The notes under the pieces were generated by a model. The model saw only the letters and a list, made by a program, of their open reading frames with translations, had not been told where the DNA came from and did not search any database. Shown in pieces: positions 1 through 64,000 of a DNA stretch of 64,000 nt (positions are counted from its first letter, which is position 1; every line of letters starts with the position of its first letter). The translations under genes and the position numbers were made by a program. This DNA comes from Candidatus Marinacidobacterales bacterium. GTDB lineage: Bacteria; Acidobacteriota; Vicinamibacteria; Marinacidobacterales; DATDRI01. The stretch covers positions 1,792,001-1,856,000 of the forward strand of contig CBDCNP010000002.1 of the NCBI GenBank assembly GCA_965219415.1. The letters run 5' to 3'.

Positions 1-1091
1 TTCCAACGGGTGAAAAAGGCGCGAGCGCCGCGTTCGGTGCGGTAATCCCAGAGTTGCCCGAAGGCCTCCTTCAAAATATAGGCGGTGTTCAGGCGCCGGT
101 TGGCCTGGAGCAACTTTTTGAGTGCGCGGCGACCGTCTAGGCTCAGGTTCTCCCGCCGGGAAAGCAAAGTGTAACGCTGCCCCTTGATGTACGACCGGTC
201 CTTGCCGCTGAGGCGTTTGTACTCACCGCGCCGGACCTCATCGAGGGCCTTTGACAGATGACGCATGATATGAAACTTGTCGAAGATGATCCGCGCATTA
301 GGCGCGTTGTGAATCACCGAGTTCCGGAAGGGCTTCCACATATCCATGGCGGCCAGCTTGATACGGGCGCTTTTCTTTCCGCCCAGCGCCTTGAAGAACA
401 AATCGATGTCGGTTTCTTTGCGACCCTCACCGCCCACCCAGATGGGACGCGCCCGCTCCAGGTCGCTGACAATGACGCGATAGTTATGTCCCTTGCGGAT
501 GGAGATCTCATCGACACCGATGGCCCGAGGCGCCGGTAGCCCCGCCCGGTCGACCTGCTCTTGCATGTAGAGCGTATCCAGAGCCTTCACCGTACCGTGG
601 TGCAGACGTTCCATCTCGGCCACCGCCTTGTTCGGCATATCCCGGCACAGCTTGCCCACATGCGTCGCAAAACGCTGGGTGTAGCGCGAGTTGTTCGCCA
701 GCCAGTCTAGGTTGTTCTACATGCACACCGCCGCACCCAGAACAGTTGACGCGCCGACGCTCGTATTCCAGATAGATCCGCCAGCCTGCCAACGACAGGT
801 CGCGGACCCGGCACACTTGCTTGTCATAGCGCCCCCGGCACCGTTGCCCACAGTAAGAGCACACAGCTGTTTTTTTCGCCTCTTGAGCTGGATGACGCGG
901 GCGTATCGGTCACCGAATAGACCCTTCAATCCGGCACCAACCACGAAACCTGGCAGCGCAAACAGCGAGCGGATCGACTGGGAATTTTTCACTCGGTTAG
1001 CCTATCCTAAAAATGGACCACTTTTCAGCACCTGATGAAGTACTCGATACCTTTTCCACACAATGAGTTACACTGTTTTTCCGTCAGAACT
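1..1091 (-). mobile_element. ISL3-family IS, partial (runs off window start); transposase split across frames
   Basis: Frames 717..992, 508..864 and <1..~700 join to give CxxC...RVRDL...RRVNCxxC (zf-ISL3), AIGVDEISIRKGHNY, AMDMWKPF and DKFHIMRHL. End sequence AGTTCTGACGG at ~1091 resembles ISL3 GGYTCT termini. Confidence 0.9.
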
Positions 1092-1120
1092 TACCCACAC
1101 GAATCCGCGTAAACCCGCTT

Positions 1121-1960
1121 TTGTTGCTTCCCTTTGTACTGTCGAGTGTCGTCGCCGCCCAGGAGCCACCGGAGCCTTCCTCTGAGACTCAGGAGGCTTC
1201 TTCCGTCCAGATGGCGCAGGTGACCCCACATAACTGTCCGATCAAAAACTGGGTGGGCCGCGAGGCGGAGCTCGAAGAGCTCCTCAGAACGGCCGAGGTG
1301 GTTTCCGTCGAAGATATCGGCGTGGGTGTCACCAAGCCAAGTTCCGCCATACTCAAGAAAGGCGACACGGAGTTCAAGGCAGCCTTTAAACCCATCAAGC
1401 GAGGCCGAGCCGGCGGTTTCTGGAAGAGTTACGAGGCCGAGGTGGCCGCGTACGAGCTAGACAATATGTTGGGGCTCAACATGGTCCCACCGACCGTCAT
1501 CCGAAAGATCAACAAGAAGAACGGCTCCCTTCAACTCTGGGTCGAAGACTGCAAGCTCTATGGAGACGTGATGAATGTCGTTCCCGCAACGCCGGACTGG
1601 AGCCACCAGCTCTCTCGGATGAAGATTTTCGACAACCTGATACTGAACGAGGACCGCAATGCCCGCAACTTCCTGGTCGACCCGGGGTTCGACATCATTC
1701 TCGTCGATCATTCCCGCGCCTTTCTGAGCAAGAAGAAAATCGGCAAGGATAACAAACTGCCCACCCAATATGATCGACAGCTGATGGAGAGGGCGCAGGC
1801 CCTGGACAAGGAACAGCTGGAAGCTCGGCTCAAAGACATTTTGATGGGCGGGCAGATCAAGGCCATCATCGGGCGACGAGACAAATTGGTCGAGCACATG
1901 GAGAAAATGATCGCCGAGCGGGGCGAGCACAACGTCATGTTCGGGGGGGATACCCCCTAG
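1121..1960 (+). CDS. Exported atypical kinase-fold protein (PI3/4-kinase / FAM20-like motifs)
   Basis: Hydrophobic N-terminus ending VVAA-QE; motifs AAFKP, EVAAYELD, VPPT, GSLQLW, FDNLILNEDRNARN and LVDHSRAF. Confidence 0.7.
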   Translation: MLLPFVLSSVVAAQEPPEPSSETQEASSVQMAQVTPHNCPIKNWVGREAELEELLRTAEVVSVEDIGVGVTKPSSAILKKGDTEFKAAFKPIKRGRAGGFWKSYEAEVAAYELDNMLGLNMVPPTVIRKINKKNGSLQLWVEDCKLYGDVMNVVPATPDWSHQLSRMKIFDNLILNEDRNARNFLVDPGFDIILVDHSRAFLSKKKIGKDNKLPTQYDRQLMERAQALDKEQLEARLKDILMGGQIKAIIGRRDKLVEHMEKMIAERGEHNVMFGGDTP

Positions 1961-1967
1961 CCGGATG

Positions 1968-3524
1968 CTATCGAGTCTTCTCGGACAGTGATTTCGCCTG
2001 CGTGAAGAGCAATAGGTAATCTCGGCCGCCGGCCTTGGAATCGGTGCCCGACATGTTGAATCCTCCAAAGGGATGAGCACCAACCATGGCCCCTGTGCAT
2101 TTCCGATTGAAATAGAGGTTACCTACGTGGAACTGCTTCTTGGCTAGGTCGATCTTGTCTCGGCTCCCGGTATAAACCGAACCGGTGAGCCCGTACTCGG
2201 TGTCGTTGACCAGCTTGAGGGCCGCGTCGAAGTCCTTGGCCTTGTGAGCAGCGAGCACCGGCCCGAAAATCTCCTCCTGAGCGATGGTCCCTTTGGGATC
2301 CACGTCGGCGATGATCGTTGGGCGAATGAAGTATCCTTCGGCGTCCGGTATCCCACCGCCGCCGGTCAGCAGGCGTCCGCCTTCCGAGATGCCTTTTTCA
2401 ATGTACTGCAGCATGGACTTCATGGCCGATTGGTTGATGACCGGTCCGACCGTATAACGGGGGTCGTCGGTGGGACCGATCTGGAGTTTTTCCGTTCGTT
2501 CTGTCAGTTTCTCGAGGAACGTATCGTAGAGTTTTTCGTCGATAACAACGCGAGAACAGGCGGAGCACTTCTGCCCCTGATAGCCGAAGGCAGAGGACGC
2601 CACGCCCGCAACAGCCGCGTCGACGTCGGCATCCCGATCCACAATGATGGCATCCTTGCCACCCATCTCGACAATGACGCGCCGGATCCAGATCTGACCG
2701 GGGGCGACCCGGGCCGCCTTCTCGTTGATCCCGAGCCCGACCTCCTTGGAGCCGGTGAAGGCAATCATTCGGGTCTTTGGATGAGTGACCAGGGTATCGC
2801 CCACTGCGGCCCCGGACCCGGTGACGAAGTTCAAGACTCCCTCAGGCAAACCCACCTCTTCCATAATTTCAAAGAATTTACGACCGATGGCTGGCGAGTC
2901 CGAAGACGGCTTCAAGACGACAGTGTTCCCGGCTACGATAGCGGCGCTGGTCATTCCCGCAAGGATGGCTAGCGGAAAGTTCCATGGCGGAATGACAACC
3001 ACAACACCGAGTGGAATGTAGTAAAGCTCGCTGACCTCGGACGGGATCTCCACCAAAGGCTGCGGTTGAGCAAGGCGTAGATTCTCCCGCGCGTAAAATT
3101 CGAGGAAGTCGATGGCCTCCGCGGTGTCGGCATCGGCTTCGACCCAACTCTTTCCAACTTCCATCACCATCCATGCCGACAGCTCATGTCTACGTTGCCG
3201 CATCGCGTTGGCAGCATCGAACAGATACCGGGAACGCTCGGTCGCCCGTGTGTACTGCCAAGTCAGAAACTTCTCGTGAGCAACATCGACTGCGTTCGAT
3301 GCGATCTCTAGAGAGGCACGCTGAAAGATCCCGACCACCTCGTTAGGACGGGCCGGGTTGGTGGAACGCAGTTTTTCATCGGTCAACAGCCGCTTTCCAC
3401 CGACAACGAGGTCGTACTCGGCACCCATTCCGTGCTTGACGTAGGCCAAGGCTTCGAGCATGACCTTGTGGTTCTCATCACGACCAAAATCGGTCAAAGG
3501 CTCGTTAACGAAAGGTTGGATCAT
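1968..3524 (-). CDS. pruA: 1-pyrroline-5-carboxylate (L-glutamate gamma-semialdehyde) dehydrogenase
   Basis: PFVNEP start, EADADTAEAIDFLEFY, PWNFP, FTGS, EMGGK, FGYQGQKCSACSR, EEIFGP and GTDSKAGG. Confidence 0.95.
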   Translation of the reverse strand: MIQPFVNEPLTDFGRDENHKVMLEALAYVKHGMGAEYDLVVGGKRLLTDEKLRSTNPARPNEVVGIFQRASLEIASNAVDVAHEKFLTWQYTRATERSRYLFDAANAMRQRRHELSAWMVMEVGKSWVEADADTAEAIDFLEFYARENLRLAQPQPLVEIPSEVSELYYIPLGVVVVIPPWNFPLAILAGMTSAAIVAGNTVVLKPSSDSPAIGRKFFEIMEEVGLPEGVLNFVTGSGAAVGDTLVTHPKTRMIAFTGSKEVGLGINEKAARVAPGQIWIRRVIVEMGGKDAIIVDRDADVDAAVAGVASSAFGYQGQKCSACSRVVIDEKLYDTFLEKLTERTEKLQIGPTDDPRYTVGPVINQSAMKSMLQYIEKGISEGGRLLTGGGGIPDAEGYFIRPTIIADVDPKGTIAQEEIFGPVLAAHKAKDFDAALKLVNDTEYGLTGSVYTGSRDKIDLAKKQFHVGNLYFNRKCTGAMVGAHPFGGFNMSGTDSKAGGRDYLLLFTQAKSLSEKTR

Positions 3525-3604
3525 CAGAGCTTACCTTATCCTTTTAGCAGGTTACGTCGGAGCAAGAAACTATCACAGGTTTCAGATCGGTTCTAGGACG
3601 TCGA

Positions 3605-3727
3605 GTCTCCCTGGGGGGCGTAACCAGAGGGCGGCGGCTGAAGGTGCTAACGCCGCGACCTCACCGAGAAGCCCGGCCTACCCGAGCCTGCCGATGGGGC
3701 GTTGAGAGGTGCCGACACCGAGAGAAC
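3605..3727 (-). ncRNA. Putative structured non-coding RNA (unassigned)
   Basis: Hand-folding of the minus strand gives a long rod with G-U pairs and a central bubble; intergenic between hup and pruA. Confidence 0.3.
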
Positions 3728-3733
3728 GGCTGG

Positions 3734-3767
3734 CCGGAGGGCTCTACCGTTGGGAAGAGTCCTCCGG
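3734..3767 (-). terminator. GC-rich hairpin after hup (no clear U-tract)
   Basis: CCGGAGG(g)CTCT...AGAG(t)CCTCCGG inverted repeat ~35 nt after the hup stop. Confidence 0.45.
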
Positions 3768-3802
3768 GCGGTTCAGCACTCGAAAAAGAAACGTTCCCGG
3801 GA

Positions 3803-4102
3803 CTACTTCTTCGGTGGAACGACCGCGTCCTTGCACGCCTTGGCCACGCGGAACTTCACCACCGTCTTCGCCGCGATCTGAATCTCTTCGCCGGTCTGAG
3901 GGTTCCGCCCCTTCCTGGCCTTACGGTGAGCCTTGACCAACTTGCCGATCCCAGGGATGACGAACTGCCCGGACCGCTTGGTCTCCCTGACCGCCAGATC
4001 CGCTAGGTCCTCAAGAAACCCGGCCGCCTCCTTCTTGCTGAGGTTGGCCTTTTCCGACATGTAGCTGACGGTCTGAGTCTTGGTCATTGCCTTGTTCGCC
4101 AT
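3803..4102 (-). CDS. hup: DNA-binding protein HU
   Basis: MANKAMTKTQ...PGIGKL...RKARKGRNPQTGEEIQIAAKTVVKFRVAK; AAGGAG RBS before ATG 4102. Confidence 0.95.
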   Translation of the reverse strand: MANKAMTKTQTVSYMSEKANLSKKEAAGFLEDLADLAVRETKRSGQFVIPGIGKLVKAHRKARKGRNPQTGEEIQIAAKTVVKFRVAKACKDAVVPPKK

Positions 4103-4435
4103 TCCACTATCTCCTTCGAAAAGACCTACACTACAACCAACACACTCCAGGGCGCCGCAGCCGACTCTACCCTGCTCGTCCTCTGCACCCAAATTGTATC
4201 GGTGGACCGAGTCTAATCCGCATATTTTAATGGCGAGCGGACGATCCTGCAAGAGAAGAAATGAAAAAAAGCCGCTCCAGACGCCCCCGCGAGCCACCTC
4301 CCTGCCTCGGTCCGAACCCGCGGTCGGACCTCACCGCCGGCCGACCCGCTTCGAGAAGCCCGTAAACTCCCACCTGTGCGGAGGATGGAAACGTCGTCCT
4401 CCTTGCGTTGGGAGGGGCACGGTTATAATGCGTCT

Positions 4436-5269
4436 GTGATCTCTGTGACCGATGCAAGGGGCCGAGCCATAAGCCTGTCCCGTCCTCCCCAGCGGATCAT
4501 CACCCTAGTGCCCTCGACGACCGAGTCGGTCCACGCGCTCGGTGCCGGTGAGCGCTTGGTCGGGGTGACCCGCTATTGCGTCCTCCCACCAGAGGCTCGA
4601 GAGAACGCCTCCGTGGTCGGCGGCACGAAGGGCCCTCGTATCGACGCCATCCGCGATCTGAAACCGGACCTGATCCTGGGAAACAAGGAAGAAAACCGAG
4701 AACAGGATGTAAGAACGCTGGAACCGGTGGCGCCTGTGTACGTAGCCTTCCCGGGAGATCTCACTACCGCACTCGAGGAACTACGAAAACTCGGCACGCT
4801 CCTCCAGTGCGACGACCACGCACGTAATCTGGTCGACAACCTCGATCGCGCCCGAACGAGCCTAGCCCAAGAGTCTCGCGGCCGAGCGCCATTTCGCTTC
4901 CTGTATCTCATTTGGCAAAAGCCCTACATGGCCGCCGGCACCGCGACGTTCATCGACGCGTTTATTCGGGAGGCCGGAGGTATAAACGTCATCAAGCCAG
5001 AGGCGGGGCGCTACCCACAGCTCACGGCGCCCGAGATCGAGAAACTACATCCCGACGTCGTGCTCTTCAGCTCGGAACCCTTCCCCTTCGAAGCCAAACA
5101 CATGACGGAGTTATTGAGTGCGACGAGCGATCCATTGCGGCTGAAGGGAAGAACTCTCCTCGTCGACGGGCGGCTCCTGTCATGGCACGGTGCGCGGCTG
5201 CGCGACGGTATTCCCTACCTCTCAGATCTGGCTCGCAAGATCGTGACGTTGGGCGGCAATTCAGGATGA
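4436..5269 (+). CDS. Helical-backbone metal/cobalamin-binding protein (BtuF/YvrC-like)
   Basis: PQRIITLVPSTTE, VGVTRYC, VGGTK, KPDLILGNKEEN, SSEPFPF and VDG..SWHG; TATAAT at 4424-4429 just before GTG 4436. Confidence 0.85.
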   Translation: MISVTDARGRAISLSRPPQRIITLVPSTTESVHALGAGERLVGVTRYCVLPPEARENASVVGGTKGPRIDAIRDLKPDLILGNKEENREQDVRTLEPVAPVYVAFPGDLTTALEELRKLGTLLQCDDHARNLVDNLDRARTSLAQESRGRAPFRFLYLIWQKPYMAAGTATFIDAFIREAGGINVIKPEAGRYPQLTAPEIEKLHPDVVLFSSEPFPFEAKHMTELLSATSDPLRLKGRTLLVDGRLLSWHGARLRDGIPYLSDLARKIVTLGGNSG

Positions 5270-5334
5270 AGCTACAAAGCTTGATCGGTTCGCCGTTTAA
5301 GTCTAGTGTTCGTACCACGAGGTATGACCAAGGT

Positions 5335-5727
5335 ATGAAGGGAAAACTGAAACCGGGACTTGAACAAGAGCTCGAACGGGTGGTGACACGAGAGATCAGT
5401 GTGACCGGCCTCAATGACGTCCCACCCGTTCTAGCCACCGCGGAGATGATCCGCTTGATGGAGATGGCCGCCCATCACCTACTCCAGCCATTCTACGAAG
5501 AAGGGGAGTCATCCGTCGGCACAAAGGTCGACGTAAGCCACACCGCCGCCACGCCGCTCGGGATGAGAGTCTGGGCCCGGGCGCGTCTAACCGAAGTCGA
5601 TGGGAAACGCTGCGTCTTCGATGTCACCGCGTTCGACGAGAAAGAAGAAGTCGGTCGCGGAAGTCACGAGCGATTCGTTATCGAGGTGGCGCGATTTCGC
5701 AGCCGGATGGAAAAAAAGATTCAGTGA
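5335..5727 (+). CDS. Hotdog-fold thioesterase (FlK-like)
   Basis: VLATAEMIRLME, SVGT.VDVSH.AATPLG and G.G.HERF. Confidence 0.9.
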   Translation: MKGKLKPGLEQELERVVTREISVTGLNDVPPVLATAEMIRLMEMAAHHLLQPFYEEGESSVGTKVDVSHTAATPLGMRVWARARLTEVDGKRCVFDVTAFDEKEEVGRGSHERFVIEVARFRSRMEKKIQ

Positions 5728-8700
5728 GCTCCTCGGATCGCGAGGAGCTTCCACATTTCTACCATCTTCCCGCCTACTATCACGCTCTCCACCCGCCGAA
5801 GATTACGTATCTCTTCCACCGGATCGGCCTCCAGAATGACCAGATCCGCCAGCTTGCCGCGACGGATCGAACCCACGTCGTCCGATGCACCGAGGGCACG
5901 AGCCGCTTCGAACGTGCCGGCCCGAATTGCCCGCAGCGGCCCCAAGCCGGCCTCGGACATTTGCTCGATCTCGAGGATCAGGCCATAGCCGTACGGAACG
6001 ATGGGGGCATCGGTGCCGGCGACGAGTCGACCGCCGGCCTTATCGATGGCGTTCACCGTAGCGAAGATCGGCTCCATGACTTTCTCACGTTCGCTTACGC
6101 TACCTACCGCACCAGGCGCGGCGGCGAGTACCCACGAGGGAAGGAGATCGGCCAGACGAGGATCGTCGAGCAGCTTAGGCTCGCGGGCCAGCGCCAATCG
6201 GAAGCCCCCTTGGAGGAGGATGGTCGGCGTTAGGAAGACGCCGGACCGTGAAACGAGCTCGACAACGTCCCGGTAGCTCCTTCTTAGATCGGTTATTTTG
6301 GGAGAAAAGCCACGACGGCTGGTGCCTTGCACGTGCTCGATGCCGTCTACGCCATAGGCAACAGCCGGATAGATCTCGTGAGAGCTGACGAACACTCCCT
6401 TACGGTGGGCTTCCTCGACCACTCTCTTCTGCAGCGTGTCCGAGAGACGGACGTAGGTCTTGATGAGATCGTAGTCGAGAGCGAAGGCCCGCACGAGCTC
6501 GCGAAGAAGCTCACCCTCGTTCTCGAGCGCCACGTACTCTGGGTAGAAGATACGCTCTCCGTCCATGGCAAAACCGGTGCCGAAAATACGAGGACCGAGA
6601 CGCCGCCCGGACTCGATGCTCTCGCGCTCCTCCATGGTCCGATAGATGGCGCCGCCGGTAGTCCTGATCGAGGTAACTCCGAACGACAACCAGAGTCGCC
6701 CTTGCCGGCTACCATAATCGGGCAGGCTTGGGTGAGTGTGCATGTCGATGAGGCCGGGAATAACCGTCTTGCCGGTCGCATCGATCACGCGAACGTCCTC
6801 GACCGTGGCGATCCCGGCGGGTTGAACCGATTCGATCCGGTCACCGTCGATCAAGATGTCCATGTCTTCGCGAGGCGGAGCCCCGGTACCGTCGATGAGA
6901 CGAGCGTTTCGGATCACCATCCTCCCGCGGGCCAAGGGAACGCGGTAGCTCAACTCGGGCGTGATCTCAGTAGCCTCGCGGCTTTCGATATCGACTCGCA
7001 TTAGCTTTTCGGACGCGAGGAGAATGAGGCTTTGCGAGTCGGGCGACCAAGCCGGGAAATGGATCGGCTCATCGAAGACGGTGACCGGCGGACCAGTTGC
7101 CTCCCCTTCCGGGGTTACAGGAAGGATCGCAAGCCCACCATCCATGGCGAACGCGAGCCTCTGCCCGTCCGGACTCCAGACCGGGCCGTCTCCCTCGCGC
7201 GAGCCGAAGCTCCTTCCGGAGAAGTCATCCGATAGCTCAACCACTCGCTCCGCTCCGGAGTCCAGAGAGATCACAATGACGCGGTTGACCCCCTCTCGAA
7301 ACCGTGTGGAGTAGGGTTCCAGTGTCGCGAGGGCAAGATGTTCGCTATCGCTCGACCAGCTCGGCGCACCTGCCCAACGACGGCTTCTCCGAATGAGCCG
7401 CGCCGCGCCACCGTTGGAAGGAATGACGTACAGATCGTCCCGCTCGTCGGCGTAAGCGATCCAACGGCCATCGGGAGACCACACCGGGACAACCTCCGCC
7501 CCGGAAAGCTCGGTCAGCCTCACCGCGTTGCTGCCCGGCGAGGAGTCGGCTTTTCTCTTCCAGAGATCCATCGAGCCTGCCCGATCGGAGGAAAAAACGA
7601 TCTCCTTACCATCGGGAGACCAACTCGGATCCGAGTCCAGGAACTCGTCGCGGGTAAAGGGAACCGAGCCCTTGCCCTCTGCGGAGGCGATCCAAATATC
7701 TCCGAGCGCGGTGAAGGCTAGCTTCTCGCCATCGGGAGAAAGCACCGGCCCCACGATGCCGCGGACCGGCAGCCGTTGCCCCGCTGTTGGAATTCCGGCG
7801 GCGCGGCGAGAGTAGGCGGGGCGGTCCAGAAACACTGTGGCGGAAAAGGGGATCCGTTGTGTCTCTGCTCCCGAGCCAGGCAAGCGGCGAATCTCGCCAT
7901 CCGAGGTGTAGATGATGTCCCCGTTCGGCTCCCACACCGGTCGAAAAGGAAACACGTCTTCCCCGTTGGTCTTCGTGACCGGCTCCCCACCCTTCGCCGG
8001 AATCGTGACGAGATCGCTTTCAATGCCCTCCGAGAATCGCCAGCTCGAAAGTGCATACGTCCTTTCGCCGAGGAGACGAAGCGCGATCGTCCGACCATCC
8101 GGACTCCAGGCCGGGCTTGCGGCCTTACCTTCGAATGATGCGAGCCGATTGGTTTCTCCGCGTCTGATATCGATGCTCCACAGTTCAGTGGCGCGGCCCT
8201 CACCACGCTCGGAGATAAAGGCAATCGCGTTTCCATCCGGCGACCAATCGGGCATGTAGTCGTTTGCGGGATCGTCGGTGAGTTGCGTGACATCCCCACC
8301 CGCCACATCGAGCATCCAAAGGTCGTAGTTCCCGGAACGGTCCGAAGAAAAGGCGATGCGCGTCCCGTCCGGAGACCAGACCGGCTCCCGGTCGTCGAAG
8401 CGACCTGCGGTCAAGGCGGTGAGTCCACTGCCGTCCTTACCCATCGCCCAGATATCCCAGCTGCCGGCACGATAGGACTGGAACGTGAGACGCGCACCGT
8501 CCGGGGAGTAGTCGGGCAATCGATCGTCGCCCAATCCGTCGGTGAGCCGCTGCGCCTCGCCGCCCTCGATAGGAAGCGACCAGAGTGTGCCGTGCAGATC
8601 CATGACCAAGTGGGAGCCGTCGGGAGCAAGGGCTACCGAAAAGTTGGTGCCCTGGTCGAGACTTACCTCGAGGAGTGGGGACGTGCCCTGCATCCCCCTG

Positions 8701-8762
8701 ACCCCGGTGCCCAAGATGACCACCAGGAGCATCCCGAGGCTCACTACCAACCGTAGACTCAT
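5721..8762 (-). CDS. Amidohydrolase with N-terminal TolB-like (PD40, WSPDG) beta-propeller repeats
   Basis: Many P.WSPDG repeats; PGLIDMHTH, GTDAP and GKLADLVIL; signal peptide. Confidence 0.9.
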   Translation of the reverse strand: MSLRLVVSLGMLLVVILGTGVRGMQGTSPLLEVSLDQGTNFSVALAPDGSHLVMDLHGTLWSLPIEGGEAQRLTDGLGDDRLPDYSPDGARLTFQSYRAGSWDIWAMGKDGSGLTALTAGRFDDREPVWSPDGTRIAFSSDRSGNYDLWMLDVAGGDVTQLTDDPANDYMPDWSPDGNAIAFISERGEGRATELWSIDIRRGETNRLASFEGKAASPAWSPDGRTIALRLLGERTYALSSWRFSEGIESDLVTIPAKGGEPVTKTNGEDVFPFRPVWEPNGDIIYTSDGEIRRLPGSGAETQRIPFSATVFLDRPAYSRRAAGIPTAGQRLPVRGIVGPVLSPDGEKLAFTALGDIWIASAEGKGSVPFTRDEFLDSDPSWSPDGKEIVFSSDRAGSMDLWKRKADSSPGSNAVRLTELSGAEVVPVWSPDGRWIAYADERDDLYVIPSNGGAARLIRRSRRWAGAPSWSSDSEHLALATLEPYSTRFREGVNRVIVISLDSGAERVVELSDDFSGRSFGSREGDGPVWSPDGQRLAFAMDGGLAILPVTPEGEATGPPVTVFDEPIHFPAWSPDSQSLILLASEKLMRVDIESREATEITPELSYRVPLARGRMVIRNARLIDGTGAPPREDMDILIDGDRIESVQPAGIATVEDVRVIDATGKTVIPGLIDMHTHPSLPDYGSRQGRLWLSFGVTSIRTTGGAIYRTMEERESIESGRRLGPRIFGTGFAMDGERIFYPEYVALENEGELLRELVRAFALDYDLIKTYVRLSDTLQKRVVEEAHRKGVFVSSHEIYPAVAYGVDGIEHVQGTSRRGFSPKITDLRRSYRDVVELVSRSGVFLTPTILLQGGFRLALAREPKLLDDPRLADLLPSWVLAAAPGAVGSVSEREKVMEPIFATVNAIDKAGGRLVAGTDAPIVPYGYGLILEIEQMSEAGLGPLRAIRAGTFEAARALGASDDVGSIRRGKLADLVILEADPVEEIRNLRRVESVIVGGKMVEMWKLLAIRGAH

Positions 8763-8882
8763 TCCAGCTGTCTCCCCTCCGTTTGACTGAACGCCCACGC
8801 TACATCAGCCCCGGACACGCTACAACCCGGTCGTGTTAGGCCTTGGGTTCTCGTTGGATTGGAGTTCTAGGACTCGAGCGGA

Positions 8883-11334
8883 CTACTCGTGCCTGAGCGC
8901 AACCATAGGATCGACCCGAGTCGCCCGGCGCGCCGGCAAGTAGCTGGCGAGACCGGCCACCGCCGCTAGTGTCGCCACGACCGAAACAAACGTCGCCGCG
9001 TCGGTCGAGCTCACTCCGAAGAGCAGGCTCTCCATGACGCGCGCCAGCGCGAAGGCACCCGCCATGCCCAGGACCAGACCTCAGGCAGTGAGGCGGAGCC
9101 CCTGGCCCACGAACAACCGCAGCACGTCCTTCGCCCGAGCGCCGAATGCCATGCGCACGCCGATCTCATGGGTGCGCTCGGCGACCGTGTGAGAAAGCAG
9201 ACCATATATCCCCATGGCGGCGAGAACGAGCGCCGGGGCGCCGAAGAGACTAAGGAGCAGCATGTTGAAATGGGGTTGGGCGACCGAGTTCTCAACCAAG
9301 CCTTCTAGGGTCCCCACTCTGAAGATCGGCAAATCCGGATCCACGGCCGCCACCTCGGCGCGCACCGAGGCTAGCAGAGCGAGCGGATCCACGGCGGTCC
9401 TGACCAGGAGGCCCATATCCCCGACAATGAATTGGCGCGAGGGAAGGTACAGTGCCGGTTCCACCATGGCATCGAGCCCCCGGAATCTGACGTCTTCGAC
9501 GATTCCCACGATCTCGAACGACTCCGGTAGATCCTGGGCCGTATTGCGATGTTGGAGTATTTGGCCCATGGGATCTTCATCGAGGAAGTACCTGCGGGCG
9601 AGCGAGCTATTGATGATGGCTGCTCCTGGATGCTCTGCATCGTCCTGCACGACGAACGGGCGCCCGCCGAGGAGCTCGATACCGGTGGTGCGAAAATAGT
9701 CGGGGCTCACCAATCGCAGCGTAGCGCCCGGACCCTCGCCGGGCCGGGGCTCGGGACGTCCCGCAATGCGGAATCCCGTCTCCCAATTTGCCTCGAGCGG
9801 AAGATCGTAGGCCATAGCCGCAGAGCGAACTCCCGGAAGCTCGCGCACCCGCTCGAGAATGTTCGAGTATCCGTTCACGACACGCGACCAATGCGGATAT
9901 CTTGCTTGAGACAGATCCAGCTCGAATGTCAGGATCCTATCGGTACGAAACCCTGGATCGACCTGAACGAGCTGCCAGAAGCTCCGTATGAGCAGACCGG
10001 CGCCGATCACGAGCATGACGGCAAGCGAGACTTCGGCAACCACCAAGGCCCTTCGAACCGCGTGTCGATGATCCGGATCGGTGGTTCCTCGACCGCCTTC
10101 CTTGAGTGATTCCTGAAGATCCGGCTTCAAGGATTGGAGGGCGGGGACGAGACCAAACATCATCGTCGCCAGGATAGACACAACAGCCGCGAAACAGAGA
10201 ACCGCGAGATCGATTCTGTCGTCGCCGAGGCGAGGGATGTCATGCGGCGTTATCCTCAGTTAGAACCTGACGGCCAAAATAGGCCACGCCCAAACCGAGA
10301 GCTCCGCCTCCTAGACCGAGGAGGATGCTTTCGGTGAGAAACTGCCGGATGAAGTCCCACCGCCCGGCACCCAAGGCGGCTCGCACCGCCACTTCCTTTT
10401 GTCGCGAAGCAGAGCGCGCGAGCAACAGTCCCGCAATGTTGGCACACACGATGGCCAAGACAAGACCCACCGCACCGAGCAGCACCAGAAGTCCCGAACG
10501 GACATCGCCGACCACTTCATCCACCAAACGCGTCAACGCAATGCTTTCTTTCGCGTTCTCCGGATAGGCTTGCTCCAATCTTCGGCCGATGGTCTCCATC
10601 TCCGATCGCGCATCTTGGAAGCTGATGCCGTTTCTTAGCCGCGCTAGCACACCAAAAACGTGGGAGCGCCGTGTGGTGCGAAAACCTTCAGGCAACGCCA
10701 TCGGCACCCAAAACTGATGATGGTCGGGGCGAAACTGGATTTGACCCACCGAGCTCACCCAAGTGGGATAGATGCCCTGCGGCATGACGCCGATGACAGT
10801 GAAGAGGTTGCCATCGAATGTGACGGGCTGTCCTAGGATTTCTCGATCGCCGCCGAATCGGCGTTGCCAGAGGCCGTAGCTCAGTAGGACGACTTTGTCC
10901 CGTCCGGGGGTCTCCTCCTCTTTGCTGAAGACCCGTCCCAATAGCGGTTCGACACCCAACGTACGGAAATAGTTTTCGGTGACTTTTCCTCCCAGAAGTG
11001 ATTCCGGATCGCCCTCGCCCGTCAAGCTATAGCGCGATGCTCCGAACATCGCCATGTCTTCGAAGACGCGGTTCTGTTCCCGCCAATCAAGGTAATTGCC
11101 GGGAGCCACCCTGAATTTCTCGGAGCCGGGCTTGGCTCGCGATTCCCAGACGGCGACAAGACGGTCCGGCTGACGATAGGAAAGCGGTCGCAGAAGCACC
11201 GAGTGAACCACGCTAAAAATCGCCGTGTTCGCTCCGATGCCGAGCCCCAGTGTGCAAAGGACGACGGCCGTAAAGCCGGGACTCTTTCGGGGCGTTCTGA
11301 GCCCGTAGCGGAGGTCGCTTAGCCACTTTTCCAT
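8883..11334 (-). pseudogene. ADOP-family duplicated ABC permease (MacB-like), two frameshifts
   Basis: Fragments 10240..11334, 9081..10181 and 8883..9065 form the typical DLRYGLR...PGFT...LGIGANTAIFSVV...ERTHEIGVRMA.GA...PARRATRVDPMVALRHE protein. Confidence 0.9.
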
Positions 11335-11597
11335 GTTCTCATCTCGAAAATGCGATCAATCGAGCACAACTTCTTAGACGGGGTGCAGGCACCGAGAGTT
11401 TCCTATCCCCTAAAAAATTATCAATGACTTGCAGTGGCTGCATCGTGCCAGGGGACACTCGCGGCTCCGATCCAACTTGACCCGGACGTCCAAAAAGGGC
11501 ATGCTGAGCGCTCCTGACCAAACTGTAAAGGCGTTACCCCCAGCCAGAACGCTTGCCGGCGGGAGAGGTTTCTCCGCAGGCAAGGAGAACAGTCGCT

Positions 11598-12719
11598 ATG
11601 AGCGAGAATCAGATCCTCGGAGGTCAGCCGGATAGAAGGGCAATCCCCCGATTGACACCCCAGCAAACGGTCGTCCTGACGGTTCATGACCAGCAGATCC
11701 TACCGTCCTACGGGGTCCTCAATGACATAACCGAATCGGGAGCGAGCATCGCCAACGACCACCTTCTGGAGACCGGTCGTAGCGTTCGCCTCAAGCTTGG
11801 GCTCAACGATTCGGGTGAACCCTTCGAGACCGACGCACGTATCGTATGGAACCAAAACGGCGTTCCCATAGGCGCCCTCCATGGCGTCGAGTTCACCGGG
11901 CTCTCCGGAGCACGTCGCGCCGAGCTGAGAGTACTCCTCGAACGAAGCGAGATCGATGGGGTAGACGAGCCCGAGGCGATTTCTCGATGGCGCAACGTCG
12001 CGTTAGTCGGTGTGACACTCCTTTTGCTGGTGGCCGCCGGCACCGCTTCGATCGCCTTCCACCACATCCGCATCATCAACGAACGTGTCGAATCGGCTCT
12101 CTCCCAGGTCGAGCAAAAAACCCAACATCTGAACTCGGGAGTTCGTTTCGACTCCGAACGCCAGCGGTTAGTGTTGGGACTTCGCGACGAGATCATTCGA
12201 GCCAATCATCTAATAAGCATCCGCGATGCCTACCAGTACGCCCAATTGGCCCTGATCGCGTCGGAAAAATATCCCACGATTGACCCACTCTTGTTCTTGG
12301 CGGTGGGTATCGTCGAGAGCGGTTACAACGTGTCCGCCACGAGTCACGCCGCCGCGGCCGGCCTCTACCAAATCGCGCCCACGACCGGACGCATGCTGGC
12401 CCGAACGCTGAGCTGGGAATATTCGCCGGAGATGCTCTACGACCCCCAGAAGAACACGGAGATGGCGGCGCTCTATTTGGATATCTTGTTATCCACTCAT
12501 GACGACGTAGAGGTAGTGCTCGCGGAATACAACGGCGGGCCGCGGAATGCTCAGTTTTTTCGAGCCGGTAGCAGTCGACTCGCGGAGGAAACGCGCCACT
12601 ACGTTCCCAAGGTCATGAGCGTCTACGAGAGGCTTAAGAACCGTTTCGAGGTGGAAGAGCGCCAGACGGAGCTCACTCGCGCTCAAGCCCCCGTTTCCGG
12701 ACTGTCCGGAACCCCCTAG
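11598..12719 (+). CDS. PilZ domain - transmembrane helix - SLT lytic transglycosylase fusion
   Basis: PilZ motifs RRAIPR (RxxxR), DITESG (D/NxS/TxxG) and GVEF; TM VALVGVTLLLLVAAG; SLT motifs VESGYN, GLYQI, AEYNGGP and ETRHYVPKV. Confidence 0.85.
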   Translation: MSENQILGGQPDRRAIPRLTPQQTVVLTVHDQQILPSYGVLNDITESGASIANDHLLETGRSVRLKLGLNDSGEPFETDARIVWNQNGVPIGALHGVEFTGLSGARRAELRVLLERSEIDGVDEPEAISRWRNVALVGVTLLLLVAAGTASIAFHHIRIINERVESALSQVEQKTQHLNSGVRFDSERQRLVLGLRDEIIRANHLISIRDAYQYAQLALIASEKYPTIDPLLFLAVGIVESGYNVSATSHAAAAGLYQIAPTTGRMLARTLSWEYSPEMLYDPQKNTEMAALYLDILLSTHDDVEVVLAEYNGGPRNAQFFRAGSSRLAEETRHYVPKVMSVYERLKNRFEVEERQTELTRAQAPVSGLSGTP

Positions 12720-12724
12720 GACCA

Positions 12725-13303
12725 CTAGTCGACCCTTGCCACGAAGGCGATGCCGATGGGTGGTGCGAGGCTTTGCCCGTCCGCCGGTTGTTGTTGGATC
12801 TTCCTAACAACATCCATCCCCGCGATCACCTGCCCGAATGCGGCAAAGCCTTGACCATCGGGGTTTCTTCCACCTCCGAAATCGAGCTCCGGTTGATCGC
12901 CAACGCAGATGAAGAACTCCGATGACGCGGTCCCTGGATCTAAGCGCGCCATCGAGATCACACCGTCTTTGTGGAGCACGCCCGTCTGGTCCGTCGTTTC
13001 GTGCTCGATGGGCGGCAGTCTGTCTTCCTGCTCGCTCCGACCCAGCCCACCCTGAATCACTTCTATCTTGATGTCGCTATCTGGTTGGTTCCCCATGCGA
13101 ACGACGCGATAGAAGCTGCTCCCCTCAAAGCGTTCTTCATCAACGTACTTCAAGAAGTTTGCGGCTGTGACGGGAGCCTCCTCTTGGTAAATCTCGATCT
13201 TGATGACTCCCAGCTCCGTTTCGATGACGACGTGAGGCCTGGCCTCGAGACCTCCACTCCCTACAACGCCCAACCAAGCGAGCCAGGCAACGATTAGATT
13301 CAT
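12725..13303 (-). CDS. Cyclophilin-type peptidyl-prolyl cis-trans isomerase, exported
   Basis: APVTAANFL.YV, FYRVV, IQGG, ISMAR, SEFFI and FAAFGQV..GMDVV. Confidence 0.92.
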   Translation of the reverse strand: MNLIVAWLAWLGVVGSGGLEARPHVVIETELGVIKIEIYQEEAPVTAANFLKYVDEERFEGSSFYRVVRMGNQPDSDIKIEVIQGGLGRSEQEDRLPPIEHETTDQTGVLHKDGVISMARLDPGTASSEFFICVGDQPELDFGGGRNPDGQGFAAFGQVIAGMDVVRKIQQQPADGQSLAPPIGIAFVARVD

Positions 13304-13400
13304 AAACCTCCTTACCGTGCGCCAAAAAAGGAAAAGTTCCAACTGCGCACGAATTTAGCTGGGATCCCGCCTTATCGCCTGCACAGAGGGGAACCCGAAA

Positions 13401-13560
13401 ATGAGCAAAAAGTTATACCTCGCCAGCCCGTACGGCTTTTCACCCCAACAAGAGGAACGACTTCTCACTCTTGTCGACATTCTAGCCGAGCTCGGGCGGA
13501 CGTTTGGGAGCCTTTCGCACGTAAATGGATTACTTTTACCGATCGGTCGACGAGGTTCGC
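13401..13560 (+). pseudogene. N-terminal remnant of a nucleoside 2-deoxyribosyltransferase-like gene
   Basis: KKLYLASPYGFS.QQ.ERLL, then WEPFAR in a shifted frame; degenerates afterwards. Confidence 0.5.
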
Positions 13561-13655
13561 TCGCCGGGCACAGCCGTCGCCCGATCGCTGACCGACACGG
13601 TCGAATAACTCGAGCGGTTGGGAGTCTCAAGATCGGCTGCTACGATAGAGGCTAA

Positions 13656-14990
13656 ATGCCTTACCGAATCCGGAGGACTTTCATGACCACCACCGGGAAG
13701 AACACTTCTTCGACCTTCCGCTACGCGACGGTGATGCTAGCCACGCTCGCGTTGTCTTTCTGGTTCGTAGCCGAAGCTAGTCAGCAATACCCAGGCCCGG
13801 GCGTGCGTGACCATGAAGAAGAAGAGGGCGAATCGATTCCCGAGCCAGCGGCTCAGGAGGAGACACACTGCAGCGGCGGCACGGCGGGCGCTTACCCATG
13901 CAAGAACGTCGACCTGTTGTCGTTCATACCGTTGAGTGAGATCGGGGGGGAAGGCGGAGCCCAGGGCGCAGACATTTGGGGCTGGACCGACCCGGAAAAT
14001 GGCCGCGAATATGCACTGATGGCGCTTTCAACGGGCACCTCGTTCATAGACATTACTAATCCCACCGACCCGGTATATCTCGGCCTGTTGCCGACGCAAA
14101 CCGTTGCCAGTCCATGGCGCGACGTCAAGGTATACAGGAATCATGCCTTCATCGTCTCGGAGGCCGCGTCCCACGGCATGCAAGTATTCAATCTCAAACA
14201 GTTGGGCAGAGTGACCGGCCCTCCGGTGAGCTTTTCCAGCACCGCGCATTATGCCGCGCAAGGTCTAAGCACTTCGCACAACGTCGCGATCAACGAAAAA
14301 ACCGGATTCGCCTACATCGTGGGCAGCAACACCTGCGCCGGCGGACTCCACATGGTCAATATAAAAAAACCCAAGGCGCCAAAGTTCGCCGGCTGCTACA
14401 GCGGAGACGGCTACACCCACGATGCACACTGCGTAGTGTACCGGGGACCGGATTCAGAGCATTCGAGCCGTGAGATCTGTTTTAACGCCAACGAGGACAC
14501 ACTGACGATCGTGGACGTGACCAACAAGAGCAACCCGCGCATGCTGTCTCGAACAAGTTACGCAGGGGTCGCTTATACACATCAGAGTTGGACCACGGAG
14601 GACCAGATCTATCTGCTTTTGGACGATGAGCTCGACGAGAGAACCGAGGGCAACAAGACGAAGACCTTTATCTGGGACATCGTTGACCTCGATACTCCCG
14701 AGCTCATCGGCACCTACACCGGCAAGAAAAAAGCTATCGACCACAATCTCTACGTTCGTGACGGCTTCGCTTATCAAGCCAACTATCAGAGCGGGCTACG
14801 AATTCTAGATCTAAAGAACATCGCTGATGGCAAACTGAATGAGGTCGCTTTCTTCGACACTTTCCCCGAAGGTAACCAAGCCCGTTTCAACGGGGCCTGG
14901 AGTAACTATCCGTATTTTCCAAGCGGTGTCGTCATCGTGAGCGGCATCGAGCAAGGGCTCTTCGTTCTCCACCCCCACCTGCCTCGCTAA
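13656..14990 (+). CDS. Choice-of-anchor B family (LVIVD-repeat) secreted protein
   Basis: YPCKNVDLLS, DIWGWTDPENGREYA, WRDVKVY..HAFIVSEA..HGMQVF, YTHDA and GAWSNYPYFPSG. Confidence 0.9.
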   Translation: MPYRIRRTFMTTTGKNTSSTFRYATVMLATLALSFWFVAEASQQYPGPGVRDHEEEEGESIPEPAAQEETHCSGGTAGAYPCKNVDLLSFIPLSEIGGEGGAQGADIWGWTDPENGREYALMALSTGTSFIDITNPTDPVYLGLLPTQTVASPWRDVKVYRNHAFIVSEAASHGMQVFNLKQLGRVTGPPVSFSSTAHYAAQGLSTSHNVAINEKTGFAYIVGSNTCAGGLHMVNIKKPKAPKFAGCYSGDGYTHDAHCVVYRGPDSEHSSREICFNANEDTLTIVDVTNKSNPRMLSRTSYAGVAYTHQSWTTEDQIYLLLDDELDERTEGNKTKTFIWDIVDLDTPELIGTYTGKKKAIDHNLYVRDGFAYQANYQSGLRILDLKNIADGKLNEVAFFDTFPEGNQARFNGAWSNYPYFPSGVVIVSGIEQGLFVLHPHLPR

Positions 14991-15056
14991 CCTCAACGAC
15001 TTCCGACTCGAGGCCGGCGAACGAGCCGAGGCCACCCGGTTAGATCGAAAACGGTA

Positions 15057-16046
15057 TCAGATCGTTCGCAGGCCGATCACCAGGGTCCGGTCGTCGCTCG
15101 GCTCGCCCGGAGAGAATCTATCCACTTCCGCGACCACGAGATTGGATACCTGCTGTGCGGACTCTCCATCCCTACGACCCAGGAGATCGCTCAACCTTAA
15201 CTCGCCGAACGGTTCTCCGGATGGATCCTCCGCCTCGGTGACGCCGTCGGTGTAGAGCGCCAACACATCACCCGGGCCGAGCACGATCGAGGTTTGCTCG
15301 AACTTCGCACCCGGCAGGATACCGACGACCGTGCCGGTTGCACCGAGCACCTCGACCTCGCCGGAGGCGCGTCGAATAAGAGGAGGGTTGTGCCCCGCAT
15401 TGACATAGTTCAACTCTCCGGTCTCATAGCACAACACTCCGTAGAAGACAGTGGCGTAGCGGCCGGGATGCGCGGTATCGAGAAGCTGCTCGTTGGCAGT
15501 CTTGATCAGCTCGGCCGGTGACAATCCTAACCGGGTCAGTGTACGGAACGTAGCCTGAAATGTCGTTCGCAGGAGTCCAGCCGGAATTCCTTTGCCAGCC
15601 ACATCGCCGATCAGGATCCCCACGCTCTTCGGGTCCGGTTGGGACAAGAAGTCGTAGAAATCTCCGCTCAGGATCCTGGAAGGCCGATAATGAACGCCGA
15701 AGCCGAAAGACTCGTTGGACGGGATGCGTCGCGGTAAGAGGGACCGATCCACTTCACGAGCGACTCGCAGATCATCCTCCAACCGCCTGATATCTGTCTC
15801 CTTCATGCATTCGAGGCACAGGCTAGTGGTCGGACTACCCAACAAGACTTCGTGCTCGACGTGCCCATCGCAGCTAGCGCAGGGGATCTCCGCATTCTCC
15901 TCGATGCGATGGAGGGCCTCTTGAAGGCTATCGAGCTCAGCGGCCGAGCTAGGTTCTGCCAACGACGCCTCGGATAACCATTCCAGAAGGCTCTCACGTC
16001 GCTCGCGAAGCAGGCCGTGGAAGAAATCAATGTCCGTCGTGTTCAT
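15057..16046 (-). CDS. PP2C/SpoIIE (RsbU-like) phosphatase with N-terminal DksA/TraR-type C4 zinc finger
   Basis: ALHRIEE...CASC...L.SP...LCLEC; catalytic SGDFYD, GDVAGKG, NAGHNPP, YTDGVTE and DDRT. Confidence 0.88.
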   Translation of the reverse strand: MNTTDIDFFHGLLRERRESLLEWLSEASLAEPSSAAELDSLQEALHRIEENAEIPCASCDGHVEHEVLLGSPTTSLCLECMKETDIRRLEDDLRVAREVDRSLLPRRIPSNESFGFGVHYRPSRILSGDFYDFLSQPDPKSVGILIGDVAGKGIPAGLLRTTFQATFRTLTRLGLSPAELIKTANEQLLDTAHPGRYATVFYGVLCYETGELNYVNAGHNPPLIRRASGEVEVLGATGTVVGILPGAKFEQTSIVLGPGDVLALYTDGVTEAEDPSGEPFGELRLSDLLGRRDGESAQQVSNLVVAEVDRFSPGEPSDDRTLVIGLRTI

Positions 16047-16048
16047 TC

Positions 16049-16828
16049 CTATCCTCGCTTCCGTTTTTGCGAAGTCCCTACCGGGCCTTTGGGATCTTCG
16101 AGGTCAATTCCCTCGATTTCAAAGAGAGTCCGCTTCACGTTCAGTCCTCCGCCGTAGCCCCCAATGGAACCGTCGGCTGCGATGACCCGGTGACACGGCA
16201 CAACGATGGCGACGGGGTTCTTGTTCAACGCTCCACCCACTGCACGGCAGGCCTGGGGTTGACCGATGCGACGAGCGATGTCGCCATAGCTCGCGCAACA
16301 GCCGAACGGAATTCGAGAGGTCACCGCCAAGACTTTCCGTTGAAACGGTGTCACATGCCGGAGATCGAGGGGAACTTCGAACCGCTCGCGCCTGCCGGCC
16401 AAGTACTCTTGGAGCTCCCGACGCTCCCGGTGTAGTCGGCGGGCGTCCGCCTCGGGCAGGAGTCCTCGACTCAGAAGGTCGTTAGCGAACTCCTTCTCGT
16501 TGGTCCGAAAGCCGATGCGGCAAAGCCCCCGCTCCGTTGCCGCCAGATAAACCGGCCCGAAAGACGCTGCCACATGACCGATGAAGGCATGACGCTCTCT
16601 GAACTCTTTCTCGAGCTTTCGGTGAGCGGACGGGAAACCCTTTTCGTTCGTTCGCTCATGTACCTCGAAAGCCGTATCCAACCATTTGTCCCGCTCGCCG
16701 TCCAGACGGCAGTCTTCGCACTCGCGACCATGAAGCTCGGCTCGCTTCCTGTGCTGGGCGCCCGCGTCGCCGGCTAAGATCGCGAGTTGAATCTCTTCAA
16801 ACGTCTGACAATCCATTTCTTCCTCCAC
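16049..16828 (-). CDS. ogt: Zinc anti-sigma (zf-HC2/ZAS) domain fused to methylated-DNA-[protein]-cysteine S-methyltransferase
   Basis: N-terminal MDC-x25-HGRECEDC (C...HxxxCxxC); C-terminal MGMT motifs TPFQRKV, IPFG, RAVGGA, NPV...PCHRV and GGYGGG. Confidence 0.88.
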   Translation of the reverse strand: MEEEMDCQTFEEIQLAILAGDAGAQHRKRAELHGRECEDCRLDGERDKWLDTAFEVHERTNEKGFPSAHRKLEKEFRERHAFIGHVAASFGPVYLAATERGLCRIGFRTNEKEFANDLLSRGLLPEADARRLHRERRELQEYLAGRRERFEVPLDLRHVTPFQRKVLAVTSRIPFGCCASYGDIARRIGQPQACRAVGGALNKNPVAIVVPCHRVIAADGSIGGYGGGLNVKRTLFEIEGIDLEDPKGPVGTSQKRKRG

Positions 16829-17338
16829 TTACTTACGTCGTCCCGCGAGGCCGCGCCTGATCTTCCCCATCGCTTGATAGACGTGGGCGCGGGCCGCTTG
16901 CTCAGTACAAGCCAGCGTCTCAGCAATCTCACGATAAGGCAGCCCTTGGTATTTTCTCTGCAACAACGCCACCCTCTGACGCACCGGGAGGGCGCGAACG
17001 ATCTCTCCGAGGCGACCGGCAAACCGTCTGGTCTCGACCAAACTCTCCAGGTCGCCATTGCTCTCCGCCAAATGAAGCGCCTTTTCTAGCGGCAGAGTCC
17101 GTCGGAGTTTTTGTCCACGTGCCAGGTTCAATGCGGAACGCGAGGCGATGCGATAAAGCCAGGCGCGATGATTCGCCTTGGCGGGTAGTCGGTCGAGGGC
17201 TCGAAAGGCCCGAAAGAAAGTGTCCTGCAGAACGTCCGCCGCATCCTCCGGGTTACCGGTCATGCGGTAGGTAAAGCGGTAGATCTCCTTCTCATACCAT
17301 GCCATGAGCTCTTCGAATCTCACCTGCAAAGGTTTCAA
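16829..17338 (-). CDS. ECF-type RNA polymerase sigma factor
   Basis: Region 2 DAADVLQDTF...AWLYRIA; region 4 LPVRQR...GLPYREIAETL; no C-terminal extension; GGGGG RBS before TTG. Confidence 0.92.
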   Translation of the reverse strand: MKPLQVRFEELMAWYEKEIYRFTYRMTGNPEDAADVLQDTFFRAFRALDRLPAKANHRAWLYRIASRSALNLARGQKLRRTLPLEKALHLAESNGDLESLVETRRFAGRLGEIVRALPVRQRVALLQRKYQGLPYREIAETLACTEQAARAHVYQAMGKIRRGLAGRRK

Positions 17339-17354
17339 TTCCCCCTTTACTGGC

Positions 17355-17381
17355 TATGACACGCGAAGGGTCTCTTTGTGA
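17355..17381 (-). promoter_or_regulatory. Candidate ECF-type autoregulatory promoter TCACA-N16-GTCATA
   Basis: Minus strand reads tttcaca-aagagacccttcgcgt-gtcata, ending 16 nt before the sigma start; resembles TGTCACA-N16-CGTC-type ECF promoters. Confidence 0.5.
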
Positions 17382-17427
17382 AAGATGGTTTGCGGATCTC
17401 GTGCGAAAGAGTGTAGACCTCCTTCTC

Positions 17428-18573
17428 ATGGCGCCTTACAGTCAGCTAGTGCAGTTGGGAATCCTCTTGACGGCCCTCGCCCAGACCCCCGCGCCACCGG
17501 GTGCGCGGGTAGAGCTCTACACCTTCGGGCCGGGCGAGGATGTCTTCTCCAAGTTCGGGCATGCGGCCATTTGCGTCTTCGACGAAAGGGGACTGGGCGG
17601 TCGCTGTTTCAACTATGGGAGCGCAGATTTCTCCACTCCCGGCCCGCTCACGTGGGACGTCGTTCGGGGCCGAGCCCGTTTTTGGGTATCCGTGGCACCC
17701 TTCGGAGAGATGCTTCGACTCTACTTGGCCGAGGATCGAACCATCTATCGGCAGCCGCTGCCGTTGACGTCGGAGCAGGTTGAAGAAATGAAGCAGCGGC
17801 TCGAGACGGCGGCCCTTCCAGAGAATCGCTACTACGCGTACGACCATTTCGACGACAACTGTTCGACCCGCCCCCGGGATCATATCGACGCCGTCACCGA
17901 CGGCGCTCTGCAGCGCAGGTCCACAAGCCATGGCTCCTCGTTCCGTGAGCTCATCCACGACAGCCTGGAGGATGATCCACTCGTCTTCGCACTGGTCGAG
18001 ACCTTCTTGGGACGCTCGATAGATCGGGAACGAACCGAGTATGAAGCGATGTTTCTACCTCGGATCTTGAGAGAGACAGTCGCCTTGCATCTGGGAGCTA
18101 CTCCTGAAATCGTCCACGCCCGAAAGAATCCTGCCTCCGCCGGGCTTCCCTGGCTCGGACCATGGCTAGTCACGCACCGTCGGGAATTGGGGCTGGCGAT
18201 TGGCTTGGTGAGCGCATTGCTCATCCTGCTGGGGACGCCTGGTACCTCTCGCGCACTTCGGTCCTTGTTCGGTATTCTCTTCGGAACCGTCGGTGTCCTT
18301 CTCGCGTTGCTAGCGGTCATGTCTCCGCTTCCCGAGCTTCGCTACAACGAGCTCTTGCTGCTGTGGCTGCCAACCGACTTCTTGTTGATCGTGTACTCGC
18401 GGCGGGTAACGATTTTATACACCGGCGTCCGATTGGCAGGCCTCCTGGCAGTTGGCCTTTTGTCCGCCTGGGGCTGGTTCCTACAGCCGTTGTGGACTTT
18501 CTGGACACTTGCGGCTTTGGTCCTCGGAGCCGTCTCTGCGCGAACGCTGGTTCGACCGGGTCGGTTAGGCTAG
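17428..18573 (+). CDS. DUF4105 (Lnb-like) membrane protein
   Basis: [36 protein letters not shown] and MFLP; four C-terminal TM helices. Confidence 0.85.
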
Positions 18574-18614
18574 AATGTCAGGAGCGCACTCCTTTCTCGA
18601 TCAAAGGATTCCCA

Positions 18615-20957
18615 ATGAGATCAATCGGGCTTATGACGGTGTTACTGTCCATGGCTTTTTTCACCTGCCAAGCGCAGTCGCAGTCCGAGTCGGAGCCGCC
18701 CGGGCTACACGGAGCCGACGGGCCGACCAATCGCCTCGCCAACGAGTCCAGCCCCTACCTCTTGCTCCATGCACACAACCCGGTCGATTGGTATCCGTGG
18801 GGGGACGAAGCCATCGAAGAGGCGCGAAAAGAAGACAAACCGATCTTCCTGTCCGTCGGCTATTCCACCTGCTATTGGTGCCACGTGATGGAGCGCGAGG
18901 TATTCTCGAACCCCCAGATCGCCAAGCTGATGAATCAATGGTTCATCAACATCAAAGTAGACCGAGAGGAACGGCCCGATCTCGACGAGATCTATATGAT
19001 CGCCACGCAGTTGATTCGGCAAAGTGGCGGCTGGCCCAACTCGGTCTTCCTTACGCCGAAGCTCGAGCCGTTTTTCGCCGGGACCTATTTTCCGCCTGAC
19101 GATAGGGGTGGCCGAATGGGGTTTCCCACCGTACTCACCAATATCCATGAGGCCTGGACCACCAAGCGCGAAGATATCGAGATGTCCGCCGACCGGTTGT
19201 CTGACGCGATGCGGTCGATCGTCGCCCAAAAGCGAAGACCGGCGGACGAAGTCCCCTCTGCGGATAGCGTGGGCGCTGCCGTCGCAAACCTGAGGAAGCG
19301 CTTCGACGAAACGAACGGCGGTTTCGGCGGAGCACCCAAATTCCCGTCCCCTGCCAACCTTTTCTTGTTGTGGGACCATGCAGAACAAGGAGACATCGAG
19401 GCCCGCCGGATGGTGGTCGAGACGCTCTACAAAATGGGGCAAAGTGCCATCTACGATCAAATCGACGGAGGCTTCCACCGCTACACCCTGGACGCCGAGT
19501 GGCGCATTCCACACTTCGAGAAGATGCTCTATGACAACGCGCACCTCGCCGAGCTTCTGGCGATGACCGCCGATGCAACCGGAGATCCAGAGCTCGACCG
19601 TCTCGCCAGAGGCACGTTGGACTTCGTATTAGATGAGATGAGACTCGACGGAGGCGGCTTCAAGTCGGCAATTGACGCCGAAACCGATGGGGAGGAAGGC
19701 GCCTACTACGTCTGGACCGGGACCGAACTCCGCGACGCACTGGGTGCGGACGGCTACGATCTGCTCGGACCCTTATTCGGTTTCGATGGCCCCCCCAACT
19801 TCGAGGGCAAAAAATACACGCTCTACCTTGCCGATACGCTCGACGCACACGCGAAACGCCTGGGCTGGAGCCGCTCGGAGCTACTCGAAAAAATTGCACC
19901 TAAGGTGGATCGGCTACGCGTTTCGCGGAAACAGCGAGATTTCCCGCTCGTGGACGACAAGGTCTTGACGGACTGGAACGGCATGATGATCGCTGCGATG
20001 GCCCGGGCCGGGATTTTGCTGGACGAACCACGGTACCTCGAGGCGGCTGAGAAAGCGGCGACTTTCATTCTTGGAAACCTCAAGGATGACGACGGAACAC
20101 TACTTCACGCCTGGCGCGGAGGTGAAGCCAAGATACTTGCCTTTCTAGACGACTACGCCTTCCTCATGAAGGGTCTGATCGCGCTCTACGAAGCGACCCT
20201 GGATAGACGGTGGCTCGAGGCCGCGGAGCACACCGCAGAAGAAATGGAGCGGCGCCTCCGCGATTCGAGTGGTGGCTATTATTTGAGCGAGGAGAAACCT
20301 CACTTGCTCTTCCAGCCCAAGACGATTTTCGACGGTGCCATACCCTCCGGAAACGGTGTTGCAACCCTGACGCTCCTCGCCCTTGCCGAGCACACTGGAA
20401 AAGCGCGGTACCGACAAAGAGCCGAGTCGGCGATGAAGGCTTTCGCCGCGGAACTCGACCAACGACCGGGGAGCCTTCGTACGCTGGCCCAGGCCGTGGG
20501 TCGATACCATCGCGGCTCGGCGCCATCGAAAGTCTTGGCCAGCAAGGAGCCCCCACCGTCGAGACCGACAGACGAATCCATCGGCAAGTTGGCCGAAAAG
20601 CTCGTGACGACTGACATCATCGTGAGCAACGAATCCACTACCGACGCTCCCGGGCGGCCCTTCGAGCTCCGCCTCACCATCCGCGAGGGCTGGCACATCA
20701 ACGCGAATCCACCCTCATTCAAGTACCTCATTGCCACCGAGGTCCAAGGCAACGTAAGGAACATTCGATACCCAGAGGGCGAGATTTTCGAATTTTCTTT
20801 CTCTGATGCGGCGCTTTCGGTGTACCACGGCTCGCTCTCAATCCACGGTGAGGTCGACCCGGGCGAGTCCGACCTTCGGCTCGTCTACCAAGCCTGTGAC
20901 GACACTCGGTGCCTGGCTCCAGTGGAGAAAACGATTCCTCTCTTCCAGCGCAGATAG
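18615..20957 (+). CDS. DUF255/YyaL (SPATA20-like) thioredoxin-domain protein with C-terminal DsbD-N-like domain, exported
   Basis: [50 protein letters not shown]; C-terminal GWHINAN...[12 protein letters not shown]. Confidence 0.92.
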
Positions 20958-21036
20958 GAACTTTTTCCACTCGATTCCGTCTCCTTAAAAGGGTAGGTGT
21001 GGCCTGCGTGCTAACCTCGGAGGACTAGGAGGAACC

Positions 21037-21885
21037 ATGAAACAGGCGGCGGTGGGCGGCGGCTTCCCCACCATGCGTCTCGTCCTCGTCCCCGCGCTCA
21101 TCAGCCTGGTCGTCACTCTCTGGCGATTGACCGGCGAACTTCTCAGCTGGTCGACCGTGTTCTTCAATCCGGAGGCAGGCGGGGTCGGGGCGGTCATCGG
21201 TATCACCTGGCTGGCACCGATCTTCGGGATCTATTTCGCCTTGCATCTCGCCAAAAATGGCGACGCCCCTTCGGGCTGGGGGAAGGCGATTGGCTTCGCG
21301 GTGCTGGGTTGCCTCCTTCTGGTGGCGGGTGGTCCGGTTCAGGCGTTTCTCGTTCAGAAAAACTTCTTCGGTGGCCTGCTGTTCATCTGGTTGCTGGCCG
21401 CGATGACCTCGGGCCTCCAATATTTCGGCTGGCCACAGCTCTTCAGAACCCTCCTAGCCTACGGATTGGGTGCACGACTTCCGGTGGTCCTCATCATGGC
21501 GCTGGCCATGCACGGAACGTGGGGTACTCATTACAACGCTATCCCCCCCGGATTTCCGGAGCTAGGCGGGTGGGCGAGCTTCTTGTGGTTGGGTCTTCTT
21601 CCTCAACTCCTGTTCTGGGTGGGATTTACGATCGTGTTTGGGGCTTTCTTCGGAATTCCGGTAGCTAGCTTGGTGGGCCGAAGGAAACCGACCATAGAAG
21701 CAGCCCCCATCCTAGAACCTTCTGGCCAGTACTCGCGCCCAAGCGAGTGTCCCTTCGGAAGCCGGCGGCGAGAATACCTTATTGGTAGGAGCGTCCTACC
21801 CAAGCCCGGCTCGGACAACCAGCTGATTTGGATTCCCTTCGGCCTGGCTCGATCTAAACAAGGCGCTTGTCACAACCGAAGGTAG
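21037..21885 (+). CDS. Hypothetical multi-pass membrane protein
   Basis: GGAGG RBS; about six hydrophobic segments; WGTHY motif. Confidence 0.7.
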   Translation: MKQAAVGGGFPTMRLVLVPALISLVVTLWRLTGELLSWSTVFFNPEAGGVGAVIGITWLAPIFGIYFALHLAKNGDAPSGWGKAIGFAVLGCLLLVAGGPVQAFLVQKNFFGGLLFIWLLAAMTSGLQYFGWPQLFRTLLAYGLGARLPVVLIMALAMHGTWGTHYNAIPPGFPELGGWASFLWLGLLPQLLFWVGFTIVFGAFFGIPVASLVGRRKPTIEAAPILEPSGQYSRPSECPFGSRRREYLIGRSVLPKPGSDNQLIWIPFGLARSKQGACHNRR

Positions 21886-21981
21886 TCAAGGGCCCTCGGG
21901 AAAAACCTTGAACCTTGCCCGGCTCATCTCCGTATATGGGCATGAGAGACGCCGGAATCGCCGGCGCGTGGAGGAATCCAA

Positions 21982-22554
21982 ATGAAACGAACCCCTTATG
22001 GTATCGCCCTTCTGGCCGCCCTTCTGTTGGTCCCGAGCGCCACAGCGAACGCGCAGGAACCGAGCGAGGAAAAGTCCACCTGGATTCACATACAAGTGAA
22101 CGGCGAGGGTGATGACGCCGAGAAAGTAAACATCAATCTACCCTTGTCTCTCGTGGAAGTCGCTATCGACGTCGCCCCCGACGAGGCGCTGGAAAAGGCC
22201 CAGGTCCACTTCGATCACCACGGCCTTTCCATTGGCGATCTAAGACGACTCTGGCAAGAGTTTCGAGCCGTGGGCGATGGAGAGTTCGTTGCGGTGGAGA
22301 AACAAGGTGAACGCGTCCACATTTTGCGCCGGGGCGAGCACATCATCATCGAGGTCGAACAGACGGACGAAACGGGTAGAGAAGAAGTACATGTCGAGGT
22401 ACCCGTTGCGGTGGTGGATGCCCTGCTTTCCGGCGATGGAGAGCAGTTGAACCTCCGCGAAGCGGTCGCTCAGCTCAAGGATCAACGCGGCGATATCGTG
22501 CGAGTGGACGACGGCAAGAGTCACGTTCGTATTTGGGTCGACGAAGGGAGATAA
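21982..22554 (+). CDS. Hypothetical exported protein (paralog of the next gene)
   Basis: GGAGG RBS, signal peptide (ANA-QE), V.INLPLSLV...VRIWVD. Confidence 0.75.
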   Translation: MKRTPYGIALLAALLLVPSATANAQEPSEEKSTWIHIQVNGEGDDAEKVNINLPLSLVEVAIDVAPDEALEKAQVHFDHHGLSIGDLRRLWQEFRAVGDGEFVAVEKQGERVHILRRGEHIIIEVEQTDETGREEVHVEVPVAVVDALLSGDGEQLNLREAVAQLKDQRGDIVRVDDGKSHVRIWVDEGR

Positions 22555-22556
22555 GA

Positions 22557-23057
22557 ATGTTCAAAGTCGCCGCCGTCTTACCCCTGGCCTTCGTCGCTAT
22601 CGTAGCGAGCGCGAACTACGTGGTTGTGGACGTCACGACCGATGGGAACCATTTCGTAATTCCGGTACCCCTGGTCGTCGCGAGAGCGGCGGTAGCCTTG
22701 GCTCCTGAAGAGATCACTCGCATCCCCTGCCCCGAGTTCGCAGAGTATCAGGAAGTCGCGGAAAGGGTTCTAGAGGAGCTCATCATCGCACCCGATGGAG
22801 ACTTCGTTAGCGTGCAGAACGGTGACGAGACGGTCCTCATCTCGAAGTTTGGAGGTGATCTGGAGGTGACCGTCCACAGCCAGCACGAAGACGTCTCCGT
22901 CGTCGTACCGCTCGAAGCCGTGGAGGAGTTAATTAGCCACTACGACGGCGAAGCCTTCGACGCGTCCGACGTCGTAAGGGCGCTGGGGGAGATCTCCAAC
23001 TCGGACCTGGTTCACATCCGCACCCCCGATGAGGAAATCAAGGTCTGGATCTGGTAA
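22557..23057 (+). CDS. Hypothetical exported/membrane-anchored protein
   Basis: Starts 2 nt after the previous stop; shares VPL..V...DLV.I.....IKVWIW pattern. Confidence 0.75.
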   Translation: MFKVAAVLPLAFVAIVASANYVVVDVTTDGNHFVIPVPLVVARAAVALAPEEITRIPCPEFAEYQEVAERVLEELIIAPDGDFVSVQNGDETVLISKFGGDLEVTVHSQHEDVSVVVPLEAVEELISHYDGEAFDASDVVRALGEISNSDLVHIRTPDEEIKVWIW

Positions 23058-23301
23058 CTGGCGCCTGGCCACTTTGCCCACACGCACCGTCCTGGTTTGG
23101 CGCCAAGAATGATCTCACCGGCGCCCCTCCAACCCCAGATCTCGGAACTGACCTCCAGGCCGCGAGTCTACGCGGTTGCCACAACTTGACCCAGCCAGGC
23201 GGCTCTCAGATCCTGCCGCACGCAAAATACGCGGTGCCCAACCGGAGGCGGCCAGGCACCCATAGCACACCGGGCTCGATTTCGTTACACTCAGGCCTTC
23301 T

Positions 23302-23673
23302 ATGGAGGCCAACTACGTTCCGGGGCGACGCAACATCGGCCGTAGCGAAGTGCGCCGGCGTTGGCGATTCGGCGCCATTGGCCTGGGCGTAAGCCTTCTC
23401 ATCTTGCTCGCCCTCGGGTGGACGGAGGCTCCTCGACTCGCCCGTCTCGTCCTTGCCGTTCCGCTGTTGGTCGCTTTCTTGGGGTTGGTTCAGGCTTCGA
23501 GCGAGACTTGAGTGGTAATGGGGATGCGGGGCTCGCATCGAATGAACGAGGAAACTGGTCGCGCGAACACCCGCCAGGAACGGGAAAAAGACCGTCAGCG
23601 GTGTCTTGGCCTGTGGGCGCTGGTGGGCCTCTTGACCATCACCGGCGCCGGCGTGGCCTTACTCATCCCCTAA
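23302..23673 (+). CDS. Small membrane protein, probable selenoprotein (in-frame TGA 23509-23511)
   Basis: Reading through TGA gives 123 aa ending in a third hydrophobic helix and TAA 23671-23673; hairpin 11 nt after TGA. Confidence 0.7.
23523..23539 (+). promoter_or_regulatory. Candidate bacterial SECIS hairpin
   Basis: GATGCG-GGGCT-CGCATC; stem starts 11 nt after UGA; G-rich apical loop. Confidence 0.6.
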
Positions 23674-23692
23674 TCGAAATGGCTGGACGATA

Positions 23693-25369
23693 ATGGATCT
23701 GAACAAAATCTACTGCCTCAAAGATCGCGTAGCCTCACGCAAGATTGTGGACGAAGTGATTCTCGTGCCTCTCCGAGATAGCGTCGCCGAGATGGAGAAC
23801 CTCTATTCATTGAACGAAGTGGCTGCTCGAGTCTACGAGCTTGTCGATGGAAAGCGCGCCGTCCGGGACATCTGCTCGGTCATCGTCGAAGAATTCGATG
23901 TGAGCCCAGAGCAGGCCGAGGCCGACGTGTGAGCTCTTGTCAATAGGTGTGTAAAAAAGTTCAGGCAGCAGCAACCTTCGACGACTCCGTTACCCTGTCT
24001 CCATCTTCAAATCGAACGCCCAGGTGAACCTCTCGCATCAGCTCCGGTGCGTTGAGCCGGCGAAAATTCTTCTCCGCAACCAGAAGCAGTTTGAAGATTG
24101 TCGCAGTGGCGGACTCGATTTTCTTGAACCTTTTGGCCGCATCCGTTCTCAATCTCAGTGCAGCGAACGGTGACTCCACGACGTTGCTCGTGCGAAGGTG
24201 TTGCCAGTGAGGCTTGGGAAAGGAATAGAAGCTGACCATCCGCTCCCAGTCCTCGTCGAGCACGTGCGCGGCCCCCGGAAGACCCTTGCGCAAGCACCAA
24301 TCCTGGAACTTGGCCTTCTTCGTCTCGCACTCCTGCAGGCTGGTGGGGTAGGGGGTCGCCGTCAACAGCGGCTTGGCCTGCGCCTGGTCCCTTTTCGGAA
24401 TCCGGTCCAGTACGTTGAGGATTCGGTGGTTCCAGCACCGCTGCTCCTCAGCTTCTGGAAATACGTTTCGGGTCGCGGCACAGATGCCGAGATGACCGTC
24501 ACCGATCACCAAACGGGGACATCTCAGACCGCGCTTCTTCAGTCTCCGTAGCAGCGACGACCATGACGCTTCGGATTCTCGATGCCCGGCCTCCAGCGTC
24601 AGGACGATTTTCGTCCCGTCGGACAGGCCACCAACCGCAACTAGCACCGCCGCCTTGTCCTTCTCAAGGCCGGCCTTCACGTACACGCCATCTACCCACA
24701 GGGACACGAGCTCGAGTTCGTCCAGTGGGCGAGCTAGCCACTGCTCGTACTCTCCCTGCCATTTCTGTTTCAGCCGCGACACCGTGCTGGGAGAAAGTGG
24801 AGCGTCCTCCCCTAGAAGCCCGCGGAGCGCCAAATCGAAATCTCCGTGAGCTAGTCCATGCAGGTACAGCTCCGGAATCAACTCGCTCACCGTTTCGCTC
24901 CGACGCTTGAACAGCGGAAGCACTCGACTTTCGAACCTCTCCTCCACGTCCCCTACTCTCGGCCGGCGAACCGTCACCGTGCCCACGCTCATCGTCAGCT
25001 TCCGAGGCTTACCGTATCCATTTCGATAGCCCGCCGTTGTGTCCACGGGCTTCCGTCTCTCCGATTTCTCACGCCCGAGAAGCTCCGTGACTTCGGCTAC
25101 CATCAGCTCCTGCACCCAATCCTGGATCTCGAGCCTCGCCCACTTCTCCAGCGACTCCCAAGCCACCCTTGACGAGCTCCGTCGTCTTGTGGTCTTTTCC
25201 TTCATGGCGGTGTCTCCTTCCGTTGGCCCCTTCACGCCGTGTTTCGTGACGCGGAAGGTTACTCCGCCTTTACTTTATTTCCACACCTTCTGAGGGTAGC
25301 TCCGACGTGTCACAATTCGTCGAACAGCTCGAGAGCATCCATGCGATCGAAGTGTGTCCTGAGGCCTAG
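23693..25369 (+). pseudogene. PqqD-family protein interrupted by IS256
   Basis: LYSLNEVAARVYELVDGKR...EEFDVSPEQAEADV resumes after the IS as SQFVEQLESIHAIEVCPEA* (25311-25369). Confidence 0.85.
23931..25302 (-). mobile_element. Complete IS256-family element; transposase 23961..25205
   Basis: GYRNGY, WVDGVY, GDG, QRCWNH and RTSNVVES; imperfect IRs GAGCT...GGTGTG; 8-bp TSD CGACGTGT at 23923-23930 and 25303-25310. Confidence 0.95.
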
Positions 25370-25548
25370 CTCCTCGAAGCCTCCCCCTCCCCCGCAAGGC
25401 CCTATCTGCGAAGGAGTTGGGTTGACAAAATCCTCCCGCCCTCCCCACAATAAGTTGACTCACTCTTCACCCTAAACTTCACAGGCAGAAACCGCCATCG
25501 CTTAGAGCCTTGGTCAGCGTGACAGATCTGCGTCCGATTTGAGCAACG

Positions 25549-26787
25549 ATGCACCCCTCCGATAGCCACATCGACGCCGCCAACGAAAAGTTGGTCTACT
25601 GGCTGAGTTTCGCACTGCGTTGTGTACTGGGGCTCCTCGCCTGGTGGGCATCCTGGTACACGGATTTTTCCCTAGTCGAAGACGCCGTGACGTACGAGAC
25701 CATGGGAAGGAGGATCGTGCTCGAATGGATGGCCAACGGCACATCCCCAACGCTGCAGAGCATGATGGTGAGTGGTCGTAACGCATGGGGCATGATCTTC
25801 GTCTTGGCTTCATTCTCCTTTGTTCTCCGGGGAGCGCGCGCCCTACCGCTGATCATTGTGCTCTTCAACCTCATCACCGCCTGGACGCTGGTCTTCATCT
25901 ACCGAACCTCCCGCCACCTGGGCCTATCCGATGTCGGCGCCCCTTACGCAGCGCGACTGGTAATCTTTTCTCCAGTCTTCGCTTTCTGGGGGGAGCCCTT
26001 TACAAGGAAGGGCTGGTTCTCTTCGCGCTGAGCCTGATTGCGTATCACGTCCTCGTCCTCCAGCTGGGGTTCCGCCCGAGGTCGGTCCTCATGGTGGTTT
26101 TTGGAATCGCCGCGCTTTCGTCGCTGCGATTCTATTTGGCCATCATACTGTTACCTAGCATCGTCCTCGGCGTACTTCTAGGGGCGTCGCTGGGGAGCCG
26201 GTGACGCTTTGACCGAGGAGACCCCGGCCTCGACCGTCATCCGACGGATGGTCGTACTGGGCGGCTTGATCGTGCTTCTAGTCGTCTCGGGTTCTAGCTC
26301 GGGGATCCTGAAAATCTTGCCGGAGAACACCAGGGAGTTCTTGGGACAAGTCCAAGCCTCACGAGATGATCTTGCATCAGCTTCTTCCGGCTACCTTCGT
26401 GGGACCGACGTATCCACTCCTCTTGCGGCCCTCAAATTCTTACCCCTCGGCGTTTTCTATTTCCTGACCGTACCTCTGCCGTGGCAACTCGGCTCGGCAC
26501 GGCAGAGCCTGGTTATTCCAGAGATGATCTATTGGCTCCTTCAGTATCCCCGCATCTTCCGCGGTATGAAATTGGGCCTCCGTAAGAATCTCGGTGGTAG
26601 CTTGGTATTGATCTCGATTACGCTAGAAATGATTGTCCTCTACGGACTGTTCGTCAGCAATGTCGGCACAGCTTACCGACTACGGGCGCAAGTGTGGCTG
26701 TTCTGGGCGGTATTCGCTGGGTGGAAAAAGGAACAAGAGCTGCTTCCGATCGAGGAAGAATCCGGCGGAACTTCGATTTCGAGCTAG
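25549..26787 (+). pseudogene. EPS-associated polytopic membrane protein (Wzy/GT-C-like), frameshifted into three pieces
   Basis: ORFs 25549..26031, 25785..26204 and 26209..26787: DAVTYE, LYKE, RFY, P.PWQ and NVGTAYRLRAQ. Confidence 0.7.
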
Positions 26788-27440
26788 TAGGTGTAGCGAC
26801 CGTAGTAGTGACCCGGCTGTGATTTGAGGTCAACGTCGTTGAGAACGACGCCGGTTACCTTTCCATTGACCTTTTCGATCAATTCCAAGGAGCTCTTTAG
26901 CTCGTTGCGAGTGCTCCGGCCGCTCCTGGTGACCAGCAACACGGCGTCACAACGCCCGCACAAGAAATGCGTGTCAAAGACGGATAGCAGGGGTGCCGAG
27001 TCCACGACCACGAAGTCGAAGTGGGAGGCACACGTTTCCAATGCCTGCTCCATGGCTTGGGAAGCCAGCAACTCTCCAGGCGTCGGGCTCTTAGGACCGG
27101 CCATCAGCAAGAATAGGTTCGGGGTCTCGGTCCGCACAACGCACCCGTCGTTTAGCTGCCTCTGACCGGTAAGTACATTGGTCAAACCGGTTCGATTGCG
27201 ATAGCTGAATACCCGGTGTAGTCGAGGGTTCCTAAGGTCCGAGTCTACCAGCAGGACTTTCTTGTTGAGTTGGATGAGCGCAAGTCCCAGGTTACAGGAC
27301 ACGAAACTCTTTTCCGGCACCCTTCTCGGCGCTCGTGACCAATATTGTCTGCGGTACGTGGCCCGGCGTGCTCAAGAGTAGGGAGCCGCGGAGAAACTTG
27401 AGCCGTTCGTTGAGCACCTCTCGGCTTTCCTGAAGGTGCT
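26784..27440 (-). pseudogene. CpsD/CapB (Wzc) tyrosine kinase C-terminal fragment, cut by IS3
   Basis: Frameshifted Walker A (VTSAEKGAG/KSFVSCNL), LLVDSDLRNP, VVVDSAP and Tyr-rich tail HYYGRYTY. Confidence 0.85.
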
Positions 27441-28697
27441 TGGGCTTGATCCGGTTTCGTAGACGGTTTAGTTAAGCTGGCGAAGTCCTCATCCGTCGTT
27501 CAAACTCGGCCGGACTGACCTGGCCGAGGGTCGAGTGTCGTCGTCTCTGGTTGTAGAATACCTCGATGAAGTCGAAGAGGGCCATCTTGGCCTCGCCGCA
27601 ACTGAGGAAATGCTCCCCAAGCTCGTGCTTGACCGTGGAGAACCAGCTCTCGATGACGGCGTTGTCGTAGCAGTTGCCCCGTCGGCTCATGCTCCCGGTC
27701 ATGCCATGCGTCTCAAGGAGACGTTGGTAGTCTTTGCTGGCATACGGACTGCCCTGATCGGAGTGATGCAAGAGCCCCGCGGCCGGTTGGCGACGTTTCA
27801 GTGCCATCCGCAACGCCTTGATAACCAGGTGACGGTCGTTAATAGCACTTACGGCCCACCCAACGAGGAATCGCGAGTAGAGGTCGAGGAGCGCCGCGAG
27901 ATAAAGCTTCCCGCCGCTGCCGATCACGAACTCGGTCGTGTCCCCGACCCACCGTTGGTTCGGCGCATCGGCGACGAAGTCTTGCCCGAGCACATTGGCC
28001 GCGACGGGCTGGCCATGACCGCTTACCGTCGTGCGCTTGAAGCGTTTGCGTACTCGAGCAATGAGGCCTTCTGCCTGTTTCAACCGAATCACCCGCTTCC
28101 GACTCACTCGATACCCCTGCTCGTGCAGGTCGTGATAAATCCGCGGACTCCCATAGGTGCGGCGACTCGCCTCATGGGAGGCACGAATCAACACGCGCAA
28201 CTGGCGGTCCCGGCGCGCGTGGGCCGACGGCGGCCGACGTACCCAGGCATAAAAGCCACTCCGAGAGACGTTGAGAATCTGACACAGGTGAACGACCGGT
28301 ACGGTGGCCTTCTCCGCCTGGATGAACGCGAATCTTACTCGCTCTCCTTCGCGAAGAAGGCCGCGGCTTTTTTTAAAACGTCGCGCTCCACCCGCAACCG
28401 CCGATTCTCTTTGCGGAGCCGCCGAAGCTCCTCGCGTTCCACGCCCGTCAAGCCCGTCCGGCCCTTCGTCCGATCGGCCCGGGCCTGACGGACCCAGTTG
28501 CGAAACGCCGATTCGGTGAGGTCAAGCTCCCGGGCCACCCGACCCACGCTCTGGCCTTCATCAAGCACCAGCCGGACCGCGCCTGCCTTAAACTCGTCAT
28601 CAAACTCCCGGCGGGGTCGCCGGGGCTGCGTTGTCTTTGCCATTGTGGACATCGTATCCGCCTTTCAGAAAGTGTCCACGAAACTGGATCAAGCCCA
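27441..28697 (-). mobile_element. IS3-family element (orfA 28335..28652, orfB to 27472)
   Basis: IRs TGGGCTTGATCCRGTTTCGT; A7G slippery run at the end of orfA; WVGDTT, HHSDQGS and CYDNA..ES; no TSD. Confidence 0.93.
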
Positions 28698-29383
28698 CAT
28701 CCAGCATCAGTGCCGCAAGCTCGAACTCCTCTAGCCGCCGAGACAGGTATTCCTCGAGCTTCTTAGTCGTCTGGCTCACGAGGTGACGGCTGGCGGCACT
28801 CTTACTCGTGCCACGAGACTTCAACTTGGCCGCGGGTTTGTTCAGACTCGATTCGTAATTTCGGGTCGATACCCCCACCAAGATCTGATTCAACACTCGC
28901 TCTGGAAGCGGGTCTTCTTCGCGGAAGGCTTCGAAGTGTGGAAGCGACGCCTCCTCGCCCGACTTCGAGCGAACTCGAGGTCGCGACACTTGGATGCGAC
29001 GACCACCGAAGCTCAGCTCTCCGTTCGTGCTCCCCCAGTGGTTATGAGTTCGCTCCTTCTCGTGCTTGCCCTTGAGCCCCGCGATCTCCTCGGCGTCCTC
29101 TCTGAGCAGTAGGTGCAGAGCTGTCAGTCCTTGCTCGTACACCCATTCCGTCAGTTCCGCCTTCGTGGCCGCGATCCCAGCTATCATCGGTAGCAGTATC
29201 TGACCGACTTGGCCAACTACCTTGCCCGTAGGCGAGTGCGTTTGCTTTCTTACTGGCTTCTTTGATTTCCTAGGCATTGGTGGCTCTTTGTCCCCCTCTG
29301 GAGACGGTTGTTTGGCAGACCTATTCTTAGGCCGGCCAAGGAGCCGCCGCTACCCCAAATTCAACATCCGGCGGGACATCCCC
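28698..29383 (-). mobile_element. IS256-family 5' fragment (transposase N-terminus to 29277)
   Basis: RPRVR, GVSTR.Y, SKSAASR and ALMLD; end GGGGATGTCCCGCCGGATGTTGAA. Confidence 0.8.
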
Positions 29384-30149
29384 CTGTTCACCGTCGAGGT
29401 TGTGAACCCGTTCGGGCTCGTCCGCTACCATGTCCTGTTTGTCATCGATATCGCCACTCGCTGCGTGTGCATCGGTGGGATAACGTCGGACCCCAACGGG
29501 GAGTGGATGAAGCAGGTGGCAAGAAACCTCACTGACCTGTGGGATGGTTTCCTCCTTGGCAAGCGATACCTCATCCACGACCGGGACCCGCTATTCACCG
29601 AGGCGGTACGTGGGCTGTTGAGAGATTCAGGCGTGAAGCCCCTTCGCCTTCCCGCTAATAGTCCGAATCTGAACGCATATGCGGAAAGATTCGTTCTCTC
29701 CATACGTCGAGAGTGTCTCGACCGCTTCGTACCTCTCAGTGAGCGACACCTGCGCACAGCGGTAACCGAATACGTAGTGCACTATCACACAGAACGGAAC
29801 CACCAAGGTCTCGGCAACGAGCTCCTCACACCTCTGCCGGCAAGCGCGAATGACACTAGCCCCATCGTGTCGCGAGAGCGACTTGGGGGCATTCTCAACT
29901 ACTACTGCCGTGCCGCGTAGATTGTCGCCGGCGACGGTAGCCACTCGGCGGGCTCGACCGGCGTAGCGTGGAAACCGCTTCAGGAACACGCTTCGATATT
30001 CGCTCTCGACTAGGAGGTCATCTGCATGGTGACGACCCGCCTGCCCAAGACGATTGTAAAGCCCACGGCCCTTGGCCCGGTCGCAAACACAGACACTAAG
30101 TTGCTGATTTATGGCCTATTTCAAAAGGGCCGAGTTTTGGCACAGGACG
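29384..30149 (+). mobile_element. rve-integrase (IS481-like) element 3' half plus ~230-bp right end
   Basis: [36 protein letters not shown] and RLGGILNYY; end GAGTTTTGGCACAGGACG. Further 3' copies at 58360-58730 and 63040-63426. Confidence 0.85.
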
Positions 30150-30176
30150 GGATCCGGCGAAGCGTGCACTCTCGGC

Positions 30177-30271
30177 CTGTGATCCGCAAAAAAGAAGAAC
30201 GCGTATCGACGGGCAGAAGAAAACGCCCCCGATGCCAGACACCCCATTAGACTGGACTTTGCGGCGCAAGA
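30177..30271. repeat. MITE family E (~95 bp), degenerate copy
   Basis: CTGTGATCCGCAAAAAAGAAGA end shared with 34326-34421 and 51118-51213; degenerate opposite IR. Confidence 0.55.
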
Positions 30272-30422
30272 GAGCGAAAGTCGGATGATGCTGAAGGATA
30301 CAGGGGTTGGCCAGGGATGTCGTTCTGGACGGTTTGGACCTCGCCAGCCTGCGGCGGGTCTGGGAGCAGACTTCTGGGGCTGCTCCTCCACGTTCGCTCT
30401 CAAGCGCGAGAGGAACTAATAA

Positions 30423-31307
30423 ATGCCGTCCGATTGGGAAGACCGGAACATCGAGCAGCCGGAAGAAAGTGCGGTTTCCGAACCCGTCCTGACGGACGAT
30501 GGCAAGTCCCTCCGGCATTGGCTCCTCGTCCCTGCCGGAGTCGTCGGGATTGCTTTTGTCGTGGGAATCGTCCTGTACTTTCTCCTTACTGGCGAAGGTA
30601 TCGACGAGGCTCCCGACGCGCTCGAGGCGCCGACGAGCACCGTGGCAGAGCCGGCTGCGCCACCGTCCGGCGGGACGGGAGCTCTACCGGAGGCTGCGCC
30701 GATCGTTCTGCCACCGCTGTCCACCAGCGATGAGTTCGTCCGCGCGATGGTCGAAAAGCTCTCCGCACATCCCGTGCTGGCGTCGTTTGTGGTGACCGAG
30801 CAGCTCGTTCGCAAAGCGGTGGTCGTCGTGGCCAACGTTGCGGAAGGGCTCAGCCCGGCTCGTCTGTTCCCGCATCTACGACCGGAGGAGCGGTTCGAGG
30901 TCGCCTCCCACTCGGGCCGACTCGTCATCGACGCGGAGAGCTACCATCGATATGACACGTACGTCGACTTCCTCGTTTCCCTCGATTCCGCTGGCCTCGT
31001 CGAAACGTACCGCAATGTGAGACCCCTGATCGACGAGGCGTATCAGGAACTCGGCTACGGCGAGCAGCCATTCGAGGACGTTCTGACCATAGCCTTCGCG
31101 GTCGTTCTGAAAACACCCATTGTTCGGGGTGATATGGTCGTCGAGACAGTAAGCGTCGACTACACTTACTCCGAGCAGTGGATCGAAGACCTCCCGCCCG
31201 TTCAGAGACAGCTTCTTCGCATGGGACCGGACAACGTCCAGCGGATCCAGGCGAAGCTACGGGAGATCGCGGTCGAGTTCGGTCTTCGTCTGCCCGCCGA
31301 GGGCTGA
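30423..31307 (+). CDS. DUF3014 family membrane-anchored protein
   Basis: TM helix then LPPL..SD..VR, SY.RYD.YV, PLIDEAYQELGY and QRQLLRMGPDN. Confidence 0.88.
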   Translation: MPSDWEDRNIEQPEESAVSEPVLTDDGKSLRHWLLVPAGVVGIAFVVGIVLYFLLTGEGIDEAPDALEAPTSTVAEPAAPPSGGTGALPEAAPIVLPPLSTSDEFVRAMVEKLSAHPVLASFVVTEQLVRKAVVVVANVAEGLSPARLFPHLRPEERFEVASHSGRLVIDAESYHRYDTYVDFLVSLDSAGLVETYRNVRPLIDEAYQELGYGEQPFEDVLTIAFAVVLKTPIVRGDMVVETVSVDYTYSEQWIEDLPPVQRQLLRMGPDNVQRIQAKLREIAVEFGLRLPAEG

Positions 31308-31641
31308 GCCCGCTCCCGGCAGGTGTTTGCTCACTGAACATTTAGAGCCTACAATCTCATTCAATCAGGACTCTGGCGGACGGCCTGTCCCTTCCATAAA
31401 CTAAGAAGCGCCCCACGGCGCAGCCATAGGCAAGGGTGGCGACCAGACCTACAACATCCTATTTCAGGAGAAAGACAGACACGAAACTTGAAACGATTTG
31501 GTTGAAACCGGCTTTGCCACGCCGGCTTCAACCAGCCCTTGTCAGCACCGAATGACTGAGATACAACGTGGTACTAACCGTGGGGTCAGGTCATCCTGCC
31601 ATGGTAAGTCCCGCCCCAAGGGTAAGGACTTCAAAAAAACG

Positions 31642-31702
31642 ATGAATCTCGAAGTCCTCGAAGCTGACTTGAACAACTTCAAGCATGCCGAGGCGGTTCG
31701 GC
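31642..31702 (+). pseudogene. N-terminal stub of a probable GNAT acetyltransferase cut by MITE B
   Basis: MNLEVLEADLNNFKHAEAV resembles GNAT N-termini; ends exactly at TGTGCC. Confidence 0.35.
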
Positions 31703-31880
31703 TGTGCCTTCTATTTATTCATCCGCGCGTCCCGAACTTGATCGGTCTCCGGTCTCCCGGGACCATGCCTGCATGATCTCGTCGTTTGTTCGCGCTCGGC
31801 CCTTGGCACGGCCGCAAACACAGACACTAAGTTGCTGATTTATGGGCTATTTCAAAAGGGCCGAGTTTTGGCACAGGACG
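31703..31880 (+). repeat. MITE family B copy 1
   Basis: TGTGCCTTCTATTTATTCATCCGCGCG...GGCACAGGACG; left part matches 40438-40530, right part matches the integrase right end. Confidence 0.85.
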
Positions 31881-31929
31881 GGGTCAGGTCAATTCGAGCT
31901 TTCCCCTCCGAGTGGTACCACTCTCTAAG

Positions 31930-32241
31930 TTAGCCTAGCTGAGTCTCTGCGCCGACCGCCTCGGCACGTTTGCGCGCTCTCATTCGTGCGTTCGCCAAAT
32001 CGTAACTGGCTTGGTACCGCATCCAGAAATCGGCATTCGACCAGCCGGCCGCCTCGAAGCGCAAAGCCATGTCGGCCGAGATTCCGCCACGGCCGTTGAG
32101 CACGCGGTCCAGCGTCGTGCGGGCCACGCCCAATTTCTCGGCTGCGGCGGTCACGGTCAACCCTTCGGCCTTCAGACAATCTTCCCGCAATGCCTCGCCG
32201 GGGTGGATGTTGGCCACGATCTTATCGCCCATCATGCTCAT
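31930..32241 (-). CDS. higA: HigA antitoxin
   Basis: HPGE.LRED, AA..LGVAR.TL..VLNG..GISADMALR and FWMR.QASYDL. Confidence 0.92.
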   Translation of the reverse strand: MSMMGDKIVANIHPGEALREDCLKAEGLTVTAAAEKLGVARTTLDRVLNGRGGISADMALRFEAAGWSNADFWMRYQASYDLANARMRARKRAEAVGAETQLG

Positions 32242-32258
32242 GTTGTTCCTCCTAATGG

Positions 32259-32534
32259 TTAGTGATAATCGGTCAAGTCAACGTCGAACACGTCGCCGTC
32301 CTCCATGCGGAACAGGATTCGCCAGTTCGCCGACACCCGTACGGACCAGTAGCCGGCAAGCTTACCCTTCAGCGCGTGCAGCCGGTAACCCGGCAAGGCC
32401 ATGTCTCGGGGGGTGATGGCGATGTCCAGTTCCCTCAAGATGCGCACAATTCGCGCCGCGTGTTCCTGCGGAAGGCTGCTGCGGTCACCGCGAACCGCTC
32501 GTTTCAACGCTCGATGTCGCACCGATTTGAGCAC
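32259..32534 (-). CDS. higB: HigB (RelE/ParE killer) toxin
   Basis: PGYRLHALKG...YWSVRVSANWRI.F...DVDLTDYH; toxin precedes antitoxin. Confidence 0.92.
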   Translation of the reverse strand: MLKSVRHRALKRAVRGDRSSLPQEHAARIVRILRELDIAITPRDMALPGYRLHALKGKLAGYWSVRVSANWRILFRMEDGDVFDVDLTDYH

Positions 32535-32598
32535 GGCAATACTGTCGCATGCTGCGCGTCGTACGTCAAATTGGGCGAGAGAATACCTGATCTGGCGT

Positions 32599-32778
32599 TG
32601 TGCCTTCTATTTATTCATCCGCGCGCCCCGAACCTGATCGGTCTCCGATCTGCCGGGACTATGCCTGCATGATTTCGTCGTTTGTTCGCGCTCGGCCCTG
32701 GGCACGGCCGCAAACACAGAACTCTAAGTTGCTGATTTATGGGCTATTTCAAAAGGGCTGAGTTTTGGCACAGGGACG
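32599..32778 (+). repeat. MITE family B copy 2
   Basis: Near-identical direct repeat of 31703-31880. Confidence 0.85.
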
Positions 32779-32917
32779 CCGTTGCCACTTGGGGCTGAAC
32801 AAGGACACACCGAGCTTGAGAGCGGTCACGCACCGACCGTCTCCTACGGCGAAAGTCGTCGCACTGCCGCGGGTCGGTGGACTGCACCGCCGATACGAGT
32901 GGCGAGAGGCAGCCTGA
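32779..32917 (+). pseudogene. rve-integrase C-terminal fragment
   Basis: RCHLGLNKDTP...VVALPRVGGLHRRYEWREAA*. Confidence 0.7.
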
Positions 32918-33636
32918 GTCAGCTTGGTCGCTCGCGTTACTCGGCTGGTCGCCGAGAAGTTCGTCCTCAGCACCTTCCCTCGCGCCCTGACCACGCTCTC
33001 CAGCATGGGCTCGAGGGCGGTCCGGGCCTGGATCCAGTCCCGGACTAATTAATGATGATGGACAGCAAGAGGCCCATCAATTCAGGCTTGTTATAGAGGT
33101 GTCGCCGATATACAATTTGCTCTTCCCCTCTTCACGGTCTGATGTTGAATCGATAGAAACAATCGCGAGCAACGGCCGTCCGTCGCTATAAGTCGGCGTT
33201 CGTCAATTCTCGCCGGAAAAATGCGGAGTGGGTGCAGATCATATTGGTCAACCGATATGGGGAAGCCGGATGGGGGGCTGTGCGGGAAACGCTCAGAAAG
33301 AACCCGTCCGTGTGGTCGCTGGCACATCGCGGGAGGGCCGTTGAAATGATCGCTCCCCCTCCTCCTACTCTCGGAGGACTCCTCGAGCTGGCTCAGGAGC
33401 AAGCGCGGCGCGCGGCTCAGGGGGATTCTGACTCGTGCCCCCCGTCGATCACCGGACTCTTCAATGACCACAACTGGGGAAAACTGGGTGACCCTTGATA
33501 CCTCGCCACAAGGGGGCTGGTTCATGGACCACACCGCTGGGCGGCACCGCAGATCTTGGTCAAGATGCGGTCGCCGAGCGTTTCTTTGGTCAGGCCGGTT
33601 CGCAGCGGACCGTCGAAACCCGAGAGGAGGAGAAAC

Positions 33637-34043
33637 GTGAAGTATCGTCATTCATTCCTGTAGGTACTCGCGGTTGTCTTCCTCGCTGGCACACAATACG
33701 CCTGCCGGGCGGATGCACCGAGCCAGGGGGATGCAGAGGACCAGATGGACGCGGAGCGCGCGCAGGGCGCAGCGACCGGCGAGGTTCACTGGAGCTACGA
33801 AGGCGACACCGGACCGTACCAATGGGGTGGGCTGGATTCGTCCTTCGCGGTCTGTGACAGCGGGGCCCAGCAATCTCCGATCGATCTGACGGATGCGATC
33901 CCGGCAGGCGGAGGGGGACTCGAAATCCAGTGGCAACCCGCGGCGGGCGAGGTCGTGGATAACGGACATACCATCCAGGTCAACATAGACGCCGGGAAGT
34001 TCCATCACTCTGCAGGGCCGGCAATTCTCGCTCTTGCAGTTCC
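33637..34043 (+). pseudogene. Alpha-carbonic anhydrase 5' fragment
   Basis: HWSYEG.TGP..WG, C.SG.QQSPIDL and DNGHTIQVN; internal TAG 33661-33663, a frameshift, and truncation at MITE A before QFHFH. Confidence 0.85.
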
Positions 34044-34190
34044 TGTGCCTTCTATTTATTCATCCGCCAGCCCATGGGTCGGAAGTCAGCCCTGCGGCGC
34101 GAAATACCCTGGATTCTGCGCGGATTCCAAGGGCGTCTAAGCTGCTGATTTGTGGTTTATTTCAAAAGGGCCGAGTTTTGGCACAGGACG
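34044..34190 (+). repeat. MITE family A (~147 bp)
   Basis: TGTGCCTTCTATTTATTCATCCGCCAGCCC...GGCACAGGACG; copies at 36297-37706 (split), 37961-38109, 53268-53415 and 62387-62482 (partial). Confidence 0.9.
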
Positions 34191-34325
34191 GGGTCGACTG
34201 TGCCGTGTTCTCGGGCGAGGTCGAGTGTGCGCGCGGTAAGGTGCTCGCCATCCGCGTCCCCAAGGCATGGCGAGCACCTCGGTGATGGCTCGTCACCGTT
34301 CCCGTCCTGTGCCAAAACTCGACCC

Positions 34326-34421
34326 TTGTGCTCCGCAGAAAGTCTATCCAGCGTTGATTGCGCGTTTGAGATCTGCTATGGTCGGCTGCTTCTTGTCGAT
34401 CTTCTTTTTTGCGGATCACAG
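34326..34421. repeat. MITE family E
   Basis: IRs TGTGCTCCGCAGAAAG / CTTTTTTGCGGATCACAG; closely matches 51118-51213. Confidence 0.8.
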
Positions 34422-34570
34422 CTGTCGACGTGAGCGCCGGTGATGTCGAGCATGCGCTCCGCGCGGTACACGTCGGCCATGCGCACGAGGATGGACATCG
34501 CCATCTTCGCAGCACGACCGAGTTCGCCCGCGAGGAGTGCTTTGTCCTTCTCCGCGAGCTCCAAGCTCAC
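34422..34570 (-). pseudogene. Aconitase X catalytic subunit N-terminal stub cut by MITE E
   Basis: LLAGELGRAAKMAMSILVRMADVYRAERMLDITGAHVDS. Confidence 0.7.
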
Positions 34571-36030
34571 GATCCGCTACTCTTTTTCAGGCGGTGGACC
34601 CAGTAGGTGTTGGTGATGACAACCACGACGACGAGCACCGAAATTTGGATGACGGCGGTCCCAACGCTCGATTCACTCCGGAGCTTCCACCAGCCATCGG
34701 GATCGAATTGCGTCGCCGATTGGTAGAACCACCATGCCAGCATGGCAAGAAACTCGAGCGGCACAACGATCGAGATGACCCACACGAACCAGCTACCGAT
34801 CGGATGCTTCTCATCTTCGGTGTTGATGAGCTCCTCCCGGAATTTCGCCGCTCCGTACTTGATGACGGTCACCGCGATGAAGAAACCGGAGAACATGAGG
34901 CCGATGCCCCAGACCCAATCCTGATTCTTGAAAAAGCCCATGAAAAACGCCGAGGGAAGGCCGAGCACAAACGACACCACGCCGACCGTGGCCACGGCGC
35001 GGGTGCGCGAAAAACCCAGGTTCATCATCATGCGGGATGCCATTTCGAGCATGGCGATGAGCGACGAAATCGCCGCGAAGCTCAGCGCGAGGAAGAAAAT
35101 GGGGAGAAAGAGTCGCCCTCCGGGCATCGACGAGAAAAGCTGCGGCATCCAGATGAACGTCAGGCCTTCGTTGCCGGCAGCGAGAGCGGCCGAGGCCTGG
35201 TCTTCGGGAAGAAGGGCGAAGACAGTACACATCACCGCGATGCCGGCGAGAAGCGAAGCCGAACTGTTGCCGAACGCGGTCGTGAGCGTCGTCAGCGTGA
35301 ACGTGTCTTTCTTGCGGAAGTACACGCCATAGGTCGTGACCAGGCCCCAGCCCGCGCCGGTGCTCCACGCGGATTGGGTTAGCGCTGCCAGCCAGACTTG
35401 GTAGTTTCCGAGGTCTTCCCAGTTCGGCGTGAACAGATAGGCCAGGCCTTTCACGGCCCCGGGAAGAGTGACCGCACGGATGGCCGCGATGATGAGGAGC
35501 ACGAAAAGCGCCGGGATGAGGATGCGGTTGGTCCGCTCGATACCACGGACGACGCCTCTATAAATGATGGAGCATCCTATAGCGAGTGCTATGGCGTGGA
35601 AGATGACCGGTTGGATGGGATCGCTAGTGAATCGCGTCCAGTAACTCTCGGCATTGTCGGCGGAGAACACCGTGCCCAAGGAAACGGTAAAGTACTTCAG
35701 ACACCACCCGGTGACGACGGAGTAATAGAACGTGATGAAGCACGTCACCAGTCCCACGAAAACGCCCAACCAGTTGTAGCGTTCTCCTATCAACGTTCCA
35801 ACGGCGCCCGCCGGGCCGCGGCGGGTGGTCTTGCCGAGAGCGAACTCGACGAGAAGAAGCGGGATCGCCCACGCGAACAGGAAGATCACCCAGGGGATGA
35901 GAAACGATCCTCCTCCATTCGCGGCGGCAACTCGTGGAAAACGCCAGATGTTCCCGGTGCCGACCGCCATGCCGATCGAGGTCAGCAGGATCCCCCATCG
36001 AGACGTGAACTCTTCTTTGGATGTGCTCAT
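34567..36030 (-). CDS. Sodium-dependent transporter, NSS/SNF family
   Basis: FTSRWG...GMAVGTGNIWRFP..AA.NGGG.F; QSAWSTGAGWG; FAAISSLI.MLE. Confidence 0.93.
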   Translation of the reverse strand: MSTSKEEFTSRWGILLTSIGMAVGTGNIWRFPRVAAANGGGSFLIPWVIFLFAWAIPLLLVEFALGKTTRRGPAGAVGTLIGERYNWLGVFVGLVTCFITFYYSVVTGWCLKYFTVSLGTVFSADNAESYWTRFTSDPIQPVIFHAIALAIGCSIIYRGVVRGIERTNRILIPALFVLLIIAAIRAVTLPGAVKGLAYLFTPNWEDLGNYQVWLAALTQSAWSTGAGWGLVTTYGVYFRKKDTFTLTTLTTAFGNSSASLLAGIAVMCTVFALLPEDQASAALAAGNEGLTFIWMPQLFSSMPGGRLFLPIFFLALSFAAISSLIAMLEMASRMMMNLGFSRTRAVATVGVVSFVLGLPSAFFMGFFKNQDWVWGIGLMFSGFFIAVTVIKYGAAKFREELINTEDEKHPIGSWFVWVISIVVPLEFLAMLAWWFYQSATQFDPDGWWKLRSESSVGTAVIQISVLVVVVVITNTYWVHRLKKSSGS

Positions 36031-36319
36031 GCCACTAGTCCCCTGGATCTTTAATTATCACAGGTAAACCCCCGGCTCTGCCGGGGTGACTCGCAGAGGT
36101 TTGACCGTGTGAGGCAGTAATAACAAAGTCCTCCTTGGAAAGCGCCAACTTCCAAACAAGGAGGATGCACAACTCGCGATCTCGGGTCCACAATTGTCCT
36201 GTACTCGCGGATACGAACCTTCCCACGTGCGATCCACCTGCAAAGTGTCTCTGGGGTTATGCCAGCGGACTGCGCTGCATCCTTATAACTCATCCCCGTC
36301 CTGTGCCAAAACTCGGCCC

Positions 36320-37577
36320 TGGACTTGACCCGCTTTCGTGGACACCTAATCCTTTGGGAGACAGGAGTCCACGATGTCAAAGCAGGGAAACAGATACGCG
36401 GCCGAATTCCGGCGCCAAATGGTAGAGCTGGTGCGAGCTGGCCGCGGCTCCGAAGAGCTGGCGCGAGAGTTTGAGCCCTCGGGCCAGACGATCCGGAACT
36501 GGGTGAACCAGGCGGATCTCGACGAGGGTCGCAGGCAGGACGGTCTGACGAGTGAGGAGCGTGCGGAGCTCCGCCGCCTGCGACGGGAGAACCGTCAACT
36601 ACGGTTGGAGCGGGAGATCCTCTCAAAAGCCGCGGCCTGGTTCGCTCGGGAGACCGAGTCGGTACCACCGAAGCCTTCCGATTCGTGAGGGCGAACCAGG
36701 ATTCACTACCGGTTGCCACGATGTGCCGACTGCTGGACGTCTCCGCCAGCGGCTACTATGCGTGGCTTGAGCGTGCCCCGTCGGCCCGCGCGGTGTCGGA
36801 TGCGGAGTTGCTTGAGAAGATCCGGGCGATTCACACCGCGTCGCGGAGCACGTACGGCGCGCCGAGGATTCTCCACGAGCTACGAGAGACACACGAGCTC
36901 CACGTCTCACGCAAGCGTGTAGCGCGGCTAATGCGCGAGGCTGGCATTCAAGGTGTTCACCGGCGCAAGAGGGCGCACACTACGATTCGCTGTGACGACG
37001 CCCGTCCCGCCCCCGATCTCGTCGACAGGAATTTCGAGGTGGACCGGCCCGACCGCCTGTGGGTCGCCGATATCACCTACGTGCCCACGTGGTCGGGCTT
37101 CTTGTTCCTCGCCGTCGTGCTGGACGCCTTCAGCCGACGCATCGTCGGATGGGCAATGGCTACCCACCTGCGGACGTCGCTCGTCTTGAGCGCCCTCGAC
37201 ATGGCGCTGTTCCAACGCAAGCCCGGCGACGTCATCCATCACTCGGACCAGGGCACGCAGTACACGTCACTAGCGTTCGGCCAGCGATGCCGGGAGGCCG
37301 GGGTGCGACCGTCGATGGGTTCGGTCGGGGACTGTTACGACAATGCGATGTGCGAGAGCTTCTTCGCGACGCTCGAGTGCGAGCTGATCGAGCGCCGGTC
37401 GTTTCGCTACCACGCTGAGGCGCGCATGGCGACCTTCGATTTCATCGAAGGCTGGTACAACCCGCGACGACGACACTCCGCCATCGACTATTGCTCGCCT
37501 ATCCAATTCGAAAGGAGGTACTATCGCGACGCTTGATCCCTAACTCTTAACCTGTCCACGAAAGCGGGGTCACTTCA
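36320..37577 (+). mobile_element. Complete IS3-family element inserted into a MITE A copy (orfA 36374..36688, orfB 36685..37536)
   Basis: IRs TGGACTTGACCCGCTTTCGTGGACA / TGTCCACGAAAGCGGGGTCACTTCA; 4-bp TSD GCCC at 36316-36319 and 37578-37581; WVADIT, HHSDQG and CYDNAMCES. Confidence 0.95.
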
Positions 37578-37728
37578 GCCCTTTTGAAATAGACCACAAA
37601 TCAGCAGCTTAGACGCCCTTGGAATCCGCGCAGAATCCAGGGTATTTCGCGCCGCAGGGCTGACTTCCGACCCATGGGGCTGGCGGATGAATAAATAGAA
37701 GGCACAACCAAGCCTAGACACCTCTAAT

Positions 37729-37783
37729 CCGAAACGTCCCGGCGCGTGGGTCTTGAGTTCGTTTGTGTTTTTGGACACGACGG
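37729..37783 (-). repeat. Repeat D (left end of a second rve-integrase element)
   Basis: CGTCGTGTCCAAAAACACAAACGAACTCAAGAC; also near 38897-38938, 45377-45398, 45465-45510, 47191-47225, 50985-51043 and 58912-58956. Confidence 0.8.
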
Positions 37784-37960
37784 GCATGGACTCTGCTGCG
37801 TTGCTGGAGACGACATCGATCGAACGGTGGAGGAGTTGCGCCGTCGGTATGAGCAAAACCACGACGATTGCAGCGTTTTGTCGTCCAATGAAACCGGTCC
37901 CTGCCGACTGGCCCGCTCGCACCAAGCGTGAGCCTAGCACCTAGTAAAGGTGAAGGTCCC

Positions 37961-38109
37961 CGTCCTGTGCCAAAACTCGGCCCTTTAGAAATAGACCACA
38001 AATCAGCAGCTTAGACGCCCTTGGAATCCGCGCAGAATCCAGGGTATTTCGCACCGCAGGGCTGACTTCCGACCCATGGGCTGGCGGATGAAAATAAATA
38101 GAAGGCACA
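37961..38109 (-). repeat. MITE family A copy
   Basis: Reverse complement of 34044-34190. Confidence 0.9.
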
Positions 38110-38796
38110 ACCTCTCCGGTTGGCGTCTGCCCGCACCCACGCTGGAACGGACCGTCGTACATCTCGTCCAACAGCATGTGGGGGCACCGACCTTCTCGGC
38201 CTCGCTGATCCACACTCCGACGATACAGGAACTCGCCTCGGTGCGTCACGTTCTAGACGGGCTGTGTCCAGGTAGTAATAGTAATGATGATGATGATGAT
38301 GATGATGATGATAGTGCCTCGGCAGCCAGCCTGCTCCGTTTCATCCGGCGGGTCGATATCAGCCCCGGCTCCTGTGTCCATCCTGCTCGACCGAGATGCG
38401 TTCGCTGCTTGCCTGTCTATGGAGCCCGATCGCATTCGCGAGGACGCACTCCGCATCCACGCGCCGTTCCGCTTGCGTCGACGCGGCGTCGAGACCAAGC
38501 TCGTTCTGGGCAACCCCACGAAATCCGTTGACCGCACCCTCCTGCGCAATATCGCCAATGCCCTCTCCTGGCTCGACCGAATCAAAGCGGGCAAAACCTA
38601 TGAGGAGATTGCCACCGAAGACGCCATCCCAAAGGCCCGCGTGCGCAAGGCAATCCGTTATGCCTTTCTGGCGCCCGACATCGTCCGCGCCATTGTGGAC
38701 GGTCGCCAGCCCGTTGGGCTGACCTCGAGCTACCTCCTCCATCATCCACTTCCCGACGATTGGGAGGAGCAGCGTGCCCTCGTCGCAACGCTGTGA
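38110..38796 (+). pseudogene. C-terminal half of a large serine recombinase-type gene, frameshifted
   Basis: GWRLPAPTLE...; RRRGVETKLV; AFLAPDIVRAIVDGRQP..LT...LP.DW.EQR. Confidence 0.7.
38284..38312 (+). repeat. (GAT)9 trinucleotide microsatellite
   Basis: atgatgatg... run; encodes Asp9 in the recombinase frame. Confidence 0.9.
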
Positions 38797-39840
38797 GGCA
38801 GGTCACGCTGTAAGCCAACCCGCTGCTGCCACGCTCACTCTTGGTCTCCATCAGTCGGCGAACGGTATCGCCCCTTACTAATGATGATATCGGCGGCGTG
38901 CGAGTCTTGAGTTCGTTTATGTTTTTGGACACGACGGCGTTTTCCCATTAACTGAGCGATTAGCGCTCGATGCAGCCCCGAAATGCCCTCCAATTGCATT
39001 TTGATGATCTGTTTTGCACCGTTACTGCTTGTTTGCTGCCAAGACCCGAATAGCTCCACTTGCCCCCATTTGAGCCTTACGACTGCGATAGTCGGAAAGG
39101 TGTTCCCGTCGACGACGCGTCCATCGATGAGGCGTAATAGCTTTTCACTACAATGACTTACGAGTGTAGCCTCCGTCGGAGAGTTTACGACACGGCCCTC
39201 TTTCAGGCGTCAAGGAGGTTGAGATTGCCGTATAGAAAATCGGATTGACTGTCAATTCGCAAATAAGCTCGAACGACCATCCGTCGATGAGGCGTGCGGG
39301 GACCAGCACGTGACGGATGGCTTTAAATCACTGCAGGACAAGAGGATAGAACGACGTGGGCACCAGGGCTTCTCTGAGTTTTCGCTACATTGCCCCACCA
39401 CGCGCGCGGCGAAAGGGCCACATCAGACTTGAAAAACTCGCGATATACCTTTCACAGAGACCGGATGGCTCCAGCCTGCACCATCCGCCACCCAGTCTTG
39501 CAAATTGTGGCACTGCAGAGACGGATGAGATTTTCCACGCGGGTGGCGGGGTTTTACAGAGATAGGTGTCACCAGAGACGCGCTAGAAGGGCGGAACGGG
39601 CCTCATTTTCGGTATTCGTCTCTAATCCCGATTTTCGAGTGCCACGTTTGCGCCAAAGGGGGGAAGCGGGCCGCTGACAGGGCCGTGCGGCGTCGGAAAA
39701 GAGGCCCACCCGAGGGGTCCAGAATCGAGGCCAGGGCTACTGCCGCGTAGCTGCCCTAGCACGTTCTGGTCCAGGTGCGCCTGAGCGTCCTTCATGTCTT
39801 TACTTGTCTCGGATTGGACCTCAACCAGGGTCCGGACCTC

Positions 39841-40300
39841 GTCCTGTCCGAAAACGCGTACGGAGCCGAAAGCTCGAATCCTGGAGGCGTTCTCGAGATT
39901 CACGGAGACCGGCCGACGCGGCACTGGCTCTGCGATAGGCGCTCCCGAGCAGACCTCTCCTCCAGACCATCCGTTCCGTCCAACTGGCGCGCCCGAACTC
40001 CTATGCGGCGTCGCGGTGGTAATAGCTGAGCAAGCCGCCCAATCGCTTACGACATCGCACCTTCCCGTGAGGACTGCCGACGCATTCTTCCGCTTCGAGC
40101 AACGCGTTCCCGAGCCCTTGATGGTTGCGCTCTCCGCGATAATGATGGATGAACTCAGCGACGGCACGGCGCAGCGATTGCTCACTGAAGAAGATCATCC
40201 GCTCCAAGCACTCGCTCTTGACCGACAAAACAAACCTTTCGACGTAAGCGTTCAGATTCGGCGAACGGTGCGGCAGCCGAATGACGTCCGTTCCGGCGTG
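39841..40300 (-). mobile_element. rve-integrase 3' fragment with D-type right end
   Basis: [18 protein letters not shown] and RLGGLLSYY; end ...GTTTTCGGACAGGAC. The non-coding end recurs at 47032-47190. Confidence 0.8.
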
Positions 40301-40437
40301 CGGAACGTGTCAACGACATTGAGACACCCGCGTGTTGCATTTAGTGAGCCTCGATTGGTGTCGCCGGGGTCATGACGACGTCGCGGTCCACGTCCGCTTC
40401 GATCGCGAACGCGCCACAAGGAGTGGAAACAGGGGGT

Positions 40438-40668
40438 TGTGCCTTCTATTTATTCATCCGCGCGCACCGAACTTGATTAGTCTCCGGTCTGCCGGCACCA
40501 TGCCGGCATGATTTCGTCGTTTGTTCGCGCTCTCGTCTCTGCCTTCAAGGCTCGTCGCGAGCTAGCTCTCGAGAATGTCGCTCTTCGGCAGCAGCTCGTC
40601 GTCCTCCGCCGTTCGGTGAAACGGCCGCGGCTCTTGAATGTCGACCGCGAGTTTTGGGTGCTGTTGCG
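40438..40668 (+). mobile_element. Left end and integrase N-terminus of the parent of MITE A/B, cut by MITE C
   Basis: TGTGCCTTCTATTTATTCATCC end, then MISSFVRALVSAFKARRELALENVALRQQL.VLRR..KRPRL. Confidence 0.8.
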
Positions 40669-40835
40669 GGTGCTTCCGCCATTAAGTGTTGGTGAGATGA
40701 CGCTAAGACTTTACGCTGCATTAAATTACAGCCAAAATAGCGCTCACGACCTTCGCCGCGCACTAAATGGAGCGTAAGCGCTTTTTTTGCAAAGGGATAC
40801 GTACACATCACCAACAGCAAACAGCGCAAGCAACC
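40669..40835 (+). repeat. MITE family C (~166 bp, IS1-like IRs)
   Basis: GGTGCTTCCGCCATTAAGTGTTG...AAGCA(A)CC; copies at 44902-45067, 58194-58359, 62158-62324 and 62624-62789. Confidence 0.9.
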
Positions 40836-41168
40836 GGGCGAGACCCACCTCGCCTGCGCCGCTGTGGCGTCCGGGGTGCCCCCCTCCAGCCGGGAGCCGC
40901 GCACCGTCACATGCGACGCCGACGACCCGCGCAGGCGTTCACCCACCGCGTCCACCGCCTGGAGTCGTTTCTCGATTCCGCGAGGAGCCCTCCGAGTTAT
41001 TGAGCGCTTCTTCGAATCGCCATGCGGCTCCATGAATGGCTCTTCGTTCACCCTTCACGACGCTCTCACGGCCGGCCCGTCATCACAGCGTAGAATTGAT
41101 TCGTTTCTCGAACTCACGAAGGATAGAATCGCTTATTCGTCAACTACCCATGACTGAACAGGCGGCCA

Positions 41169-43752
41169 TGTTTTTGTCCACCCGGTCTGGCCCACTTTGA
41201 TCATTTCATTTGGCCCACCCTAAGTTATTGATTACACACGAAGAGAAGTAATAAGTGCCCCTTTCCTCTGTTGCGGCCGGAGCTAAGTGAAGGCCGCCTC
41301 GAGTGAAACCGGAGCAAAGCGTGTTCTGTCATGATGTTGCCGTCTTTTTCCGGGTTTTGAGCGAGCGACGGAAGCGATAGGACTCGGTACCGGTTTCGAG
41401 GATGTGAGCCTGGTCGGTGAGCCGGTCCAGTAGCGCTTTGCACAGCCGGGCGTTTGTGAACACTTGCGTCCATTCCGAGAACGGCAAGTTAGTGGTGATG
41501 ACGGTCGCGGCGCGCTCACATCGTTCGGAGACGACCTGAAACAACAGTTCGGCACCGACCTCGGCGAGCGGTACGTAGCCGAGTTCGTCGATGCACAGCA
41601 GTTCGAAGCGGGCGTGCTTGCGAATAGCCTTAGAAAGCTGGAGCTCCTCCTTGGCCTCGACGAGTTCGTTGACGAGCCTCGACGCGGTCGTGAACCGCAC
41701 TCGACGACGCTGCTGGCAGGCCTCTACACACAGCGCGGTGGCGAGATGGGTTTTGCCAGTGCCGGCATCGCCGAGAAAAATCACCGGCTCTGCCCGCTCG
41801 AGGTATCTACCCTCAGTGAGTTGGCGGATTCGCTGAGCGGACAGCTTCGGTGACAGCGAGAAGTCGAACTCGTCGAGCGTCTTCGCTCTCGGCAGCTGTG
41901 CTTCCTTCAGCCGTCTCTGAACCGTTCGGTGTTCTCGCTCTTCGACTTCAGAGCTGAGCAGAACCTCCAGATAACCCACGTGGGTTTGTTTTTCGCGGCT
42001 AGCTTGTTCTGCGAGCTTGTGGAACTGAGCTGACACCGTTGGCATCCGAAGCGTCTTGCAATGCTGCTGGATCGTCTGAATCTCGACGGGTTGTCTCATC
42101 GACTTACCTCGTGTGCCTGCTCATCCACGAGTCGGTCGTAGTGACCCACGTGAGGTAGAGGACGTTCGTAGCGCGCCAGCTCACCGAGTTGAGATTGGAC
42201 TAGCTCTGACGATGCCGCGCGCGAAAGCGATGGAGACTCGACAAGGTGCCGAATCGCGTCTGCATCGATACAGCCGATCTCAAGCGCCACACGCAACGTA
42301 TCTCTTAGCTGGTCGTAACCGTGTCGGCGTCCAAGCTGCACGAGTTCGATCATCTGACGCGTGCCTTCTTGCTTGCCCGTGACGACGATTCAATCGCTTC
42401 CACACTTCATCGTAGCTCGCTGGCCACCGTCCTTGCTCGCGCCACTGCGCCAGAGGCGTCGACCCGGCTAAGGCTCCGGGTTTGCGCTCGAGGACGTCCA
42501 AGTAGTGTTCAAGATCTAGTACTTGTTTCATGCGGTCGTAGCAGCGTTCGTGACGCGCCACCCGGCGTCCCTCGTGCCAGACCTCAACTTCAAGCGGCAT
42601 CAGCTTGGCCACCGCACGTTGGCCGCGCTTGAGCGGCGTCGAGTACCAGTTCGTGCCCGCACGGACGCAACCCTTCTTATCCACCAGACCGATTCGTCTT
42701 TCTTCGAGCTCGAAACCCTGCGTCGCCAGTGGCAACAGGTGCTCGCGTTCGTACTCCATCCCAACACCAACCGTATGTGCTTTGCCGGAGATGTGACGTT
42801 TCTCCTCCTTGCGGCAACACGTCAGCAGGTAGTCGTTCAGCTCTTCCCAATCCGTGAACTCAGGGACCGGCGTCCAGTGATTGCGGCGGAAGTAGCCGAC
42901 CTCGCTTTCCACACCGCCTTTCTCGTTTCCACGGCTCGGATTGCAAAATTCCGACTCAAAACTCCAATGCGAGCGAAACATGATGAACCGTTCTGTTTGC
43001 TCACGTTGGTGACCCCGAAGGATCTTCCTCACCGCCAGCGATAGGTTGTCGTAACGCAGCCGGTGGAACACCCCGCCGAAAAACTCGAACGCCTTCTCGT
43101 GCGCTTCGAAAAACGCTTGCTGCGTCGGACGCGGATACCCTCGATGCAACGCCCCTCCGCTTGCCATGCTCCGAACCACCAGCACGTAGACCTTCTGCTC
43201 TCGCCCTCCGATCCGTGAGTGAGCCTCGTACCAGTCCACTTGGCCTTCACCGCCCCACTCGTAACTCTGGGGCACGAACACTTCGGCGTCCTTCAACCCC
43301 AGCTCTCGCCTCCGACGACCTACGTAGCGACGTATCGTTGGTTCCGCTATCTCATGTCCCGGATACTCCTCAATCACACGACTCCAGATTCGATGAGCCG
43401 TGTGACGCTGTTTGCGCGGGGCTCGCTTGTCTCCTTCCAGAATCCCGTCGATGAACTCGACCACTGGACCCAGTTTCGGTGACGCCCGTTCTGGACATTT
43501 ACGCTCCCGTGGCACAGCCTTCTCCAGGGCCTGTCGCAACCATTCGTCGGTGAACACCGTACTTCGTTGCAACTCCTTGAATCGTTCCAACTCCGCGTTC
43601 GTACTCTCGCCTCATCTGCTCGAACAGTCGCACTTTGGCACCCCTTTCCAACCGACACCTCCTTCCCGGGACTTCGCCCCGGGAAGACTAACGGTTCGAT
43701 ACGGGTGGGCCAAATCAGACGATCAATATGGGCCAAAACAGAGTAGCAAACA
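41169..43752 (-). mobile_element. IS21-family element: istA (~42096..43651, frameshifted) and istB (41329..42099)
   Basis: istA QVDW, RYDN and NEKGGVE; ist[27 protein letters not shown] and LLDRL; TG..CA ends with internal TGGCCCA repeats. Confidence 0.92.
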
Positions 43753-43820
43753 CACGGCCATCCTGTGGTTCGAACAGGTGCTCGCCCGCACATGAACATC
43801 ATCTATAAAGAAGAGACCGT

Positions 43821-44901
<1,081 letters not shown>

Positions 44902-45067
44902 GGTGCTTCCGCCATTAAGTGTTGGTGAGATGACGCTAATACCTTACGCTGCATTAACTTACAGTCAAAATAGCGCTCGCAACCTTCGCTGCGCGGTAAA
45001 TGGAGCGTAAGCGCCTCTTTTGCAAAGGAATGCGTACACATCACCAACAGTAAATAGCGCAAGCACC
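44902..45067 (+). repeat. MITE family C copy
   Basis: GGTGCTT...AAGCACC, 166 bp. Confidence 0.9.
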
Positions 45068-45520
45068 CCTCCCGCACCAACAATCGTTCCAACCCAGCCT
45101 TGACTCAAAAAGCGGATAAATTCCTGCATGCCAAGTTCCTATCTATCCGAAAAGCGGTGCGGCTCAGACGATTTCCGAACGCGGTTTCCGTCCATCCTCG
45201 TCGTGGCTATTCATTTGGTGCTCCTGCCATCGAGTGTTGCTACACCGCTAAAGGCATTTGAAGGTTAGTGTCAGTTGGCCTGGGGGTATTGTCAATACGG
45301 ATCTGGGATGGCTGGCTATACCTGGCCGTCATCATCTACCTGTTCTCGCGTCGTACCATTGGCTGGTCGATGCAACCCGTCGTGTCCAAAAACACAAAGG
45401 CGTTGCCAAGCCCTTGATGGTTGCGCTCTCCACGATAATGATAGATGAACCCGGCGACGGCCCGGCGCACGGGTCTTAGAGTTCGTTTGTATTTTTTGAC
45501 ACGACGACGACGCTGGGATC

Positions 45521-46438
45521 TCAATACGAAAGCTTGCGGTAGACCTTACCCATCGTTTGGCCGATAGGATGGAGTGTCGGCTCAAGCGCGGAGCCGCGCC
45601 GCCACACCAGTGCGATGGTCCGCTTGGGAGGATCTCCGGCGAAGCGACGGATGCGGAGCGTCCCTCGGCGGTTCTCTACATCAATCGCGAGGGATGGGAG
45701 AAGGGTTCCGCCAGCGCCGCTCGCCGCCATTTGCGCAAGGGTGGACAGGCTGGTGGCGCGCACCGCCATCTCGTCCGCACCGGCCTTCGAGCAAAACGAG
45801 AGCGCTTGATCGCGGAAGCAGTGACCGTCGTCCAGAAGCAGGAGCGCGTGGCCGTCGAGGTCGTGTCCGCGGATGCGTCGCTTACCGCGAGCGAGTGGGT
45901 GGTCCGGTGGCGCCGCGAACACGAACGGATCGTCGCCGAGCACGACGCGCTCCACGGAACCGATATCCGCTTCCAGCGCCAAGATCGCGCCTTCAATCTT
46001 GCCGTCCCGCAGTCGCGCCATCAACGTCTCGGTCTTGTCCTCGATCCACAGCAGAGTGAGCTTCGGGTACGCGGCACGGAGGCGAGGCACCAGATCCGGC
46101 AACAGGTACGGACCGATGGTGGGGATGACGCCGAGCCGAAGTGTGCCCAAGAACGGGTCGGCCAGCCGCGTAGCGCTGTCAACAAGCTCCTCCATCGATC
46201 TCAGGAGCGTGCGCGCGCGCGCGACGATATCGGTGCCGGCGGGAGTCACGAGCACGTGGCGTCGGTCGCGCTCGAAGACGCGGACCCCGAGGGCGCCCTC
46301 CACCTGTGCGATCTGCACCGAGAGCGAAGGCTGAGAAACGTGGCACTCGGTCGCAGCTCTCCGAAAATTCCTTCGCTCCGCCACCGCGACGATGTATTGG
46401 AGCTGGCGCACGGTGACAGGATGAGGGCTCAGTATCAT
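45521..46438 (-). CDS. oxyR: OxyR-like LysR regulator
   Basis: LysR HTH, LGVIPTIGPYLLP and LLLLDDGHCFRDQALSFC (both redox Cys); divergent from dps. Confidence 0.88.
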   Translation of the reverse strand: MILSPHPVTVRQLQYIVAVAERRNFRRAATECHVSQPSLSVQIAQVEGALGVRVFERDRRHVLVTPAGTDIVARARTLLRSMEELVDSATRLADPFLGTLRLGVIPTIGPYLLPDLVPRLRAAYPKLTLLWIEDKTETLMARLRDGKIEGAILALEADIGSVERVVLGDDPFVFAAPPDHPLARGKRRIRGHDLDGHALLLLDDGHCFRDQALSFCSKAGADEMAVRATSLSTLAQMAASGAGGTLLPSLAIDVENRRGTLRIRRFAGDPPKRTIALVWRRGSALEPTLHPIGQTMGKVYRKLSY

Positions 46439-46439
46439 G

Positions 46440-46465
46440 ATAGATATACACTATCATAATAATAT
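46440..46465. promoter_or_regulatory. OxyR-type box ATAG-N7-CTAT-N7-ATAT
   Basis: ATAG atataca CTAT cataata ATAT in the AT-rich oxyR-dps spacer. Confidence 0.7.
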
Positions 46466-46540
46466 GAAAGATATCTTGGACGAATCAGCGGATTACTGGC
46501 ATCCTTGGGTCAGGAAAACGACGAAAGGAGACACCAAGAG

Positions 46541-47020
46541 ATGATGTACCCAAGCCCGAGCATGCTATCCGAACAAGTACGCCGCCGTGTCATCGAGAGC
46601 CTGAACGCACGGCTCGCGGACGGACTCGATCTGCACAGCCACATCAAAGTCGCGCACTGGAACATCCGGGGACCTCAGTTCCCGTCGCTCCATCCCCTGT
46701 TCGAGACGTTCGCGGTCAGCCTCGCCAACCACAACGATGCCGTTGCCGAGCGCGCGGTCACTCTCGGCGGCCAAGCGTACGGAACCGCCCGGCACGTCGC
46801 CGGAGCGTCGGCACTGACCGAATACCCTCAAGACACGACCCGCGATATGGAGCACGTGAAGTTGCTGGCGGATCGGATCGAAGCCTACTTGATCGGTCTA
46901 CGCGAATCGCGCGAAATCGCCAACGACACAGGCGATACCGATACCGCCGATTTGTTGACCGCCATCATCACCGAGTTCGAGAAGCACGACTGGTTCTTGC
47001 GGGCCTCGTTGGACGGCTAG
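46541..47020 (+). CDS. dps: Dps (DNA protection during starvation) ferritin-like protein
   Basis: AHWNIRGPQF.SLH.LFE, D.VAERA..LGG and D.DTADL...EK..WFL; AAGGAG RBS. Confidence 0.93.
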   Translation: MMYPSPSMLSEQVRRRVIESLNARLADGLDLHSHIKVAHWNIRGPQFPSLHPLFETFAVSLANHNDAVAERAVTLGGQAYGTARHVAGASALTEYPQDTTRDMEHVKLLADRIEAYLIGLRESREIANDTGDTDTADLLTAIITEFEKHDWFLRASLDG

Positions 47021-47401
47021 CTAGATCGTCCCCGTCGTGTCCGAAAATGCGAACGGAGCCGAAAGCTCGAATCCTAGAGGCGTTGTCAAATTCGCGGAGA
47101 CCAGCCGACGCGGCACGGGCTCTGCGATAGGCGACCCCGAGCAGAGCTCTCCTTCAGACCATTCGTTCCGTTCAGCGGGCGCGCCCGAACCCGTCGTGTC
47201 CAATAATACAAACGAACTCAACACCGACTAGCTGGCCCACAACACTTGATGGCGGAAGCACCCACAACCGGTTAATGGTGCTACCATGGACCACCTCAGA
47301 CCTCCTGACGACTGAGAAGAGTTTCCGCGAGATTTAGAGATATCGTAACCTCTGTATGTCGAAGATGAAGCTTACGACGATAATGTGAAAGAGTTCACTG
47401 G

Positions 47402-47869
47402 ATGAAGCTGCGGATTGACTGGGCTCGCCCGATCCAGCTCAGGAGGCCAGAGGGGATATCACGTATCTACGACCTTGACCTTAGCAAGGTCTGCGATGCA
47501 GCAGGGATCTACATCTTTGGAAGGCGGTGGGGCCGGCACTTCGAAGCGTTGTATGTGGGCAGGGCGAGCAACGTCCGCGGACGCGTCAAGGGGCATCTCA
47601 ACAACCTGCGTTTAATGCGGCATCTTCACAACGCCAAGACTGGAAAGCGGGTTCTGTTAGCCGGCAGACTTGTGACAAAGCGCGGCCAACAACTATCCAA
47701 GTGCTTGGCCTTGGCCGAGCGGGCTCTCATCCGGCATTTCTTGTTGGAAAGGCGACGACTTAGTCAACAAGCAAGGTACCAAACCTCGCAGGCATCAACT
47801 AGAGTTCTCGGGTCGGTATCCAAAACGATTCTTCCCGGAAGTGATTTACCTGGAGAAAACAAAAAATGA
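47402..47869 (+). CDS. GIY-YIG-like hypothetical protein (possibly frameshifted at 3' end)
   Basis: GIYIF...LYVGRASNVRGR...H...E pattern. Confidence 0.5.
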   Translation: MKLRIDWARPIQLRRPEGISRIYDLDLSKVCDAAGIYIFGRRWGRHFEALYVGRASNVRGRVKGHLNNLRLMRHLHNAKTGKRVLLAGRLVTKRGQQLSKCLALAERALIRHFLLERRRLSQQARYQTSQASTRVLGSVSKTILPGSDLPGENKK

Positions 47870-48107
47870 ATAGCAGATCAACGCGGCGACGTGGCTTCTC
47901 CCCACAATTGGCCGCAAATGAGCCAGGATTCGCGCGCGAGTTCAGAAAGGTTCCAGACCCTTCAGACCGATAGGCCCAAGCTGCCGGCGAGGAGCACAGC
48001 GACGGCGGGCGCTGCGTAGTACGAGACGCGGATCAGGCCCGTGGAGGCCCGGCAGGACGACGCAGACATAGCGACTACAGCGACTTACGCCACCGCGGGC
48101 CGGCATC

Positions 48108-48150
48108 CTGTCCCTTCCATAAACTCGAGCTGTATGAGATTGGCGAACTG
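48108..48150 (-). repeat. Right end F of another rve-integrase element
   Basis: GTTCGCCAATCTCATACAGCTCGAGTTTATGGAAGGGACAG; also 62997-63039 (after an integrase C-terminus) and partially at 31385-31402. Confidence 0.75.
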
Positions 48151-48188
48151 GGCGTTCGAGTATTTGGACCAGACGCGAGAGAAAGAGG

Positions 48189-48872
48189 TCAAGATTCTAT
48201 CTGAATATTGGCGTTGCTCGGGTTACAGCATTCCGAGTCCCGCACACAGCGACAACCGCCGACCGCTAGGAGAGCGCCGAGCACCGGAGCCGTGAGATAG
48301 ATCCAGAGAGCTTGGACGTGTCCACTCACCAGCGCGGGTCCGAGGGAGCGCGCCGGATTCATCGACGCACCCGAGACGGGTCCCCCGAAGAGAGACCCTA
48401 GGGCGACGGCTCCACCTACGGCGACTCCTGCCAATAGGCCCTTCTCTTTTTCGCCGGTGGAAACGCCGAGAATCACGAACATCAGAATGGATGTGAGGAG
48501 CACCTCAAGAACGAAAGACTGCGAAGCCCGACCAGCGGGAATTGTCGCGCCGAAGGTCTGGCTCTCCAGAAACAACGCACGAACGATGAGGCTGGCAGCG
48601 AGGGCACCTGCGGACTGACTAACGACGTAGGGCGCAACCTCACGGCGCGACATTCGCCCCGAGGCCCAGAACCCTAGTGTCACGGCGGGGTTCAAATGCG
48701 CACCGGAAACGTCCCCCACCGAATAGATCATTGCCATGACCACCAGACCGAACGTGAGGGCCACGCCTACGTGGGAAATAACTCCCCCGTTGAGCTCGTT
48801 AATAACGATGGCGGCAGTGCCAGCGAACACGAGCGCAAAGGTACCAATGGATTCAGCCAGATAGCGTTTCAT
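48189..48872 (-). CDS. MIP/aquaporin (NIP/AqpS-like) with Cys-rich tail
   Basis: SGAHLNPAVT and SGASMNPARS; tail CRCVRDSECC. Confidence 0.92.
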   Translation of the reverse strand: MKRYLAESIGTFALVFAGTAAIVINELNGGVISHVGVALTFGLVVMAMIYSVGDVSGAHLNPAVTLGFWASGRMSRREVAPYVVSQSAGALAASLIVRALFLESQTFGATIPAGRASQSFVLEVLLTSILMFVILGVSTGEKEKGLLAGVAVGGAVALGSLFGGPVSGASMNPARSLGPALVSGHVQALWIYLTAPVLGALLAVGGCRCVRDSECCNPSNANIQIES

Positions 48873-48929
48873 GGGGGCCCGATTATAACGGCTAGGCGGA
48901 AGTCGCTACGGTGAGTCGCTCGAGATGAT

Positions 48930-49401
48930 CCGCGGTATCCCCATGTCGGGTTCTCCCGCGCCATGCGTACCATGAGCTCACGGATGTCCTTCGCCGTTGG
49001 AGGTCGGCCTGGACTCCGGTTCTTGCTGCCATCGTACTTGGCTGCGATGAGGTAGCGGTACCAGCGCAGAAGCGTAGCGGGTGTGGCAACCGACGCAATC
49101 TGGGCCAGCGCCTCGCGGCCTAAAACCTGGGCCTTGACGGCGAGCCTACGCCGGTCGTCGTCAGAGAGCTTGAGACGCTTGCCCCGAAGCCCGGCTCGGA
49201 GCACACGGTTCTCCTCTTGCAGGTAGTCAATCACATCCTGCTGCTGGCGGTTGACCCAGCCAGCCACAACGAGCAGTAGGAATTGCGCGTGGTACGTCAT
49301 CATGGGTCTGAAGATAACACCCTCGGGCCAGACGATTGTAAAGCCCACGGCCCTTGACCCGGTCGCAAACACAGACACTAAGCTGCTGATTTATGGTCTA
49401 T
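48930..49401 (-). mobile_element. rve-integrase 5' fragment with left end
   Basis: GWVNRQQQDVIDYLQEENRVL, TPATLLRWYR.LIAAKYD and MARENPTWGY; upstream DNA equals the right-end repeat inverted. Confidence 0.85.
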
Positions 49402-50716
<1,315 letters not shown>

Positions 50717-51117
50717 AAGGGTAGTCGTCACGCCATTCGGTCAAGAGTCCATCGGGTGCGGCCCCGGTGAAAAGCCGTGCGGTGCGTTTGGTGCGCCATC
50801 GCGAGGTTAGCCGGACCGTCTTGTAACGGTTGCTCGCCACGGACCCGGATGTGTGCTGTCTTGCCTTATTGGGGCATGCTGGCTTTCTCGACCCGACGCT
50901 CCGAATGCGAGCGATGAACTCGGGGATTTCGATAGTCGCATGTCCTTGGTCGCCGTGCTGACTCTCGGCGCCGAAAACGCCTGGGCGTCGTGTCCAAAAA
51001 CACAAACGAACTCAAGACCGGCGCGCCGGGATGTTTCGGATTAACGGCCTCGGCGCACCGCCGTGGGATGAGTTCGCCAAGCCGGCCCGCGTGGCCGCCG
51101 AGATCTCCCTCCACCGC

Positions 51118-51213
51118 CCGTGCTCCGCAAAAAGTTGATCCAGCGTTGATTGCGCGTTTTAGACTTGCTATGGTCGGCTACTTCTAGCTGGTCTTCCTTT
51201 TTGCGGATCACAG
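51118..51213. repeat. MITE family E copy
   Basis: Matches 34326-34421. Confidence 0.8.
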
Positions 51214-52043
51214 CCGATTCACTCGAGGCCGAGCCGACCGCGAAACAACAAGCGCCCACACCAGCAACCAGAGCGCTACCGCCCCGGCGCTGATGCCGAG
51301 AACCAACACCGGATTGTAGGCGAGCGCCAGAGGAATGGCGGCGCTGGTCCACAGCCCGCCGCCCATGAACGGCTCGTGCATGAGCTGCTTGTAACCGAAG
51401 GCCGAGGTGGCGTCCGTATCGCCCTCGGGGTCGACAACGCGCAACAGCAAGAGGCCGGTGGCGGTGACGCCCATCGATTGCCCCATCTCGGCGATCGAGC
51501 GCTCGAACCACGAATCCGCTGGCAAGAGGCGACGCGCCAGCCACACCACGCAGAAGACATTCCACAGCACTCCGGCGGCGACCAGGATCGCCAAGGGCAC
51601 GAGCCCCCCCAGCACCACCTTCACATTGATGGTCGAGATCGCAGCCACCACCAGGAAATCCATGGCGGTGCCCGAGAGGCGCTGCATGAGGCGATGGTCG
51701 AGCGGATTGCGCTTGGTGAAGTTGGCGAAAAAGACCTGCACCACCAGACCACCGATCATGCACAGCGGAAAGAGCGGGAAACTGTTGAAAAAGGCGCGAC
51801 CGTCGGCGCTCGGAGGCCGCACCAGGAGCTCAACGCGCACCAAGCCGCTGTGGATCAGATAGCCAATGAAGACACCGAGACCGATGATGGCGAGATGGAA
51901 GCTGAGGCTGTCGATTGACGCCGCCGACACGGTCTGGCTCCCGGCACTCGGCCGTTCGGCTGGGTCGTAGACGCCTACGATACTGCTCTCAGGCATGTCC
52001 TCAATGCGCTTCAGTTGCTGGGTGTAGCCCCGGCGCGCCGCCC
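51214..52043 (-). pseudogene. Sodium:glutamate symporter (GltS-like) C-terminal half, cut by IS1
   Basis: PLFPLCMIGG, WFERSIAEMGQSMGVTATGLLLLRVVDP and FGYKQL. Confidence 0.8.
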
Positions 52044-53244
52044 GGTGCTTCCGCAATTAAGTGTTGGCGGCCAGCCTCTAACCGGTCTGCGTGCTAGAGT
52101 TTGAACCAGAATTCCGAAGACACAGTTCTCTCATCGTCAGGGCCGAGCCAAAGTGAAGAATCGCAGATGTCTCAATCTCGCATGTCCGTTGCGGGGCAAA
52201 GTCAGTTCCGGAAACATCGTTCGCCACGGATTCTACCGAACCAGGTCCGGGAAACGCCGTCGATACCGGTGCGGCGAGTGCGGAAAGACGTTCTCCTCGA
52301 CGAAAGGCACGCCCTACTACCGTCTCCAACATCGAAGAGCTACTTTCGATGTGGTCATCGCTCTCAGAGTCGAGGGTGTCAGCATTTCCTCGATTTCCCG
52401 GGTCGAAGGGATTGCCTGGAACACCGTCGCCCGCTGGCTCGAGAAGGCAGTCCAAGTGTGTCGTCGATTCAATCACAGAAGGATCGCTGGCTTCGCTGCC
52501 GAAGAGCTTCAAGCCGACGAGATTCGCACGTTCGCGGGCAACAAGAAGACACCGAGTGGGGTCTTCGTTACAATCGAGGTCTGGTCTCGGCTCTGGCCAT
52601 CGACGGTGACGGGAAGGCGAAGCTACCGGAACACTCACGCTCTGTTTCGCGACCTTTCGAGACGGATGAATTTCGAGCGTCTTCCCTTGATCGTCACGGA
52701 TGGATTCGAATTCTACCAGAAGGTCATCCGTCGCTTCTTCGGGCCAGCGTGTCTTTATGGCCAGGTCCTCAAGACGCGCAGGAACGATCGCATCATCAAG
52801 GTCGAACGGAGAGTGCTGCACGGAGCCGCGTGGCGATTCGAAGACGCGCTCAATAACTCCGAGGACTCTTCGACATTGAACACGTCGTTCATCGAGCGGT
52901 TGAATCTGACCATCCGGCAAAGCTCGGCATACCTTTCGAGACGAACGCTTTCCCACGCTCGCTCGACGGAGAGGCTCGATGAGCACCTGGAGTTGCTCCG
53001 TTGCTATTACAACTTCGTCCGACCGCACCGGAGCTCTGAAGTTCGGACGTGAGATCCGAACTCCGGCTATGCAGGCTGGTCTGACGACGCGACGGCTCAC
53101 CTTTCGAGACATCTTCTTGGCGACGACGATTCCTTTGTGGTCGCGGATCGAGGTTTTCGTGCTCAGTAGGGCGCGCAACCCGCTCTCTTCCGCACCTGTA
53201 CCACTGCCCGCAGCCGCGTAGCAACACTTGACGGCGGAAGCACC
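52044..53244 (+). mobile_element. IS1-family element (transposase 52153..~53220, frameshift near the 3' end)
   Basis: CLNLAC...RYRCGECGKTF zinc ribbon, QADEI, VTDGF..Y and NTSFIERLNLTIR; IRs GGTGCTTCCGC.ATTAAGTGTTG; left-end fragment repeated at 63427-63562. Confidence 0.88.
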
Positions 53245-53267
53245 GATTAGAGGTGTCTAGGCTTGGT

Positions 53268-53415
53268 TGTGCCTTCTATTTATTCATCCGCCAGCCCCAT
53301 GGGTCGGAAGTCAGCCCTGCGGCGCGAAATACCCTGGATTCTGCGCGGATTCCAAGGGCGTCTAAGCTGCTGATTTGTGGTCTATTTCTAAAGGGCCGAG
53401 TTTTGGCACAGGACG
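53268..53415 (+). repeat. MITE family A copy
   Basis: Matches 34044-34190. Confidence 0.9.
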
Positions 53416-53528
53416 AGGAAGAACTCCTCGGTTCCCTTCCCGGCGCGCCGTGCGAAAACCACGCCGATACCAATTGCGAAGAGGAGATACGCAACGACAA
53501 TGCTCCAATCTAGTGCAGAAAGCGCCAT
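53416..53528 (-). pseudogene. Sodium:solute symporter N-terminal stub cut by MITE A
   Basis: MALSALDWSIVVAYLLFAIGIG...RRAGKGTEEFFL. Confidence 0.7.
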
Positions 53529-53654
53529 GGCTGGCTGGATTCTACAACGAGTTCTCGGCCAAGCGTCAGGATTCACGCTTGGCAACGTCCCCATAAATAG
53601 TGTACTAAAAGTCGAAATGTTGACCGATTATGCGTTCACGAAAGGAATCGCAGT

Positions 53655-55349
53655 ATGTCCAAACGAAGCCTTCGGACTATAGCGGGCGTTTTTCTCACCT
53701 GCCTTACGTGTCTTTGTTCCTCTGCGGCGCACGGCTCCCCGACAAGCAGTGAATACGACGATTTGGTGGCGCTATTTAACGACTTTCGTGAATTTCAAGA
53801 GCCGATAATCACCAACGGCGTGCCCGACTACACTGGCGCCGCCATCAAACAAAAGTACGCCGGCCTAAGGGGGTATCAAGAACGCCTCGCCGCGATGACG
53901 ATAGATGATTGGCCGGTCTGGCAAAAAGTCGACTATCACCTGGTTCGCGCCGAGATGAATGCCGTGGAATTCCATTACCGAGTACTCAAACCCTGGGCAC
54001 GTGACCCTGGTTTCTACTCGATACGGCAGGGAGACGCTGGGCCGTCAATGAACGTGGAGAGGTTCTTGTCCCCCCTTTTTGACATGGAGCTTCCTCTGTC
54101 AAGTGAGGATGAAGCGAGAGCCGAAGCAATACTAGAAGCCATCCCGAACATCTACAAACAGGCAAGAGGCAATCTGACCGAAGCCGCAGGTGACTTCGCC
54201 GAGCTGGCTATACGGGACAATGTGAGAGAAACCCGAACCTTCGATCGAATCGCCGAACGGTCACAGGAACACCATCCGGCTCTGGCTGCCAGTGCAAAAC
54301 GCGCCGGAGACGCCATACGCGATTACGTTGAGTGGCTGAAACAAAATAAACACAAGATGACGGCACCCGCCGGGATCGGCAAGGAGAATTACAGTTGGTG
54401 GATGAGAAATGTGCAGCTGTCACCCTGGGGCTGGGAAGAAAGCAATGCGATTATCCAAAGAGAATACGATCGCATCATCGTTTTTCTGAAACTGGAGGAG
54501 CAAAGAAATCGCCAGCTACCTCCACTCGAGGTAACCATGTCCGCAAAGGAATGGGAGGAGAGCCTACGCCAAGCCCTCCACTATGTCGTTGAATTCCTGC
54601 GCGACGAAGAGATCATGACTGTTCCCGATTGGGTCAACCCGAGAGATTACTACGCCCGCCGTCAGGGCGATGACCTCCCTGACCTCGACGACCTAGATGA
54701 CTCTCCGAGTGAAGAATTCTTGCCTGAAAACACCACCATCGACACTAAAGTACGTCAGCGTGAGATATTGCCCGGCGAAACCCATGAATACATAGGTCAC
54801 ATGCTCGATGGGCAAAGACGAAGACGCCTGACCAAAAGCCCCATCCGTAGTGCAAGGCGGCGTTACAACATGGGCTCTTTGCGTCTGGAAGGCTGGGCCG
54901 TCGCACTCGAGGAATTGTTGATGCAGGCCGGCGTACTCGACGAGCGGCCACGCAGGGGCAGAGAAATGGAATACCTGATGAATGCTTCCCATATGAGCCT
55001 GGCAATACCAGACATGAAAATGCACGCCAATGAAATCAATCTGGCTGAAGCAAGACGCCTTTGTGCAGAGATTATGCCGCGCGGCTGGTCACAAGAAGAC
55101 GAAGGTATGGTCTGGTTTGAGATGAAATCCAACGTGCGTAATCCAGGCGGCTTTCATAGCAATGTAGTCACGGGTAAAGCCTATTTCATGAAGATGTTCA
55201 GAGAACGCGCGCAGGAATTGGGTGACAAATTCGTGCTCAGGGACTTCATCGATGAGTTTCTGTCTGCCGGCATCATCCCGATGTCATTGATTAGATGGGA
55301 AATGACCGGTAATAGTGACGACATCATACTGGTGACAGAGGATCTATAG
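53655..55349 (+). CDS. DUF885-family exported protein
   Basis: Signal peptide, PWARDPGFY, EILPGETHE..GH, EGWA.ALEE and F.LRDF.DEFL.AG.IPMSLIRWEMTG. Confidence 0.75.
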   Translation: MSKRSLRTIAGVFLTCLTCLCSSAAHGSPTSSEYDDLVALFNDFREFQEPIITNGVPDYTGAAIKQKYAGLRGYQERLAAMTIDDWPVWQKVDYHLVRAEMNAVEFHYRVLKPWARDPGFYSIRQGDAGPSMNVERFLSPLFDMELPLSSEDEARAEAILEAIPNIYKQARGNLTEAAGDFAELAIRDNVRETRTFDRIAERSQEHHPALAASAKRAGDAIRDYVEWLKQNKHKMTAPAGIGKENYSWWMRNVQLSPWGWEESNAIIQREYDRIIVFLKLEEQRNRQLPPLEVTMSAKEWEESLRQALHYVVEFLRDEEIMTVPDWVNPRDYYARRQGDDLPDLDDLDDSPSEEFLPENTTIDTKVRQREILPGETHEYIGHMLDGQRRRRLTKSPIRSARRRYNMGSLRLEGWAVALEELLMQAGVLDERPRRGREMEYLMNASHMSLAIPDMKMHANEINLAEARRLCAEIMPRGWSQEDEGMVWFEMKSNVRNPGGFHSNVVTGKAYFMKMFRERAQELGDKFVLRDFIDEFLSAGIIPMSLIRWEMTGNSDDIILVTEDL

Positions 55350-55383
55350 GGGAACTCCCGGGGCTGCCAAGAAGGCACATCGC

Positions 55384-56919
55384 ATGAAGTCGATCATCAT
55401 TGTGGGTTCCGGCGTGGCCGGCGCGTCGTTGGCAAGACAGCTGCTCGAAACAGGAAACGACTATCAGATTACGATGTTTGAGGCTGGGCCTGATTTTGTG
55501 ACGGGCGACTACCGAGTATGGCTCGACTTCCTGATGGCCGGTAAGCGTCCGTATTTGCCGTTTGTCGATGACCCGCGAGCCGAACATGAGCGCTTCGGAC
55601 TTCGCGGTTCGAGGCTGTTCATGAAGGGTGGCACCACCAATCATTGGGGCGGCGAAACCCCCCGCTTCAAGCCCGAAGACTTTGAATTGAAATCCCGCAC
55701 GGGGATCGGAGCTGACTGGCCGATCGACTATGACGCCCTATCCCCGTACTATGCGCGAGCAGAGTTTCTCCTGGGAATCGAAGGAGATTCTGGCAACGAC
55801 GACCCACCGCGGCATGGCCTCAAATATCCGTTCCCTCCAACGCCGTACACCCTAAACAACATGACCTTAATTAAAACACTTGAGAGTCTCGGTATGTCCT
55901 ACTCCCACATGCCGCTGGCGAGGAACGGCGACAAGTGCATAACAACGGGAACCTGTGATTATTGTCCGGTTAACGCCCGCTATACCGCTACTTTCGATCT
56001 TATGATGCTGCAGAACGAGTATGGCAGCAAGCTGGACCTCCGGACGGAAGCACCGGTACTGAAGATATGGATGGATGGAAAGAAACGCACCCGAGGGGTA
56101 CGTTTCTTGAATCGCGAGACAGGCGATCTCGAACTGATGGAATGCGACGCTGTGGTCGTCTGCAGCGGCATCGTCGAGTCCACCAAACTCCTGCTCGCGT
56201 CTGCCAGCACGGATTGGCCAGACGGCATCGGCAACGATTCAGGACATCTTGGCAGACATTTGGTGGGCCATCCGGTTTTCTCTGTTAGCGGCGTTCGGCT
56301 AGGTAATCCCGACCGGTTCCATCAAGAGCTTATCGGCATGGTTTCGCTGGTAAGCCGGCATTTTGATACACCGGACTACCAGCGGGAAGGCAAAATGCTG
56401 TTTACCATGAGTGACGGTAGCACCACCCCCCTGGAACGACACATTCTTTCAAACGTGTCACGGGCCGATATTGATGCGCAAATGACCTCGGAGATGCCGC
56501 TCTCACTAGGGGGCGCTATGGAACAGTTTGAAAGCCCCGAAAACCGGGTGAGCCTGGGCACTGGCACGACGAGGCACGGTCTGGCGACAACAGAAATAGA
56601 GTTCGGTGTCAATGAAATCACCCAAGAGTCCCACCGGGCGCATACGCAGACTCTGGCTGGGGTTCTGAAAGCGGCTGGCTGTAAAGAGGACAGCATTCGA
56701 ATCCGTCTCGGAAATCCGGATGGCGCCCACGCCACCTCGACCTGTCGCATGAGCGGCTCCGACTCCGATGGCGTCGTTGATCGCAACTTGCAGGTTCACG
56801 GCACGGACAGTCTCTACGTGTGCTCCAACGCCGTTTTTCCCAACGTGGCTGCAGCGAATCCCACCCTAACGGTGGCAGCGTTCGCTGTGCGGCTAGCCGA
56901 ACATATTGACGCGGCATGA
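55384..56919 (+). CDS. GMC-family oxidoreductase
   Basis: GSGVAG FAD motif, GGTTNHWGG, CxxxGxCxxCP, H...TCRM, VVD.NLQVHG and NPTLT. Confidence 0.9.
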   Translation: MKSIIIVGSGVAGASLARQLLETGNDYQITMFEAGPDFVTGDYRVWLDFLMAGKRPYLPFVDDPRAEHERFGLRGSRLFMKGGTTNHWGGETPRFKPEDFELKSRTGIGADWPIDYDALSPYYARAEFLLGIEGDSGNDDPPRHGLKYPFPPTPYTLNNMTLIKTLESLGMSYSHMPLARNGDKCITTGTCDYCPVNARYTATFDLMMLQNEYGSKLDLRTEAPVLKIWMDGKKRTRGVRFLNRETGDLELMECDAVVVCSGIVESTKLLLASASTDWPDGIGNDSGHLGRHLVGHPVFSVSGVRLGNPDRFHQELIGMVSLVSRHFDTPDYQREGKMLFTMSDGSTTPLERHILSNVSRADIDAQMTSEMPLSLGGAMEQFESPENRVSLGTGTTRHGLATTEIEFGVNEITQESHRAHTQTLAGVLKAAGCKEDSIRIRLGNPDGAHATSTCRMSGSDSDGVVDRNLQVHGTDSLYVCSNAVFPNVAAANPTLTVAAFAVRLAEHIDAA

Positions 56920-56956
56920 CTCGTTGCCCCATGGTTGGCGAGAGGGAGGATCATTC

Positions 56957-57529
56957 ATGCCACTGACACGGGACAAAGCTTGGCAACACCTTTGTGAATG
57001 GACCCAGACGGATTCGCTCCGCAAGCACGCACGGGCGGTGGAAATTGTCATGCGGCAAGCCGCACACCGCTACGGGCCGGGTGTGGATGGGGAAGAGAAA
57101 TGGGGGATCGCCGGCATGTTGCACGATGGGGACTACGAGCAGTGGCCCGAAGATCATCCCAACCGCATCGTCGCCTGGCTCCGTGAGCGCGGTGAAGAGG
57201 AGCTCGCCTACGCCATCTCCGCTCACTATACGAAGTGGAACGTTCCCTACAAGAGTCAGCTCGATCGCAGTCTCCTCGCCTGCGACGAGCTCACCGGCTT
57301 CATCGTTGCAAGCTGCCTCGTCCGCCCGGATGGCGTCCACACGATCGCCCCGAAAAGCGTCCGGAAGAAACTCAAGGACAAGGCGTTCGCTGCCAAGGTC
57401 GAGCGCGCGGAGGTTCACGCTGGTGTCGAGTTGCTCGGCGTGGATCTGTCCGAGCATATTCAGTTCATCATCGATGCTCTGAAGCCGCACGCCGAGGAAC
57501 TCGGAATCGGCGGAAGGGGTGCCGCCTAG
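56957..57529 (+). CDS. HD-domain (HDIG) protein
   Basis: LRKHARAVE, GMLHDGDYE, ACDELTGF and KK.KDKAFAA.V.R; GGAGG RBS. Confidence 0.9.
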   Translation: MPLTRDKAWQHLCEWTQTDSLRKHARAVEIVMRQAAHRYGPGVDGEEKWGIAGMLHDGDYEQWPEDHPNRIVAWLRERGEEELAYAISAHYTKWNVPYKSQLDRSLLACDELTGFIVASCLVRPDGVHTIAPKSVRKKLKDKAFAAKVERAEVHAGVELLGVDLSEHIQFIIDALKPHAEELGIGGRGAA

Positions 57530-57598
57530 CAACTAGCCGGCGCTAGTTCTTTCGCCTTCGCTCTAGCAATTGCCCGAGCCATGCGGCGGCCAGAATCT

Positions 57599-58193
57599 GC
57601 CTTGGTGCACAACTCCGATAGAGGCCGAGAGCTCGCTTGGCCCCGACTCCCATCATCCGATCATCTCGCTATCAGGCATCCCGAGCGCCGTCATGGTGTT
57701 GAGAATCTTGCATCCGATCCTTGCCTCACCTCTCTGTGCCGCCAACCCTCTCGCTCGCATCGCTGAGCCCACGATAGCCTTGTAGCGATGGAACGTTGTC
57801 TCGACTTTGCTCCGTTTGCTGTAGCCCGATTCTGTGTGCCACTTTCGTTTGCCGAGCCGAGCTTGTGCTGCAATGTTGCGATTGCGCTGTCGGCTGCTCG
57901 CCGGCCCCGATGCGAGCAGGGCGCCCTTGCGCGGCGGTATCAGCACCCTCGGCGAGCGATGAGCGCTGTGATTCTCGATTGCCTCATAGACGCCGCCGGC
58001 GTCGTATGCGGTGTCAGCTCTGGCCGATGAGATGGGACTGTCGATCTGTCCGACAAGCGATGCAACCCGCGATGAATCGCGGGCTCTTTTGCTCGTCAGC
58101 TCGCCGGCGACGACTTCGCCACTCTGCTCGTCGACACACAGATGGAGCTTGCGATAGTCCCTGCTCTTTTGTGCTCTGCGCAGCTGGCCGGCG
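57599..58193 (-). mobile_element. IS5-family (IS903-like) 3' fragment cut by MITE C
   Basis: RKLHL.VD, AD.AYD and GY.KRSKVET..RYK...LNTMT.LGMP; end GAGTTGTGCACCAAGGC. Confidence 0.85.
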
Positions 58194-58359
58194 GGTGCTT
58201 GCGCCATTTACTGTTGGTGATGTGTGCGCATCCCTTTGCAAAAGAGGCGCTTACGCTCCATTTAGCGCGCAGCGAAGGTCACGAGCGCTATTTTGACTGT
58301 AATTTAATGCACTATAAAGTCTTAGCGTCATCTCAGCAACACTTGATGGCGGAAGCACC
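58194..58359 (-). repeat. MITE family C copy
   Basis: Reverse complement of 44902-45067. Confidence 0.9.
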
Positions 58360-58730
58360 CTATCACACGGAACGGAATCACTAAGGTCTCGGCAACGAGC
58401 TCCTCACACCTCTGCCGGGCAAGCGCGAATGACGCTGGCCCCATCGTGTCGCGAGAGCGACTTTGGGGCATTCTCAACTACTACTGCCGTGCCGCGTAGA
58501 TGGTTTTGCTGGCGACGGTAGCTCCTCGGTGCGCTCGACCGGCGTAGCGTGGAAACCGCTTCAGGAACACGCTTCGATATTCGCTCTCGACTAGGTGGTA
58601 ATCTGCATGGTGACGACCCACCCGCCCAAGACGATTGTAAAGCCCACGGCCCTTGGCCCGGTCGTAAACATAGACACCAAGTTGCTGATTTATGGCCTAT
58701 TTCAAAAGGGCCGAGTTTTGGCACAGGACG
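58360..58730 (+). mobile_element. Degraded rve-integrase 3' end plus right end
   Basis: Matches ~29782-30149 with indels. Confidence 0.85.
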
Positions 58731-58969
58731 AGGTGGAGGACCGCGATATGCGTCTCCATCGCGCGCAATCGAGGGGACGGCGGTTCGGGGTCCACTTTGT
58801 TGGAATGACCCTCGTTCGCGCGTGGCCCGAAGCCCGAAAAGAGTGAGGTCGAATCGGCGACGGGACGAAAGTGTAGCCCTGGGGGCTGTTCTGGAGGGAC
58901 TCCAAGCAGGCCGGTGCGCCGGTCTTGAGTGCGTTTGTGTTTTTGGACACGAGACGGGAGCCCTCCCCC

Positions 58970-61855
58970 TTACATGCCTCCCCACCGGTAGTTGAGGCGC
59001 GTGTAGAAGTAGGCGCCATTGAAGCCAAACGGTGAGAACTGGCCGTATTGATTGCCGACCGTATCGGCGCCGAACATGTTCACGTCGGGGTACGTGTTCA
59101 GCACGTTTTCACCGCCGACCGCCAGGGTGACGGCATCTCCGAGCGGAATGCCGAGTTCGAGGTCGAGCAATGCCTTGCCGGAATAGGCCGGGTACAGCGA
59201 AGGCGCCGCCGGTCCGCCAGCGATATCGACGGCATTCCGTCCATCCTCGCTGTCCCAGAACTGGCCGAAGTAGTTCAGCCTGCCCATCAGGCTCCAGCGG
59301 TCGGCGCGGTGGATGATGCTGGCGTTCCATCGGGTATTCGGTAATCCCCGTTCTAGCGTGTTGATGCGGAATTCATCGATCACGGCGCTCTCGATATTAT
59401 TGACCGCTGTGTCCGTGTAGTTGAAGACCGCGCTCACCGTCGTGCGCCCGACCGCCAGGCTCGAAATCAAGTCTAGACCCTGGGTCGTCGTCGAGAAGTC
59501 GTTCAGGAAGAACCGGAACACCGGGAAATTCCGCGCCTCGGGAATCCCTTCCTCGAGCAGCGTCAGGATCTCGGGCTCCGACAGCTCGATTTCCTGTGAC
59601 AGGGCGACACGATCGTCGATATTGATCCGGAAGTAGTCGGCGGTGAAAGTGAACGGGCCCTGCTCGACGACCACGCCCGCGCTAACGTTGAGTGATTTTT
59701 CAGGCTGGAGCTGCCCGCCGCCACGCGCGATGGCCACCGCAGAGGTAGCCGGGACGACGCCGTTGTTAGTCAACTGCCCGCCGATGAACGCGGTCGTCAC
59801 GTTGAACGCGTGCTGCTGCCCGGGGGTCGGCGCCCGGAACCCGCTGCTCACCGCGCCGCGCAGCGAGAAAGCTTCAGTCAGTTCGACACGCGCCGCGAGC
59901 TTACCGTTCGTCGTCGTGCCGAAGTCCTCGAAGTTCTCGAACCGGACAGCCGTGCCGACTGTCCACTGGCCGCCCGGGTCGTTGAACTCGACGTCCCCGT
60001 AAACTGCCACGTTGCTGCGGCTCCAGCTGCCCGCCGTCGTGTCAGCCCGGTAGCCGTTGAAGCCGTTCGACCCGGAGCTAAAGCCCTGGGCGGCATACGG
60101 GCCGATCTCCCACGACGGCTGCCCGCCCGCGCCGATCGTGAACTGCTCGTCGCGCCACTCCGTGCCGCCCGCGACGTTCACCATGTCGCTGACCGGGTAC
60201 GAGACGTCGAAGTTGACGTTGACGTCGTGCTGCTGGTAGCTGCCGGGCTTGAACGACGTTGGCGTTTCGTAGCCGAGCGACGCGTTGACCGTATCAAAGA
60301 TGAACTGATCGACTTTGCTGGTGCCGATGTTGATGCTCGCGTCCCAATTGAGGCCGGTGCTTGAGAGCCGGCGCAGGCCGGCGACCGCCGAATGGTCGAT
60401 GAGGTCCCCGCCGAACTGCGGCGTGAACCCGCCGGGGAACCGGCTGTAGAGCGTGAAGCAGTTCGGGTCGGCCTCGACCTGCTGGAGGGCCGCCGCATCG
60501 GGGACGTTGCCGATGATCGGGACCGCGGGGCACCCGCCGGCACCCTTGACGCCGGTCTCGGCCCAGACCCGGTCGCCGACGAGCAGGGTCGGGAGGCCAT
60601 CGACCACCGGGCCGCGGAAGACCCCGCCGCGGGTATGCGGATTCCGAAAGTAGAAGCCGCCAGTCACCGTGCGGCTCGCGTAGTTGGTGTGGCCGTAGAG
60701 TTGCAATTGGTTCGCAAACAAATGGCCGAAGTTGCCGAACAGCTTCAGGTCGTCCTCAAGTCTCGGCGATCCCCAGACCTGGGCCGGGTTGCGAAGGTTC
60801 GTATTGCCGGCCGCGATGATGCTCTGCGCATCCGTGCGCTGAATGCTGCGGTTGGTCGGCCCGGCGTTGCCGTACTCCAGGCTGAGGTTCACGAACCCAG
60901 TCGTGCCGAGCGGCAGTCCGGCATTCCCGGCGACCGTGAACGCCTGCCCCCGGCCGCCGATCCCGTTGCAGGAATGCTTGATGTCGCCGATGATGCCATC
61001 CCCGCAGGTGGACAGGCTACCCGGGTTCGCATCGCGGTAAGCGCCTGTGCGGAACTCCAGGCTGCCGCCCGAACGGGCATCCTTGAGCTGGAAGTTCATG
61101 ACGCCGGCGATGGCATCCGAGCCATATTGCGCCGCCGCGCCGTCGCGCAGCACCTCGGCCTGCCGAATCGCAATCGAGGGGATGACGGAGAGATCCGGTC
61201 CCTGCGAGCCGTCCGCAATGCCGTTGCCGAGCCAGGTGATGACCGCCGCGCGGTGGCGGCGCTTGCCGTTGACCAGGATCAGCGTGTGATCGGGCGCCAA
61301 ATTGCGCAGGTTCACTGGCCGGACGATGGTCGCCGCGTCACTAATCGGTTGAATGCTAACGTTGAACGAGGGGATGACGGTCCGCAACTGCTCAGCTAGA
61401 TCCGTACTGCCCTGGCTGACGAAATCCTCGCTTCGGATGACGTCGACCGGCACGGTCGAGTCGGTCACCGAACGAGGCCGAGCACGGGTTCCGACAACGA
61501 CCACCAGCTCTTCGAACCCCCCGACCGTCATCTCCACGTGGATGGAGGCCGTGGCGTCGGCGCTCACCTCCACCACCTGCGCGGGCGCGGTGAAGCCAGA
61601 AAGGGTGAACGTCACGTCGTACGTCCCCGGGGCGAGTCCGCTGAACGTGAACTGACCGGTCCCGTCGGTAACCGTCACCTGCCCGCTGCCCGCCGCGCCC
61701 CGCGCTTCCACGGTGACGCCGGGGAGAATGCCACCCGTGGCGTCGGTAACCGTCCCGGACATCGTCGCGTCCTGGGCGTTGGCGTCGCCAGGTGCGTACA
61801 CGACGGCCGCGAAAACCAGTGAAAGGAAAGCCTGTCTTTGATTGTGAAGTGTCAA
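58970..61855 (-). CDS. TonB-dependent receptor with N-terminal carboxypeptidase-regulatory-like domain
   Basis: GTVTDATGGILPGVTV, VVVVGTR, LVNGKRRH, EVLRDGAAAQYGSDAIAGV and SPFGFNGAYFYTRL. Confidence 0.93.
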   Translation of the reverse strand: MTLHNQRQAFLSLVFAAVVYAPGDANAQDATMSGTVTDATGGILPGVTVEARGAAGSGQVTVTDGTGQFTFSGLAPGTYDVTFTLSGFTAPAQVVEVSADATASIHVEMTVGGFEELVVVVGTRARPRSVTDSTVPVDVIRSEDFVSQGSTDLAEQLRTVIPSFNVSIQPISDAATIVRPVNLRNLAPDHTLILVNGKRRHRAAVITWLGNGIADGSQGPDLSVIPSIAIRQAEVLRDGAAAQYGSDAIAGVMNFQLKDARSGGSLEFRTGAYRDANPGSLSTCGDGIIGDIKHSCNGIGGRGQAFTVAGNAGLPLGTTGFVNLSLEYGNAGPTNRSIQRTDAQSIIAAGNTNLRNPAQVWGSPRLEDDLKLFGNFGHLFANQLQLYGHTNYASRTVTGGFYFRNPHTRGGVFRGPVVDGLPTLLVGDRVWAETGVKGAGGCPAVPIIGNVPDAAALQQVEADPNCFTLYSRFPGGFTPQFGGDLIDHSAVAGLRRLSSTGLNWDASINIGTSKVDQFIFDTVNASLGYETPTSFKPGSYQQHDVNVNFDVSYPVSDMVNVAGGTEWRDEQFTIGAGGQPSWEIGPYAAQGFSSGSNGFNGYRADTTAGSWSRSNVAVYGDVEFNDPGGQWTVGTAVRFENFEDFGTTTNGKLAARVELTEAFSLRGAVSSGFRAPTPGQQHAFNVTTAFIGGQLTNNGVVPATSAVAIARGGGQLQPEKSLNVSAGVVVEQGPFTFTADYFRINIDDRVALSQEIELSEPEILTLLEEGIPEARNFPVFRFFLNDFSTTTQGLDLISSLAVGRTTVSAVFNYTDTAVNNIESAVIDEFRINTLERGLPNTRWNASIIHRADRWSLMGRLNYFGQFWDSEDGRNAVDIAGGPAAPSLYPAYSGKALLDLELGIPLGDAVTLAVGGENVLNTYPDVNMFGADTVGNQYGQFSPFGFNGAYFYTRLNYRWGGM

Positions 61856-62157
61856 TGCTTATCCCTCCATTATTTATCCTTCCATTTACCGCTTCGCATC
61901 GCTAGAAAAGCCGACGGCCTGTTTCGTCTACAGCTGGGGTATTGTCAAGTTTTAGAAAAACTCCACGGATCAACTTCCAAGATGATGGGCTCGCATTCTG
62001 TCGTAAACCCGGCATATTTGGGTCGGTCAGCCCGATTCTGCTTAACTTGATTGGAAGCGCCAACCCAGTAACCCGAAAACACCGTTTGGGGCCGCCCACC
62101 ACCATCCGGGGGAGCGTATCACTTCCACAAGTTATTTTAAATGATACTCTTTTTCTA

Positions 62158-62324
62158 GGTGCTTCCGCCATTAAGTGTTGGTGAGATGATGCTAAGACGT
62201 TACGCTGCATTTAATTACCAGTCAAAATAGCGCTCGTGACCTTCGCCGCGCATTAAATGGAGCGTAAACGCCTCTTTTGCAACGGGATGCGTGCACATCA
62301 CCAACAGTAAACAGCGCAAGCACC
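62158..62324 (+). repeat. MITE family C copy
   Basis: GGTGCTT...AAGCACC. Confidence 0.9.
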
Positions 62325-62386
62325 CCGAACGGCGGGTAGTGGGGTCTTTGCGTTTAGGCATGGTCAGGATACTGCCAGACGGAGAG

Positions 62387-62482
62387 GGCGCGAAATACCC
62401 TGGATTTTGCGCGGATTCCAAGGGCGTCTAAGCTGCTGATTTTGTGGGCTATTTCAAAAGGGCCGAGTTTTGGCACAGGACG
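62387..62482 (+). repeat. Partial MITE A (3' part)
   Basis: GGCGCGAAATACCCTGGATT...GGCACAGGACG. Confidence 0.85.
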
Positions 62483-62623
62483 GGATACACGGCAGGCGCC
62501 AACATTTGACTGCGGAAGCACCCGAGTTCCATTCTTCGCCGCTGTACGCTACTAGGTGGAGGACCGCGATATGCGTCTCCATCGCGCGCAATCGACCGAG
62601 AGAACGACGGCATAGCCTGTGAG

Positions 62624-62789
62624 GGTGCTTGCGCTGTTTGCTGTTGGTAATGTGTACGTATCCCTTTGCAAAAAAAGCGCTTACGCTCCATTTAGCGCAC
62701 GGCGAAGGTCGTGAGCGCTATTTTGGCTGTAATTTAATGCAGCGTAAAGTCTTAGCGTCATCTCACCAACACTTAATAGCGGAAGCACC
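62624..62789 (-). repeat. MITE family C copy
   Basis: Inverted relative to 62158-62324. Confidence 0.9.
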
Positions 62790-63426
62790 GGTAGAGTCAC
62801 CGGCGATGGGCAAAGTGAGAGCCATTCCAAAGGTCGGTGGTCTCCATCATCATTACACTCGACGCGCTGCTTGAGCCGACCCGCTCGGAACGGCTGCCGG
62901 ACTTCGCACCAGCTTACACCTCTACCCCTGAGTAGAGCCGACGCCGGCTCTTAAAACGTCCTACATGAAGACGACCAAAGCATTCCGGTTGCAGGAAGTT
63001 CGCCAATCTCATACAGCTCGAGTTTATGGAAGGGACAGGTAACCGAATACGTAGTGCACTATCACACAGAACGGAACCATCAAGGTCTCGGCAACGAGCT
63101 CATCACACCTCTGCCGGCAAGCGCGAATGACGCTGGCCCCATCGTGTCGCGAGAGCGACTTGGGGGCATTCTCAACTACTACTGCCGTGCCACGTAGATG
63201 GTCGCCGGCGACGGTAGCCCCTCGGCGGGCTCGACCGGCGTAGCGTGGAAACAGCTTCAGGAACACGCTTGGATATTCGCTCTCGACTAGGTGGTCATCT
63301 GCATGGTGACGACCCGCCCGCCCAAGACGATTGTGAAGCCCACGGCCCTTGGCCCGGTCGCAAACACAGACACTAAGTTTCTGATTTATGGCCTATTTCA
63401 AAAGGGCCGAGTTTTGGCACAGGACG
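62790..63426 (+). mobile_element. Two nested rve-integrase 3' ends (F-type 62790-63039; A-type 63040-63426)
   Basis: VRAIPKVGGLHHHYTRRAA* then end F, abutting a copy of 29762-30149. Confidence 0.8.
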
Positions 63427-63562
63427 GGATTGAGACATCTGCTATTCTTCACTTCGGCTCGGCCCTGACGATGAGAGAACTGTGTCTTCAGAATTCTGGT
63501 TCAAACTCTAGCACGGCGAACGGGTTACGCGGCGGCCACCAACACTTGATGGCGGAAGCACC
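63427..63562 (-). mobile_element. IS1-family left-end fragment
   Basis: Reverse complement closely matches 52044-52176. Confidence 0.8.
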
Positions 63563-63762
63563 GCCGGTCGTGATCGTCAATTCACTGTCCGGGAAACCGG
63601 GACCACTACAAGGGGAACTCGATCAGAGAAACGAAGATCGTCCGCTAGACCATAAAATATCAAGGTGGGGAAGTGCGAAACGGCAAGTTGCGCGATGGAA
63701 AGATCATTCACGCTGACACACTATGCTCCTCGCGTCCATGCACCAAAGCAGAGGAAACGTCC

Positions 63763-64000
63763 GTGCCCAAGCCGAAGAAACCCAAGCTGACCTCCAAAAA
63801 GACCGACAAACACATTCTCTATCAGGAGAGCGTCCAAACTCCAGAGGAGGACGCGAAGTTCTTCTCCAGATACTTCAAGAAGTACACCGGCTCAAGCCTC
63901 CGGATATTTCGCGAGGATTTCTGCGGGACCGCGATTCTCTCGTGCGAGTTCGTGAAGCAGAGTCGCAACAACTTCGCTCTGGGTGTGGATCTCGACGAGG
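63763..64000 (+). CDS. Class I SAM-dependent methyltransferase, 5' part (runs off window)
   Basis: MPKPKK...DKHILYQESVQ...REDFCGTA...GVDLD; GAGG RBS. Confidence 0.75.
   Translation, partial: MPKPKKPKLTSKKTDKHILYQESVQTPEEDAKFFSRYFKKYTGSSLRIFREDFCGTAILSCEFVKQSRNNFALGVDLDE

Follow-up and report, generated by a model that had tools for sequence, protein, structure and literature searches.

A 64,000-nucleotide stretch of an acidobacterial genome, referred to here as the window, carries a minus-strand operon in which an ECF sigma factor gene is followed by a gene that joins a zinc-type (ZAS-like) anti-sigma domain to a suicide DNA-repair alkyltransferase (MGMT). We propose that the two proteins form an autoregulated sigma/anti-sigma loop, and we infer its last step, in which capture of an alkyl group by the MGMT part would inactivate the attached anti-sigma. 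We give this reading a probability of about 0.45.

An operon of ECF sigma factor, ZAS-like–MGMT fusion and PP2C phosphatase

The architecture described in an earlier note made from the sequence alone, an ECF sigma factor, a ZAS-like–MGMT fusion and a PP2C phosphatase all on the minus strand, is borne out by Pfam and NCBIfam searches. The sigma gene (16829–17338, minus strand) encodes 169 amino acids from a TTG start preceded by aaaggggg, and its product matches Pfam Sigma70_r2 (5.5e-15) and Sigma70_r4_2 (3.5e-12) and reaches 90 bits against TIGR02937 (cut-off 42.9). The protein consists of regions 2 and 4 alone and passes the superfamily model at this length, as expected of group 4 ECF sigma factors. 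Orthologues sit 5′ of MGMT genes at 22 other loci, and the window protein is 27–32% identical to the sigma factors of four loci whose MGMT carries a short N-terminal extension (L040, L042, L045 and L070).

The fusion gene occupies 16049–16816 (minus strand) and encodes 255 amino acids from ATG 16816. Although the longest open reading frame begins at GTG 16828 (16049–16828), the protein database starts the 255-residue protein at ATG 16816, and GGAGG precedes this ATG, so the gap between sigma and fusion genes is more likely 12 nt than the 0 nt first claimed. The claimed 2-nt gap to the PP2C gene (15057–16046, minus strand; 329 amino acids, SpoIIE/PP2C family) holds. A scan of 14800–17600 returned no sigma-70-type promoter sites and one terminator-like site, on the plus strand only, a count below the shuffle mean.

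The MGMT part is intact, as the earlier note had stated. Both of its Pfam domains exceed their curated cut-offs: the N-terminal, ribonuclease-like Methyltransf_1N domain (residues 85–152, 16361–16564, minus strand; 2e-08, 35.1 bits against 21) and the C-terminal DNA-binding and alkyl-acceptor domain DNA_binding_1 (residues 157–237, 16106–16348, minus strand; 1e-32 in one search and 7e-33 in a second, 112 bits against 27). The fusion also matches TIGR00589 (2.7e-31, 107 bits against 46.4). The PCHRV active-site motif lies at residues 207–211 (16184–16198, minus strand), and none of P207, C208, H209, R210 and V211 varies among 42 sequences; Y177, R191 and N200 do not vary in that set either, and E235 hardly does. 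We take P207–V211, Y177, R191, N200 and E235 to be the counterparts of the catalytic residues of human MGMT. By its domains and active-site residues the fusion belongs to the O6-alkylguanine-DNA alkyltransferases (MGMT/Ogt), and alkyl transfer is predicted.

The third gene encodes a SpoIIE match (residues 139–324, 15075–15632, minus strand; 5.3e-51, 173.7 bits against a Pfam cut-off of 25) behind a C-x2-C-x17-C-x2-C finger recognized by its spacing (residues 56–80, 15807–15881, minus strand). C56, C59 and C77 of the finger are the same in all 25 relatives aligned; residues 1–100 gave no DksA-type match in Pfam, and NCBIfam DksA_like, which has a cut-off of 105 bits, reached 20.8. Across 114 MGMT loci examined, a PP2C gene lies 3′ of the fusion in the window, L036 and L038 alone, which rules it out as a universal third gene. 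Other locus classes have no conserved gene 3′ of the MGMT gene; a cupin, YCII, DUF192, an HTH protein, YqeY or convergent genes occur there.

The N-terminal extension resembles zinc-binding anti-sigma domains

Residues 1–75 of the fusion (16592–16816, minus strand) form the ZAS-type, anti-sigma-like domain, with four predicted helices. Counted from ATG 16816, its putative zinc ligands are C3 (codon 16808–16810), H29 (16730–16732), C33 (16718–16720) and C36 (16709–16711), all on the minus strand and spaced as C-x25-H-x3-C-x2-C. The earlier note had staked its proposal on conservation of HxxxCxxC in homologues. An alignment of 28 relatives (49–89% identity) shows all four ligands and PCHRV unchanged in every one, and a wider set of more distant N-extensions keeps H29, C33 and C36 in 12 of 12 sequences and C3 in 11 of 12.

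The HMM check that the earlier note had proposed succeeds for some relatives and fails for the window protein: Pfam zf-HC2 (PF13490) matches 7 of 42 relatives, at best with 4.9e-06, and the first 90 residues of the window fusion give no zf-HC2 match even at E ≤ 10. A profile built from 12 N-extensions returned eight matches in the PDB, the top four of them anti-sigma entries (RslA 3hug_B, 1.2e-3; RsiW 5wuq_C, 2.3e-3; DdvA 8rlz_A, 4.3e-3; 8rot_B, 0.072), and the significant matches are anti-sigma factors only. The AF2 model (pLDDT 84.9 for the whole fusion, 78.8 for the extension alone) places helices at residues 3–15, 20–32, 34–57 and 60–75, the last of which passes directly into a strand at 76–84. 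A Foldseek search of the PDB with the extension model gave no match at E ≤ 0.001, and its top rows include RsiW, MucA, ChrR and RslA; in VIA-align, MucA and RsiW reach Z 5.4 (RsiW with an rmsd of 2.5 over 57 residues), a score that unrelated helical chains equal. The top ESM Atlas cluster is named Methyltransf_1N + zf-HC2, with scores of 0.80–0.82 that fall below the 0.9 lead threshold. Its profile matches, predicted four-helix fold and place after a sigma gene support the view that the extension is a divergent anti-sigma domain.

Structure prediction of the sigma factor with the fusion gave an ipSAE of 0.55 (runs 0.55, 0.52 and 0.56), with 0.00 for the best of three controls; the runs share at least 85% of contacts, and partner pLDDT is at least 75. 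Of 80 solved complexes, 58 pass the mark set for ipSAE, as do 2 of 110 mismatched pairs; the passes at or below 0.60 comprise only 7 of the solved complexes together with both of these mismatched pairs. Because ECF/anti-sigma complexes have already been solved, the passing score may reflect likeness to them instead of binding. The model thus hints, weakly, that the fusion binds its sigma factor.

Sigma factor genes adjoin one lineage of MGMT genes

To place the pair in context we collected 114 distinct MGMT loci. The sample is biased: metagenomes were scanned with generic MGMT patterns, and the best 80 of 587 matches were retained. An ECF sigma gene lies directly 5′ on the same strand in 23 of the 114, and sigma and MGMT genes overlap by 4 nt in 17 of these 23. 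The earlier note had proposed a neighbourhood survey for conserved sigma–fusion pairs, and this one shows such conservation: ten ZAS-type loci have 700 nt or more of DNA on the 5′ side, and a sigma gene precedes the fusion in 9 of them, whereas one ZAS-type locus, L078, has no sigma gene within 900 nt upstream. In the MGMT tree, a single subtree of 42 rows (SH-aLRT 88) contains all 23 sigma-linked MGMTs, and the other 65 rows contain none. In a sister group, all 7 members have an Ada-like Cys4 module at the C terminus, which by its sequence is a second type of alkyl acceptor on the same scaffold.

A sample of the phylum gave an MGMT match in 352 of its 401 genomes, and among the 150 matches listed, the window protein and that of genome G157 (locus L009) alone align from the first 12 residues, a gain of one fusion locus; scanning genome contigs with the fusion protein as single query found two loci only. 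Some variants of the module have the putative zinc site, some lack it, and some bear an Ada-like Cys4 acceptor in addition; its range takes in Vicinamibacteria, a Binatia MAG and high-GC forms with short extensions.

The variants without zinc ligands bear on what could be sensed. Of the 23 sigma-linked MGMTs, 14 are missing the H-x3-C-x2-C ligands and keep both the gene overlap and the same promoter; therefore a signal shared by the whole set would be read by the MGMT part. Judged from these sequences, the ligand-less relatives argue against the ZAS thiolates as universal sensor and for the MGMT part in that role.

The same observation weighs on the reading in which the domain would work as a classical ZAS thiol switch. 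Oxidants or soft electrophiles, SN2 methylating agents included, would attack a Zn(His)(Cys)3 site, loss of zinc would release the sigma factor as in RsrA, and the MGMT would be the output enzyme, not the sensor. The invariance of all four ligands in 28 of 28 relatives fits such a switch, as does the finding that the profile search leads to zinc-binding anti-sigma factors as the nearest relatives of known structure. RsrA is known to respond to compounds that react with thiols, and the zinc thiolate of N-Ada is able to accept a methyl group; on the other side, in many ZAS domains, among them those of ChrR, RslA and RsiW, zinc plays a structural part and the domain does not sense redox state. 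The loss of H-x3-C-x2-C in 14 of 23 sigma-linked MGMTs that retain overlap and promoter counts against a thiol switch, which would also leave the covalent fusion of domain and MGMT in many lineages unexplained, and we regard it as unlikely. A further point in its favour comes from Corynebacterium, where one study reports that the putative MGMT gene cg0186 is up 1.91-fold in an rshA mutant (PMC3489674).

A second reading takes the pairing at face value. At 11 sigma-linked loci the MGMT extension has only 23–51 amino acids, equivalent to helix 4 alone, so the pairing may simply mean sigma-driven MGMT expression with no anti-sigma role. The sigma factor would then be controlled otherwise, by outside transcription, by phosphorylation that PP2C reverses or by another partner, and would merely drive MGMT; the extension would serve a structural or DNA-related purpose, or act as a constitutive brake without sensing. 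The short-extension class, with no recognizable anti-sigma core, speaks for this, as do the failure of the window fusion to match zf-HC2, the conservation of PP2C within the clade (3′ of the fusion in L036 and L038) and nine pairs of PP2C and fusion proteins on contigs of equal size. A 2022 review points the same way, counting group ECF122, in which MGMT genes adjoin the sigma gene, among those that have no cognate anti-sigma factor (PMC8999054). Against it stand the significant PDB profile matches to anti-sigma factors only, the invariant zinc ligands and the position of the MGMT gene right after the sigma gene, mostly with a 4-nt overlap, which is the canonical place of an anti-sigma gene. 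The window operon encodes neither a STAS protein nor a kinase that could serve in partner switching, and L009 and L046 have no PP2C gene downstream of MGMT. On balance we judge it improbable that the locus is an expression cassette and nothing else.

A conserved promoter probably directs the sigma factor to its own operon

Upstream of the sigma gene we read a −35-like element, TTTCACA (17377–17383, minus strand), conserved 5′ of sigma genes in relatives, and a −10-like element, GTCATA (17355–17360, minus strand), 16 nt after the first and 16 nt before the TTG start. The putative promoter thus runs TCACA (17381–17377), a 16-nt spacer, GTCATA (17360–17355), aaaggggg and TTG 17338, and GTCATA overlaps the longest-reading-frame ATG (17356) of a divergent plus-strand gene. 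At 17 of 21 loci the sigma gene is preceded by the pattern TCAC[AG]-N16/17-GT[TC], compared with a mean of 0.36 and a maximum of 3 in 1,000 dinucleotide shuffles. In these 17 loci the −35 form is T(T/C)TCAC(A/G), and relatives have GTTATA, GTTAGA or GTTACA as −10 element, likewise at a spacing of 16 or 17 nt. The TCACA-N16-GTCATA element singled out by the earlier note is therefore borne out as a conserved, probably self-directed promoter.

Searches of the organism's own 8-Mb genome with the strict and middle promoter patterns revealed no wider regulon beyond the operon. We counted 3 sites for the strict pattern, where about 6 would be expected, and 16 for the middle pattern, where about 38 would be. 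As the two other strict sites fall within open reading frames of 209 and 755 amino acids, the operon itself is the sole credible target of the sigma factor. A tether that docks MGMT on the sigma factor or holoenzyme for repair of transcribed or promoter DNA, with no inhibition, is very improbable: beyond the fusion itself and a weakly predicted contact nothing speaks for it, anti-sigma domains of known structure cover the surfaces by which sigma factors bind core polymerase, and a sigma factor whose sole credible promoter is its own leaves little DNA to which repair could be delivered.

Relation to known systems

The extension shares with RsrA–SigR, ChrR–SigE, RslA–SigL and RsiW–SigW the H-x3-C-x2-C motif, preceded at a distance of about 25 residues by a fourth ligand, and, as for ZAS anti-sigma factors, the gene for the helical domain comes directly after an autoregulated ECF sigma gene that it overlaps or abuts. 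It departs from them in its C-terminal partner, a cytoplasmic suicide DNA-repair enzyme in place of a membrane anchor, a cupin or nothing; in a sequence too divergent for Pfam zf-HC2; and in its proposed signal, which would be covalent consumption of the attached enzyme rather than thiol oxidation or outside proteolysis. Like E. coli Ada (a Cys4-Zn methyl acceptor, an AraC HTH and an MGMT), the fusion unites MGMT, a zinc-cysteine module and proposed own-gene control in one polypeptide, and an Ada-like Cys4 tail is present in a sister subfamily. Unlike Ada, it has neither Ada_Zn_binding nor an HTH domain by Pfam, and it would act by releasing a sigma factor, not by becoming a DNA-binding activator. 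The label Ada-independent, used in the earlier note, calls for a reservation: the genome also encodes a canonical Ada (Ada_Zn_binding, HTH_18 and DNA_binding_1) in a separate gene, L001, and a further MGMT.

Another precedent is ECF122. In the 2022 review, conserved 6-O-methylguanine DNA methyltransferases adjoin the sigma gene of this group, with the mechanism given as unknown; its example comes from Cellulomonas (PMC8999054). The main text of the Casas-Pastor et al. 2021 classification (PMC7826278) makes no mention of it. By the definition in the review, window-type loci share with ECF122 a conserved MGMT gene beside the sigma gene, and the short-extension loci, which have the same promoter motif as the window, resemble the ECF122 arrangement. 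The window differs in the ZAS-like domain on its MGMT and in its host, an acidobacterium. Given an adjacent MGMT that bears a ZAS-like domain, we regard the window module as a relative of ECF122 rather than one of its members. We found no characterized case in the literature of an ECF sigma factor with an anti-sigma–MGMT fusion, in agreement with the claim that no system of this design had been characterized; the pairing of sigma factor and MGMT as such is not new, being already listed for ECF122 (PMC8999054).

Proposed mechanism and implications

In the loop that we favour, the sigma factor would transcribe its own operon from a TTCACA-N16-GT(C/T)ATA promoter, yielding itself, an alkyltransferase with a zinc-type anti-sigma N terminus and, in this clade, a zinc-finger PP2C. 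At rest, the anti-sigma domain of the fusion would keep the sigma factor bound. Transfer of an alkyl group to the MGMT active-site C208 would spend the fusion irreversibly; the N- and C-terminal MGMT domains would separate and the protein would be destabilized, as in other alkyltransferases. Because anti-sigma helix 4 continues into the MGMT N-domain, the spent fusion would drop the sigma factor or be degraded. That alkyl transfer is the signal releasing the sigma factor is the step we infer. Freed sigma factor would yield more sigma factor and fresh MGMT until unspent fusion titrates it again, so that the suicide enzyme would be replaced in proportion to its use.

The destabilizing step is borrowed from alkylguanine transferases (AGTs) of human, yeast and archaeal origin. 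Alkylation of the active-site cysteine destabilizes the AGT fold, disrupts contacts between N- and C-domains and marks the protein for degradation, and in a Sulfolobus AGT it cuts the melting temperature by 20–35 °C (PMC10779285). There the consequence is disposal only, with no transcriptional read-out.

A wider reading, which we offer as tentative, is that the operon provides a second, Ada-independent alkylation response in which a suicide-enzyme anti-sigma serves as a stoichiometric damage counter, a new principle of ECF signalling. Were it true, every lesion repaired would irreversibly use up one anti-sigma and free one sigma factor, and the amount spent would be exactly resynthesized; this would explain how synthesis of a single-use repair protein can be matched to demand without Ada. 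ECF sigma/anti-sigma pairs are a major bacterial signalling route, in which the sigma factor is known to be released by proteolysis, by thiol oxidation, by partner switching or through a conformational change. An anti-sigma inactivated by its own enzymatic work would add a further release mechanism, and would offer a concrete one for ECF122-like groups listed as "mechanism unknown". With one promoter and two small cytoplasmic proteins, the circuit is testable in E. coli and may serve as a compact alkylation biosensor.

A conserved operon joins an ECF sigma factor to a putative anti-sigma::MGMT fusion

Three genes in the same orientation fill window positions 15057–17338 (−) and encode an ECF sigma factor, a fusion of a ZAS-like extension to an MGMT, and a PP2C protein, so that open reading frames together with Pfam and TIGR matches bear out the gene set described in the earlier note. 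The 169-aa sigma factor matches Sigma70_r2 (5.5e-15) and Sigma70_r4_2 (3.5e-12) in Pfam and TIGR02937 at 90 bits (cut-off 42.9). The fusion carries Methyltransf_1N (residues 85–152; Pfam 2e-08) and DNA_binding_1 (residues 157–237; 7e-33), with the PCHRV motif at residues 207–211, and these domains are preceded by an extension of about 84 residues in which C3, H29, C33 and C36 form a C-x25-H-x3-C-x2-C motif. The earlier note had proposed a scan for these Pfam families and for zf-HC2, but Pfam finds no family in the first 90 residues of the fusion even at E ≤ 10. The longest open reading frame of the fusion begins at GTG 16828 and abuts the sigma stop codon; however, the database protein is a 255-aa form starting at ATG 16816, with GGAGG five bases 5′ of that codon, and the sigma–fusion gap is therefore probably 12 nt rather than the 0 nt first claimed, whereas the 2-nt fusion–PP2C gap stands. 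All three genes keep their order in the closest relative that has a named record, a MAG of Candidatus Marinacidobacterales (Acidobacteriota, Vicinamibacteria) whose fusion is 91% identical.

The PP2C gene (15057–16046, −) starts 2 nt past the fusion stop and encodes a SpoIIE domain (Pfam 5.3e-51) and a C-x2-C-x17-C-x2-C finger at residues 56–80 with DksA/TraR spacing. C56, C59 and C77 are present in 25/25 relatives, with either Cys or His at the fourth position; the NCBIfam DksA_like match is weak (20.8 bits, cut-off 105). PP2C is likewise the next gene after the fusion in L036, overlapping it by 4 nt, and in L038, across a 223-nt gap, and is absent downstream of it in L009 and L046; no STAS or kinase partner lies within the operon. 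Nine further PP2C and fusion pairs share the same 'longest contig' figure (7,074,484; 17,807; 2,744; 4,975; 5,408; 6,142; 4,798; 1,874; 2,839), which suggests, from these figures rather than from locus views, that the two genes occupy common contigs across the Vicinamibacteria-type subfamily.

Sigma-linked MGMT genes form an old and clustered association

Neighbourhoods were pooled from a 401-genome phylum sample (30 loci), species-representative genomes (2), metagenomes searched with generic MGMT motif patterns (80, the best of at least 587) and paralogues in the window's own genome, giving 114 distinct MGMT-matching loci. Sigma genes were sought with an HMM derived from first BLAST hits; a match had to share the MGMT strand and end no more than 900 nt upstream. 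In this pool, whose metagenome share is the best 80 of at least 587, an ECF sigma gene lies directly upstream in 23/114 loci, and in 17 of these 23 the sigma and MGMT genes overlap by 4 nt. By the same search no sigma was detected in 75/114 loci, including L015 and L028, whose genomes are flagged unpublished and on which no claim rests. The sigma-linked MGMTs carry one of three extension classes: a ZAS-type extension of 84–92 aa in nine (the window, L009, L036, L038, L046, L062, L092, L110 and L114), a 64–65-aa extension without zinc ligands in three (L037 from a Binatia MAG, L039 and L095), and a 23–51-aa extension aligning to helix 4 of the window's extension in 11. Pairing of sigma with ZAS-type MGMT, for which the earlier note had proposed a survey, is conserved: nine of the ten ZAS-type loci in which 700 nt or more of upstream DNA is available have the sigma gene, and upstream DNA is too short to judge in L063 and L076. 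The tenth, L078, has no sigma gene in the 4.2 kb upstream examined. This orphan ZAS-type MGMT (L078:3971–4735, +) belongs to a low-GC organism; its first Cys is replaced by Ser, and a nearby His could stand in as ligand.

A quick-search maximum-likelihood tree of the 114 MGMT cores places all 23 sigma-linked rows together in a single subtree of 42 rows, whose SH-aLRT of 88 is below the 95 that earns a star, and none among the other 65. Ten rows without sigma also fall in this subtree. The association is therefore old and clustered, but was gained or lost several times.

The extension resembles anti-sigma domains

A word-indexed protein search with the fusion listed 120 of 7200 matches; among the first 38 rows (49–100% identity), 36 align over 92% or more of the query, showing that the extension is part of a family. 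In an alignment of 28 of these 36 close relatives, C3, H29, C33, C36 and P207–V211 are invariant. Across a broader group of 12 extensions from the loci, 12–86% identical to the window's, H29, C33 and C36 are kept in 12/12 and C3 in 11/12. The earlier note had allowed that the zinc motif might not be conserved in homologues; it is. In the MGMT part, Y177, R191, N200, C208 and H209 are kept in 42/42 relatives and E235 in nearly all, residues that we take to be the MGMT catalytic constellation. A further cysteine of the MGMT N-domain, C99 (codon 16520–16522, G-L-C-R-V/I), does not vary among the 28 close relatives, occurs in some short-extension forms and is missing from the Ada-tail subfamily described below.

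Although Pfam finds no family in the window's own extension, several other lines point to an anti-sigma domain, each modestly. PF13490 (zf-HC2) matches 7/42 relatives (best 4.9e-06). We built a profile from the 12 extensions; run against all PDB sequences, it gave eight rows at E ≤ 10, led by RslA (3hug_B, 1.2e-3), RsiW (5wuq_C, 2.3e-3), DdvA (8rlz_A, 4.3e-3) and a CHAT-domain entry (8rot_B, 0.072), with the anti-sigma alignments passing through the H-x3-C-x2-C helix. AlphaFold2 predicts four helices in the extension (residues 3–15, 20–32, 34–57 and 60–75; mean pLDDT 84.9 in the fusion, 78.8 for the extension alone), the last joining the first MGMT N-domain strand with no linker. Foldseek with this model found nothing at E ≤ 0.001, and RsiW, MucA, ChrR and RslA chains make up most of its top rows; an independent structure search scored MucA and RsiW at Z 5.4, equal to unrelated helical proteins.

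Complex prediction paired a 20-row sigma alignment with residues 1–88 of the 28-row fusion alignment. The predicted complex has an ipSAE of 0.55 against 0.00 for the best control, with runs sharing at least 85% of contacts and partner pLDDT of at least 75. It was graded as weak support: the mark is reached by 58/80 solved complexes and 2/110 mismatched pairs, yet at ipSAE ≤ 0.60 by just 7 of the 80 and both mismatches. As like complexes are already solved, the pass may reflect memory of them instead of binding. We consider a true anti-sigma function of the extension likely.

A conserved promoter motif precedes the sigma gene

The promoter element picked out in the earlier note lies at 17381–17355. 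Upstream of relatives' sigma genes we observed the same boxes, T(T/C)TCAC(A/G) and GT(T/C)A separated by 16–17 nt as in the window, and the pattern TCAC[AG]-N16/17-GT[TC] occurs in 17 of the 21 loci in which 97 nt or more precede the chosen sigma start, against a mean of 0.36 and a maximum of 3 loci in 1000 dinucleotide shuffles. These 17 are not independent, with close sets formed by the window, L036 and L038, by L040, L042, L045 and L070, and by L043 and L047, and the motif is found across all three extension classes. The pattern missed L009, L041, L062 and L111; near-matches are visible by eye in L009 (TTACA-N18-GTTGTA) and L062 (TGCACA-N16-GTCTTA), and in L041 the chosen start is probably too far upstream. 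In eight short-extension loci (L040, L042, L045, L070, L043, L047, L106 and L107) the −10 box ends 4–11 nt before the sigma ATG, suggesting leaderless transcripts. Three copies of the strict pattern are present in the window's own 8.05-Mb genome, where about 6 are expected, and the other two sites fall within long open reading frames, leaving the operon itself as the only credible candidate target. We regard autoregulation by the sigma factor as highly probable.

A divergent Lnb_N-domain gene (17356–18573, +) has its longest-frame ATG, 17356, within the sigma −10 box; Met at 17431, which opens a signal-peptide-like stretch, may be its true start. Inside this frame, about 30–50 nt upstream of the −35 box (roughly 17400–17420), a stretch of sequence is conserved in L036 and L038.

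Alkyl transfer as a possible releasing signal

Architecture, conservation and promoter are consistent with an autoregulated pair of sigma and anti-sigma, the latter fused to an enzyme that works only once. The module is a variant of known ECF/ZAS pairs and is related to ECF122, a sigma group for which a 2022 review records conserved 6-O-methylguanine DNA methyltransferases nearby under 'unknown mechanism', with a Cellulomonas example, and refers to a 2021 re-classification (PMC8999054). The arrangement was not found in the main text of that re-classification and its description must sit in the supplements. Full-text literature searches found no characterised sigma/anti-sigma::MGMT system, in agreement with the novelty claimed for the design, although a sigma–MGMT pairing had been noted for ECF122. 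An alkyltransferase review describes enzymes joined to EndoV or to a histone-like domain and does not contain the word 'sigma' (PMC10779285), and a Corynebacterium study lists a putative MGMT gene as mildly up (1.91-fold) in an rshA mutant (PMC3489674).

In the proposed mechanism, alkyl transfer to C208 would be the releasing signal. According to the same alkyltransferase review, alkylation destabilises alkyltransferases, disrupts contacts between N- and C-terminal domains and leads to degradation, and lowers the melting temperature of the Sulfolobus enzyme by 20–35 °C (PMC10779285). Because helix 4 is continuous with the MGMT N-domain in the AlphaFold2 model, such a change could travel through it to the anti-sigma surface. 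Fourteen sigma-linked loci lack zinc ligands, which argues against the zinc site as the common sensor, if there is one; these loci equally allow the rival explanation that sigma merely drives MGMT expression. For release triggered at the MGMT cysteine we give a probability of about 0.4–0.45. Module architecture, conserved pairing and a conserved promoter hold from the earlier interpretation, and it is methylation-triggered release that we infer.

The module coexists with Ada

A sister subfamily of seven proteins of about 320 aa (L114:2350–3318, L092:615–1574, L063:81–1040, L076:68–1039, P0125, P0223 and P0245) combines ZAS extension and MGMT with a C-terminal YC-x-P-x-C ... PC-x2-C-(R/H)-P tail (7/7). 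Pfam matches this tail to the second half of Ada_Zn_binding in L114 (24.0 bits, cut-off 23) and, under the cut-off, in L092 (20.6 bits); one anti-sigma scaffold would thereby bear up to three cysteine-based alkyl-acceptor or zinc modules. Among 1.84 billion sequences the extension profile matches 6440 representatives at E ≤ 0.001, of which 121 reach E ≤ 1e-10. An MGMT profile also matches 18 of the best 150, and by eye many of the others are short fragments ending where the MGMT N-domain begins.

The window's own genome also encodes a further MGMT (L002) and an alkyltransferase-like protein (L004:544–1761, −; G000:C3:287102–290323) fused to an Oxygenase-NA / 2OG-Fe(II) oxygenase domain, whose PWHRV motif has Trp where the acceptor Cys would stand. 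It contains a canonical Ada as well (L001:706–1788, +; G000:C3:5215046–5218285) with Ada_Zn_binding (7.6e-27), HTH_18 and DNA_binding_1. The module had been called Ada-independent, and by architecture it is separate from Ada, but it supplements Ada and does not replace it. Ada and a putative second design of alkylation response therefore coexist in this genome. The earlier observation is confirmed, and its interpretation holds in part.
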